Shown here: piece after piece, positions 1-64,000 of the stretch
How the letters are laid out: each line of letters starts with the position of its first letter
Position numbering within the stretch: the stretch's first letter is position 1
DNA from: the human T2T-CHM13v2.0 reference genome, Homo sapiens
Assembly (NCBI RefSeq): GCF_009914755.1
Contig: NC_060935.1
Strand: one strand, 5' to 3'
DNA length: 64,000 nt
Notes under the pieces: model-generated
Databases searched by the model: none
Told to the model about the DNA's origin: nothing
The model's input: only the letters and a program-made list of their open reading frames with translations
Translations under genes and position numbers: made by a program

Positions 1-1189
1 CATCTCCTGCCTACATCAGTGTTTCTAGGGGTTTGGAAAGTTGTTGAAGATGCTAAAGGCTGCAGGGCCTTGAATGGGGATGTCCAGCCTCGGAAAATCC
101 CCATCTTGGGCATTTGAAAGCCTTTCCCAGGCTGGAGGGAGTCTCAGCCCTTCACAGACTGGTGAACCATCAGCTCTGAAAGGGAGCTTCGGGAGTGACC
201 TTATCCAATCGCCTTTTGGCACAGATGGGTAAACCAAAGCCTGGAGAGGAAAGGTACTGCCCAAGCAAGACCTGGAGAGTGTTCCAGGGGTCCATGGTCC
301 TTTCTGGAAGAAACCTGAGGATGAGGCAGTTAGTGGATGGACAGGGGGTAGCCACAGGCAGAGGCCCTGGGAGGAACCACCTCTGGAATATTCAGGGATA
401 GCCTCCCTGCTTCAGGCTTCTCAAGAGGCAAGAGATCCCTCTCCCTCTCAAATCTTGTCCAGCTCCGGTTATGATGGAGCAGAGCATGAAGTGCCCCTGT
501 CCTTTCCTCCTGTCAGCTCTGAAATGAGAACATTCTTATAGGAGCGAACACATCTCTAGTGGGCTTCAGGGAACACCAGAAAGAAGTGTCCTGAAAGAAC
601 CAGGCCCTGCAGAGCTCTCTGGATCTAACAGCTCCCAGATGGCAAGGATGCCCCAATCCAAGTGCCATTTTCTGAGCAGGGACTGAGTGTCACGCACACT
701 TGGCACATCTTCATGGGAACCTCCAGTCCTCCCAGCGGCCCCGTAGTGGGGAGGTGTTTCATGGTTTTCTCAGCAGAAAAACAGAGGCGACAGAGTCATG
801 TAGGGCGAAGCGACTTGCTCAGGCACACAGAGCTGGGAAGTGGAAGGGGATGGAGCAGACTATAAACCTAAGCCCGTCCTTGGGTCTCTATGTCCCACTT
901 CTCTCCAAAACAAACAAGCTCTTAAAAAAAAATACTAACTGTTCATTGGCGTTCATTTTTGCCCACTTTAGATACTCTATATCCTCCTCTCCTTTTTCCT
1001 GTTTTAAATTGAAGTTGCAAATTCCCAGCACCCTAAAAAAACAAAAACACAAACAAAAATTCTCTCCAAGTCGAGAGATACGACAGGCCAGGACACCAGC
1101 CTCTCTGCATCTTCCAAAGTACAAGGACTCCCGTAGTACTTCTGTTCAGAAGCAGAACGTCTGTTTTTTTTTTTGTTTTTTTTTTTTGC

Positions 1190-1430
1190 CCTTGGACAAT
1201 GTGGTTCTAATATATATCAACAGAGCCAAAGCAAAGAAAAGCAACCCCCGCCCCTTCTTTTTTAAAAGACGTTAACTTCATTTCAAGAACTTGTGTGTTT
1301 CTCATTAGTAACGCTGCCTTTTGAAATCCAGCCGAGGGAGGCGATTCCAGTTGAAATCAAAACTGATATGCGAGAGTTTGACTTAAATGCCGCCCTGTCG
1401 GCCGGCTCGCTGCCTTGTTGGGGCTGATTG
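1190..1430. promoter_or_regulatory. Candidate enhancer / conserved non-coding element
   Basis: Unique, non-repeat sequence with locally retained CpGs (1060-1760) and short TF-like motifs (GACAATG, TCATTAG). Inference only; no conservation data. Confidence 0.3.
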
Positions 1431-2843
1431 CTACAGAGATGGGACAGGCAGGGCAGATGGCCAGCTCTCAGCTCCCTGTCCCACGTCAGCGGTGGGTCTC
1501 AGAGCGGCAGGGGAGCCTGCCAGGCAGGGCTCTTTCAACCTGGCTAGCTTCTCACCTGATGCGGGAGGTTGAGACAAGAGCTTGAGCTAACGACCTTGAA
1601 GTGGGGGACCTGGCGACCTGGACCTGGGGGTTGGGGGATGGGGTGGGCCACAGAAGGCAGGGGGCTCCAGCCACGATCACCGCCACACTCTGAGCCATTC
1701 CTACAAGACAGAGCGTGATCAACACGTCCCACGAGGAGCCGCACCACTCCTCCACTTCTAGGTTTTTCGAGCTGTTCTAAGCAGAAAACTCCTACTTTCT
1801 ATTTTCTTGGCCAGTTTTGGCATTTCTTCTCTGTAAGACCAGGCCTCCTGGAGAACATTAGGAAAATTGAAAAATCTTCCCATGGTCAGGCAAGGGGCCA
1901 CTCATGCTTCCTGCTGGTGGGGCCACTTTCTCCAGTGTCCGGACATGTCATTTTCTGCGTGGGCAAGCAGTTTCAGCCTTCACTAGGGATGACAGAGTGT
2001 GTTCTCTTCCTACCCTTCTCTTCTCTTCTGTCCACTGACCCCAAATTGGATTTTTTTTTCCTTAATAAAATGCTGTCTTGTTCTTCAGAGAGCCGATGCG
2101 GGCTGCTCTACATGCCAAAGATATTTATTTCAAGAACGACGGAAACCAACAGGATGGTTGCTCCAACCCAGCCCCCATCCCTGTCTAATCAGATTTTCCC
2201 CATGTTTCAAGACCTAGCAATGTTCCTCCTTCCATGGGAAACCTTTCTCTACCCTCTGCCCCGCCATGATGGCTACAGCCTTAAATTCACTGGTCTGAAC
2301 CAGTCCCTTTACAATTAAGGGAGTGATGTCTTTTGATCAAATTGTCCCTTCTTGCTTGATATTATTACTTAACTTTCCAGCCATCCAGACGTTTCTGTTT
2401 TGTCTCCTTAGCTGAGGGTGTGACTTCCTTGAGAACCTGACTCTTCTCCATGTCTGTGTCCCCAGGTCTTTATCACACAGAGACTTACATGGGTTTGCAA
2501 ACAATAGCAGTAATGATTAAAACGACTATGAACACATATTTTGACTTTAACCTGTGTTCTTATCCGTCTGTTTAATAGAAACTCCCTTAGAAAAATAAAA
2601 AGTGTTTCAAGAGATGACCAGATTAATCTTTATTGAGTCACTTTCTCTTTAAGGCCGCTCTGGTCCTGAGAGTTTTGACAGTGGAATTTGTTGGGCACCA
2701 TGAGCTTGGCCTGTGCCAGATGCTTTCTCATGCATTACTTTGTTTAAAGAATTGAGGGATTTGTCGATAAATGGATTCAGTTTTCCATAAGGGAGACTGA
2801 AGACTCCCACCCCCATCTTCCCAAATTAGGTTTGGGGAAACAG

Positions 2844-3030
2844 GAGGCAGTGTGGGTTGTGAAGAGCTGGCCAGACCTGCCTGGGTTCAAATCCCAGCTT
2901 CTTCCCACAGCCACATTGGAACCCTGGGCAAGTGACTTGGCACCTCTGGTCTTTAGTTTCCTCATCTGTAAAATGGGGATCATCTTGGTACCTTCCTTGC
3001 AGCGTGATGGTTTAGATGAAGTGAATTCAT
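2844..3030 (+). mobile_element. MIR SINE
   Basis: MIR core CCTGGGTTCAAATCCCAGCT...GGGCAAGTGACTT...TTTCCTCATCTGTAAAATGGGGAT. Confidence 0.85.
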
Positions 3031-4629
3031 AGTAACATTGTATTTGCTACCATTCGTTGAGCTTTACTAGGCTAGGCACTATGCTGAGTGCTTGACAAGG
3101 AAGTAAATGTGAAAAGCTTAGGCATCAGCTATTCTACAAATCTTTCCTGCTCTTTACACCCACTTTGCCGATTGAGTGAGCTCCACTGTGATATAGTTTG
3201 TGTCTTGTCCTCACAGCTCCCACCCTGTTTATGTCTATTGTGTCTTGTGTGAGTGTTTGACATCACTCTTCCCCATTAGAAACTCCCAGAGAGCCAAGAC
3301 CTTGTCTGTTTTCACTCCCACTACTTATCCAGGGCCTGCCTAGGTACTCAATAAACTTTAGCTTCCATTTCCCCTGGGTCCCTCTTCTGAATTAGATTAG
3401 AGCTCTCCTTGCCTCCCTGAGAGCCCTGTATCTAGGACTGGCAACAGAGGCCGTGGGGCAGGGATTTTATGCTCAACTTATGAATGTTTGAGCCATGCAG
3501 GGATGGCTTCTCATGACTGCAACGTACAGAATCCTATGTTCCCACTCCTGCAGATGACTTGGCATTTGGTGGCCAACCCCTCTTCCCCACTCAATTACCC
3601 TCGCTCCTCCTTTCAGGATGTGCTCCAATGCCACCTCCTCTGAGAAACATTTTTTTTGACTATTACAGGCTTAGATATCTAAAAATAATTGTGAGCACAG
3701 GCTGTATCATAGACTTAGATATCTAGAAATAATTATGAATCTTGTTCATTGGACTCAGCTCCCTGGCAGCTCACTGAAGCTCCGAATTCCCAGTGCCCAG
3801 TACAGAGTTAGTGATCAGCAAGTGTGACTTGAATGAATCCTGTCAAAGCAAAATAAAATCAAGCCCAAATCACTCCCACACTGGCCAGAAAAGGCCAGTA
3901 TACACCTTTGTAATTTACACAGCTGGTTTCTTTCTTAATTCATTCAAAAAATATTTATGGAGCACCAGTGTGGTACCAGGCCCTATCCTGGGTGCTGGGT
4001 GCTGAGTACTGGGGAGTCAGTGGTGAACTGGGCAGACTCATTCCTGAGTCCTGGCACTCACAGTCCAGGCCAGTGAATTCATGGACACCACAAGGCCAAG
4101 GCCAAAATAAAACCAGGAAGTTGGAAGACATAAGTCTCCCTGCCAGACACGGCCTGGAAGCCACCATCCCCAAGGTAACAGTGAGCTGTCTCTCCACAGG
4201 GTTGTATGGGTCTGGCTCCTTTTCCTGGCTGCGGCACCTGAGGGCTTAGCGGAGCAGACAAGCAGGGATGAAACCATCCTGCTTGTAAGGCAGGGCTCAC
4301 CCTCTGAACTCAGGGCCAGGGAGGACTCTGTCCACCCAGAACCAGCTGGGCTGCCCAGCTGTGGGCCGGCACCGCTGAAAGGTCCTAATTAGCTCATTTC
4401 CCCAGCCCCGTGGGCTGCAAGCAGGCTCCCTTCACCTTTTGCCCTGCTCCATCTCACTCAATTTAGCAGTTCAAGGTTCACCGTGGTGTCAGGGTGGGGA
4501 CAGGGAAAACGCCCCCTCCCTCCCACTCCCATGCCATTAAATAAAACCATTCCTTTGTGGCGGCTCCACCTGGAAGACTTTGGAATTCTTTCCCCCATCC
4601 CCAGCCTGGTTCTGATGGCTGCATCGAGG

Positions 4630-4810
4630 GGTAGGCTGTGGATTCAGAGCCCAGCTGCAAACTCTGGCTCTGTCATTTAACCAGCACCTGTGTGATCTTG
4701 AGCAAGTGACTCACCGTCTCTGACTCTCAGTATTTTTCATTATAAGGACCAACATCCACTTTACTTGGTGGTTATGAGGATTTAATGGGATAAGGCCTGT
4801 AAGGCAAGGT
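4630..4810 (+). mobile_element. MIR SINE
   Basis: TGTGTGATCTTGAGCAAGTGACTCACCGTCTCTGACTCTCAGT...GTTATGAGGATTTAATGGGATAA. Confidence 0.75.
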
Positions 4811-5522
4811 CCCAGAGCCTGGACAGAGTCTGCCCTCAGTTCAAGCCCCTGTACTCTGCTCAACTTTCCCCAGACTATAGACCCCACGGGGGTAGGCACA
4901 GTGTCTGCTTCGCTCACCATTGCATTTCCAGCATCTTCCATGGATCCTGGACATAGGAGGAGCTTCCCTACTCCTTTCTTTAATCAACAAGCATTTGCTG
5001 AAGGCCTCCCGTGTGCCAGGCCCTGGGCTCAAGACATATCTGTTTAATAAATAAATAAATAAATGCTTTCTTCTTCCCGTACCTGCTTCTTCAGGGCTGA
5101 GCCCTGGGTAAAACAGGGACCTCGGCCAAGAATTCACAGTGTGGATGGGGCATAGGACATAGGGTCGGGAGGCCAGGAAAGCTCTGGATTCTGGGTTCAG
5201 GTCTGCCCTCAGCAGCCGGCGTCTCTTAGGAAACGGGGCTTTCTTCCTTGTCCCCTACCCCATCCATGCCCACACTCCCAACCTCAGGGGCTGCTGGGTG
5301 AGCCATGAGCTCCCGACCTTCCCCTGTCACTGGCTGAGTCTGAAAACCTCCCCGTGCACCTCTCAGGTAAGGGAGTGGGGATAAATATTCCTACTTCCAG
5401 GATGGTGTGTGGTATTGGCCAGGTATGAAACAGGAATAAGAATTGTAAAGAGCCTAGCACGGCGCCTGGCCAGGGGAGGAGGTGATCATGTTAGCCTCCT
5501 TCCCTGCAGCCAGTGCCATAGC

Positions 5523-5672
5523 AACCTGTTACTCAAAGTGTGGTCAGTCCTCAGACCTGGGAGCTGGTTAGAAACAAGGACTCCCAGGCTCCACCCCAGC
5601 CCCAGCGAATCTAAATCTGCATTTTGCCAAGATCCCCAGGCTTGGTGTGCACATTGAGTTCGAGAAACTCTG
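5523..5672 (+). mobile_element. MER5A-like hAT-Charlie MITE
   Basis: CTCAAAGTGTGGTC...GGAGCTGGTTAGAAA...AATCTGCATTTT...AAGATCCCCAGG...GAGAAACTCTG. Confidence 0.75.
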
Positions 5673-5762
5673 CTCTCTGACATGCCCTGGAGCTAGCCAC
5701 CACCTCTCTACGTCTGTTTCTTCAACTGTAAATTCGGGTGATGTTAAAAATAATAACTGGAT

Positions 5763-5891
5763 AAGCCAAACAGAATGAGGAAATCCAGTCTGGATCAAAA
5801 GAATGGGATAGCATATTCCAAAGCCAAACAGAATGAGGAAATCCAGTCTGGATCAAAAGAATGGGATGGCATATTCCAAAGTCAAACAGAA
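5763..5891. repeat. 58-bp tandem duplication (2.2 copies)
   Basis: 5763-5820 and 5821-5878 are identical except for one A/G; a partial third copy lies at 5879-5891. Confidence 0.95.
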
Positions 5892-6169
5892 AGGGACTGG
5901 GGGCTTTCTGCCGGTCTCTGGGCCACAGCTCTGTTGGTTGCTGGAAGCAGATGGAACCCAAGAATGGGGGCAGCAGAGGGGCACTGGGGTCATCTCTTCC
6001 ATCCTGTGTTGGGTTTAAAAATAGACCTAAGGGAGGGTCTGGACGGGCAAAAGACCTTCTCCTGCTTCTCCTTATTATGGGGCCTGTAGAGGGGAGGTCA
6101 GGAACCACGCCCCATCCTGTGGTTTACAGGACCCCTCCCTAATAAAGCAGAGGGCTGGGAGGCCGTGCA

Positions 6170-6310
6170 TTCCAGGGTACATAATTAAAACCAATGAGGG
6201 TTATTTGGAATAACAGACCGTTTAGTCGGAAGCACTTGCCATGCTAATTCAAACAAGGTGATTACAGGCGATTAGCAAGCCTAATGGCTTCAGTTTAAAA
6301 ACAGCCTAGC
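6170..6310. promoter_or_regulatory. Candidate enhancer (homeodomain TAAT/ATTA motif cluster)
   Basis: Unique sequence with TAATTA, CCAAT, CTAATT, GATTAC, GATTAG and CTAATG within 140 bp. Confidence 0.3.
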
Positions 6311-6663
6311 GGAGAGATGAGCGAGTGGCCTCTGCTGCTTCTGGTGAGCAGTGGAGGGGACTGACCTGGGACTGAAATTCACAAGGTCAGTGCCACGGGG
6401 GCTTGTGGGCCTCCCACCTAGGTAAGACACTGGCCCAGTGCAAACTGCTTCCAGGGTGGAAGAGGCTGACCCTGCCTGGGGAGAGTCAGAAGTCAACCTG
6501 TTCAAGCATACCCAGACACCTTTGCCTGCCCCACAGAAACTGGGTCTTTCCTGTCTCTTTAGCCCCATCCCCTGTGGCCTCTTCAGTACAGAGGCTGGGT
6601 CTTGAGGCCCCTGCATCCTTGAAAGGGAATGTTTATGGGTATACCTACACACACCTAATATCT

Positions 6664-6963
6664 TTTTTTTGTTTGTTTTTTTGAGACAGAGTTTCTCTGT
6701 TGCCTAGGCTGGAGTGCAGTGGCGTGATCACGGTCACTGTAGCCTCATATTCCCAGCTCAGGTAATCCTCCCACCTCAGCTCTCTGGTAGCTGGGACTAG
6801 AGGCACATGCCACCATGCCTGGCTAATTAAAAAAATTTTTTTTGTAGAGATGGGGGTTACCCTATATTGCCCAGGCTGGTCCCAAACTCCTGGGCTCAAA
6901 TGATCTGCCTGCTTCAGCCTCCCAGAGTGTTGGGATTACAGGCATGAGCCACTGCATCAGGCC
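6664..6963 (-). mobile_element. Alu (AluJ-type)
   Basis: Full Alu dimer on the minus strand; 16-bp TSD CACACACCTAATATCT at 6648-6663 and 6964-6979. Confidence 0.97.
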
Positions 6964-7189
6964 CACACACCTAATATCTTATTCAGCACTGTACTAAGCA
7001 ATTCATACATGTCATCTCATTAATTCATTTAAGTCAGCACCAATTGTTGTCTCCATATGACGGAGGAGGAGCTTGGATGCAGACAGATTGTCTGAAAGTG
7101 ACAAAGCCAGGCCTGTTACCCAACTCCTCCTGTCTCTGAAACCCTTCTATTATCTTGCTGAATGCATATCACAAGGTGGGCACTTTCAC

Positions 7190-7300
7190 TGCAATTCCCA
7201 TCTTACAGTCTAGGGGACTAAAGCTCAGAGGAACTAAGGAACTTGCCAAAGGTCCCTGTCACCTGGCGAATGGCAGAACTGGGATTTGACCCTGATTTTG
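7190..7300 (-). mobile_element. MIR SINE
   Basis: ATTCCCATCTTACAG...AAAGCTCAGAG...ACTTGCCAAAGGTC...CTGGGATTTGACCC. Confidence 0.7.
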
Positions 7301-7439
7301 CTGATGCAAAACCTTCGTTCTCAAGCACCCTGGAGAGGGAGCAGAATTGCAGCCAAGCTTGGATGGAGAGGGGAACAGCAGGGAGACTTGTCAGGGAAGG
7401 GCATCCGAGGTACAGGGAATGGCACAGATACACAAAATA

Positions 7440-8900
7440 GGGAGTTTTCGGTGGCTAGAGACCAAAACCCCACACTGACCTGCTTAAACTTATTTAATAA
7501 GGAATATGTATTATCACCAGAAACAAGAAGTCCTGAGGACTGCCTAATTTAGAGGCTTCATGCTGTCCTCAAGTACACAGGCCTCCTGCCTTTCTGCCTC
7601 CCTTCCATCAGATATTGCTAGGCACCTTTCTCTGTACCAAGCATGCTCTTAGGCTCTGGGGTTACAGTGGGGAAAAAAACCAAGTCCTTGCCTTGGTGGC
7701 GCTTACATTATTGTGTGAAAGATGATTAAATAGACGCATACACACACGCTGTATATATATCATGTATATTATATGTATGGCATATATACATGATACATAG
7801 GGCGAGAATGCCTAATATGAAAATCCAAAATGCTTCAAATTCTGAAACTTTTTGAGCGCCAACATGATGCCACAAACGGTAAATTTTACACACAGTCTCA
7901 CTTGATGGGTCACAGTGAAAACGCAGGTGCAGAACACGGTTTATTCTGGGTCCCCAAAGCAAAAATGAAATTACATTCAGGCTGTGTACATGAGGTGCAC
8001 ATAAATCATAAATAAATTTTGTCTTTAGACTTGGGTCCCATCCTTCAGATATCTCATTATGTAATGTGAATATTCCAAAATCTGAAAAAAAAAAAAAAAA
8101 AAACAAAAAACCCTGAAATCTGCAACACCTCTGGTCTCAACTATTTCAGATAGGGGATACTCAGTCTGTTTAATATGTACTCATATATAAGTGTTTATGA
8201 TATATTATATAGACACAGTGTATGTGTATATTATACACAATGCATGTGTATGTAATTTAAATATATAACACAATGTCAATTAAAAGCTATGAATAACAAA
8301 GCAAGAGAATAGAATGGCAGAGGGGAGAGAAGTCAGAGGAGTCTATCTGAGGAGCTGATATTTGAGCAGAGACCTTAATGAAGTGAAGGGGTGAGCCAGG
8401 TGAGAGCTGAGGGAAAGTGTTCTTGGCAGAGGGAATTGCAGGTGCAAAGGCCCTGGGGTAGGGTGGTGCTTGCAGTGGAATGTGTGAGTTGTGTATGCTC
8501 TGAGGGTCAGGTTCTCGTGCAGATGAGTCCCCCTCATGGTGGCCAAGTGACCATAGCAGTTCCAGGCACCATAGGCAGACATGACGCTGGCCAGTGAATA
8601 AGAGGGGGGTCTCTTCCCTGTATATCATGCCTTTTGTAAATCAATGAAGAAACTCTTCCTGAGAGCCCCAGCAGGTTTCTCATTAATCTTCTTGGACAGA
8701 ATTATATCACAGACCCATGTCTAAACCAGTCCCAGACAGGGGAATGGGACCTACGGTGGTTGGCTTAGTAAGGGAGACACCCTTGGAACTGGCAATGGGA
8801 CCATCCTTTGGTAGGGGAGAGGAGGTAGATATTCCCCCCCAAAAAATGGGGCCCTGCCAGGAAGGAGGAGGAGAAAAGGCTGCCAGGCAGGCAACCACTG
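7440..8900 (-). mobile_element. Old MLT1 (J/K-like) LTR split by an L2 fragment (~7600-8520), itself split by a Tigger4
   Basis: MLT1-like pieces at 7440-7595 and 8530-8900; L2-like pieces at 7610-7720 and 8290-8500. Confidence 0.5.
7797..8168 (+). mobile_element. Tigger4b (Zombi)-like TcMar MITE
   Basis: AATCCAAAATGCTTCAAATTCTGAAACTTTTTGAGCGCCAACATGATG...TTTAGACTTGGGTCCCATCC...GGGGATACTCAGTCTG, inserted in a TA-rich tract. Confidence 0.8.
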
Positions 8901-9576
8901 TGTCTGGCATGGCAGGAGCTGAGTTCTGGCTGATGAAAGCATTTCCATGTGGCTATGCCCCTGATTACTGTATCAAGTGGGCCTGTGGGCCTGCTCCCCC
9001 TTTCTTCCTGGAGCACCTCTCTTCTTCGCCTTCATCCCCCATCCCCCAATCTACCTCAACACTTGGCTTTCAGAATAACTCCATGCTGGGGAAAAGAAGC
9101 AGCTGAACTAAAACAATGAACTAAAAAGCCCATCTTTTGACAATATTCACATTTGGAGAAGTAAAAAATTAAATGACGTGCTGGTATTTTGAAAACGAAG
9201 GTTTCACAAGTCTATTTAAAAGAAAGTGTCCCTTAAAGCAGTTGGAGGAATATCTTGCCCCTGGTTTAGATTTTCTAAGGCCTGGGCTTGACAGAAACCC
9301 ACACAGCCATTGCCCTGCTTACCTTGCCCCATCATCGCCATGACCAGGAGGTGCATGGGAAGGAGTCTAGAAATCTGGGAGGCTGGGACTCTGTACAAGA
9401 GCTATGCAGTCTGAGGTCTGAGCTGGAAGGGAGCCTGGAGGATTGGAGGCTCAGAAGGCTCAGACTGTCAATCGTTGGAGATTCTTCTGCAGGGGATGGG
9501 GAGGTGGCAGCTGCTAGGAAGGAGAGAACTTGGGCCATACCAGAGTCCAGACCCCTTGTTTGGCTGAGAGCAGGGA

Positions 9577-10120
9577 GGTATTCCCTCTTGGTTGCAAGTG
9601 GCAGAAACCTAATGAAAACTGGCTTAAGCAAAAAGGAAAATATATTGGCTCCTGTAATTGAGAATTCCAAGTGTCAATGGCTTCAGGCATGGCTAGATCC
9701 AGCGGTTCTGTGTCTTTGTCTCTCTCTACCTCTGACTCTGCTTTTCTCTGTGGCTTTCTTTCAGGCAGTCTTTCTTTCTCCACAGTGGGAAAGACACCCA
9801 CTGGAAGCCTAAGACATACGTGGTGCTGCCATCTTGGGATCCTAAGGAGGAGACACTCTATCTCTTCCAGCATCCATATAGCAAAGGCGTGAAAGCACAC
9901 TGACCTTCCCTGCCTGGGTTGCATCTCCAATTCGTAGTCCATTTACTATGGATGGGGGTGGGGTGGGGTGGGGTTCCACAATTTGTAGGCATGGATTGTG
10001 TGCCTACCTCTGTCATCAGGGGACAAGCAGGGCACTGAGATTGTTCCCTAGGAGCTGTGGGATGGAGTGGCAGATGCCCTAATAGACATGGATCCTGCAG
10101 AATGAACCACAGCTGCCCAC
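9577..10120 (-). mobile_element. MLT1K-like MaLR LTR
   Basis: TTGGTTGCAAGTGGCAGAAACC...CTGGCTTAAGCAAAAAGGAAAATATATTGGCTC...GGCTTCAGGCATGGCTAGATCCAG. Confidence 0.65.
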
Positions 10121-10455
10121 CTTAGGAAGTGACTGGTTCAGTATCACCCTAGTGCTAAGAGGCAAAGTCTGCTTCAGCCCAGTGTCCTTAGCCATGGTCC
10201 AGTGTGCTTCCCATCATGCCACAGGCCTGCAGAGGACACTGGGAGTCTCTTGTTGGGGCTGAAGTGTCTATGATGATTATGATGGGGTTAGGGTGGGTGT
10301 GGCCAAGGTCTTAGCCATGATCTCAGGCAGCCGTGATGTAATGGGCAGGTCTGGGCTCAGTGTCCCTGAGAGGATTCTGACTCTGCCTTTTCCTTTGTAA
10401 TTGGGACAACTTAGTTAACTTTGTAGACCCTCAGTTTTCTCATCTATAAAAGGGG

Positions 10456-10820
10456 TGATATGGCCCAGCTCTGTGTCCCCACCCAAATCTCATCTTGAAT
10501 TGTAATCTGAATTGTAATTCCCACATGTTGGGGGAGGGACCTGGTGGGAGGTGATTACATCATAGGGGTGGTCTCCCCAGGCTGTTCTCATAATACTGAG
10601 TGAGTTCTCACAAGATCTGATGGTTTTGTAAGGGACTTCCCCCTTCGCTCACCACTCATTCTTTCTCCTGCTTCCCTGTGAAGAGGTGCCTTCTGCCATG
10701 ACTGTAAGTTTCCTGAGGCCTCCCAAGCCATGTGGAACTGTGAGTCAATTAAACCTCTTTTCTTTATAAATTACCCAGTCTTGGGTATTTTTAATAGCAG
10801 CATGAAAACAGACAAATACA
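10456..10820 (+). mobile_element. THE1 (C/D-like) solo LTR inserted in a MIR
   Basis: TGATATGG...CCCACCCAAATCTCATCTTGAATTGTAA...AATTAAACCTCTTTTCTTTATAAATTACCCAGTC...AATACA; 5-bp TSD AGGGG at 10451-10455 and 10821-10825; MIR sequence on both sides. Confidence 0.92.
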
Positions 10821-11041
10821 AGGGGGATAATAAATGCCCATGTCCTGGGACTGAGTGAATTATTGATAATCCTTGCATGGATAGACAAAGGGGGACGGGA
10901 GATGAGCTCCAGGAGCTTTGCTCATGGAGGGTTGCCCCAGGGACAGAGGGCAGAGATGTTCCCTGGCCTCTGGAGTGGTGTTGGCAGGAGGTGGTCTGTG
11001 TGGGGCCTCTCAGAATTGACTGTTACCTATGGGGGTCAGGG

Positions 11042-11225
11042 TAGGGTTGTGAGATTTAGCAAATAAAAATACAGGATGCCCAATTAAATTTGAATTTCAG
11101 ATAATCAATAATTTTTCGGTACTGGATAACTATGTCTCACACAATATGTGGGACACGCTTATAGTAAAAACTTACTTGTTATTCAGCTGTAATTCAAACT
11201 TCTTGTACTTTATCTGGCAACACCA
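11042..11225 (+). mobile_element. MER53 palindromic hAT MITE
   Basis: TAGGGTTG..AGATTTAGCAAATAAAAATACAGGATGCCCAATTAAATTTGAATTTCAGATAA...TTATCTGGCAACACCA; 8-bp TSD GGTCAGGG/GGTAAGGG. Confidence 0.85.
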
Positions 11226-12339
11226 GGTAAGGGGAAGGAGCATGTGGGGGTCCAACTGATTCAGGCCGATGACCCCGATCCCAAAGGTGCTACCAGTCTC
11301 CTGGCCCCCTCCATGCCTCCCAAGCTCCTCAGAGGTTAGCTTGCTCTTCTAAAAATATTTTTAAGGACTAGCCCCACCCTGGTGTTCCAGGAGACTTTTT
11401 CAGGGCTGTTACAGGCCAAAGGACATACTGGAAACTTGTTTCTTTGGTCAGAGGTTTCTTTGTGGATGTGCAACAGCAGGAGACCTTGAGAAGAAAGGTG
11501 AGTGGGCACCAAAGGGGAGAAGAGCCATGGCCTCAGCACCCTAGGGCCCTGTAGACCACAGGGTTTGGTGTCCCTGCACTTCCTGGACCTACTAGGCTTG
11601 GGATAGGCCAGGTGACCAGAACAGGAATTATAGTTGTATTGGAGAGGAAAGGTCTTGGGGAAGATTAGATGATAGCTCAAAGATTAATCTCCTTCCTTAC
11701 TGAGCCCCTGACTTCTAAAATCAACTCCGGTCCTGTGCCCAGGCCTCAGCCTCCCTCACCTCTGAGATGTACTCAACTCTTTCATTCCTGCAGAGATGAA
11801 CAGGAAGAGAGTCCCCAGAGTTAAGGGGCTTTGGTGCTTGGAAGAAAGATGATCTAGCTGTCTGAACCACAGGCCCTGCCTCCTGGGATGGGCCCTGGCC
11901 AGCCCAAAGCTCTTCTCTCTGTAGACCTGAAGCTTTGAAGGATGTGTAGAAGGCAGGCCAGTAGCCTCCCTCAGCTCAGATCAGTGCTTCCTTCCAGCCC
12001 AGCTCAGCTTGGGTTGTGGTGAGAACATAGGCCTGAAGTGAGAGCCCCAGCTCTGCCCCTTCCTAGCCGCAGCTCCACCTCTCTGAGCCTCAGTTTCCCA
12101 TCTGGAAAAATGGGGCTAATCCAACTTGACCTTCCCACCTCATAGGCAGATATGGTAGATGAAAGTGCCTTACCCATGATAAGAACAAAACAATGAGAGG
12201 AGTTAAGATGCTCCTTGGAGGAGTGCACACTGTTCCCTCCCAGAACATCCTCTCCCTTTTTTCCCCCCAGGAATACACACTTGTGGTATATATTATTGAT
12301 GGTGTAGATTTTGTCACTAGTAACTCCAGCAGAAGAGTT

Positions 12340-12720
12340 GTGATGTAAGAAACTAGGACTGCAGTGAGAGATCTGTGGGGCACCAGTCCCCTTCCATCTT
12401 GTTGCTCCATCTGCTTGGGAACTGGCCTCACTCACGTGGTTTAGAGGGGCTCACCACCATGTCCACATTCCAGCTAGAGGGAAGTGGAGGGGTTGTGTGT
12501 GCTCCTTTTCATTAAAGGCATGGCCTGAGTGATGTAGCTAAATCACCTCTACTTGCCTCCTATTGGCCACATCATAGTCACATAGCCAAAGCCAGCTGCA
12601 AAGGAGGCTGGGAAATGTAGTCTTTCTTTTTGGGTGGCTACTTCGCTAAAAATCAGGAGTTCTAATATTACAGAAGAAAGAGAGAATGGATTTTAAGAGA
12701 CTCTGGCAGTCCCTGCCACA
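12340..12720 (-). mobile_element. MLT1 (J-like) LTR fragment
   Basis: TATTGGCCA...AGTCACATAGCC...CAGCTGCAAAGGAGGCTGGGAAATGTAGTCTTT...CTGCCACA. Confidence 0.65.
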
Positions 12721-12904
12721 GATGTCAGCAGTTTTCTCACTCGGCACTTTAGTTTGCTGAATTGATGTTTACTGAGCATGGATTAAATGCCAAACCTTTT
12801 GCAAGAATCTGCGGAGGCAAAGAGGAAACAGTCCTTGATCTAACCTGGTGTAATGGAAAGGGTAGATTGGGAGCTGAGAGACTGGCAGTCAGTCTCTTGA
12901 ACGC

Positions 12905-13040
12905 TGAGATCCTTGTTTTGTGGTCTCTTGTAGCTGCCTGTGTCCTTGTTCTGTGGTCTCTTACTTATACCTTGAGATCTTGTTCTGTGGTCTCTTACTT
13001 ATACCTTGTTCTGTGGTCTCTGAGTAGCTGCCTGTGTCCT
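12905..13040. repeat. Mosaic short-module repeat
   Basis: (C)CTTGTTYTGTGGTCTCT four times, interleaved with two copies each of GTAGCTGCCTGTGTCCT, TACTTATACCTTG and TGAGATC. Confidence 0.9.
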
Positions 13041-13199
13041 AAATCACTGCTTCCTGGATAGAAAGCTTCGGGCTGGGCCATTTCAGGCGAGCTTGTTTGG
13101 AAGGGAGTAAAAGGGTCGTGGGGAGGGAGATATCCCTGGAGCACTTCATGGCCTGGCTGACCACAGACAAGATGGGCAACCTGAGTGACCCACTGAATG

Positions 13200-13780
13200 C
13201 ATGTATTACTCAAGACTCTTCAGTTGCAAGTGACATAAACTTAACAAAATCAGAGAAGGACAATATAAAGGAAGAAAGTAAAGGAATTTATGTTGTAGGA
13301 GTTTATGTAGCAAAAGGCAGTAAACTCACTTCAGGCGTGTTGGATCCAGAAGCTCTAATTATACCACCAGGAATTTCTCTCTCTGTCTCTTGGCTCTGCA
13401 TTTTTCTGCTCTGCTTCCTTCCCAAATAGTACAACAGTGGCCACCAGCAGCACCAGGGTCTCCTTCCTATCAGATTAGCAAACCCAGGGGGAAGAGCATG
13501 CCTTTTTCTCAGGCAGTCCAGCAAAAGTTTCAGGTCAGACTTTCACTGGCCCAAATTGGGTCATGTGCCCTTTCCTGAACCAATCATTGTGTCCCAGAAG
13601 GTGAAGTCTCCTGATTGTCCAGGCCTGGGTCATGTGCCCACACCACTGGTGCTGAAGAGTGATATCTGTTCTGCTTACTTCACCTGGACCAAAAGCTGGG
13701 GAGCTTCCCAAAGGAAAATTGGAGTGCTGTCACCACAAGGGGAAAAGAAAGGGGGCTGTTGAAATAGCAGGTGCCCACAA
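13200..13780 (-). mobile_element. MLT1K-like MaLR LTR
   Basis: TGTATTACTCAAGACTCTTCAGTTGCAAGTGACA...TGGCCCAAATTGGGTCATGTGCCC..CCTGAACCAATCA...CCCAAAGGAAAATTGG. Confidence 0.7.
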
Positions 13781-14247
13781 TGGGGATTCACATCGTCCCA
13801 GCCAGTCCCTTGTGGCAAGGGGCAAAGTCAGCTAAGCCCCCATGGCATCCGAAGAAGTCAACATCTGAGCTCTCACTGTCCTTGGAGAGATGAGGTCATA
13901 TGTTCTGGGGGTAACAGCGTGGGGCTCTGGAACCATACAGGACTAGAATGAATCCTAGCTCTGCCCCTGTGACTTTGGGCCAGTTCTTCTACCTCTTCGT
14001 GGCTCAGTTTCCTCATGTGTAAGTTGAGAATAAACAGCAACAGCATAGTAGAATGCCTGGCTCGGAGGCTGACATGTGGCAGGCACCAAATGCCTAGCAG
14101 CTCTTATCTTTTTGGATGCCGTCATTCCAAGTGAGGTCCTTGTAATGGAGAAGTGACAAAACTTTGGTTCTTGGATTATATGTAGGAGGGCACCGTCTTT
14201 GGGTGGGTAAAACGTTTGAACAGTCCTGGCCCACCGAGCAATTATTT

Positions 14248-14371
14248 AGACAATTAAGATTCTTTAATGAAGAGCAAAACTGCTATTGTCTGGGCTCTGT
14301 ATGGGCCCAAGTTCCTTGACAGGCAAATAGTGGTGCTTGAAGGGTGGGGGAGCCTGGAGGTACAAGATACC
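14248..14371 (+). repeat. Inverted repeat, left arm (partner 15354-15466)
   Basis: 76/87 identity (14254-14340) to the reverse complement of the right arm, followed after an indel by 19/19 CCTGGAGGTACAAGATACC. Confidence 0.95.
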
Positions 14372-14949
14372 CGCCATTGAGGTGATTTATTAGGGACAGG
14401 GTAAGCAGATCTCTCAGAGATCTTGAGCCTGGGTGGCACTGCCCTGTCCCAACGCTCAGTCATGTGTCTTAAGTCATGCCAAGAGGTACATGGACCAGAA
14501 CGGTTCAGGAGATGTAATTTAGGTTGCTCTCTTTGGGATCTTCAACCCTCCTTGGCTCACGCTCCCGGACTGACCTATATAGGAGATCTATGGTGGTTGG
14601 TTTTCTTTTTTCAACTTTACCAATATGCTGGAAATGCCTTATCATGGCTCTGTGCCCTCAGTTTTAGAGTTTCATCCTTTTCAAGATATAAATACCTCTG
14701 GAATGGCTTCGACTTTAAGTGGTTAATAACTGTTAACACCTCTCTGGGAGTGAAGGAACTAAAACAAGATTTATAAGGGAAATGAGAAAGGGAGAGAAGG
14801 GGGCCTTGGGTATGGAAAGGGGTGGGTTCAGGCCCTACCGGTAGGGACAGTTGTTGGGACAGGGAGGCCGTGGCTGCCTCCTCCATCCTAGCTCTGCCCC
14901 CAGAGAGCCACTCACACTGCCCGGCTCCCTGTTGCCTGGGACCCTGACG

Positions 14950-15115
14950 ATGGAGGCAGCGAGTGTGATGGAAAAAGGATTTGGAAACCAGAACTTGGCG
15001 AGAATCTTGACTTTGCTACTTAAACACAGTGAGTGGCCCCAAGCAAGTGACTTCACCTCTCAGCAACTCAATGCCCTCATCTGTTAAATGGAGATCTTCC
15101 TGCCTACCTGACGGG
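14950..15115 (+). mobile_element. MIR SINE
   Basis: GGAGGCAGCGAGTGTGATGGAAA...GCAAGTGACTTCACCTCTCAG...CCTCATCTGTTAAATGGAGAT. Confidence 0.75.
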
Positions 15116-15353
15116 GTCAGTACCAGAACTTATGGATTATATTTTAAGACCCCACAGTTTGGCTGACCAGCCGAAATTTCCCCCAAAACAGTTAAGTTGC
15201 TCTAGATCTTTCTGTTTTCATGGCAGCCCCATCCCAGGGATTCCCCCATCATTCCTGGGCCACAGCCCTAACTTTAGAGACAGAGCCAGGCAGCCCATCA
15301 GACCCCTAAGGAGGGACTTGCGGGGTTAGGTCTTGGCCTGGATCTCACCATCA

Positions 15354-15466
15354 GGTATCTTGTACCTCCAGGATCAAGCACCACTATTTGGCTGTCAAGG
15401 AACTTGGGCCCACGTGGTGCCCAGACAATAGCTGCTTTGTTCTTTATTAAAGGATCTTAACTGACT
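15354..15466 (-). repeat. Inverted repeat, right arm (partner 14248-14371)
   Basis: Reverse complement TTAAGATCCTTTAATAAAGAACAAAGCAGCTATTGTCTGG...GGCCCAAGTTCCTTGACAGCCAAATAGTGGTGCTTGA matches the left arm. Confidence 0.95.
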
Positions 15467-16397
15467 GAAGAAGAAGAAGAAAAAAATCCAGCTCTTCCTT
15501 ACGAAGCTCATAATTTAATAGGTGAAATGTCAGTGAAAATCAATGCCAGGCTGTTTCCTCGCAGCCTCATTATGCCGTCCATTATGTTTTGTTTATAGTT
15601 GCTCGTTTCATTTCCTCCTCTTATTCCTCCCCTCCCCCACTCTTTGTAATAAAAGAACATTTTAAAATTTATGATGTTAAAAAGGGACATGGGCTGAGAA
15701 ATTGAGTTACGAGAAACCCAAGAGTTGTCCCTGGCAGGGCTGGGAAATCCAGCCACCGGAAGGAGGAGATGTCCCCAGCCCCAGAATTGGTGGGCCTGGG
15801 GTCAGCACATTTGAGCAGTTTGCTGACCTGGAGGGTTTTCCTGGGGGTAAGAAGGTCCTTGTTTGCCGGGTGATGGTTGGAGAGGCCCTGGGGGAGCCCA
15901 AGGGGAGAGAAGAGCAAGTGAGCCTTGGGACTCTCCTTTCGCCCTCAAGGAGAGAAACTGTGGGCTCTGTAGTCTAGCAGAACCCAGTGAGTCAAGAGAG
16001 GTGCTCCCCTGGATGTGGTCTTGTTTATGATCCTCTGAAGGCGTGGCTCAACATGCAAAGCAAAATCTTAGGAAGTGAGACCTCTGGCCCCATCAGCTGG
16101 GTCCTGCTTGTTCCTGGCCATGCTCTGGCCACCAGTGTGACCACACGGGGGATGGCCCAACCTCAGGAACAACCCAGGCTCAAGATGAAGCCATCCCCAG
16201 CCTGTAGGTCTACAGCCTTGGCCAAGCAGATGAGCAGAGGTAAATTTCTCTGGAGCCTTCCAGATGCTGTGCCTGTGGCCCCCTTCCCTGGGATTCTGCT
16301 GAATCAGCCTGGAGATCAGGGTCTGGACCAGCTCCTGCCAGGCCATCAGGAGAGAAAAGGTGTTATTTCCAGAGAGGTTGGAGGGGTTCCATTGCAG

Positions 16398-16600
16398 TGT
16401 AGGTTTCCCCAGGATCAGATCCAGAGAGGAGGAGTCTAGTGCAAGTCATTTATCTGGGAGTTGATCTCGGGAAACGTAGCATGGGAGTGGGGGAAATGAG
16501 ACAGGGATGGGTAAATTATTGAGTAGGTTACCGTTGTGGGCAACTGGGGCCTAACTCTTCTGGGAAACTCTGGGAGACAGTGTAGAACAAACCCTAGGGA
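16398..16600 (-). mobile_element. ERVL LTR16/LTR33-like fragment
   Basis: TGTAGGTTTCCCCAGGATCAGATCC..GAG...GTGCAAGTCATTTATCTGGGAG...GGGCAACTGGGGC resembles the reverse complement of old ERVL LTR 3' ends. Confidence 0.45.
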
Positions 16601-16972
16601 AAAGCCAAGGCTTTGGGGTCAAAGCTTACCCTCCTTCCATCCCTCCTCCTCTACTCTGGGCCAGGCCTGTCAAGCACAGAGACTACAAAGATGGAGAGGT
16701 TGCAGTTCTAGTCCTCAAGAACTTTCCTGCACATGGAGAAATAGAAGCTGAGAGACAGCTGATAAGAAAGGGGAAGGGAAGTTCTGCACAGGAGGCTGGC
16801 ATGGCCACTGGGAGTGCACAGGGCTGGGGGCCAACCTCGTTGTGCTCCTTCCTTGTAGCCACATGGGCCCAGAGATCAATTTTCCAAGCCTGAGTCTCAA
16901 ATGGAGGCACTCATTGCTACTCAAAAACCCTGCTGTGGCTGTAAAGGTGGCTTGGCATAGAGGTTAACTCAT

Positions 16973-17349
16973 TTTTACAGACTAAATTTTGCTGTATCTC
17001 CCCAGTTCATATGTTGAAGTCTTAGCCTCCAATATTTGGAGATGAGGCCTTCAGGTTAAATAAAGTTTTGTGGATGGGGCCCTAATCCAACAGGATTGGT
17101 GTCCTTATAAGAAGAGACACCAGGGAGCTCCCACTTTCTTTCTTCTTGCATGCACCAAGGAAAGGCCATATGAGGGCACAGCAAGAAGGCAGCTGTCCAC
17201 AAGCCAGGAAGAGAGGCCTCACTGGGAATCAACCCTGATGGGACCACAATCTTGGACTTCTGGCCTCCAGAACTGTGAGAATAAATGCCTGTTCTTTAAG
17301 TCACCAAGTCTATGGTATTTTATTCTGGCAGCCCAAACTGACGAAGATA
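16973..17349 (+). mobile_element. MLT1A-like solo LTR inserted in a MIR
   Basis: TTCATATGTTGAAGTC...GGCCCTAATCCAA..GGATTGGTGTCCTTATAAGAAGAG...GGACTTCTGGCCTCCAGAACTGTGAGAATAAAT; the MIR resumes at 17350-17475. Confidence 0.85.
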
Positions 17350-17484
17350 CTCCTGAACCCTGGAACCAGACTATGTGGGTTTGAATCCTACTTCTGTTTA
17401 CACATAAGCCATGGGATCTTGGAGAAGTTTTTACTTATTCTCAATTTCCTCATCTGTAAAATGGGGAGAATAATGACACTGGCC

Positions 17485-18010
17485 TCTATCAGTAAGCTAT
17501 CGCTGATGTAACAACCCACCCACAACTCAGCGGCTGAGAAAGATAAGCACTTCAGCCTGTGGTTCTGTCTCATCTGCGTGTATCTGTAGTCAGCTGTGGG
17601 TTGGGTAGGAGCTCAGCTGATCTGGGTAGGGATCTCTCACAAATTTGGTGGTCAGCTGACAATGAGCTGGTCTGCTGGGGCTCAGCTGGGGCTGCAGGCA
17701 CAGACATACAAGGTGCTGTTCATTCCCCCAGGCACACTATACATGCAGAGTAAGGGCTCTCTTTCTCTAGCAGGCTGGTCTGGGCTCCTTCATGGGCAGC
17801 TGAGGTTCAAGGCAGCAAGTGGGAGCTACAAGGCCACTGGAGGTCTAGGGTTCAAATGGACACTACATCGCTTCTGCTACATTCTATTGGCCAAATCTAG
17901 GGTCACAGCCCAGCCCAGATTCAAGGGGAGGTGAAAGAGATGCCACCTCTGCATGGGAGTTGCTGCAAAGTCATATTGCAAAGGAAGTAGATTCAGAGAG
18001 GCCATGGATT
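17485..18010 (-). mobile_element. MLT1 (G/H-like) LTR
   Basis: TATCAGTAAGCTATCGCTGATGTAACAACCCACCC...CTTCTGCTACATTCTATTGGCCAAA...CCAGATTCAAGGGGAGG. Confidence 0.7.
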
Positions 18011-18369
18011 GAGGCCCTGATGCCATCACTCTCCTCACAGGGCATTTGGCGGACGAAATGAGGTCCTCAAGTGCTGGGGCAACCTGTGAATTTGCGTGCT
18101 GCTTATTTATCACTGTGCCTGACATGGAGTGAGTACTCACTAAGGTGGGCTCCTTTTCCTCCCAGCAGGCTGGTGGGATCCTGCTGTCCCTCTTCTCCCA
18201 GTGGTTGAAAGGGTATCCCCTGTGGTCTTTACAAATGAGTTAGGAAGTCCTCAGGCTATGTCGGACTCATGGGTCATGAGTCAGAATCCAATCATTTTAA
18301 AGCCATAGCTTGTGTTTGCTCAAACTTTCCCTTGACAGGGCGAACACAGGGGTGCACATCACACAGACA

Positions 18370-18680
18370 CAGACACACACAGGCACGGGTGGGTGTTCCT
18401 CACACCCAGACACACACAGGCAGTGAGATGTCCCTGTGTACCCAGACACACACAGGCACAGAGAGGTGTCCCTGAATACCCAGACACACACAGGCAGTGA
18501 GGTGTCCCTGCATACCCAGACACACACAAGCACAGCCAGGTGTCCCTGTGTACCCAGACACACACAGGCACTGATGGGTGTTCCTCATACCCAGACACAC
18601 ACAGGCAGCGAGGCGTCCCTGCATACTCAGACACACACAAGCACAGCCAGGTGTCCCTGTGTATCCAGACACACATAAGG
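18370..18680. repeat. Minisatellite, 36-38-bp unit, ~8.4 copies
   Basis: CAGACACACACA(G/A)GCA... units start at 18370, 18407, 18443, 18481, 18517, 18555, 18592, 18628 and 18666. Confidence 0.95.
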
Positions 18681-20039
18681 ACATATGCACACTGTGCCAT
18701 GCGCCCCTCCCCATGTGTACCTCACAACACACAGATGCTGGGCACCTTTCCTCACATGCAGCCAACAACACACAGATACCGGGCATCACCCTCCATCTAC
18801 CATATATGTGACATATGTCCTCACACAGACATAGGGCAGTTGACATGCCCAGCTGATGTCCACACACAATGTATACACCCCATGCACAGGCACACGTGCT
18901 CACACATACCTGTATACACAGACGGGCAGCAAACACACACTTCACTCCCACACAGACTTAGGTTGGAGTCTGCCAGCTGGCGCCCAGCAGTCCTGGCCAC
19001 TTCAACTCCCAACCTCTGTCCACGCTGTGTCTGCTCTGTGCCCTTTTGGCAAGGGCTCTTCAAAGGGGTGAGGAGAGGAGTGGGGGGAGGGAGGCTGGCA
19101 GGTGGGACAGGCGTTTCTGTCTGGCTCCTGTGCTGACGGGGTCTGGGAAACAGCAGAACTGGGTTGGCATTAGTGCCAATGGGAAGGTCACAGGGTGCTC
19201 TGTTGATACAAAATAGGAGGAGCTGTGGTCCTCCCCAGCTTGAGATTCAGCACCTGAAGGCCGAATGCCCCAGCTGCCAGCTCCCATGCCTGCTCTGTCC
19301 TCTGGGAAGGAGGCCCAAGCCCCAAACAAAGCAGGCTCATTGGTGCTCCCCAGACCCAGCCATCCCCTACCTGGTGCTTGGTTTCAAGTGACCGTGATGG
19401 TGAAAAACCCCAGGCTTCCCAAAGCACATGGGCTATGCTGCAGCTTCTTGGCCATCAGCCACCAGCAGGTGCCACCCAGGGCACAGATCAGGGAGGCAGC
19501 CAGGTTCTGCAGCTCAGCCTTCTACCTCTGAGATGGTGATGGCCCAGCGAGCCACCACGGACTCTCCTGCAGGCAGTGACTGCGGCTTTGGAGGGGTTTA
19601 CTGTTTTCTTGGGTTTCTGCCTCTTTGGGTTGAGTTGTCCCAGAATTTGGGCCCTCTGGGTTTGGGATGTGCTAGGGACAGAGTGTGGGGTACTCCCAGG
19701 AGGCTGAGAGACCTATCTGTGGCCCGAGGACAGCCTGGCTCTTCTGGTAAAGGGGCCCCAGCAGAAAGACAGGCAGATCTGTGGTCTGCCCCAGGGGCTG
19801 GGTCTGAGCACTTTAGAGACCCACATACCCACATACCTGTGCAAGGTAAAGGGAGAGGGGAATCTTCAGTGCCATGGGACAGGGGCTAGAGAGGGTGAGG
19901 GGTGGGAGCCAGCAGCTGTGGGCACGTTGGGCAGGTCTGCCAGACAACCTAGAGTTATCTGTGTCCTTGATCTTGGTCTTTTGGTGGTATAGGTGGAGAT
20001 GATAGCGTGTGAACAAGCATGTGAGTGTGCTTTACTCCA

Positions 20040-20234
20040 GGGGCCAGCAGCTCCCACCTACTGCCCATTCCTGTAAATAAAGCTTTATTGGAACACAGCC
20101 AGGCCCACTCGATTATATATTGCCTATGGCTGCTTTCCTGCTGCAGAGTGGAGTAGTTGCCACAGAGACCTGAGGAATCACAAAGCCGAATCTCTACGCT
20201 CTGGCCTTTTACAGAAAATGTTTGCTGATTCCTG
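20040..20234 (+). mobile_element. MER58A hAT-Charlie MITE
   Basis: TGTAAATAAAGCTTTATTGGAACACAGCCA...CTATGGCTGCTTT...CTGGCCTTTTACAGAAAATGTTTGCTGA. Confidence 0.85.
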
Positions 20235-20249
20235 CTTTCCTTTGTTTTC

Positions 20250-20450
20250 TGAAAGTTGAGAACGTGGGCTCAAGAATGAGAAAGACCTGGGATCGAACAC
20301 TACTTCCTAGCTGTGTGACCTTGGGCAGGTCACTTAACCTCTCTGAGCCTCGGTTTTCCCGTCTATAAAATAGAGATAACTGCACCTGCCTCACGGGGTT
20401 GCTCAGAGACTTATAACACTCAGCCCAGTGCCCGGCATGTGATCAGTAAA
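20250..20450 (+). mobile_element. MIR SINE
   Basis: TAGCTGTGTGACCTTGGGCAGGTCACTTAACCTCTCTGAGCCTCGGTTTTCC. Confidence 0.85.
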
Positions 20451-20494
20451 TGGCAGGGTTTATTCAACATTTTCCTTGAGGCTCCCTTAAATTG

Positions 20495-20625
20495 ATTTTT
20501 ATTTTTTTGAGACAGGGTCTTGCCATATTGCCCAGGCTGCTCTCAAACTCCTGGGCTCAGGTGATCCTCCTGCCCCAGCCTCCCAAAGTGCTTGGGATTA
20601 CATGCATGAGCCACCACGCCCAGCC
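20495..20625 (-). mobile_element. Alu monomer (FLAM_C-like)
   Basis: Single ~130-bp Alu arm with T-tail. Confidence 0.85.
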
Positions 20626-20844
20626 TAAATCAGTGATTCTGCAGGTGCCTGGTAATAAGAATCCCTACGTGTCCATTTGTGGTGGAGGGGGCGTGGAGGG
20701 AGGGAGTGTTTGATAGAAACACAGACCCCTGAGGCTCACCCCAAACCTGCTGAATGAGCTTTGCAGTGCATGTGGGTGAGACAGGAGACCTCATCGGGCC
20801 ATCGGGGACAGGAGGGTAAGGCCAGCATGGAGACGGATGTGGCT

Positions 20845-20920
20845 TAGGGTGAACACCCATCCCTGTTTGCTTGGGACTAAGGGAAAAGTCCGGTCAAACT
20901 GGGATGAGTTGGTCACCCTG
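20845..20920. mobile_element. Internally deleted MER94/MER81-like hAT-Blackjack MITE
   Basis: TIRs TAGGGTGAACA...TGGTCACCCTG; perfect 8-bp TSD ATGTGGCT at 20837-20844 and 20921-20928. Confidence 0.85.
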
Positions 20921-23021
20921 ATGTGGCTCCTTCAAATAACTGTCCAGTGGGATGGCCTGGCCAGAGCTCTGCTCAGTTGAAGCATCGCTCCAGGCCCTCC
21001 CTACTCTGGAGAGGGAACACTACACAGTATTTGCCTGGGGGGTCCTGACCCTTCTTCCTCTGATGTACTCCCACCCCAGCAGGTCTCCCCATCTCTGATA
21101 TGCAGACTTCCATCATTTTTGGGTCTCATGCTTCCCTTGCCCCCATCAAGCCTGGCTGGCAGGAAAGGATGACTTACCAGTTATTAACACCTTAGAATTA
21201 ATTTCAGCAAGTGTGTTGCTTTTCCTGGGGGTCTTTGTATTTGAAATTTCCTTCTTGAGAGTGGAAGAAATAACTTTTTTTAGTGGGGGGGTGATATTTA
21301 TGCAATGAAGTCGCAGGCTCAGGAAAGAGATGTCTGGACCGATGCTGAGCAGTAACACCTATTCCTGCAAAGACGGCCCCAGGAGCTCTGAGGGACACTC
21401 AGGGGGTATCTTCTACCCCTAAGGGAGACCCTGGGCCCCTGGGCCGCCTTGACCAGCCTTTGTCTTGACTTCCCCTGAGAATGGTGAAATCTTAGCTTTT
21501 GAGCCAAGAATATTGCTTTGAAAAAATGAAACGCCCAGCGAGTCCCTATAGTCCCCAAACCTCATTTTAAAGGGATTACAGCAGCTGGCTTGTAAATCCT
21601 GTTTCTTACGGTGGGGGGCTTAGAGCAGGGCTCAGGAAGAGACTAGGGTGGGGGAAAGAAAGGAGGTCATTTCATTTCCTGGAGAGGAAAGCCAGGCTCT
21701 CCTCCACTGTGACGCCTGGGATGGGGCTCACTGTCCCCACTGGGGAAAACGGAGGGGGCAGGAAAGGGCCCTGGACTTGGAGTCTGGCCACCAGAGCTCC
21801 AGTCCCAGTTGTACCATCAATTCACAGGCGACCTGGGGGCCGCCCCGACCTCCTCTGGGCCTCTGTCTCCTGCACGACAAGGATTTGAAAATTAAAAAGA
21901 AGAGTTTTGATGTCTTTCCTTCTTCTCTTATCCTCCAAGCAGGGTACCCTCTCTGTGGGCTCCCCGGCATGTGAGGGGCTGACAGAGGTGGGCGAATGGA
22001 TAACTGGGTAGAAATGTGCTGCCCAGGGAAGCTGTGGAGCTTTCCGGGGCAGCTGTGTGGTTGAGAGATTTCAGAAACTCTAATTTTAAAAGCTAAGGCT
22101 TATTTGAGGGTGGCGTGGGAGTGAACTTGGGGAAGAGATTTGACACCTGCTAGGATGTGGGACTAGGGGGAGGGAGAGGTGGAGAAAGAGGATTTCAAAT
22201 ACTCTTGGCTGTGTGTTGCGCAGTGTTATCCCCCTCCACCAAGTCCTCTGGAGGAAGCTTCAGTTAAGGTTGACTGGCCACCCCAGAGTTCTGGAGTCAG
22301 ATGAATAGTTATTTGGTGCGAGCGCCCATGCAGAAGCAGACCTGGTGGAAAGAACTGGAAGGTCCACTTCTATTTGACTGGTGTCTCCAGAATGCTGGGA
22401 CTGGTCCAGACCAGTGCTGATGGAGGTGTTAGGGATGAATCACCAGCGATTTGGTAGGTGATTTTGGGTGGCACACAGGTGAATGTAGGAAAATTGTGAT
22501 GCCTCTATTTAAATGGGTCTTGGGAGAAAATAACTCATTCACCAAACCTGCAATTTTATAGATATTATTGCTTAGGGCAAAGTCCAAACAGATAAAGAAA
22601 TATAAATATGTTAACAAACAGTGGGTTGATTTAAGGAGAATGTTAAATGATGCCCTGACCACAAGGTCATTGGCTGTAAAGGTCAACAGTGGCCATCAGG
22701 AGGACTCCAGGAACTCAGTGGGTGCCAGGAAGCCCACCTGCAAAAGGCCTGGCTCCAGGCCACTGCCTACACCCTTTGTGCTATGAGGTTGCATAAGCCT
22801 CTCCTCCTTAAGAGGAGTAGGGAATGCTGGGCAACGGAAGGGCAAATGAAGTGAAGGAGTTAATGCCAAGTGTTCCAAAGACTGGATTGGAATGAGTTTT
22901 GAACCAGACTGAAGAAAACTCAGCTTCTCTTTCTCTCTCCCTTCTTCCTTTCCTTCCTTTGTTCCTTCTACCCATTGGGTGCAGGATCCTAAGGGCAATT
23001 TTAAAGGCAATGTATTCTTGG

Positions 23022-23458
23022 TGTATTAGTCCGTCCTTGCACTGCTATAGAAAAATACCTGAGATTGGGTAATTTATAAAGAAAAGATGTTTAATTGGCT
23101 CATGGTTCCGCAGGCTGTACAAGAAGCATGGAAGCATCTGCTTCTGGGGAGGCCTCAGGGAGATTTTCCTCATGGCGGAGGGCAAAGTGGGAGCAGCCAT
23201 CTTATGTGGCAGGAGCAGGTCCGAGAGATAGGGAAAAGGTGCTACACACTTTAAAACTGTCAGATATCATCATAATTCTATGATAAGACCATCACCAGAG
23301 CACATAGATAATTCTATGATGAGATAATGCTAAACCATTCATGAAGGATACACCCTCACGATCCAATCACAATCACCTCACATCAAGTCCCACCTCCAAC
23401 ACTGGAGATTACAACTGAACATGAGATTTGGATGGAGACACAGATCCAAACCATATCA
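23022..23458 (-). mobile_element. MSTA-like MaLR solo LTR
   Basis: TGTATTAGTCCG...ATACCTGAGATTGGGTAATTTATAAAGAAAAG...CCAAACCATATCA; TSD CTTGG at 23017-23021 and 23459-23463. Confidence 0.92.
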
Positions 23459-24394
23459 CTTGGCAACCCTGAGCCGCCTAAAACAGTATTGCTACTGGAC
23501 GATCCTCACCATCACAAATAATATTAACAAAACTAAAATAAAATGTTGGTTCAGTAACACTGCATCACCCTTTCTTGAACAGTATTACATGAGCAAACTT
23601 AAGGCTCTGAGAAGCCCTGCATTTAGCAAGAATGTACTTGACAAAATATTTCTCAAAAGCATCTGATTCTGGGAGGTTCTCTCCCTATAACGTGTATTAA
23701 TATCCAGCAGAATTGGCTACTGAAGAACCCATTTTGAAAAATGCTGGACTACAAGCTGGTACCGGTGCCTTCCATATACGTTGATGATTGGAGAACCCCA
23801 TGAGGCAGTCAGCATCCAGACCGGGCTCTTCTGGGTGGGCAGGAAGACTGGCTACTCTTCATGAGGCTTTCGGCCAAAGTCTGTCCCTTACTTCAACATT
23901 GTCTTCACCATGGAGAAGTCAGAGTGACCTGCCAGCTATGGGGTGGGGTGGGTGGGGTTTCGGAGTTCCCCCAAACAGTCTAAATCATGCCTTCCTACTG
24001 CTCTGGCCTCCTTTTGCCTCTCTTATTGGGATTAGAAAAAGAATGACAGCAGCAAAAATACAAAACACCAAACAACAAAAACCAAGACTGAACAATACCC
24101 CAAGCCACATCAGAGGAGCCTGCTGGGCACCCACCTGGGCAGAGTGGGATGCCTGGGTACCACTCCCAGCTCTGCCCCCTGGTCAATGCCAGTGTAGTCT
24201 CTGGGGGCCTCAGTTCCCCCAACTCTTCCTTCCTTCTGGGCCACCCTCCTTGGGTGGTGTGAGTGAGTGGGAGGCCAGGGCAGGCTTCATGGCAAAATCT
24301 CAGCCGTAAGGTGGCTGGAGACTCTTGATTTAAAGATTTAAAATGATCTACAGCCAGAATCCCAGATTAATCACAATTAGCAAGTTAACATCTG

Positions 24395-24580
24395 TTCAGC
24401 ATTTGACAGTTTACAAAGCAGTTAGGTAGTCATTCCTAAGATGAGCCCATGAAGTTAACAGTGCTTCTCCCCTCCATCAGTGAGGAAACTGAGGCACAGA
24501 GAGGATAAGCAGCTTGCTTGAGGTCACACGGCTAGCAAGTGGCAAAGCTGTGCTTTGAGCCTAAGTTTGTTGATTTTAAC
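24395..24580 (-). mobile_element. MIR SINE
   Basis: TGAGGAAACTGAGGCACAGAGAGG...CTTGCTTGAGGTCACACGGCTAG. Confidence 0.8.
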
Positions 24581-25869
24581 TAGACATTATTATGGAGCAA
24601 AAGACCTGGTCCCTACCTTTGAAGAGTTTTTGTTCCATTGAGGAAAAGAGGCTTATTCCATTCTACCTTTTATTGTCATTTTTTGGGGGTGTGTGTATTC
24701 ATGAATAAATTAATCTGTAAAGAGTATTACAGACATTGTCTCACTCAGGAAATCTGAATTCAGAGAAAGGAGGAATTTCCATGGGGCTGGTGGATAAGGG
24801 AGAATTCTTACAGGAAGCAGACCCAGAGCTAGGCCTTGAAGGATAATATACACAACCCAAGAAAAGTCTTCAACATATCAGTCATTTACACCATAGTATA
24901 AAATTGATGTAGTAGCCCATCTCTAATTGCAGGGGGAAAGCAAAACTTTCTGATTCATTCATTCAGGACAACATGTTGATCCAAATTGTGTGCTAGGAGC
25001 TGCACCAGCTTGCCCTCTGGAATAGGTCCTGCAGGGTCGTGGCATCCCTTTAAATGTGAGGAAGAAGGAGAGAGATCTACAAGGAGGCTGGATCCCCCAG
25101 CCAGGGAGTAAGGGAGCAGGATTAGCACCCAGCACCCTGCCTATGCTTTCTACCCACTTCTCTCTGTCAAAGTGGCTGATCTGCCCTCCTGGAGGGAGTG
25201 GTGTCCAGATCTCAAACAGGGCTGGGTGCTCAGGTGCTGGGCAGGGAGTTTTGGTGGGAGGGCATATGAAGTAAAGGAAACCAGGATCTGAGCCTCTGGA
25301 GGGAGCAAGTTGGAGTTGGAGCAAGAGGCAACTGGGATCTGAGTGTCTGGTCCACCAAAGAGGCAGAAGAAGGAAAAAGTTCCAGAGAGAGAATTAATAA
25401 AATCAAGGGAGGGTCAAGAGGTCAAGAAGTGGAGCTGGATGGAGGAGGCTGAGCCTGTGGGCATTGGGAAATAAGCTAATAGGGGCCCCTGGTCAGGTTG
25501 GACAATTAGCAATGGAGTTGTGTTTCTAATTACACTTCTGATCTCAACCTGTTTGGTTAGTGAATGAAATGAGGTATTGAGAGTAGGTGGGAAGTCGCTT
25601 TGAAAGTAGGGTAGGCTTGCAGGAGAAAGTGATTTATGAAATCTTCATTAGGGGCTGTTGGCTCATCACTCTGGCATTTACGTAGGTTGCCTGAATTTCT
25701 TCTTTTGACTTCCTACAGGGACTCTTGAAAGCAAGGTCCTCTTGATGTTTGCTCAGATCTCTTCTAGTCCTGGGGCTTTTCACATCTGTCTATAAGCCTG
25801 AGTTTCCCAGGTGACCTGTCCAGCTAGGGTGGCCCCTCTGGGCTCCATCTCCATCCTGGGCCACTCAAC

Positions 25870-26160
25870 ATCACCCCATACGGTCTCCCTGCTTCTCTTC
25901 AGGTTCAATTCTTACCTGTCCTTGATCTCTCCCCACACAGCCCACACTGGCCTTTCTGTCTCTTAAACATACCAAGCTTGGTCTCACCTCCAAGCCTTTG
26001 CCCGTGCTGTGCCCGCTGTCTGTAACACTCTTTCCCCAGATCCTCACAAGCCTTTTTCATGTAGGGCTAAGTTTAAAGATATCCTCCTCAAAAAGGCCTT
26101 CAGTGGCCACCCCATCTGAGAAACAGCTGTAGCATTGCTTTCTTCTCTTTATGGTGTTTG
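25870..26160 (+). mobile_element. L2 LINE fragment
   Basis: CCACACTGGCCTTTCTG...CCTTTGCCCGTGCTGTGCCCGCTGTCTGTAACACTCTTTCCCCAGAT. Confidence 0.65.
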
Positions 26161-26336
26161 AAAACAGGAAATTATTTATTTACTGTGTTGAGATGTAGTG
26201 TCTATTTTATTAATGTAATATATGAATTTGGCTTTAAAAGTGAAATAATATGATAAAAATAATATAATATTAAAAAAGCAGCCTCCTGCCTGCCTCCTAT
26301 TTGCTTTTCAAAAGCAACCATTTTTAGTTCTTTTAG

Positions 26337-26650
<314 letters not shown>

Positions 26651-26659
26651 TAGATTTCT

Positions 26660-28330
26660 AAATATTTCCTGTATTAGAAGTTCTTGACATCTCTATTTTA
26701 TACATTACCCACAGTTGTTCTACTGAAGGTTTAACTTTTACACACACATACACACAGGACCATAGTCGCCCTCCATACTCTCTGAATAATTTATCACAAT
26801 TTTTAATAAAAGTCATTATTCAGCTCTTTATAATCATGACTATGAAAATATTGTTTGAGGAAAAGCCATATGAAATAATGGAATTGTTTACTTTATTGCA
26901 TAATTTTTGTGTTTTTTTCTGCAGTGATTCAGCAATTATTAAATTGCTTCTTGTGCTCATTTTCTTAGCTTTTCATGTGCCCGTCATTAATTCTTCCCTA
27001 AACTCTCTGACAGCACTTTAAAATGTCTCTTAATATGAACTAGCACATGAGTCAGGCCAAAAATGCCACGTTTTAATTTCTTGGAGACAAAGCTCTGGGA
27101 GCTCCACCATGTCGTACTCCAATGAGGATTGTTTGATTTGGGGGCACAGCTGTAGTTCTAGAAAATTCCATCTTGTTGGATCCTAGATCCCATTGTCTTG
27201 GTTTACACTGCTCTTGGATTAGCACACATTGTTGCAAGAGGTCAAATAGTAAGTATTCTCGGGTTTGCTGGCCACATAGTCTCACAACTATTAGACTCTG
27301 CCATTGTTGTGTGAGAGCAGTCAAGCATAAATGACTGAGCATGGCTGCCTTCCAATAATATTTTATTTACAAAAACAAGTGATGGGGTGCATTTGGCCAG
27401 CAGGTCATAGTTTGCCATCCCCTGGCTTACACCCTCTTTTTGATAGAGCTCATCCTTCAGTAGCTTCTTGAGAAAGGGTGCCTCGGAGATAGTTTTAAAA
27501 AAAATTTGCACGTCAAAAAAAGTCATCATTCCACCTTCATGTTTGATTGACAGTTTGGCTGGATATTTAATCTGAGGCTGGAAGTCACATTTCCTCAGAA
27601 TTTTTAGGCCATTCCTCTGTTGTTTTCTAGAGATTTGTGTTTCTGCTGAGAAGTTTGATACTATTCTGATTCTTGGCATATGATTTAGTGTTTTCTGTCT
27701 AAAAGTCTTTAGGATCTCTTTATCCTGGGGATTTTTGAAATTTCCTGATGATATCCCTTGATGATTTTGGTTTTCATCCATTGTCTGGGCAAATAATGGC
27801 TCCTAAAAAACATCTCATTCTAATAATCCACAGCCTTCAGTTTGGGGAAAGTTTCTTGTATTATTTCTTCAATATTAAATGCTCCCCACCCACTCCATTT
27901 CTCTACTCTCTTTTTCTGGAATTAATGAGTTAGTTGCTGAAATTCTGGGCTGAATTCACTACTTTAAATTTTTTTCTCTTATTTTTTCTTTATCTTTTTT
28001 TGGTCTTTTTTTCTGAGTTATTTCCTTCTCTCTATCTTCTATTGAATATTTTATTTTAGCTCTTACATTTAATTTTGAAGAGCTATTTCTAAATCTGTTC
28101 CTTTTTATAACTGCCTGTAGTTTCATGGATGAAATATCTTCCCATATGTTACGAGGATATAAATTATAATTTTCTTCAGCTTTTTCTTTTGCTTCCTGAA
28201 TTTATCTGTGTTTCCCCGATCTCTTCTTCCCTGCACCCCTGTTTTGTTTTCTGCTTTTCATGTCAGAGGATTCCTTGGATCCCTGGTGATCCTTGGCTGT
28301 TTGCATTGGAGGAATGCTCTGTAAAGCTGG
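26660..28330 (-). mobile_element. Ancient L1M fragment including ORF1 C-terminal region
   Basis: ORF 27242-27781 translates ...DKEILKTFRQK...IRIVSNFSAET...LKILRKCDFQPQIKYPAKLSIKHEG...PFLKKLLKDEL, which is L1 ORF1p RRM/CTD-like. Confidence 0.75.
27215..27424 (-). mobile_element. MER58A inserted in the ancient L1
   Basis: CATGGCTGCCTTCCAATAATATTTTATTTACAAAAACAAGTG...CATAGTTTGCCATCCCCTG. Confidence 0.8.
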
Positions 28331-29119
28331 CTGGAAGCCTGTGAAAGTAGGCAGTTTGTGTGGGATTATTGGAGAGGGACCCAGACCTTTAGTTAGGAGT
28401 TCCCCAAATTAGTATCTCTCCGTCTCTTTCTTTGGGCTGAGGATTTCTACAGAGATGGATCCGCAGTCTTTTTCCTCTTTTACCTGGTTGGGGGTAAAAC
28501 TTGGGCTTCCTGGGTTCTGGGAATCACGTGGGGAGAGGGGAGTAGAAGTTCCTTCCATTTCACTCTCCTGCTTGCTCCCTAAATCCAGGGTCTGTCTGCT
28601 GCAGTTTTTCCTGAGTGTCACCGCCACCTCCAGGCATCACTGGTGCATCAAACTCCCAGCTTTTCCTGAATTTTGTGGCTCAGATTGGCTTCTTTCTTTT
28701 GGGCACTCCCCTCTCCGGCCGTTGGGTTTCAGCTTTTCCCGTCTGCAAAGTCAGTTCTCTTTCACTTTCCATCTTTCAAGAGTTCTTTGACCCCATCCCC
28801 TGGCATCTTCCCCTTTTCCTTCCTCATTGCTGTTGTCGTTTGAGGGAAATTTTAGGAAGGAGTGGAGATAAACTCACGTATCTAAGTGGAAGTTCTCTTT
28901 ATTCTGCTCTTGTCTGCCTCCCTGCTGGGCACCAAGGGGGCAGGAAACTTGTCAGTCTTGTTTGTGGCTTAACATCATCCAAAGGGGCTGGGCAAATCTT
29001 AGATAAAAGCTGGCCCAGGAGAGGACACCTGGGGCTATGTGGGGAGTTCAGGAGGTGCAGTGGGCAAGACGAGCCCCCCTTACCAACTCCTACTTGAAAC
29101 AGCATCTCTTTCATCAATT

Positions 29120-29441
29120 TCTACCCACCCATTCATATACCTCATCTTTACTGAGCCTCTACCATGTGCTTGGCAGTGTGCAAAACCCTGGAGAGACAGC
29201 AGTGGACAAGACATACATATAACCACTGTCATCATGGAGCCTGCAGTCTAAAGGATGAATTGTTACAGTCAGGTGGGGTAAGCACTTAGGAAAAAATACA
29301 CACACTATGGTCCAGGGGGCTGAAGAAGTGAGAGTTAAGACCATTCGGATGGTCAGTGGAGATGAAGCCATCCTGTTGAGGAGAAGCCTGGCTAGACAGT
29401 GAAGTGTCCTGGGCAGAGGGGACAGCAGGTGCAAAGCCTGG
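29120..29441 (-). mobile_element. L2 LINE 3' fragment (outer host of the nested cluster)
   Basis: TTTACTGAGCCTCTACCATGTGCTTGGCAGTGTGC...GGCAGAGGGGACAGCAGGTGCAAAG. Confidence 0.7.
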
Positions 29442-30388
29442 TGTATCAGTTAGCTACAGCTGCATAACAAATTATTCCAAAATTAGTGGCAAAACAGCAA
29501 CATTTATGATCTCACACTTTCTGTGGATCAGGAATCTGGACATGGTTTTGCTGGGTCATTTGGGTCACTAGGTGGCCATCAAGGTGTCAGCCAGAGCCAA
29601 AGTCATTTTAAGGCTCAATCAGGGGTGGATCTGTTTCCAAACTCACTCAGTTAGACATTTGCATGATTTGGTTCCTCCCAGGCTGTTGGACCGAAAGTCT
29701 CACTTCCTCCCAAGCTGTTGGTTCAACTGGTTCCTTGCTGTGTAGACCCATCCACAGAGTGGCTTACAGCACAGCAGTTTGCTACATCAGAGCTAGAGGT
29801 GAGAGAGCAAGAGTGTGAGCAGGACAGAAGTCACAGTTTTCTGTAGTCCCATTTCGGAGGGTCACTTTTGTAGCTTCACCCCATCACTGTTGCTTAGCAG
29901 TGGTTAGAAGGGAGTCACTATGTCAAATCCACACTCAAAGGGAGGGGATTTCACAAGGGCATGAGCACCAGGAGGTGGTGATCACTGAGAGTCATACTAT
30001 TTATTTATATTTTATTTTTTGAGACAGGGTCTCACTCTGTCACCCAGGCTGGAGTACAGTGGTGCAATTACGGCTCACTGTAGCCTCGAACTCCTGGGCT
30101 CAAGCAATCCTCCCACCTCAGCCTCCTGAGTAGCTGGGACTACAGGCACCCACCATCATGCCCAGCTAATTTTTAATTTTTTTTATTATACTTTAAGTTC
30201 TAGGGTACATGTGCACAACGTGCAGGTTTGTTACATATATATACATGTGCCATGTTGGTGTGCTGTACCCATTAACTCGTTATTTACATTAGGTATATCT
30301 CCTAATGCTATCCCTCCCCCCTCCCCCCACCCCACAACAGGCCCCAGTGTGTGATTTTCCCAGCCCTGTGTCCAAGTGTTCTCGTTGT

Positions 30389-34256
<3,868 letters not shown>

Positions 34257-34318
34257 TACTATGTTAGGTGTTATTTTGCTCGTTAGTTGATGCCGTTTCT
34301 TCTTAGTATTGATGGTCT

Positions 34319-35650
<1,332 letters not shown>

Positions 35651-36628
35651 CTTTGTGGTTTTATCTACCTTTGGTCTTTGATGATGGTGATGTACAGATG
35701 GGGTCTTGGTGTGGATGTCCTCCTTTCTGTTTGTTAGTTTTCCTTCTAACAGTCAGGACCCTCAGCTGCAGGTCTTTTGGAGTTTGCTGGAGGTCCACTC
35801 CAGACCCTGTTTGTCTGGGTATCACCAGCAGAGGCTACAGAACAGCAAATATTGCAGAATGGCAAATGTTGCTGCTTAATCGTTTCTCTGGAAGCTTCAT
35901 CTCAGAGGGGCACCCAGCTGTATGAGGTGTCAGTCAGCCCCTACTGGGAGGTGTCTCCCAGTTAGGCTACTTGGGGGTCAGGTACCCACTTGAGGAGGCA
36001 GTCTGTCCGTTCTCAGATCTCAAACTCCATGCTGGGAGAACCACTACTCTCTTCAAAGCTGTCAGACGGGGACTTTTAAGTCTGCAAACGTTTCTGCTGC
36101 CTTTTGTTCAGCTATGCCCTGCCCCCAGATGTGGAGTCTACAGAGGCAGGCAGGCCTCCTTGAACTGTGGCAGGCTACACCCAGTTCGAGCTTCCTGGCC
36201 ACTTTGTTTACCTATTCAAGCCTCAGCAATGGCGGACGCCAGCACCCTCAGCCTCGCTGCCGCCTTGCAGTTCAATCTCAGACTGCTGTGCTAGCAGCGA
36301 GTGGGGCTCTGTGGGCATGGGACCTAAATGCAGTATTAGGTTAGGAGTGTCCTGATTTTCCAGGTACTGTCTGTCACGGCTTCCCTTGGCTAGGAAAGGG
36401 AATTCCCTGACCCCTTGTGCTTCCTGGGTGAGGTGATGCCCCACCCTGCTTCGGCTCACACTCCATGGGCTGCACCCACTGTCTGACAAACTCCATTGAG
36501 ATTAACCCCGTACCTTAGTTGGAAATGCAGGAATCACCCATCTTCTGCATCACTCACACTGGGAGCTATAGACTGGAGCTGTTCCTATTCGGCCATCTTG
36601 GACACAAATTTTCAAATTTTTTTTGTAG

Positions 36629-37078
<450 letters not shown>

Positions 37079-38540
37079 AGAGAGCCATTTTAGAAGCACC
37101 CAGCATACCTGGGCTGTGGCACTGCTGTGTTGGACTTAAGTGTCTATATTAGTATCTGGCAAAGCTGGGACCAAGAATGTGAGGCAGAGAGTTGGGGGTG
37201 AATTAGCCAGTGCCACTGAAGCTCTTTTGGCAGTTATCTGAGTTTGCACAGGCTGCCATTACAAAATGCCACAGACTGGAGGGCTTAGATAGCAGAGAGA
37301 GACAGGCAGCGAGCCTCTCGGAACATGACAGGGACACAGGAGACATTCTTCAGGGTGCGCGAGGGGAAACCAAAGCCTGGAAGGACAGTGAGCTCTGGCA
37401 ATATTGATTGTTCTCCTTCTGGGGCTCCTGGCCGCAAGTCCCTGTGCCCGCCCTGGATTAAAGCCCCATATTGCTGCAATCCTGGCCTCCAATGAAGAGA
37501 CTTCCAACAATGCAAAACCACTAATGAGGCAATCCTGATGGAAGGCATGGTCCCCACCCTCACATGCCCCTCCTGCGTCTCTGCTTTGAAATCCCATCCA
37601 GCAGCGGGACCACTGGGCCTTGACTGGCTGGAAGCCCTCTTCCCTCTGTGCCGGGGGCTCACAACCCAGAGTGGAAGCGCTCCCTGGATTGGACTGGCCC
37701 CTCCCTGACCGACCTCCTGCTCTTGGGCTTGTTGCTGCGAAACTCACTTCTTGGCGGTGGTTCATCTGTCCCACCATGGGAACCTCACTGGCTGAGGCCG
37801 CCTTGCCAAGTTGCTCAAGCGTTTACCACACGAAGGCAAGCTGGCCGGGAGCAGCAGGGGGGAACTGGGCTCCCTTCTCTGCAGAAGGAGCAGGAGGAGG
37901 AGCTGCTGTCTTTCTGTGGTGCCCGGCCCTGGTGGGGGGCCGAGGTGACACCTCAGGGACCCTTTCCTGCACCCACCCACCCAGCCTTGCCAGAAGCTTC
38001 CTGGGTGTTAGGCTGAGTGGCAGGAAAGCAGAGCCCTGCAGGAAGACTCTGCTCTGAGCTGCTAAAGAGTAACAGAGTGTGTCTCCCCAGAGCATCTCTG
38101 CAGAGCCAGCCACTGAAACATGGTGTGCCCTGACTCAGCTTTCCAGGCTAGCTGCCCTCTCATTGCCTGTGGGAACTGGAGCAGGATGGGGCAGAAAGCA
38201 AACAGTGTCGGGAGAGCCCTTGTGGGGCTCGGCATCCCTGCTGACCCCTTCCCTCCTTACCTTCTTGGCCAATATTGACTAGCAGGACACTGAGGCATGG
38301 CCCATGACAAGGGCCTGATTGCAAACCTCTGGGAACTCATATGTGAAGCCACTGAATGGGGGGAGGGGTCCATCCTTTCTGCCCACCTGGCCCATAGGGC
38401 AGGAGGCTTTTGGGTCATGAGACCCACTGAGGAAGCTGTCCCAAAGTAGTTTTCCTGGCAGAAGACCATGGAAGGTTATAGACTTTCTTAAAGAGTCTCC
38501 ATTTATTTTCAGGTGTTTCAGGGGGAAAATGAAAATATGA

Positions 38541-38827
38541 ACCAGGTGTGCTGGGTCATGCCTGTAATCCCAGAGCTCTGAGAGGCCGAGGCAGGAGGGT
38601 GGCTTGAGCCCAGGACTTCGAGACCAGTCTGGGCAACAGAGCAAGACTCTCTCTCTCTTTAAAAAAAATTAAATTAAATTAAATTAAAAATTAGCTGGGT
38701 GTGTTGGTACGTGTCTGTAGTTGGATCTTTTGGGCCCAGGAATTTGAGGCGTTTGTGAGCTAGGATTGTGCCACTGTACTCCAGCCTGGGCGACAGAACG
38801 AGACACCATCTCTCCAAAGAAAAAAAG
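38541..38827 (+). mobile_element. AluJ with right-arm deletion and (AAATT)n linker
   Basis: GCTTGAGCCCAGGA diagnostic; right arm jumps from TGTAGT to GGATC. Confidence 0.9.
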
Positions 38828-38859
38828 TTTTTTTTTTTAATGTGTGAAGCACATTACTT

Positions 38860-39010
38860 TCAGGATTATATTTAATCCTTTAAGGACTCTATGAAATACA
38901 TACTATTACTCTTCTCATTTTAGAAATGAGGAAACTGAGGCATGGAGATGCTGAGGAAGAGTCTCAAGGCCACATTGTAAGTGCAGAGTTGAGACTCGAA
39001 CCCACAGCTG
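38860..39010 (-). mobile_element. MIR SINE
   Basis: CATTTTAGAAATGAGGAAACTGAGGC...GACTCGAACCCA. Confidence 0.8.
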
Positions 39011-39744
39011 TCTGCATGGTCAGCACTCATCTCCCCTGTCCTGCTTATCCTTGGTCATTTGCCCTGAAGAGTCCCAGGTCCTTCTTGTCTCTGTTGCACT
39101 CCACCCCATGCAGTGTAGAGGAAGGATTTCTTGGTGGGAAAGAGGCAGAGATCCCACTTCCTTGTTCTGCTGGTGGCTGATTGAGTTACAATTCATTGCA
39201 GTAACACTGTGGAGTAAATTGGGGTCTCTCGAAATCCAGGGCAGTCCTTTGGCTCAGGTCCAGCCTCTCTTTAACCTGCCTCTCTTCTCCCTGGCATAGC
39301 TCTTGGGACAGTTCAGTAAGGGCTTTCAGTTTCAGAAGCTGCAGATCCCAAGGTACAACCTCTAAAAGAAAAGTTTTTCTTTGCTGCAAAACACACGCCC
39401 CACCCATCCTTTTATGCTCCTTGCTAGTTCTGTCATCTTCAGCAAGTGACTTCATCTTTTTTAACCTCAGCTTCCTCATCTGTAAAATGGGAATAGCAGT
39501 ACTCAATTCTCAAGGCTGATATGAGGGTTAAATGAGATGATGTGTCACTTTCATTCTTCCTTCATCTTTGCTCCAGATCAAGCCTAACTGTCATTCTCAT
39601 TCTCCATACATAGTCCTCCTTTGGGGGAGGAGGGAGGATTAGGGCTGGGAGACTTTAGCTGTCACCCCAGAACTTTAACCCAGGCCAACTGGACCATATG
39701 CTGTATAGCCAGCACCCCATATAGAAGTTTACATATCTTCCTCG

Positions 39745-40060
39745 TTTGCTGTCATGCATGACTTCTGTCCCCTGCATGACTTCTGTCCTCTGCTTTCTTT
39801 CTGGTAACAGAATTGAGATTTTTCTTCAGGGCGCCATTGGCCCTTGAAGTTCAGATGGACCAGACTTTGTCTTGGTTTCAAGACAGGGCATGTGATCAGG
39901 CTTGCCCAATCAGAACATGACACTCTGTAGTCAGGTGACTGGCTCAGGAATGGTCATGTGATTCAGGCTGGGCCAATGATAGCCTTGGCTGGGACTTCTG
40001 CAGGATTGATCCAGTCCTCTTTCCTCTGAGATTGCCGATTTGGTAGAATGTAAGCCCCAA
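39745..40060 (+). mobile_element. MLT1K-like LTR fragment with an 18-bp internal tandem duplication
   Basis: GGGCATGTGATCAGGCTTGCCCAATCAG...GGTCATGTGATTCAGGCTGGGCCAATGA; GCATGACTTCTGTCC twice at ~39756-39790. Confidence 0.6.
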
Positions 40061-40311
40061 GAGAAAGGTCAAAATCGTGGGGATCACTTGGGGAGAAACT
40101 GAAGCAACCGACCCATGTGGCTTACTTTTTTCTCTCAAGAGGGACTCAGATGAAGATAAAGAGGGAAACATGGATAGGTTTGACAATCATGACTCTAGAC
40201 CCACATTCTACAAGATTCTCTATAGAAAGGAGTCCATAGCCCAATGAATCTGGAAAACCCCGAATGCCCTACTCTCCTCTTGGAGTGTCAGAGTACACAT
40301 TGGCATATTGA

Positions 40312-40674
<363 letters not shown>

Positions 40675-41637
40675 TAACACATTTCCTAAACTTTTTGGAC
40701 TATGAAACCCTTATTTCAGTCATTCGACAAATATTTATTAGAGCCTACTATATGCCAGGATACAAAGGTGAAGAAGATAGGCAAAGTTCTGGCCCTTAGG
40801 AGCTGACATGCTCCCGTCACTCTTATGAACACCCTTACATTAGTGGATAGATGGGGAAACTGTTTTAGGCCAAGTTTAAAGGGCTGAACCTGAACCTGGC
40901 CCCTAAGGATGCATATAGCCAAGTCTTCTTCAGGCCTTCATTACCTTGCGTGTGCCTTCTTGGTGCAGTGTGGGATTTCCCAGGAACATTGCTGATCCCA
41001 CTTGACCAAGCCATACAGCCAAAAAGGGCCTGGAACTGCCCTGCACGGGTTACTTCTGCCAGTCTGGACTTGTGCCGGGAGTGCTGGATTGGCCCAGGCC
41101 AGCTGGGTAGCTCTGAAATGTGCTAGTGACACAGTAGCACCGGAAGTAGTGGTGGGATGGGAAGTGCAGGTAAGATTGGGTGGGTATCGCTTAGTACTTA
41201 CAAGATTCAAGTTCCGGTCCTCACTACTCAGCCTTACCTGAACCAAGGACTTCCCAGAAAACAGTCACCTTAAAACTTTTGGTGAATTGCACGGCATATA
41301 AATAAATAGAAATATTAACTTTCAATGGACTTTGACTCATTTTCTCCCATACAAGAAGACATTGAAACACATATGCATCCTTGGTTGCTGCAGAACATTT
41401 TCACTGGTCCAGGCCAGTGACTGTCTGCAAGTTTACCTTAATAGTGTCAGACCTCAACTTGCTCTTTCCTTTAAATGGGCATATCGACATGGCTCCCGGA
41501 AGAGCTGAGAGTCACTCAGAGAAAATAGCAGCCAGCCAGTCCCTGAGGCCCCATCTGTCCCCCATACATTAGCCATCTCTTTGCAGGTTGTAGTGGGTGT
41601 GCACTGCACGGGGCTAGAAGGGAGGGGCCACAGGTGA

Positions 41638-41972
<335 letters not shown>

Positions 41973-42410
41973 CCTGCAGCGTCTTGACTGGGCCATCTTT
42001 GCCGCCAAGTTTTTAGGTGGCTTCTTTCTTCTTTTTTTGCTTTCTCATTTTTGACCTTTGAATGAACTGTCTTGTGTTTTTTTTTCTTTCCTCCTGCAAA
42101 ATAATTCCCTAAAGAGACCTTCTATTTTCTGACACTTACAGGACAGCAGCAGCCGCCTCCCCACCCCCATCTACTTGGCCTCCTCCAGCACAGAGAGACA
42201 GGAACGATGGTGGGGGCTGGGGTGAGGGAAGCAGCAGAGAGGCAAGGGGCTCCCAGAATATGACAGAGTCAGGGAAGAGGCATTCCTGGGATGCACATCT
42301 CCACTCATTTCCTTCCAGACCTTTCCCTGGATCCTAAGTCAGTCTAACCAGATCTTTTGGGGACTTTCAAAGAATCCAAGATTTTGGGAGGCACCTTAGA
42401 GATCAAGTAC

Positions 42411-42967
42411 TGTGGTCAGCAGTTCCTACAATGGCTCCCAGCCATCCCCACTCCTGATATTCACACCTGCGTGTAAATCTCTCTCCTTGAGTATGAACTT
42501 GGCCTAGTGACTTAACTTCTAATGAATAAAATATGCACAAGTGATGGGATGTCACTTCCAAGATGAAGTTACCAAAGACCGGGACTTCTGTCTTTCAAGC
42601 ACTCTCTTGCTCTCTCTCCTCTGCTCACGGCAAGGAAGCCAGCTGTCATATTGGAAACTGCCCTGTGGAGAAGTCCATGTCTATAGTGTGGTCTCTGGCC
42701 AATAGACCAGCCAGACCAAGGGTGTGGTATTCCCAATAGACCAGCCAGGGAGGAAACTGAATCCTGTATATAGCCACCTGGGACGTAGTGCTCTCCCCAG
42801 TCAAGCCCTGAGACGGCTGCAGCCTTAGATGGCACCTTGACCACAGCCTGTGAAAACCCATCTAAGCCATGACCAGATTCCTGATCCACAGAATCTGTGA
42901 GATAAGTGTGGCTGTCTCAAGCCGCTATGTTCTGGGGTAACTTGTTACAGAGCAGTAGATAGATACA
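42411..42967 (+). mobile_element. MLT1F-like solo LTR inside a MIR
   Basis: TGTGGTCAGCAG...GTGATGGGATGTCACTTCC...TTGTTACAGAGCAGTAGATAGATACA; TSD AGTAC at 42406-42410 and 42968-42972. Confidence 0.88.
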
Positions 42968-44059
42968 AGTACAAACCCTCCATTTTCATAGAAAACAACT
43001 AAGGCCAGAGAGGGTAAGTAAGCTGCCTAAGGTCACACAGCAATTGAGGAGCACAGCAGGAACTATAGTACAGGTGTCTTGTTCCCTAGTGCTGAGCTCT
43101 GTCCATTACACTTGGGGATATAGAGGCAACATGTCACCACCACTGTCATCCACATCAGGACTTTCACCATAAATGCTAAGCCTCGATTCCTTCATCTATA
43201 AAATGGGATGAATAGTAACTAAGTGGAAGAATTGTAAACACCGAATATAAAAGAGCTATTGTCTGACACACAGAAGGGGCTTAGTATATAGGAGTCTTTC
43301 TAGAAAGAAGCCTCACCCAATACCATCTGTCTAGAATCTCTTAGGAAACTGAAGCAGCTGGTCAAAGGGGGAAGTCCTAAAAGCATACACATTTTATCTT
43401 AACTAAAAACATAAAGGGGTGCCCACGTGGATGCGGGGCAAGAGCTTTTCTTGGCATTTAGGCTTGTGTATTGGCGTCCTCCTCATCTTTCTTGCATAAA
43501 GCATTCCCATGGTGCAGTGTTTCCATTTCTTTAAAGTGCAAGGAGAATTTACAGACACTTAAAAGGAATCTGAGGGCAGGATCCTGGGTTTTTACCAACC
43601 CTACCCCCATCCTTTTTTTAAAGTCTTTCCAAAACATTCAATTGAGCATTCATAGAAACATTAACTTTCTTTCATTTCATCCTTGCATTTCTGATTTTCT
43701 TAATACCGAGTTCAAGTTCACAATTACCAAGTATAATGGATATAAACAGGTGTGGTAACCACTCCAGTGCCTCCTGGTAAGGCTGTAACTCAATGATGGG
43801 GCAGAAGTTCACAGGCGAGTTAGTCACAGCTGTTCACCTCCAGCGTCCCACCATGTCACTCGATGTTTTGCAGGAGCAGAGAGAACCCTGGCTCATCCCA
43901 TGGACTGGGCGAATGGAGCTCTTTTAAGGAGAATCTAATGTGTGGTTACTTCGTAGCAAGGCAGTGCTGGAACAATTATCTCCATTTCCCAGCTGAGAAA
44001 CTGAGGGCCATGCCCCTGTTCACACAGTTTTGTGATCACAGAATTAGCCCTGTATAGTT

Positions 44060-44500
44060 TTAATCTTTATAAAACATGATTAGAATACTCCAGTGCAATC
44101 TTTGGGAACTTGTTTTCCACTTACTATTATATTGTTAAGATCATCCACACTGCTGTGAGTTGCCGTGGTTCGCTCAGTTTGACCACTGTGTAATATCCCA
44201 CTCTTAATTTACCACGTTGATTCATCCATTGATGAGCATTTCAGTTGTTTGTGGGTTTCTGCTCTCATGACCAGTGCTGCTATAAAACCGCTCATCCATG
44301 GGCCCTGTCCTACAGTTTCAAGAGCTTAGCTTGGGGATATATCCAGTATTCGAATATTCTAGGTCATAGGTTTAAATATTCAACTTTAGGAGATAATGCC
44401 AAACTCTTTTAGAGCAGTTCTACCAATTTACAAGTCTACTGGCAGTACGAGAGAGTCTATGTCCTCTCCCCTATTTGGTGTGGTCAGACTTCTGGATGCT
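44060..44500 (-). mobile_element. Ancient L1ME 3' fragment
   Basis: TTTTCCACTTA..ATTATATTGTTAAGATCATCCA...GATGAGCATTTCAGTTGTTT...TTCAACTTTAGGAGATAATGCCAAACT. Confidence 0.65.
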
Positions 44501-45584
44501 TGCCAACGGAAAGGTCTAAGTGGGCTTCGTTTCTCTCAGTTCTTTGAGTACACTGGTGTCTTTTCTCCCTCAGGACCTTGAGCAAAGCTGTCTCCCAGAC
44601 GGGATGCTGCTCCCTTGCAGCTCCCCACTCGGCCATCTCCTTCTGCTCTTGGATCCCAGAGAAGCCTTCCTCCACCACCCTCTCCCCATATTCTGTCTAG
44701 TGCTTTGTCTTTTCTCTCTGGCCACAGTGTCAGCTCCATGAGGGCTGTGACCACGTCACTCTTGCCCATCCCCATTCCCAAGCTGGGCATGATTCTTGGG
44801 ACCCATTAGATGTTCAACACATGTCTGTTACATGAATGAATGAGTTGTTAGGGCTTGTCCGTACAGGATGCTTCTTATTGGGAATCACCCTGGCCCCACA
44901 GCCAGTAAAAGTAAAAGCTTCATCTGGTTTCCAAAACCCCAGCCTCCTGTTTTCACCAGCAATAATTTGCTGCAAACCCTGCCAGCGAAATGCACATCAT
45001 TTGGGATGCATAAAGCAAAATGGAATCATGTGCAAGATCTTTGAGGTGGGCTGCGCTGTTTGTCCCAAGTCTGGGAGGCCACAAAGGCATGAAACAAGGC
45101 TGGAGGAGGAGCTAGTGAGAGACAGGAGGTGAGCAGGAAGAGCAGTTATCTCCTTGCCTGCCTCCTCTCTCTCCGTTTGAGAAACATGGGGAATAGGATA
45201 ATCAGGGGGTAGCATGTATGCCCTGCAGGTGGTCCAGGGATCCCTCCTTTCCAGTGGGAACATTGCTGATGATGGGTTTTCTCTTGGGCAGCCCTGCTGA
45301 TAGTGTGAGTTTGACCACTGGCTTCTCATGACTGGGGGACTGGAGGGGTTTCTGGGAGAATTTGCAGGGCTCCATTAGGGCTGTTTGCTGACCTTTTACA
45401 AAAAAATATACTTACTATTGTACTGTTTTCTCTGATTAATTTTCTATACATGCAACGTAGAAAAACTGGAAAAGCTAAAGAAAGCGATAAAATCAGTAAG
45501 CCTCCTCCCATCACCCAGATTCTTCTGCTTCCATGCCACAGTATTTCCTTCTGATTTTTCCTCCTCGCTTGCTCATTTAGGAGA

Positions 45585-46230
45585 GGCTGGAGAATACAGA
45601 GGTTAAGAATATGGGCTTTATAGCCTGACAACTGTGAGTTCAAATCCTGAGTCTGCCTCTTGCTAGCTGCCTGACCTAATGTGAGTTTAAGCCCTCTGTT
45701 TTCCAATCTGCAAAATGGGGCATTAGCCCATAAGTAGTGCCCGCCTCTTAGAATGGTCTTGAGAATGTAATGAGTTTATGCACATAAAGCGTTCAGTACT
45801 GAATAAATGTCAGCTACTGCAATGGCCAATCCATTAAATCATTCAGCAAACACTTATGGAGTACTTACTGTGTGCCAAGCAGTGGTTAAGGAGCTGGGTA
45901 TGTAAAGGCAAAAAAAAACAAGCATGTTACCTCCCCTGGGGAGCTTACAGCCTTTTGGGGTGAGGGTAGGGGTGAGGCAAACACTATCCAAATACGATGC
46001 TAATGAATTTATAATCATGAGCTGTGTTTTGTTATGAACGAAAAGAACAGGGCACTCAGAAAGCTGCAGTTCAGCACAGAAGACGGACGGCTGGGCAAGG
46101 ATGAGGTTTGGGTATGTTCAAGGTGCTGACAGCTGGCTTTCAGGGCTGGATGGAGCTGAGTAAGGAGACCAGCAGTGCGAGGTGGGGCTGGAAGGCTGAT
46201 CCAGCAGCAAATGCAGGGCCTTGTCAGTTT
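45585..46230. mobile_element. MIR (+, 45585-45820) followed by L2 (-, 45830-46230)
   Basis: GAGTTCAAATCCTG...ATCTGCAAAATGGGG; CATTCAGCAAACACTTATGGAGTACTTACTGTGTGCCA. Confidence 0.7.
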
Positions 46231-49200
46231 CCTTGAGGATTTTAAAAAATACAATTCACATGCAAACTGAATATTTATTATAGGCAAATGTGTCTCAAAT
46301 GCGATCACACATGTCCATCCCCTGGGCTCTGCTCTTCTTTCATTTAGCATTGGAACATAGCTTCTCTGAAAAAGGCTTGTAGACATCACTATAAATGGCC
46401 TCAACTCACAGCGCTCCATTGGATGGATGAATGTAGCATCCTTTACCCCGCCCTCCCTCCTTCACTGGAGGTTTGGCTTGTTTGCCCCATTTGGGGGGCA
46501 GCGAGTGGCTGCTCTTTGTGCTCCTAACAGCTTTTCACGAGGACAGGGCCCCTGGACCATCCCACCATAGCACAGGGGTCCCCACTCTACTGGGGAAGGT
46601 GGGGGTGCCAAGCTATCTCCCTGTCCTGCAGGCTTGGCCCAAGCTGAGCTCTGATGTCATGGAAAGTTAGCTGGCAGCTGCTGGCTCTCACCGAAGCTGG
46701 CGGAACCAGGCTGGCGTCTGTCCCTTGACCACAGCTTGTAGCCTCAACCCTCCTCTAGGACATCAAGGCCTCGGTCAGGGCCTTCTGGGGCCTCATTGCT
46801 CCATCCTCTGCCTTCTTATTTCATCTCTTTGTTTTGTCTCCACAGTGCCCTTCCCCCATCTCCCAGTCCTAGCCCCGCCAGGATGGGTTCCTCATGGGAA
46901 CAGGGGTCTCTGGCCTGTTACTAATTATTTCCAAAGACAGCTTGTGACCAGGCAGGTCAGGGACAGACACCAGCTCCTTTCTCTCTGCCCTGTGGCTCTC
47001 CTGCAGAAAGCACATTGCAGAAGTAGGAATGAGGGAGCAGAGCAGGGGGCTGATGAGAGGATTTCCCTGCAGATACAGACCTTTAGGGGAAGGCCCTGGA
47101 AGAAGTGATTGACATGGGACTTGGTGTGGGCCTCATGATGGGGAAGTCCCTCACTAGAAGAAGCCTACAGGGCCTCACCTTCCTGTTCTCTTTCTATTTC
47201 TAGGTCCATCCTGGGAATTTGGGAACTAGAAGGGCCCCTATAGGCCTGATACAAAGTAGCGGGTTGATCAATGTTTGAGTGAATGAATGAATGAATGAAT
47301 GAAAAGACCCTTGGGCTCAGGATCATGGAACAGCAGAGTGGGAGGGGCATGTGGAGACGATCAGTTCGATGTTCTTAACCTCTCTTGGGCAGGCACTTTT
47401 AGGAGAATCTGATAAAGGTTTAGTCATTTTCTCCAGAAACTCACTCTTACCAACACACACTCAAAGCTTTTGCTGTGATTTTGAGGGATCTCAAACCCCT
47501 GGAGTCTTTCTACAGATCTCTGATTGTTTAATGCTCTTATTTTATAGATGAAGAAATGGACACCGAGAGAGGTGCAGGGACCTGCCCACATTCCCAGGAA
47601 GAGGTAGCCAGGCCCTTCTCATCCTCCTCCCTCCAGAGCTCCAGGCCCTGCACAGCTGTATCCCAGGTCTGCCATTCACCAGCTGTGAGATCTTGTCAAG
47701 ATATCTGAGCTCTCTGAATGCCCATTTTCTCATCTATAATCAGGCACAAACAATCCTCATGCCCTGGGTCTTCTTTTGTACTGAGCAAGTGTGACTGTCG
47801 GGTCCCCCACCTGATGGCACCTGCCACTTCCTCACACCTATCCCTTCCCCACAGCATAGGTAGACGCTGGAGGGAGGCATGCATTCCACGTGACACTGTG
47901 TCTGTGCCCTTGGTGCTGAGCACCTCCATGACACCAGAAAAGTTTCCCCAGTTGGGCTCTGTGTAATTTTGGGCTTCTATCTTCTGATTTGTTACGTTGA
48001 ATGAGTACTAGTTCAAAACTCCTTTCTGGGTTTAGCACTCATGAAGTTATTTCTTTTCCAAAATGACATTCTTTGACCATGTGGAGGAGTCATTTCTCCA
48101 GATCAGCTGGCTGAAGGGATGGCAGAGAGGCAGTGATTTGAACACTTCTTTAGTTGGGGGTGGGAAGGAGTGGGCAGAGGGAATGTGGCCAAAGGTCTGC
48201 CTTAGTCACAACAAGCAACCTGGTGACCTGATTTTGAACTGCAACTCAAAGGAGGTAAGTGAAGAAGAGTGCGGTCACGGTGAGGTGGCCGGGAAAACTT
48301 GTGGAGCTTCCTGGGGGACTGCTAAGTGTAAGATAAATGTCTAGAACTTGGGACTTCATACCTCTCAAAGCCTTGGCTCTTGCCCTCTGATAAAGGATCT
48401 TTTCTGTTCTGACTGCAAGCTTCACAAGGGCAGAAATTGTGCTTGATTTGCCCCTTAGACCCATGCACAGCCTGGCACATAGTAGGTGCTCAAGAAATAT
48501 TTTTTGAATAAATGAATTGGCTGGACTGCGGCAGCACAGACCTTACTGTCCCCAGCTTTGGCCTGAGAGGACAGTAGCAGCCCCAAATACTCGGGGTACC
48601 CATGGGTCTTCATGTGGACATGACCCCGCTCCCAAACCCCTTTGTGGCACCCATAGGCACTTGGCGTGTTGGAGACATCCGCTGGCCACCGGATGCTTTC
48701 CCATGCACAAGGTCCCACAGAGGCCACCAGGGAGTTGGGTATTGTCCTGCCCAGAAAGCTTCCACTTGGGTCATTAATAACAGTGCATTTTATAAAAGGA
48801 AAGCCAGCTTCAAAGAGCTGTGGGTTTTTGGGAAGAGCCTTGGATGGAAGTCATTATTTTGCTGCCCCATCTCGCCCGCCGTTCTCTGTCTCCTCTGTCT
48901 TCCATTCAGCCCATGTTTGATCTCCTGCCTGTGCTTTCTTCTGTTGGCTCAGGGTCCAGGGAGAATGGACTATAGTGTCTACAGTGGGAAGGTTGGGGAA
49001 ACCCTTTGAACTGGCCTTTGGTCCGTGAGAGGCGACAGACACAGGAAGGCGGGGTGGGGGAGATCTGAGGTGTCTGGGGTGTGAGTTGGAGGCAGAGGGT
49101 GGTGATGACTCACTGGAAACTTCTCTGCCAGGTCAGGTGAAGAAGGGGGCTCTGGTCTGCAAAAAGCCTGCCTTGGAAAGGACCAGAATCTTTTTTGCTC

Positions 49201-49819
49201 CACTATCGCTAACATGTGTAAAATCATAATCACAGTGATAATAATAGCTCATACTTACCGAGTGCTTTCTCTGCACCACGGTCTGTGCTGGGCAAGGGCA
49301 TGTTTCACTTCATCTTCCCAATAGCGATTCCCTTTTTACAGATGAGGAAATAGAGGTTCTACTACACTGTCACTTCCCCAAGTCACACGGCTGACACCAC
49401 TCCGCTGTGTGACCTGGGTCATATGGGCCACCTCTCTGCATTCTGTTTCCTCATCTGTAAAATGGAAAGGTTGAACTTACTGTATCTAGTTTTTGGTGCG
49501 AGGCACATGAGCCTTGATGTAGGTTTTCTCTGATTATGGCAGGGAGGACCTGGTAGATGGACTTAGCATCATTGTCTGGCAGCACAGCCCTTGGGCTTCA
49601 GGGAAAATACATGGAAGGGAGTTTTTCAGGAGGTGCCTCTCCACTGCAGGTGAGAACAGAGGATGATAGCGCAGCGGCTTGAGTGTGAGTTATAGTCCTT
49701 ACTCATCATCAGTTGAATGTGGCTATTGGGGAAGAGTGTGCCTGCAAAGGCAGTGGAGTGCAGCCTCCCAAAGGAAGACGGAGCTCATGTGCAAGCCAGA
49801 CGCTGTGGACCCAGGCTTG

Positions 49820-50165
49820 GGAGAGAGCAAAGGAGGGAGACAGAGACAAATGAGAGAGCACTGGAGAGACAGAAAGAAAAGGATGGATATAGGTAGCCAT
49901 TCAGAGAGGTAGTGAGGTAGGCAAGGAGGGAGAAAGGTAAACAGAGCCAGAGAGAGAGAGAAAGAGAAATGAAACAACAGAAAATCAGGCCAAGAGACAA
50001 AAGTAGCCAGAGAAAGGCAGGCAAAGAGAGACTGAGACACTGAGAGACAGTGATCAATCAACTTAGAGAAAAGGAGAGAGAGAGATGAGGGACAGGCAGA
50101 AGCAGAATAAGAGAGGAAAGGAGAGGAAGAGCCAGAGGGATGGAGACAAAGAGGAAGGGAGTGGA
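49820..50165 (+). repeat. GA-rich polypurine low-complexity tract
   Basis: ~340 bp of AGAG/GAGACA/GAAAG-type sequence. Confidence 0.85.
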
Positions 50166-51449
50166 GGCTGCCCAGGGAGCCTCTCTCTGGGATTGGGCTG
50201 TGTTCTTCTGTAACTGCAGCTCTGACTGACCAAAGAGAGTAGCCGAGAAGCTAAGCCCAGCTGCCCTGGAGCGGGGCCTGGAAGTCCATCCATAAATGTG
50301 AGGGCTCCAAAGGTGTTGGTTGGATGGAGAGAGAGAAACCTATAGTTCTTTTGGTAAAACCAAAATTATCATTGTCCAGCTCAGTTTCAGGAATGAGCAA
50401 AATCTCCCAGGGAAGTCATCTTGCTCTTTCTGTGTTTTATGGGAGCTGGAATATTGTGGGTGTTAAGCAAACACACACTCTCTCAAATTCAGTCATAGAG
50501 GAAGGCTGGATGGCTGGATGGGAGCTATTAAACAGAGTGGCTCTCACAGCTGGAAAAATACATCATGGACCAAAGCATCACCCAACCGCATAAGTTGGGC
50601 CCCCAGTTCAAGATGGTAGAGAGAGCCCTTCTGCTCCTTTATAAAGGGGAGCCCCAAGATGGCCATGGAGCTCACTCAGGTCTCCACTTAAAATTTCAAG
50701 ATCACTGATGGTCAGAACCAGACAAACTTTTGGAAATGGATAATAAGAGCAGCTGTCCTTTATGGAACATTGATTAGTGGCCAGCCCTATCTAGTACTTT
50801 ATAAATATTTGATTTAATCCTCAAAATGACCCTATGAGGTAGGTCCTATTATTTAACCTACTTATTTACTACTACCTAACCTGTCACTTAATGGGGGTAG
50901 CCCCATTTTGTAGATGGAAAAATTGAGCCCTCCTGACTTGCCCAGGATCACAGCTAGGAAACAGCAAAGACTTGAATCCCAGGCCTCCCACTTTTCCAGT
51001 TGTTGTTGTTCAGGTGATCATGGTGGATACTGCAGGTGCTTCCAACAGGGAAGGCCCCAGCTGTGGTCACAGTTATCCCTATGGGTTGGAGGTAAGGGAC
51101 AAGGGGTCATCTGGAGGGATGCTGTCTTCTTTCTATACTATATTCTGAGAATGCAGCTGTGCCCTTCTTTCCAGGTACCCTCTTCTACTGTAGGTCACCT
51201 GCACCCCAAGAAGCTTCTTTGGGAAAGAGAAGGTGAAACAGGCAGGTGTTGCCTTGGAGGTTGAGACCTGGTGTCAGGAGTGGGACAGCTATTGATTTGT
51301 TGGCCTATAATCTCTTTATTTTCCCTTTCACTGGTGACATGTTTTCCCGTTCCCCTGAAGGACATCACCTTCTTTATTCCATGTGCTTCTGGCAGAGATA
51401 TCCATCCCAGAGCCTTCCCCTGTCCTTGTACCGTGGCTCACATATGATG

Positions 51450-51950
51450 TTGTGTCTCTGTTAGAATGCTTTCACTTCCAAGTAACAGAATGCACAGCTA
51501 ACTTAAACAATAAAGACATGTAATTGTCTCCCATAAGAACAAAATCTGGAAGCAGAGATCTCTGAAATTTGGTGAAACAGCTGAATAATATCATCAAAGA
51601 CTCAGATTTTTATTATTCTACTGGTATTACTGTGTTGGAGTTTTGTCTTTAGGTTTGTTGGCTTATGGTGGCAAGAGGGCTGCAGTGGCTTTTGCATCAT
51701 GAATATGTTCAAAAGCAGGGATGGAAGCATCTTTTCTTCTTGCTAACCTGGCTCTTACCAGAGAGAGACTTTCCCAGAGTATACCAGCATGCTTCCCCTT
51801 ACAACTCACTGGCAGAATGGAGCCGTCTGGCTACCCTCAACTATAAGCAAAGCTGGGAAAGTTGAGTTTCCGATTTTTTCAGCCTTCAAAATAGGAAATG
51901 GGTAAAGAAGAGCAGAAATGGATACTTGGTAGATAACAAAGGGTGTTTGC
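51450..51950 (-). mobile_element. MLT1 (J/K/L-like) LTR
   Basis: GTTAGAATGCTTTCACTTCCAAGTAACAGAA...CTCACTGGCAGAA...AGCTGGGAAAG. Confidence 0.6.
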
Positions 51951-52956
51951 CTCATAAAGACACAGCCAATCATGTCTACAAGGGTTGGTCCAAAGAGTAA
52001 TCATATGGTGGAAACAGGGCCTATCAGAGTTCTCTCTGGGATTTTACACAAGGATGCTCAAAAGAGACGCACTAGGTCTTCTCAAGTCAAAGGGCTGAGC
52101 TAATATAAGCTTGGGATTCTTTGTGGCTGTGGCCCTTTCCTTTCTCCTGCTGAGTGGAGGGAGCTGGTCTTCAGTAGGAGAAAAGGAGGCCAATGCAAAG
52201 TAGAGCAGAACAAAGGATGAAGAGAGACAGATGGGGCAGGGGGAGAATGAACATATTTGAATTCCTGATTCCTCATTACTGAGAAGTGCTTTGGACTTCC
52301 TGAATTTTGCTTAAATAAATTCAAATTGGATTTTAATTATTTACAATCAAAGTTTTCTGATTGTTTCCAGGCTCATTGATAGCTTTCAGCATCCTAAGGA
52401 CAGGTATCTTCTTGCTCCCAGTGGGTCATGGGACAGAAATGGGTATGTTGAACCCTTCCCCGCACTTCTGATGCCTGGAAAAGGGACTTGGCCAGAGGCT
52501 TGAATCTACAGTTAACCAAATCCAAGCCTAGGAACCACAGACAGATTGCCATAGGCTAGATGAGGGCCCCAGTGTATGTCTTCTTGGGGCAGAAAGGGAT
52601 ATCAGTTACCCCAATCTCGGTGACCAGGACAGTTTCAGAGTCCAGCCCAGTCCATGTTACAAAAGATAATAATAAAGCCAACGCTTAAAGAATGTCACTA
52701 AGTGCCAGTTTACATTTATTATCTTATTTAATTCTTACCATAGCCCTCCCAGACCACTTTAGCAATGAAAGATGCCATTTTGGCAATGAATAAAGTAAGG
52801 CACAGAGAGGTTTAAGAGAAATGTATATGCAACAGTAACGTAGAAACCTTTCTTCAAGTCTTCATTATTTCAAGAACTATCTTTTTTCCCTAACACTTAA
52901 AATGCTTATGTGAATTTTGTGTGTGTATATAAGTTATACATAGCGGGACATGCATA

Positions 52957-53269
52957 CTGTTGGCCCTCTGTATCCACAGGTTCTGCATCTGCAGATTCAA
53001 CTAACAGTGGATGGAAAATATTTGGGAAAAAAGGCAAGAAAAATATAATAAAAATAATACCAATAAAAAACACAGTGTAACAACTATTTACATAGCATTT
53101 ACATTGTATTAGGTATTAAAAGTAATCTAGAGATGATTTAAAATATACAGGAGGATGTGCCTAAGGTAGATAGAAATACTATGCCATTTTATATAAAGGG
53201 CATGAACATCTCTGGATTTTGGCATCTGCAGGGATCTGGAACCAATCCCCTACAGATCCAGAATAACTG
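52957..53269 (-). mobile_element. MER2-like TcMar-Tigger MITE
   Basis: ACAACTATTTACATAGCATTTACATTGTATTAGGTATT..AAGTAATCTAGAGATGATTTAAA...CTGGAACCAATCCCC; TA on both flanks. Confidence 0.85.
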
Positions 53270-53521
53270 TATATGTATATTTTTCAGGCTTTGTACTTGG
53301 GTAATTTCAATCAATCCCTATTTTCTTAAACTAGTTGCTTCAATGTAAAACCTGAATTTTTTATTTTCACAGATAGTTATAGGTAAAAATCCAGTGGTAT
53401 CTTGCTTCATGGTAGAAATGCATACTGGCAGAATTGTGTACAGAGTGGAATATTATGAAGGTATGGGGATGAAAAGATACTGGGTGGGGTTACCTTTCTT
53501 AGAGATCTTTTAAAGTAGGAT

Positions 53522-54096
53522 TGCATTGGTTTTCTATTGCTGCAGAACAAGTTAGCACAAACGTAGTGGCTCAAACCAACACACACAAAACTATCTCCCA
53601 GTTTCTGTGGCTCAATAGTCTGGGCACAGTCTAGCTAAATCCTCTGCTTGGGCTTCAATCCAGAAGTTGCTGGAGCTGTAGTCTCATCAGAAGCTTGGCT
53701 GAGGAAAGACTCATTCCAAACTCACTGAGGTTATCAGCAGAATTTATCTTCTTATGGCCGTAGGACTGATGTCTCCATTTTCTTGCTGGCTGTCAGCAGT
53801 TAGCTGCTATCAGCTTCTAGAGGCCAACCCAGTTCTTTGCCATATGCATCCCCACCACAACAACATGACACTTTATTTCTTTAAAGCCTGCAAGGGAGTC
53901 TCCTTCTCGAATCTGCTAAGATGGAGTCTTTTATAATGAAACATAATCATTGAAGTGACATCGCCTTTCCTTTGCAACATCCTATTGGTTGAAGAAAGTC
54001 ACGTCACAGGTGTGTCCTTCACTCAAGGGGAAGGAATTCTAAAAGGACATGGCTCATGGGTGGTGGGCAGGGGTCACTTTGGGTATGTGTGCCACA
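53522..54096 (-). mobile_element. MLT1E/F-like LTR
   Basis: TGCATTGGTTTTCTATTGCTGC..AACAA...TCCAAACTCACT..GGTTATCAGCAGAATT...GTGTGCCACA. Confidence 0.8.
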
Positions 54097-54172
54097 GGAT
54101 CATTCCTCAGATGCTTCTTGGTGGAGTTTTGGCTAAGGGTAAAAGGGTGGTTTTGATGAACTTCAAGGCATT

Positions 54173-54837
54173 TGTGATGATTAATACTGAGGGTCAATTT
54201 GATTGGATTGAAGGACACATAGTATTAATCCTGGGTGTGTCTGTGTGGGTGTTGTCAAAAGAGATTAACATTTGAGTCAGTGGGCTGGGGAAGGCAGACT
54301 CACCTTTAATCTGATGGGCACAATTTAATCAGTTTCCAGCAAATAAAAAGCAGGCAGAAAAACATGAAAAGGAGAGATGGCCTAGCCTCCTAGCCTACAT
54401 GTTTCTCCCATGCTGGATGCTTCCTGCCCTTGAACATCAGACTCCAAGTTCTTCAGTTTGGGGACTCAAACTGGCTCTCCTTGCTCCTCAACTTGCAGAC
54501 AGCCTATTGTGGGACCTTAAGATCATGTAAGTTAATATTTAATAATACTTAATAAACTCTCCTTTATATGTATAAATGTATATATACACGCACATATATA
54601 CATATAGTCTAAGTTAATACTTAATAAACTCCCTATAATGTAAGTTAATACTTAATAAACTCTCATTTATATATGCAAGCATATATATGCATTGCTCATG
54701 CATTTCTTTACCACTGAAGTTGTTTTACCTTGTAACATGATGATTGGGTCTATATATATGCAAACATATTATATATATATGGGAGTTTATATATGTCCTA
54801 TTAGTTCTGTCCCCCTAAGAGAACCCTGACAAATACA
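54173..54837 (+). mobile_element. MLT2A (HERV-L 5' LTR) with rearranged TA-rich region
   Basis: TGTGATGATTAATACTGAG.GTCAA.TTGATTGGATTGAAGG...GAGATTAACATTTGAGTCAGTGG...CCTATTAGTTCTGTCC...GAACCCTGACAAATACA. Confidence 0.92.
54686..54752 (+). repeat. 67-bp perfect copy of 60196-60262 inserted in the LTR
   Basis: TATGCATTGCTCATGCATTTCTTTACCACTGAAGTTGTTTTACCTTGTAACATGATGATTGGGTCTA is identical at both sites. Confidence 0.97.
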
Positions 54838-56231
54838 GATTTTGGTACCAGGAGTGGTTCTAGAGGAACAGAATATTAAGGATGGAGTTCTTTTGTTGGT
54901 TTTGGGGTTTCTGGAATTAGCTGCTTAATATGATCAGACCCAAATGCTAAGGACTCTACTTCTAACACTGTGGAGAACACTCCTTGTCCTTAGAGTGAAC
55001 TGTTTAGAGAGTTATGCAAAATAAATGCATTTGACACTCCTGATTCACTGCTTATGAGAGGCAAGGCGTTTAGTGACTCTATACATAATACCTTTGACCA
55101 CATGTGGAGAACCAAGGAACATAATGAAGCTGGTTAGTTGCTCCTAGGTTCAGTGGACAAAGTGATGAAAGAAAATGATGAGCCCAGGGATTCTGTCTCC
55201 TGGCTTCAAAAGCAGACACTGAGCCTCAAATCTGCCAAGACTGCCCTGAGTGAGAGTCTTATCTCCTGTAGAGAAAGAGCTGAAATTGTAAAAAAAAAAC
55301 AAAAAACAAAAAACAGACACAAGCTCTTATCCTGCAGTGGCTGAGCTGCAAGGGAAGATGCATGCACAGCCTCACCAGGTGCCTACCGTTAAAGTGAGGG
55401 CATTGATTGGAAAAGAATGGGGCCCTGCAACTTGGAATGGGGACATGTGGGAGGAGCCTGATGAAGCTGGGGACACTGAGTTTGTAAACTCTGATGAATA
55501 TTTTTTGCCAGAAGGAACAGCTTCCCCATCCCCAGTAGTGACAACATCCCCTCCCCGACCCATGCTGCCATCAGCCTTTTTACTTTTATCTGAGGAGATA
55601 AACCCTGCACTGCCCGAGGCAACAGTGATGGCCTCCCCTGAGGCAGTTGCCAGGCAAGAAAATGTTGATTCTCCTCAGAAGCCACCCCCAACACCTCTGT
55701 TTGCTTCTAGACCTGTAACTAGACTAAAGTCCTGGCAGGCCCCTAGAGTTGAGGTTGAGAATGTGACCCATGAGGAGGTGCACTACACTCAAAAAGAACT
55801 GTCTGAGTTCTCTAATTTATATAAACAGCAATCTGGAGAACAGGCATGGTAGTGGATATTAAGGGTATGGGATAATGGTGGAAGGAACATAGAGTTGGAT
55901 CAGGCTGAATTTATTGATTCAGGCCCACTAGGTAGGGACTCTGCATTTAATGTTGCAGCTTGGGAAGTTCAAAAAGGTTCTAATTGTCTATTTGCTTGAT
56001 TAACTGAACTATGGATTAAAAGATGGCCCACTGTGAGTGAGCTGGAAATGCCTGATCTCCCTTAGCTTAATGTAGAGGAGGGGATCCAAAGGCTTGGGGA
56101 GATGGGGATGGTGGAGTGGATTAGTCACTTTTGACCTACTCATCCCAGCTGGGAAGGTCCAGAAGATATAGTCTTGACCAATGCCTTGTGAAATAGATTT
56201 GTCAGGGGAGCACCTGCATCTTTGAAGAGCT
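54838..56231 (+). pseudogene. HERV-L internal region, gag remnant, 3'-truncated (no pol or 3' LTR)
   Basis: ORF 55337-55852 contains VKVRALIGKEWGPATWNGDMWEEPDEAG...YTQKELSEFSNLYKQQSGEQAW, typical of ERV-L gag; in-frame stops on either side. Confidence 0.88.
54843..54857 (+). promoter_or_regulatory. HERV-L primer-binding site (tRNA-Leu)
   Basis: TGGTACCAGGAGTGG just after the LTR is complementary to the 3' end of tRNA-Leu(UAA), ...CCACUCCUGGUACCA. Confidence 0.85.
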
Positions 56232-56599
56232 GAAGAGTGCTGACTAAGACAGCACTCATGCATGTCAGTAGTCCAGCTGGCATGCCATTCAGCATTTTGG
56301 TGCTCTGGGTTGATCATAACCATGTGAATAAGGAACTACAGCTCTCTGGTTGAATTCCTTGATACTGAGCCTGGTTTGCAAACCCCTGATTGGCTGGCAT
56401 TTCCTTCTCCTGCTGGGAGACCTTCTCTTGTAGTTCTAGAGATTGGCTGGGACTAAGAGAATGATGACAAATGTCTAGGCCTGGGTGGGGAGCCCTGAAG
56501 CCTGGACATTCCTCATAATTGGATGTCCCAGTGGTTTTCCTACATCTCTGGCTTTTTAAGTTCCCCCCAAACCTTCTCAAGAAGGAGCTGCTCATCAGG

Positions 56600-57024
56600 T
56601 GTATTAGTCTGTTCTTGCATATATATATATATAGAAATATATAAAGAAATACCTGAGACTGGGTAATTTATAAGAAAAGAGGTTGCATTGGCTCATGGTT
56701 CTGTAGGCTGTGCAGGAAGCATGGCAGCATTTGCTTCTGGAGAGGCCTCAGGGAGCTTTTACTCATAGTGGGAGGCCAAGCGGAAGCAGGTGTCTTACAT
56801 GGTAGGAGCAGTACCGAGAGAGTGGGGAGAGGTGCCACATGTTTTAAACAATGAGATCTCATGAAAATTCACTATCACAAGGACAGTACCAAGAGGGGAT
56901 GGTGCAAAACTATTCATGAGAGACCACCCCTGATCCAATCAGCTCCCACCAGGCCCCACCTCCAACACTGGGGATAACAATTTGACATGAGATTTGGGCG
57001 GGGACACAGATACAAACCATATCA
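56600..57024 (-). mobile_element. MSTA-like solo LTR
   Basis: TGTATTAGTCTGTTCTTGCA...ATACCTGAGACTGGGTAATTTATAAG...CAAACCATATCA; TSD TCAGG at 56595-56599 and 57025-57029. Confidence 0.92.
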
Positions 57025-57237
57025 TCAGGTAACTGCCAAGCATGGGAGGAGGAAGACCTAGAAGGATAGGGCAGATTCTGACTTACGGGCTGCAATTTTG
57101 CAGCATCCTCTTTCTCTGGGTCCCACCTGCTTCTGTAGCCCTGCCCTCTGGCTCTGCACAGTGGCACAGCCCCTACTCTTAGCATTTTCCTGCATCATCC
57201 ACCAGCCTGGTCTTGTCTGGTCGCTTGTTCCTGAGTC

Positions 57238-57660
57238 TGCTCATTCATTCATTGACTCATTCAGTGCATATTTACTAAGCTTGGGATGAGCCAGGCACAG
57301 GCTAAGTACAGGCATACAAATACTGTGAACAAAATGAAAAAGGGGACAAAGTCCATGCATCCTTGGAGCTTGGAGCAAGAGACATATGAACTAATATGAA
57401 CAAATAAATGTATAAAAAATGTCAGGTAGTGAGAAGTGCAATGAAGAAAATAACACAAGATAAGGCTTTCAAGAACAAGGCTGCTGTATTATACAGGAGG
57501 CCTGGGGAGGCCTTTGGTAAAATAGCAGCTGATTGCAGCCCTATGGGTCTCTGGGACAGGCAAGCATTCCGGGGCGAGAAACCCCAAGGCAGAAGCGTGC
57601 TTGGCGCATTTGAAGAAAAGCAAGAGGCACTGTGGCTGGAAAGAGAGTGGTCAGGGCATC
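57238..57660 (-). mobile_element. L2 LINE 3' fragment
   Basis: TCATTCATTCATT...ATATTTACTAAGC...GCCAGGCAC...CCTTGGAGCTT...GAGGCACTGTGGCTGGA. Confidence 0.7.
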
Positions 57661-58846
57661 TCTGAGAAGGAGCTATTTAAGCCAAGAATCAGCAAGAAAA
57701 AAAGTCAGGTCTTCAAAGTCAAGGAAAGAAGGAGCGTTTATATGAGATAGATTTGTAAAGCATGGTGGCTGGCACATAGAAAGTGCTCCGTCAATGGGGA
57801 CTGTGACTTCTATTGGATTTCCGATCCGGGAGGTGGTGAACAAGGAAGCCTCAAGGTCAAAGGCTGTTGATCACCACAGCTGTTACCAAGTGGTTTAGGG
57901 AAACTGCCTGAGCCTGAGAGCAAGGCAAGCCTGTGTTAATTTCTGTTATTGAGTCATTGCCCTTGTTGCTATGTGGAGAGGGCTAGAATGTTTTTATGCT
58001 GGGCTCCGCGGGGAAGAGGGTGGTGATTTCTGTGGCTGGTGGTTGGATGTTCCCCGATCGCCTTTATGTCTCCCTCCTTCCCTCTCAGTCCTTTTCTTCA
58101 CCCAACAAAAGACTTCAGAGGCCAGGAGGAGAGGGACTCACAGCAATTATATTAACACCAGGCGTGGGTAGTTTGTAGAGTGCTTTCACGTTTCATCTAC
58201 TTCATCATCAGAACAGCTCTCTAAGGGAGAGGAGGGGGAATCTATGATCCTGTCAATTTCACAGCTGAGAAACTGAGTCCCAGAGAAGTTATTGAGGAAT
58301 TTACGAAGTTCTGGGATGTCAGGAGGGTTTACTGTCCTAGTTGAAGAGCCCAGGAAGACCTCATCTTTTTGCTCTTTGTGTGCGTTGAGGAAGGAGCGCA
58401 TGAGTGAGGGTAGATGGCTCTGACAGGGAGACACTGGAAAGGTCAACGCAGTAGTTAACCAGGCCATGCTAAGCACATCCTGGGGCCAACCCACTTGCCT
58501 GCCAGAAAAGGCCACATGTCTCCACAGTATGACAAGGACATTCCTCTCTACAGGTTATGCCAACCTCAAGACAGAGAAGAAACCAAGTGGGATTATGAGC
58601 TGACACAATGAGACACAGGCTTATAAACCTGCTCCTTGTGGTCCCCTGGAAGGCTGCGTTCATCAGAGTCTCTCTTCTCTAATGTTTTTCTCCACTAGTC
58701 CCCTGGACATCAATCAACTTGGCTCTGTCAAGCGTCTCAGCCTCCTGCATGACCACTTGCCTTTCCTTCTCCTCTCTCCTGCCCTTCCTAGGGGCTTCAC
58801 AGGGACAGGAAGCCAATCCTCTTGCTCATTTCTTTCTTCCTTCTTG

Positions 58847-58919
58847 CATCCATCCATCCATTTGTCTGTCCATCCATCCATCCATCCATCCATCCATCCA
58901 TCCATCTATCCGTCCATCC
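58847..58919. repeat. (TCCA)n microsatellite
   Basis: Imperfect CATC repeats. Confidence 0.95.
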
Positions 58920-59769
58920 TTAGAGTTATTACTATGTGCTAGGGGTTATGAGGATGGATGAGGGGTGGGCTCTACCCTGCCAGACCCTGGTTTCTGTGAT
59001 CTCTCAGGCTGCATGGATAGAGGGGAAAGCATGAAGAAAGGGTTGGCAGCCATTGTGATGGTGATGCTCTGAGGAGGGGCTTGGGATGCTCCACCTGAGA
59101 CTCAGTCTTTCCAGGAACAACTAGAATTGGAAAGGCAGGAACCTGCTTCCAATGGCCATGGGGAGATAGATGCCTAAGAACCTTCTGGATCTGATGTGAT
59201 GCCATGGGCTTTTCTCATGAGTTGACAACCTTTTCTCTCAGGGAGAGGAGTTGGACTTCTTATAGAAGCCACAATGCCTTACAAAAGGTAGAAGCTGATC
59301 TTTAGATATGTCTTCTATTCAGACTTTTCTCTCAACAGCTCTCCACCTCTATCCATCCTCAGAGTAGCCCTTGTGAAGCACAAATCTGATCGTATCCCTC
59401 CCCTGCTCAACAACCGTCTATGGCTCTCCAGTGCCTTTGGGAAAAAGCCCAAGCTTCTTTGCCTTGTCCCTTGGTGTCTTTTCAGTTTCACCTTCAACTG
59501 CATTCTTCCCAGAACTCAGTGTTCCAGTTTATGACCATGGGTTCTCAGGCCCCCAGGCCTTCTCTCAACTCTATTTCCTCTGTAAGTTGTGTGCTGGTAA
59601 ACTGACAATCCAGAAAAAATAAAGACTAAAGAATCCCTGAGTTGTAGCATACGTCAATTTCTGTGGTGTGGGCCAATTTCAATCTACTGACATGACATCA
59701 TTGAACGCAAAGCTGGGTGGGAAGAAACTCAAAGGATTTGTCCTTGTAAGCCCTTCCCCTTACTCCAGT

Positions 59770-60000
59770 GGAGGCAGTACAGTGTCCAAGTTAAGAGTGC
59801 TGTACTCCCCGTTCCCTGCTTTCAGCGGTGTGACTTCAGGCAAGCTACTTAAACTCTCCCTGCCTCAGTTTTCCCTTTTCTAAAATGGGGAGAGGGATCT
59901 CATATTGTTCCTAGGATCATTATAAGAAGGAAATGAGAGGATGCATTACAGTGCTTAGCACTATGCCTGGCTCATGATAAATGCTTAATAAATGTCAACC
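59770..60000 (+). mobile_element. MIR SINE
   Basis: GTGTGACTTCAGGCAAGCTACTTAAACTCTCCCTGCCTCAGTTTTCC...GTGCTTAGCACTATGCCTGG. Confidence 0.8.
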
Positions 60001-61712
60001 ATCACCATCTGCCAGTGAAACACTTCCACATCTTGTATCCTCAGCTCAAACCACCTCCTCCCCAGAGCCTTCTGTGATTTCTTCATTGAACTAAATTACT
60101 CCCTCCTCTCCCTTAGAGAGCTTTTCTGGTGATGAAGTAGGAGATGAGAAGTGAAAGTACTTTACAAACTACCCATGCCGGGTGTCAACTAAATGTATGC
60201 ATTGCTCATGCATTTCTTTACCACTGAAGTTGTTTTACCTTGTAACATGATGATTGGGTCTAAAGCCCCAAGGCTGTCCTGGGCCTGATTCTGCTGTATC
60301 CTCAGCATTTTGTAAAGAACACAGTGGGTGCTCAAATCCATCTTTAGGGGTGATCAGTGAGCTTGTGCATGAGACACAATGTGTAAGGGACTGGGGAAGG
60401 AAAGGAGGCAGAGATATGGATGGGTGTGCAGGGGGGAGCTAGTGGCATCACTTGGATGATCCAGTGTGTGTACATGACAAGGCACATCTGGCGAGGTGCG
60501 CCTACCTAGAGAGCCAGGTGGCCCTCATCCCTCAGAGCTGAAAAGGCCACAGCCCTTCCAGCTTGGGGAATGGCCTTAGCAGCTGGCTCCCAGGGAGGGG
60601 CTCATCTGTGACAGCAAAGCCAGCAGCCTGGCTATTAGAGAGCAGCCAGCATGGGGCTGCAACCCAATGGAAAAATAAATCCCCATCATGCCAGACATGC
60701 TTGCTTCCAGACTGGGGGAGTTAATAAAGTGACTCTGAGGTGGTTTGGAGCCACTGTGGAGGGGCTGCGGAGGAATTTTCTCATTTCTCGTAAAACTTTA
60801 ATTAGTGTTAGTCACTTCAAGTGATTACGGGGACTTAAAATAGCCACCGGCTGGGAGCTTTAATGACACATACGAGGCCATTTTGTTTGTTTCTACAGGG
60901 AGCTGAGCTGGGCTTGTAATAGACACACATTTGTCTCCTCGCTGGACCGTGAGCAACTGGGAGCTCTGTGAAGGCAGGGACAAGTAGAGCTTGTCTGTGT
61001 GTCCCCATGATTGGCACAGAGCCTGAGACATCAGAGAGGCACCACAAGCCTAAATGGACTGCCACTCACTGGCTAAGGGGACCTGTCAGCTCCAACCCAG
61101 TCCCTGGTTTATTGCATTCTCTAGAACTTCTTCCCCAAGTGTTTACTTTTAATCTGTTTTTTCCCACTAGAATATTAGTGTTCTGCTCACTGCTGTATTC
61201 CCAGTGCCCAGATGTAGTAGGAGCTGAATGGAAGGATGGATGAGATGGGACACCATCTTCCAAAAGTGCCACTGGGAGTCCCAGGAGGGCACCTGTATTG
61301 CTGCCACCCGTGGACCTGCCTTCCAGATGGCCGAGACCTGCTTCCAACCAATTTAGTTTTGTTTGTTCCACAAATTCCTCTGCAGGCACAGCCATGCTTC
61401 CCTCCTCCCCCTGCCCATAACACCCTGAGAAACATCCTCTGAGAAAAGGATCCCAGAGTAGTCACTGATGCTGTAGTATGAATTTCAGGAAGTGTCTTGC
61501 CTCTCTAGGTTGTCTCTAAGTCTCCACTCTTATCATGGGAGGACAGGCTTTGCTGTCTTTGTGAATTGATCTTGGATGTCAAAAAGGGAGGAGGAGGGTT
61601 TAGTCCCAGCTCTCCCTGAGGGGGGTTTAGTATGTAATGGTGAAGATCATAGGTTTGGAGTCAGGCTGTCCGGGTTCAAATCCTGGCTCTGCTGTTTCCT
61701 AGCTTTCTCTCT

Positions 61713-62006
61713 CCCCTCCCTCTTTTCTTTTTTGAGACACTTGCCCATGCTGGAGTGTGGTAGCATGATCTTGGCTTACTGCAGCCTTGGCCTCCTCGGA
61801 CTCAGGTGATTCTCCTGCCTCAGCATCCTGAGTATATGGGACCACAGGTGTGTGTCACCACACCCAGCTAATTTTTTTGTCGTTTTTGTAGAGACAGTGT
61901 TTCACCATGTTGCCCAGGCTGGTCTCAAACTCCTGGGCTCAAGCGATTCACCCACCTTGGCCTCCCAAAGTGCTAGGATTACAGGTGTGAGCCACTGTGC
62001 CTGGTC
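61713..62006 (-). mobile_element. AluJ (first of a tandem pair inserted in a MIR)
   Basis: Alu dimer; target CCTAGCTTTCTCTCT at 61698-61712 and 62007-62021. Confidence 0.92.
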
Positions 62007-62021
62007 CCTAGCTTTCTCTCT

Positions 62022-62331
62022 TTCTTTTTTCTTTTCATGTCTTTTGTGAGACAAGGTCTTGCTCTGTTGCCCAGGCTGGAGTGCAGTAGTGTGATTGAGG
62101 CTCACTGTAGCCTTGACCTCCTGGACTCAAGGGATCCCCCTGCCTCAGTCTCCTAAGTAGCTGGGGCTATAGGCACACAGCACCACACTTGGCTAAATTT
62201 TAGTTTTTTGTTTGTAGAAACTGGGTCTTGCTATGTTGCCCAAGCTGGTCTTGAATTCCTGGGCTCAAGTGATCTTCCTGCCTTAGCTTCCTAAAGTGTT
62301 GGGATTACAGGTGTGAACCATTGTGCCAGGC
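62022..62331 (-). mobile_element. AluJ (second of the tandem pair)
   Basis: Alu dimer; third target copy CCTAGCTTTCT at 62339-62349, after which the MIR resumes. Confidence 0.92.
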
Positions 62332-63139
62332 TCTGCTTCCTAGCTTTCTAATCTCAGTTTTCTTATCTGAAAAAGGGGCACGTCAGTAGGATGTGTATTT
62401 CACTGAGGTGTTGTGATTACGTAGTGGATATTCAGTAAACGTCAACCACTGCAATTTTTGGCTGAGCATGTCTTTGGAACCTCGGGTGTGTCCCTCTCCT
62501 TCTCTGAGCCTCAGTTTCACCTCAGGAGGCACAGGCAGGCTGTGAACTCTCACTAGCCCGAGTTCATTTCCCATGCCTGCCACTTTCAACTGTGTGACGG
62601 TGGGCAAAACACTGACCTTCTCCGATCTCTGTTTCCTCATCCACACAATGGGGACTATAAATCTTTTCATTCATGACACAACACAGGGAAAGTCTCAGCA
62701 CCTGACATGGAGTCAGGTCCATGCTGGTCATATTGATTGTTTCCCTGTCTCTGAGTGAAGACGGTGGCCCGGCCTGTCTCTCAGGCCCGTCCTTCCCCTC
62801 CTATTTGCTTGGGCCACTGGGCTCTGAATCCCCTGCTCCCCACAGGCATGGCATCCTCTGTCCACCTTCCAGACCCTGAGTGATGAGCGCCATCATGGTC
62901 ACTTCAGGCAAAGTTTAAGCAAGAAGCAAGCCCTGTACTGACTGAACACCCACCCCTGCTTTCTCACCTGCTCAGTGCCCTCATGCCTTTACAAATCCTC
63001 CCTTTTCCCAAAGCAGGCCATTCTTAGAGGATCAGCTCTGTGTGTGGGAGTGGAGTGGGGAAAGTTCAGGGGAGTCGCTGCCTGGGGAAATGGGGATAGG
63101 GCTACTGGGAGAACCCACTAACAGCACATCCAGCAGCTG

Positions 63140-63650
63140 GGGAAACAGAAACAGAATGTGCAGCAACCCTTCGTGGCTCCCCTGTCTGCACTAGAATCAT
63201 GTCCAAATGCTTTACCAGCAAGGTCACCCCCTCCCCCCGCCTCACTCACCATGCTTCTGCCACGCCAGGCTTCCGGTTCATCACTCGGTCTTGCTCGTTC
63301 TCGTTCTTACCTCATGGCCTTTGCGTGTTCAGTTCCATCAGTCTGGGACACCCTTCCTTCTCTCCATCTGGTCAATATCTACTCACCTTTTAGTCTTCTT
63401 CTTAAATGTAACTTTCTTGGGGAGGGCATGTCTGACCACCCTCAAGTACTTTAGGGCCCCTCTGTTAGACACAGCCACCATGTCTTCTAAGATATTGTCA
63501 TAGCCTTCATCAGAAATACCTGCAATCAGTCAGTTCATCGACTGTGTTGTGAGTTAATCAGTCAGTTCATCAATTGTATAATGACTGCTTGCATTAGGCT
63601 CTGAACTCTATAATGGCAAGCGTAGAGTCTGCCTTGTTCACCAGGTAGGT
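63140..63650 (+). mobile_element. L2 LINE fragment
   Basis: GGCCTTTGCGTGTTCAGTTCCATCAGTCTGGGACACCCTTCC...AATGTAACTTTCTTGGGGAGG..TCTGACCACCC. Confidence 0.6.
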
Positions 63651-64000
63651 GTCTGCTTTTGTTACTAGGTAAGGTTGTTTGAAAGGAACATAATACATGT
63701 ATTCATTCAACAAACATTTGTTGGGCACCTACTACATATCAGGTATGTGGTATTCTTTACTCCCTGCCCTCAGGGAGCTGGAGCCAAGGGATCAAGACTG
63801 ACATGGAGAGACAAAGTTGGAAAAGTACTGCACTGGGGGAATGTTCTAAGCGTTATAGGATGATAGTGGAAGGGATCACAACCCAGTATGGGGTTTGGAG
63901 TGCGGATAAAGTGAAGGCTGGGAGGGCTTCACAGGGGCAGGCAAATCAGAGTTGGGTCTTTACAGATGCATAGGAGTTGAAAGGGCATTCCCGACATGTA

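What the first reader, a model, noticed from the sequence alone, without database searches (positions are those of the whole stretch)
14248..15466. Unexplained ~110-bp inverted repeat pair bracketing ~1 kb
Seen: 14254-14340 matches the reverse complement of 15374-15460 at 76/87. After an indel (AGGGTGGGGGAG vs T), 19/19 more bases match. The longest block, 39 nt from TGGGCCCAAGTTCC to GTGCTTGA, has one mismatch. I do not recognise the arms as any Alu, MIR, L2, LTR or MER, and I see no TSD. Both arms keep a SOX-type ACAATAG and a MEIS-type TGACAG; only the right arm has a CACGTG E-box. In a + strand transcript, 6 of the 11 mismatches would be G-U wobbles, versus 2 on the - strand; this is suggestive, not significant. 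Inference, three options: (a) a long-range RNA duplex (ADAR substrate or splicing loop) in an intronic/lncRNA transcript; (b) an inverted duplicated enhancer homogenised by gene conversion; (c) recombination arms that let the ~980-bp spacer, which contains a MIR, invert recurrently. This is the best candidate for an undescribed element in the window.
Basis: partly seen in the sequence, partly recalled or inferred. Interest (0 to 1): 0.8.

Follow-up and report, generated by a model that had tools for sequence, protein, structure and literature searches.

The report
Two-copy inverted duplication upstream of ALX4
A real pair of about 130-base inverted repeats one kilobase apart, found nowhere else in the human genome, is most likely the relic of an old local copying accident, not a working element, although its inner half is oddly well preserved.

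Summary
The inverted repeat is real. The arms are 14242-14385 and 15345-15472, about 1 kb apart (E 8.7e-27 within the window).

Genome searches with either arm found only the two arms. A control repeat of equal length gave 1942 candidates. So the arms are not a young or middle-aged transposon family. A very old, diverged family cannot be excluded, because the search barely finds such repeats.

I found no target-site duplication, no homology beyond the arms, no Rfam match on the arms and no Pfam match in the frames scanned.

One new observation: divergence is very uneven. The outer 60 columns hold 14 mismatches and the inner 67 hold 1 (Fisher p 1e-4 to 2e-3).

My best reading is an old local inverted duplication made by a replication template switch, with the inner part later homogenised or constrained. 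No function is shown. RNA duplex, enhancer pair and inversion switch are untested; the inversion switch is disfavoured.

The same window holds two more local two-copy duplicates, so the kind looks ordinary.

The parts
14242..14385 (.). Left arm of the inverted repeat. Firm homology runs 14242-14371; the last 14 nt are weakly aligned.
15345..15472 (.). Right arm, the reverse complement of the left arm. Firm homology runs 15354-15472.
14242..14301 (.). Outer zone of the left arm (partner 15413-15472): 14 mismatches in 60 columns, no indel, K2P 0.29 (0.19 without the 6-nt cluster).
14302..14371 (.). Inner zone of the left arm (partner 15354-15412): a 39-nt block with 1 mismatch, one indel, then a 19/19 block.
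14341..14352 (.). G-rich 12 nt (AGGGTGGGGGAG) present only in the left arm; the right arm has a single T at 15373.
15413..15418 (.). Cluster of 5 mismatches in 6 nt (left partner 14296-14301). In the right arm it completes the palindrome CCACGTGG inside GGGC..GCCC (15406-15422) and creates the E-box. I read it as one multinucleotide event, possibly a short template switch (inference).
14386..15344 (.). Spacer. No internal inverted homology and no Pfam domain in the 6 longest of 19 open frames.
15011..15133 (+). Old interspersed-repeat core inside the spacer (MIR-like by recall). It is the only part of the unit with other matches in the genome and window.
15467..15486 (+). Purine tract (GAA)4GA7, starting 6 nt inside the outer end of the right arm and running 14 nt beyond it. 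It may have been a replication-stalling site or a degenerate A-tail (inference only).

Best explanation
This is a locus-specific inverted duplication. About 130 bp was copied once, in reverse-complement orientation, to a site about 1 kb away. The most likely cause is a replication template switch (a FoSTeS/MMBIR-type templated insertion, a larger version of the four-point template-switch events described in human). The purine tract at the right arm's outer end hints that the right arm is the copy, but this is not shown. The arms then diverged. The inner 60-70 bp were later made alike again by arm-to-arm copying (short-tract gene conversion or template switching), or they mutated less. Nothing found here shows a present function. 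Shown: the repeat, its two-copy status, its boundaries, the lack of transposon hallmarks and the uneven divergence. Inferred: the mechanism, the direction of copying, the homogenisation and the age. With recalled neutral rates of 1-2.2e-9 per site per year, the outer zone suggests tens of millions of years up to about 100 My, and the inner zone a few My with a very wide error.
For: Only two copies exist in the 3.1-Gb assembly: 2 of 2 first-look candidates with either arm as query, at E up to 10 for the right arm. A 35-nt core pattern with up to 3 mismatches hits 2 places, and the reversed control hits 0. A 26-nt pattern gives one extra hit, but the best alignment of either arm to its 3-kb locus scores 39 against 145 for arm to arm. 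An interspersed repeat of the same length used as positive control gives 1942 candidates. Homology stops at the arm ends: the outer and inner flanks score no better than shuffles (159, 265 and 61 of 300 shuffles reach the observed score). There is no TSD. No Pfam family matches the 6 longest of 19 frames, and no Rfam family matches the arms. Arm-to-arm identity of 88% over 127 ungapped columns is too high for two independent copies of an ancient family. The same window holds two more local two-copy duplicates: an 86% inverted pair at 58152/60188, and a 69/70 direct copy at 54683/60193 inserted in a TA-rich tract with a flanking direct repeat of about 21 nt. So local templated copying has happened repeatedly here. 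Template switching is documented to create inverted repeats in human (PMC5453318, passages read) and to homogenise their arms (PMC8604942, passages read).
Against: No outgroup sequence was available, so the ancestral state, the direction of copying and the junction microhomology are all untested. Published short template-switch events involve tens of bases at short range (spacers up to 70 bp in PMC8604942). This case needs 130 nt copied over 1 kb. The near-identity of the inner zone (1 mismatch in 67 columns against 14 in 60) is what purifying selection on both copies would also give, and the locus lies in the repeat-poor region upstream of a developmental gene (hub annotation). At about 77% identity in the outer zone, homology-dependent gene conversion would be inefficient (recalled knowledge). 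In a sample of 20 x 10 kb from other chromosomes I found 0 comparable low-copy inverted pairs, so the base rate is poorly known.
Confidence: 0.55

Rival explanations
1. The arms are a mirrored pair of cis-regulatory modules. A regulatory block in the ALX4 upstream region was duplicated in inverted orientation, and the inner 58-67 bp of both copies are held by purifying selection as transcription-factor sites, while the outer part drifts.
For: Divergence is strongly uneven: 14/60 outer vs 1/67 inner mismatches, Fisher p 1.3e-4, or 2.4e-3 with the 5-mismatch cluster counted once, and permutation p 0.002-0.014. Identical blocks separated by an indel are typical of constrained non-coding alignments (general knowledge). 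The window is only 18% masked and lies upstream of ALX4 (hub annotation).
Against: No RefSeq functional element overlaps the arms; the nearest is 4346-4845 (hub annotation). Conservation could not be tested. Identity of 57/58 between paralogous copies over tens of My would need ultraconserved-level constraint on both. The short SOX, MEIS and E-box words are expected by chance, and the E-box sits in a mutation cluster in one arm only. The boundary between the zones was chosen after seeing the data.
Confidence: 0.12
2. The arms are the terminal inverted repeats of a single, very low-copy or very ancient non-autonomous DNA transposon of about 1.23 kb.
For: The architecture fits: about 130-bp inverted termini around about 1 kb. 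The genome search is nearly blind to ancient families: only 3 hits for the MIR-like core and none for a second old-repeat fragment. So a strongly diverged family cannot be excluded. With one choice of ends, the flanking dinucleotides read TA and TG, which is weak.
Against: There is no TSD of 5 nt or more. Neither the arms nor the spacer has another copy, apart from the nested old-repeat core. No transposase remnant appears in 6 of 19 frames scanned. If the element were old enough for its family to have decayed beyond detection, its own two ends should be far less than 88% alike. If it were young enough for 88%, sister copies should be found as easily as in the control.
Confidence: 0.08
3. The right arm is a retroposed fragment. 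An antisense transcript crossing the left arm was reverse-transcribed and inserted about 1 kb away, leaving the A-rich tail.
For: In + orientation the right arm's homology ends within a purine/A-rich tract, (GAA)4GA7, at 15467-15486.
Against: No flanking direct repeat lies around the right arm plus tail. The tract is GAA-rich and not pure A. No transcript is annotated (hub).
Confidence: 0.06
4. The pair acts as a functional long-range RNA duplex (an ADAR or Dicer substrate, or a splicing loop) in an unannotated transcript.
For: In the predicted MFE of the 1245-nt unit the arms pair with each other on either strand (115 and 103 inter-arm pairs). Duplex energies are -182 and -173 kcal/mol, against a mean of -58 for 100 shuffles. 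Seven of 15 mismatches are G-U compatible on the + strand against 3 on the - strand. Expressed intergenic inverted duplicates are reported as a class (PMC5398296, abstract and sections 6 and 12 read).
Against: No gene or lncRNA is annotated in the window (hub). Rfam has no match on the arms. Any inverted repeat gives such a duplex. A 7 vs 3 split of 10 transitions is not significant. That paper limited spacers to 1000 nt or less because longer ones are less likely to form hairpins.
Confidence: 0.04
5. The arms are recombination substrates that flip the ~1-kb spacer recurrently (an inversion switch).
For: The geometry alone fits: inverted arms around a spacer.
Against: The longest uninterrupted identity is 21 nt, and overall identity is 79% with gaps or 88% without. 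That is far below the roughly 200 bp of near-identity that efficient mammalian homologous recombination needs (recalled knowledge). Only one assembly was available.
Confidence: 0.02

Closest known systems
Template-switch inverted copies in the human genome (four-point model; Loytynoja and Goldman 2017, PMC5453318)
   Same: A nearby stretch is copied in reverse complement and creates a new inverted repeat, sometimes with later correction of arm mismatches. The 5-in-6 mismatch cluster that completes a local palindrome in the right arm looks like a small event of this type.
   Different: Published events are tens of bases at very short range, and were shown by human-chimp or human-human comparison. 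Here the copy is about 130 nt, the distance is about 1 kb, the event is old, and no outgroup was available.
Intergenic inverted duplicates catalogued with Inverted Repeats Finder (Chen et al. 2017, PMC5398296)
   Same: It is a non-repetitive intergenic inverted duplicate with arms within the 10-10,000 nt definition. Its hairpin-forming potential is like that discussed there.
   Different: Most catalogued items are tiny (minimum score 20), and spacers were capped at 1000 nt. This pair has a spacer of 982-1033 nt, at or beyond that cap, and unusually long arms. I did not check whether it is in their tables.
Non-autonomous DNA transposon with long terminal inverted repeats
   Same: Inverted ends bracket about 1 kb of non-coding DNA.
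   Different: No TSD, no sister copies at detectable identity, and no transposase trace.
Large sex-chromosome palindromes kept alike by arm-to-arm gene conversion (e.g. PMC8600007; search listing only)
   Same: Inverted arms around a spacer, with part of the arms much more alike than expected from the rest.
   Different: Those arms are kilobases to megabases long, more than 99% identical and carry genes. These are about 130 bp, 79-88% identical and carry no gene.
Inverted Alu pairs as double-stranded RNA and ADAR substrates (recalled knowledge)
   Same: Arm length (about 100-300 nt), arm identity (about 80-90%) and spacing (about 1 kb) are in the same range.
   Different: The arms are not SINEs or any detectable multicopy repeat, and no host transcript is annotated.

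Membership tests
DNA transposon / MITE with terminal inverted repeats | Terminal inverted repeats | tested here: met
   Arms 14242-14385 and 15345-15472.
DNA transposon / MITE with terminal inverted repeats | Target-site duplication flanking the element | tested here: not met
   No exact direct repeat of 5 nt or more within 30 nt of either end.
DNA transposon / MITE with terminal inverted repeats | Other copies of the family in the genome | tested here: inconclusive
   None found with the arms, the spacer or core patterns, while a control repeat gave 1942 candidates. But the search barely detects ancient repeats, and no Dfam library was available.
DNA transposon / MITE with terminal inverted repeats | Transposase coding remnant (autonomous copy only) | tested here: not met
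   0 Pfam families at E up to 1 in the 6 longest of 19 open frames of 45 aa or more.
Template-switch / templated inverted duplication | Reverse-complement copy of a nearby unique sequence, with sharp ends | tested here: met
   The two copies are the only ones in the genome. Flanks are no more alike than shuffles.
Template-switch / templated inverted duplication | Ancestral state without the copy, and microhomology at the switch points | not testable with these tools
   No other vertebrate genome can be reached with these tools.
Template-switch / templated inverted duplication | Short range, as in described events | tested here: inconclusive
   The distance is about 1 kb and the copy about 130 nt. 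Described short events are tens of bases (PMC5453318 passages; spacers up to 70 bp in PMC8604942).
Inverted-SINE dsRNA (ADAR substrate) | Arms are SINE copies | tested here: not met
   The arms match nothing else in the window or the genome.
Inverted-SINE dsRNA (ADAR substrate) | Lies in a transcript and carries A-to-I edits | not testable with these tools
   The hub annotation lists no gene in the window. No expression or editing data were available.
Inversion-mediating inverted repeats (NAHR) | Long tracts of near-identity between the arms | tested here: not met
   The longest perfect tract is 21 nt; identity is 79% with gaps, 88% without. The threshold is from recall.
Inversion-mediating inverted repeats (NAHR) | Both spacer orientations seen in populations or species | not testable with these tools
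   Only one assembly is held.
Duplicated conserved non-coding element / enhancer pair | Cross-species constraint and enhancer activity of both copies | not testable with these tools
   The only indirect hint is the 14/60 vs 1/67 mismatch contrast. No RefSeq functional element overlaps (hub).

The most novel reading that the evidence does not exclude
The inner 58-67 bp of both arms are actively kept alike. In one version, they are a mirror-image pair of constrained regulatory modules in the ALX4 upstream region. In the other, concerted evolution acts on a short, 1-kb-spaced inverted repeat far below the size at which arm-to-arm conversion is usually considered. Either way the pair would be a small autosomal 'micro-palindrome' under maintenance and not a decaying relic.
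Probability: 0.13. Interest if true: 0.55.

Novelty: new member of a known kind. Interest (0 to 1): 0.22.

Why it matters
As it stands, this is a clean example of a unique-sequence inverted duplicate, a kind of structure that replication template switching is known to produce. On its own it matters little. It would matter if comparative data showed that the near-identical inner block is conserved, or repeatedly homogenised, in both arms. That would give either a paired regulatory module for ALX4, a limb and craniofacial patterning gene, or evidence that short, widely spaced inverted repeats undergo concerted evolution in mammals. The same window holds three independent local two-copy duplicates. 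This suggests that small templated copies may be a commoner source of human non-coding novelty than repeat annotation shows.

Tried and rejected
- **Independent insertions of a known repeat:** rejected. The arms find only each other, and they are too alike for two copies of an ancient family.
- **Extra 26-nt hit at chr11:24998619:** a chance match. The best alignment of either arm to its 3-kb locus scores 39, against 145 for arm to arm.
- a 39-place pattern with a set letter (I sent a shorter one), and a 40-place pattern with Ns (not resent).
- **Wider palindrome:** none. The flanks and the spacer halves align no better than shuffles.
- **TSD search:** only the 5-mers TTATT/ATTTA, part of ATTATTTAG vs ATTTATTAG (7/9), around the left arm alone. 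I judged this chance in AT-rich sequence.
- **Rfam on 13000-17000:** 3 weak matches, all below their gathering scores and all off the arms.
- **Coding remnants:** 0 Pfam hits in 6 of 19 frames.
- **21-nt core in other collections:** 0 and 0 in the prokaryote genome contigs and the viral contigs. These were long shots for contaminant or viral sources.
- **Base rate:** a first fetch gave 20 x 10 kb instead of 20 kb each. So the base rate rests on 200 kb plus the window.
- **Literature:** 3 papers hold both 'ALX4' and 'inverted repeat', and none concerns this locus by title. The 15 listed papers on ALX4, enhancers and conserved non-coding elements show nothing on it by title or abstract start. 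One paper reading failed on a two-letter term and was resent.

Full report
**1. Observation**

The repeat finder gives two adjoining inverted pairs: 14242-14340 / 15374-15472 (99 nt, 85%) and 14343-14371 / 15354-15382. A gapped local alignment joins them into one pair of arms, 14242-14385 and 15345-15472, with score 145. In a blastn of the window against itself the pair scores 119 bits, E 8.7e-27, at 79.2% over 130 columns with gaps counted.

Over the 127 ungapped columns there are 15 mismatches (88.2% identity; 10 transitions, 5 transversions; K2P 0.13) and three indel sites.
- 76/87 in 14254-14340;
- the 12-nt vs 1-nt indel followed by 19/19;
- the 39-nt block with one mismatch;
- the shared ACAATAG and TGACAG words, and CACGTG in the right arm only;

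**2. Copy number, with controls**

The tools hold the window's own 3.1-Gb assembly.
- With the left arm as query (145 nt), the first look found 2 candidates: itself and the right arm.
- With the right arm (141 nt, E up to 10), it again found 2.
- A 35-nt core pattern with up to 3 mismatches hits the two arms only, and the reversed control hits 0.
- A 26-nt pattern adds one place, chr11:24998619. The best alignment of either arm to its 3-kb locus scores 39, against 145 for arm to arm, so it is chance.
- The 973-nt spacer finds only three foreign places. All fall on query 653-715, which is window 15033-15095, an old interspersed-repeat core. Calling it MIR is my recall.

As a positive control, a 141-nt piece of an interspersed repeat at 54395-54535 gave 1942 first-look candidates. 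Forty were scored: itself, and 39 others at 91-94% identity.

As a warning, a second fragment at 58140-58285, which I take from recall to be MIR-like, found no family members at all. So the search excludes young and middle-aged families but not strongly diverged ancient ones.

That caveat does not rescue the reading of two chance insertions. Two independent copies of an ancient family would not be 88% alike with a 57/58 inner stretch.

**3. Anatomy**

- Homology ends sharply. The 300-nt outer flanks, the two halves of the spacer and the 150-nt inner flanks align no better than shuffles (159, 265 and 61 of 300 shuffles reach the observed score).
- No exact direct repeat of 5 nt or more lies at the ends of the unit or around the right arm, with or without its purine tract. 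Around the left arm there are only two AT-rich 5-mers.
- The arms match nothing else in the 64-kb window, even with 7-nt words.
- Rfam gives three sub-threshold matches in 13000-17000, none on the arms.
- Of 19 stop-to-stop frames of 45 aa or more, I scanned the 6 longest against Pfam, with 0 matches at E up to 1.
- The purine tract (GAA)4GA7 at 15467-15486 begins 6 nt inside the outer end of the right arm and runs 14 nt past it.

**4.

The outer 60 columns carry 14 mismatches and no indel. The inner 67 carry 1 mismatch, with the indels.
- Fisher's exact p is 1.3e-4.
- Five of the outer mismatches sit in 6 adjacent columns (14296-14301 / 15413-15418). Counted as one event, p is 2.4e-3.
- Permutation of mismatch positions gives 0.002 to 0.014 for so long a nearly clean run.
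- The boundary was chosen after looking, so these values flatter the effect.
- K2P is 0.29 for the outer zone (0.19 without the cluster) and 0.015 for the inner zone.

The cluster itself turns GGGC-TCTGTAT-GGGCCC (left arm) into a version whose + strand reads GGGCCCACGTGGTGCCC. That is the palindrome CCACGTGG inside GGGC..GCCC. A run of changes that completes a local palindrome is the signature of a short template switch (PMC5453318, passages read). On that reading, the right-arm E-box is a by-product of one mutation. This is inference.

**5. Mechanism**

The simplest account is a single local templated copy in inverted orientation, followed by decay. It explains the two-copy status, the sharp ends, the lack of a TSD and of family members, and the intermediate divergence.

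Replication template switching is documented to create inverted repeats in human (PMC5453318). It is also documented to homogenise the arms of existing inverted repeats (PMC8604942, abstract and passages). The events shown there are much shorter and closer, with spacers up to 70 bp.

The clean inner zone then needs one further step. It could be a later patch of arm-to-arm copying. Such a tract of about 60-85 nt is within the usual range of mammalian conversion tracts by my recall. Or it could be lower substitution because of constraint. I cannot separate these without other species.

With recalled neutral rates, the outer zone implies an origin tens of millions of years ago, possibly about 100 My. 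The inner zone implies only a few My, with a very wide error because it rests on one substitution.

**6.

(a) RNA duplex. Either strand would form the duplex, at -182 and -173 kcal/mol against a mean of -58 for 100 shuffles, and the arms pair in the MFE of the whole 1245-nt unit. Any inverted repeat does this. No transcript is annotated (hub), and the wobble asymmetry (7 vs 3 of 10 transitions) is not significant.

(b) Duplicated enhancer homogenised by conversion. The uneven divergence is compatible with this. However, no functional element overlaps the arms (hub), and conservation is untested.

(c) Inversion switch. The longest uninterrupted identity is 21 nt, which by recalled requirements of mammalian homologous recombination is far too short.

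**7. How ordinary is it?**

The same window holds two more local duplicates that are also two-copy in the genome.
- An inverted pair, 58152-58244 / 60092-60188, at about 85-86%.
- A direct copy, 54683-54752 = 60193-60262, at 69/70. The 54.68-kb copy sits in the TA-rich middle of the control interspersed repeat. It is flanked by a direct repeat of about 21 nt (20 of 22 columns), which looks like a recent templated insertion.

In 20 x 10 kb taken from other chromosomes I used the filter of arms 80 nt or more, 90 bits or more, and a gap of 20-2500. I counted only pairs with no other hit in the pool. That gave 0 low-copy inverted pairs, 1 dispersed direct low-copy pair and 2 tandem-type arrays (one of them listed in three registers). 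One more tandem-type pair had 2-3 other hits in the pool.

The base rate is therefore poorly fixed. But a second unique inverted pair in the same 64 kb argues that this is a recurring by-product and not a singular device. Chen et al. (PMC5398296; abstract and sections 6 and 12 read) report millions of mostly tiny inverted duplicates in human, enriched in non-repetitive DNA. They capped spacers at 1000 nt, so this pair sits at the edge of their definition.

**8. In print**

Three papers in the held library contain both 'ALX4' and 'inverted repeat', and none concerns this locus by title. The 15 listed papers on ALX4, enhancers and conserved non-coding elements show nothing on it in title or abstract start. 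I did not read their supplements. Tables of conserved elements or enhancers there could cover these coordinates.

**9. Verdict**

It is best read as an old local inverted duplication with no demonstrated function (confidence 0.55).

The unexplained residue is the almost unchanged inner block. If comparative data show that it is conserved or homogenised in both arms, the finding would rise to a moderately interesting regulatory or concerted-evolution case (probability about 0.13). Otherwise it is ordinary.

Noticed in passing
window 58152-58244 and 60092-60188: A second inverted pair: about 85-86% identity over 88-97 nt, with a spacer of about 1.9 kb. The genome search finds only these two places. 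The arms look like a diverged MIR-type fragment (my recall) but are closer to each other than such copies normally are, which suggests another local inverted duplication.
   Followed up: partly
window 54683-54752 and 60193-60262: A direct copy, 69 of 70 identical, found at only these two places in the genome. The 54.68-kb copy lies in the TA-rich centre of an interspersed repeat and is flanked by a direct repeat of about 21 nt, 20 of 22 columns. It looks like a recent templated insertion with target duplication. It lies 28 nt beyond the RefSeq enhancer 53456-54655 listed by the hub. The donor block starts 5 nt after the right arm of the second inverted pair (60188 | 60193).
   Followed up: partly
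window 18370-18675: A minisatellite with period 38 (8.3 copies, 79% matches) and a higher-order period of 111 (2.8 copies, 88%). The unit is CA-rich and GC-rich.
   Followed up: no
window 23046-23458 and 56640-57024: A direct match of 413 columns at 74.8%, probably two copies of an old interspersed repeat. It was not identified.
   Followed up: no
window 16162-16234 (+) and 13451-13584 (-): Two weak Rfam matches well below their gathering scores: mir-132 (23.4 bits vs 52, E 0.13) and WT1-AS_4 (24.3 bits vs 60, E 0.097). Most likely chance.
   Followed up: no
L011 7605-7731 and 9480-9606 (G000:C6:10000001-10010000): In the base-rate sample, a dispersed direct pair of 129 columns at 90.7%, 1.7 kb apart, with no other match in the 264-kb pool. 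This is another candidate local low-copy duplication.
   Followed up: no

What the first reader, a model, noticed from the sequence alone, without database searches (positions are those of the whole stretch)
54528..60262. Perfect 67-bp capture from 5.5 kb downstream pasted into the HERV-L LTR
Seen: 54686-54752 is 100% identical to 60196-60262 (offset 5510, same strand). The 60.2-kb copy continues into L2-like sequence, so it appears to be native. The LTR copy interrupts the TA-rich tract of MLT2A and is flanked by a near-perfect 17-bp direct repeat, TATATATGCAA(G/A)CATAT (54668-54684 and 54753-54769). The junctions show microhomology (TATGCA left, TA right). There is no polyA, so L1-mediated retrotransposition is unlikely. 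Inference: a recent templated insertion made during repair of a break in the TA tract (polymerase-theta end joining or MMBIR template switching), using a nearby donor. It may be human-specific or polymorphic.
Basis: partly seen in the sequence, partly recalled or inferred. Interest (0 to 1): 0.72.

Follow-up and report, generated by a model that had tools for sequence, protein, structure and literature searches.

The report
Repair patch copied into TA repeat
A 67-base piece of human chromosome 11 is present twice, 5.5 kb apart; the extra copy sits in a TA-repeat tract of an old retroviral LTR and is likely a scar of DNA-break repair, a known kind of event that turns up at the same tract in other copies of this LTR.

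Summary
54686-54752 equals 60196-60262 at 67/67, same strand, and these are the only two copies found in the genome. The extra copy lies in the TA tract of an MLT2A-type LTR. That tract is typically about 20 nt but is 237 nt here, and it also holds two direct and one inverted copy of the LTR's own flank.

This is most likely a repair-mediated duplication (Pace 2009), made by microhomology-primed synthesis with template switches. It falls just outside that paper's 5-kb bin and outside the size and distance range of classic Pol theta insertions.

Not supported: an L2 origin of the donor (not shown) and human-specificity. Perfect identity only bounds divergence below about 4.4%; roughly 30% human-specific, about 94% great-ape age or younger.

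Added here: 10 of 180 other copies of this LTR that I read (mostly picked for long tracts) carry 16-170-nt pieces matching DNA 0.26-1.7 kb away, at 79-100% identity. The tract looks like a recurrent trap. A same-orientation bias seen at first failed a prospective test (1 of 3). No function is evident.

The parts
54174..54836 (+). MLT2A-type (HERV-L) LTR that received the insertion; MLT2A1 by length and by a likely matching table row
   Evidence: 88-91% to 39 other copies; span 663, or 446 without the tract excess, against 444 for MLT2A1; row chr11:44414859-44415261 + in the MLT2A1 table (the hg38 position was estimated from recalled ALX4 coordinates)
54560..54796 (+). Expanded TA-rich tract, 237 nt, a patchwork of simple repeat and templated pieces
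   Evidence: about 20 nt in most listed short-tract copies
54610..54631 (+). Extra direct copy 1 of the LTR's own upstream flank
   Evidence: 22-nt exact pair with 54641-54662; template near 54528-54559
54641..54662 (+). Extra direct copy 2 of the LTR's own upstream flank
54668..54684 (+). Left copy of the 17-nt direct repeat; part of a small self-complementary hairpin (54668-54688)
   Evidence: 16/17 to 54753-54769; predicted fold -3.0 kcal/mol, no shuffle control
54686..54752 (+). 67-nt captured copy (acceptor)
   Evidence: 67/67 to 60196-60262; two copies genome-wide
54753..54769 (+). Right copy of the 17-nt direct repeat
54781..54789 (-). 9-nt inverted copy of the LTR flank (reverse complement of 54625-54633)
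   Evidence: similar inverted pieces occur in other copies, e.g. L024, L096, L150, L187
54837..56230 (+). Truncated ERVL-type internal sequence, no 3' LTR (family label recalled)
   Evidence: the same start follows several other LTR copies
60196..60262 (+). Donor copy (inferred to be the native one)
   Evidence: only other copy; the only same-strand site of the first 7 nt in the 9.2 kb downstream of the tract; L2 membership not shown

Best explanation
The 67-mer in the LTR is an exact copy of DNA 5.5 kb downstream, likely written in when a germline break in the LTR's TA tract was repaired by microhomology-primed synthesis that switched template several times (a repair-mediated duplication). 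SHOWN: the duplicate, its absence from the LTR family, the flank copies around it, and similar captures at the same tract in 10 other copies. INFERRED steps: (1) the self-complementary TA tract breaks or stalls; (2) a TA-rich 3' end primes on its own flank, giving the 22-nt direct copies, the hairpin and the 9-nt inverted piece; (3) an end finishing in about 6 matching bases primes at 60196 and copies 67 nt; (4) it releases and re-anneals in the tract on 2 nt (TA), leaving the 17-nt repeat. The polymerase, the template molecule (same chromatid, sister or homologue) and whether all pieces came in one event are unknown. Age is likely within the great apes. No function is indicated.
For: 67/67 and two copies only. 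The tract is about 20 nt in most short copies (776 exact-anchor and 1236 degenerate-anchor matches, first 100 of each listed). Copies of the LTR's own flank inside the tract: 4 of 28 unselected copies, 9 of 23 and 7 of 14 long-tract copies. Ten other copies hold a piece matching nearby DNA: L045 42/45 at 1.68 kb (23, 33), L063 34/38 at 1.5 kb (33, 66), L065 33/33 at 0.6 kb (17, 41), L068 16/16 at 1.67 kb (17, 33), L118 44/49 at 0.8 kb (55, 61), L120 147 nt about 99% at 0.55 kb (54, 61), L122 28/28 at 1.7 kb (66), L141 137/157 at about 1.3 kb (105, 108), L143 152/192 at about 0.5 kb (106, 108), L145 94/98 at about 0.26 kb (108). Own-versus-other-locus scores: 134/30 (this locus), 75/29, 54/28, 32/23, 56/24. 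Pace 2009: 824 RDs, up to 619 bp, with microhomology, filler or TSD and no polyA. TA repeats break and yield Pol theta-dependent duplications under 5 kb in cancer cells. Germline multi-template insertions with microhomology are described.
Against: No empty allele or ape orthologue was available, so microhomology and TSD are inferred from the tract, not measured, and TA-rich sequence yields such matches easily. The 17-nt repeat has 1 mismatch while the 67-mer has none, so the pieces may differ in age. The donor gap is 5443 nt, beyond Pace's 5-kb bin and beyond all 10 other cases. The 67-mer exceeds canonical Pol theta tract length and reach. L065's piece is multi-copy (exact in 3 other loci) and L145's is LTR sequence (own 172 vs others up to 150), so their local origin is likely, not proven; L068 is only 16-21 nt. 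L059 and L152 have non-simple pieces with no donor in the flanks tested. My same-orientation prediction, which would have favoured priming on the resected far end, failed: 1 of 3 new cases; 9:2 overall versus 32:27 background, p=0.11. Donor nativeness through L2 was not shown.
Confidence: 0.65

Rival explanations
1. Replication-fork template switching without a double-strand break (FoSTeS type): the nascent strand stalls in the TA tract, jumps 5.5 kb ahead on the same template, copies 67 nt and returns.
For: Same orientation, 2-6-nt junction matches, mixed direct and inverted local pieces; complex germline template-switch insertions are described.
Against: Sequence alone cannot separate it from break repair. 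Published break mapping puts breaks at TA repeats and ties small duplications to Pol theta. One of 28 unselected copies (L030) appears to lose the LTR 3' end exactly at the tract, which suggests breakage.
Confidence: 0.2
2. A free DNA fragment or RNA-derived patch from the neighbourhood was ligated into a break (class 2 TSIP type), with no synthesis on the chromosome.
For: No polyA, short homologies; TSIP class 2 is defined so; two of 11 captures are inverted; the LTR can be transcribed towards the donor (3 embryo cells in the likely matching row).
Against: TSIs in that paper come from distant regions, whereas the matches found here lie within 0.26-5.5 kb and were the only other genome-wide hit in the cases searched with near-unique DNA; the donor is intact; the flank copies need templated synthesis anyway.
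Confidence: 0.08
3. Assembly or polishing artefact in CHM13.
For: Perfect identity inside a low-complexity tract; reads could not be examined.
Against: Ten other copies show the same architecture at 79-100% identity, which an assembler would not produce; a 67-nt unique island 5.5 kb from its twin is easily spanned by long reads (general knowledge).
Confidence: 0.03
4. Reverse direction, or the 67-mer is native to the LTR family.
For: Donor nativeness through L2 could not be shown, and the donor sits 7 nt from another duplicated segment.
Against: The 67-mer has no third copy in the genome although MLT2A1 and MLT2A2 each have over 3000 copies; it is absent from every other tract read.
Confidence: 0.04

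Closest known systems
Repair-mediated duplication, RD (Pace et al. 2009, PMC2671141; main text parts 1-5 of 8 read, Table S1 searched by terms)
   Same: Insertion of at least 50 nt interrupting a transposable element, one other copy on the same chromosome, no polyA, microhomology plus filler plus TSD-like repeat.
   Different: Donor gap is 5.44 kb, just past the paper's ad hoc 5-kb bin. The acceptor is a TA microsatellite with multi-step flank copies; the paper has no simple-repeat or orientation analysis and Table S1 has no MLT2A row.
Localized non-tandem duplication (Frith and Khan 2018, PMC5829575; passages read)
   Same: Local non-tandem copy; the authors note that some target sites coincide with simple repeats, perhaps because these are fragile.
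   Different: A few long-read examples; I saw no family-wide census of one tract in the passages read.
Pol theta templated insertions, TINS (Carvajal-Garcia et al. 2020, PMC7165422; passages and section 7 part 1 of 2 read)
   Same: Direct and inverted flank copies in AT-rich, microhomology-poor DNA with iterative rounds, as in 54610-54662 and 54781-54789.
   Different: TINS are 3-30 nt from templates within 50 bp; the 67-mer from 5.4 kb is outside this.
Complex MMBIR templated insertions (Osia et al. 2021, PMC8421209, passages and section 10 part 1 of 2; mitotic MM-BIR 2026, PMC13065848, abstract and passages)
   Same: Several templates, mixed orientation, short microhomologies, found as germline variants.
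   Different: MMBSearch calls inverted templates within 100 bp and filters microsatellites out; the mitotic study concerns telomeric breaks in cultured cells.
TSIP class 1 and 2 (Onozawa and Aplan 2016, PMC5110952; part 1 of 4 read)
   Same: Class 2: DNA patch at a break without polyA.
   Different: TSIP donors are distant and the events are polymorphic by definition; polymorphism is untested here; class 1 marks are absent.
Doublets (Thomas et al. 2004; not held, citation and Pace's summary only)
   Same: Short, near-identical, local two-copy duplications.
   Different: Could not be compared in detail.

Membership tests
Repair-mediated duplication (broad definition, Pace 2009) | Insertion of at least 50 nt that interrupts a transposable element | tested here: met
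   67 nt inside the LTR, absent from other copies
Repair-mediated duplication (broad definition, Pace 2009) | Exactly one other copy, more than 50 bp away (not tandem) | tested here: met
Repair-mediated duplication (broad definition, Pace 2009) | No polyA/T tail | tested here: met
Repair-mediated duplication (broad definition, Pace 2009) | Microhomology, filler, deletion or TSD at junctions against the empty site | tested here: inconclusive
   6-nt and 2-nt matches to tract motifs and a 16/17 repeat, but no empty allele to compare
Repair-mediated duplication (broad definition, Pace 2009) | Empty orthologous site in an outgroup primate | not testable with these tools
   the genome has no relatives in the tool
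Pace's 'proximal' set of 824 | Donor within 5 kb (cut-off called ad hoc by the authors) | tested here: not met
   gap 5443 nt, offset 5510; no chr11 44.3-44.5 Mb row in Table S1 (hg18 position estimated from recall). Not filed under this subset.
Canonical Pol theta TINS | Insertion 3-30 nt, template within 50 bp of the break | tested here: not met
   67 nt at 5.4 kb; met only by the flank copies
Canonical Pol theta TINS | Dependence on POLQ | not testable with these tools
   needs cells
TSIP class 1 / L1-mediated insertion | PolyA tail and TTTT/A insertion site | tested here: not met
   against the definition
TSIP class 2 | Polymorphic in humans | not testable with these tools
   no population data held
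MLT2A1 LTR (host element) | Sequence and length of the family; annotated as MLT2A1 | tested here: inconclusive
   length 446 without tract excess versus 444; a table row fits the expected hg38 start and strand, but the lift-over rests on recalled coordinates and no repeat library was searched
L2 (claimed donor context) | Donor and its flanks align collinearly to L2 copies | tested here: inconclusive
   only E 0.97-4.5 hits; the profile and motif attempts failed for technical reasons

The most novel reading that the evidence does not exclude
The TA tract near the 3' end of MLT2-type LTRs is a genome-wide hotspot of germline repair capture: over a thousand near-identical natural reporters in which breaks at a short TA repeat were patched with DNA from 0.3-5.5 kb away for tens of millions of years, at roughly 10-100 times the published density of repair-mediated duplications, and missed by TE-interruption scans.
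Probability: 0.5. Interest if true: 0.55.

Novelty: new member of a known kind. Interest (0 to 1): 0.3.

Why it matters
The single insertion is an ordinary repair scar with no evident function. No gene lies in the window, the annotated enhancer ends 31 nt before the insert, and the likely matching MLT2A1 table row is scored not active.

The family-wide pattern is of more use. TA-repeat fragility is studied mainly in cancer cells. Many near-identical LTR copies with a short TA tract give a natural, datable series of germline repair outcomes, mixing Pol theta-like flank copies with kb-range captures. Such events can be missed by current pipelines: Pace's table has no MLT2A row, MMBSearch filters out microsatellites, and SVAN looks for donors only within a 2-kb window.

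Tried and rejected
L2 origin of the donor: four attempts gave nothing significant, and a genome search found only the local duplicates (67). Left open.

Same-orientation rule: 8 of 8 at first. The prediction was written down and tested on 60 new copies: 1 same, 2 opposite. Rejected as unsupported (9:2 versus 32:27, p=0.11; 8:2 without this locus, p=0.17).

The first cross-locus control was flawed by LTR pieces in the 'outside' sequence and was redone. The masked rerun under-scored L065 and L068 (p 0.077 and 0.046). L122 was first tested on the wrong strand and corrected.

No donor was found for L059 (1.5 kb down, 6.5 kb up) or L152 (2 kb each side). The genome search missed L063's diverged donor, which local alignment found. 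AT-rich runs in L019, L034, L051 and L070 were not resolved.

LTR-body control: 0 captures in 13,571 aligned nt. The expectation was 1.2-4.5, P(0) 0.01-0.30, so this control is weak.

L1 retrotransposition, a family-native 67-mer and canonical Pol theta TINS were rejected for the 67-mer.

Earlier scan findings were not available. Thomas 2004 could not be read. One supplement file of PMC8559712 was not searched. Only the first 30 of 123 'chr11' places of Pace Table S1 were listed; the number searches covered the whole file.
Full report
1. Observation. The exact run is 54686-54752 = 60196-60262, 67/67, same strand, offset 5510. It is the longest exact repeat in the window; chance expectation is about 3e-31. 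A genome-wide search returns only these two places. The 17-nt repeat 54668-54684 / 54753-54769 matches at 16/17. There is no polyA. The host is an LTR at 54174-54836, 88-91% identical to the 39 best of 3919 candidate copies, followed by truncated internal sequence. Its length without the tract excess is 446 against 444 for MLT2A1. A row in the MLT2A1 table of PMC8559712 fits the expected hg38 start and strand and is scored not active (lift-over from recalled coordinates). The claimed L2 context of the donor could not be shown.

2. Anatomy. Between two conserved anchors the tract is about 20 nt in most listed short copies (776 exact-anchor matches up to 53 nt; 1236 with degenerate anchors; 100 rows shown each). 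Here it is 237 nt. In order it holds: simple TA/CA repeat; two extra 22-nt direct copies of the upstream flank (54610-54631, 54641-54662); a small hairpin 54668-54688; the 67-mer; the second 17-mer; and a 9-nt inverted flank copy (54781-54789). The first 6 nt of the 67-mer match the motif that recurs in the tract. In the 9.2 kb downstream that 6-mer occurs twice on this strand and the 7-mer only at the donor. The last 2 nt (TA) run into the tract. These homologies are inferred, as no empty allele was available.

3. Direction. The 67-mer is foreign to the LTR family: it has no third copy and is absent from all other tracts read. The 60.2-kb copy is therefore the likely source. This rests on exclusion, not on L2 continuity.

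4. Other copies. I read the whole tract of 180 other distinct copies: 28 chosen by similarity of the LTR body only (L007 dropped as a duplicate of L004) and 152 chosen for long tracts. Not all matches were fetched: 40 of the 74, 9, and 60 new ones, where rows that did not look like LTR tracts and nine short ones were left out. Flanks of 1.5 kb were scanned systematically for 65 copies; in the rest only visibly non-simple pieces were followed. Flank copies inside the tract occur in 4 of 28, 9 of 23 and 7 of 14. Ten copies hold a piece matching DNA 0.26-1.7 kb away: L045 42/45, L063 34/38, L065 33/33, L068 16/16, L118 44/49, L120 147 nt about 99%, L122 28/28, L141 137/157, L143 152/192, L145 94/98. 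None was among the 28 unselected copies. For L045, L118, L141 and L143 the local donor was the only other genome-wide hit; for L120 it was 99% against 72-79% for five other hits. L065's piece is multi-copy, L145's is LTR body, and L068's is short. L059 and L152 have pieces without a donor in the flanks tested. The identities, 79-100%, suggest events spread over a long time.

5. Enrichment. Pace's density is 0.62 RD per Mb of TE DNA. For an estimated 1500-1900 copies and a 20-60-nt target, 0.02-0.07 events are expected. Four captures of at least 50 nt were found apart from this locus, of which one (L141) to three would pass Pace's single-copy filter: P 0.02-0.07 for one, under 1e-4 for three. 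The LTR-body control found 0 captures in 13,571 nt against 1.2-4.5 expected. The hotspot is therefore suggestive, not proven. No comparison with non-LTR TA tracts was made.

6. A failed idea. The first 8 captures were all same-orientation. I wrote the prediction down and tested 60 new copies: 1 same, 2 opposite. Overall 9:2 against 32:27 in PMC5829575 Table 2, p=0.11. The older pair next to the donor is also inverted. No orientation rule is claimed.

7. Age. P(0 differences in 67) is 0.45 at 1.2% divergence, 0.12 at 3.1% and 0.011 at 6.5%; the 95% upper bound is 4.4%. With Pace's age-class counts as prior and partly assumed divergences, the posterior is 0.23-0.40 human-specific and about 0.93-0.96 great-ape age or younger. 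Pace found 1 of 10 tested human-specific RDs polymorphic, so polymorphism is unlikely, about 5%.

8. Mechanism. Best reading (0.65): a break in the TA tract repaired by microhomology-primed synthesis with repeated template switches. The short direct and inverted flank copies fit Pol theta behaviour in AT-rich DNA. The 67-nt tract from 5.4 kb does not, and fits SDSA- or MMBIR-type copying. TA repeats are break sites whose repair gives Pol theta-dependent duplications under 5 kb in cancer cells. Rivals: fork template switch without a break 0.20; fragment or RNA patch 0.08; reverse direction or native 0.04; artefact 0.03.

9. Relation to known classes. It works like, and meets the testable broad definition of, a repair-mediated duplication (PMC2671141). 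It misses that paper's ad hoc 5-kb bin, though the authors expect genuine RDs beyond it. It is not a canonical Pol theta insertion nor an L1 product. Simple-repeat target sites were already noted. Searches listed no paper, by title or abstract start, on captures in the MLT2A TA tract, and Pace's Table S1 has no MLT2A row; the library is incomplete and Thomas 2004 could not be read. What I saw of each paper is given under Closest known systems; in addition PMC13645644 abstract, passages and section 10; PMC12350158 passages; PMC8559712 passages and one supplementary table row. The labels ERVL-internal, L2, MIR, Alu and MST-like are recalled, not from a library search.

10. Verdict. A real but ordinary repair scar and a new member of a known kind; interest 0.3. 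The family-wide trap is the part worth following (probability 0.5, interest 0.55).

Noticed in passing
window 58152-58236 and 60101-60188: 88-nt inverted pair at 86% identity, 1.9 kb apart, only these two copies found genome-wide. It ends 7 nt before the donor of the 67-mer. Probably an older repair-mediated duplication; direction unresolved.
   Followed up: partly
window 54837-56230: ERVL-type internal sequence stops abruptly after about 1.4 kb, with no 3' LTR.
   Followed up: no
window 56602-57025: A second LTR-like element (75% to 23046-23458) also carries a TA tract at 56619-56643, without a foreign piece.
   Followed up: no
window 53456-54655: The RefSeq enhancer given with the task covers the LTR's 5' part and ends 31 nt before the insert.
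   Followed up: no
L030 (G000:C23:110113858): The LTR 3' end appears lost exactly at the TA tract, as if by a break there.
   Followed up: no
rows C1:202874502, C3:41327018, C7:35074615, C8:75399728, C12:105571035: 5 of 15 very long tracts hold Alu-like insertions at or next to the tract (label recalled).
   Followed up: no
L121 (G000:C7:106148479-106148736): Two long inverted copies of the LTR's upstream flank inside the tract, plus tandem copies of the downstream flank.
   Followed up: no
L059 (G000:C2:164804046-164804137): About 65 nt of a multi-copy repeat inside the tract; 7 dispersed hits at 88-97% over part of it, no local donor found.
   Followed up: partly
L065 and L068: The captured piece is present twice in each tract, so capture was followed by, or part of, a local re-copy.
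   Followed up: partly
window 5763-5891, 18370-18675, 33298-33378: Tandem arrays with 58-, 38- and 40-nt units.
   Followed up: no
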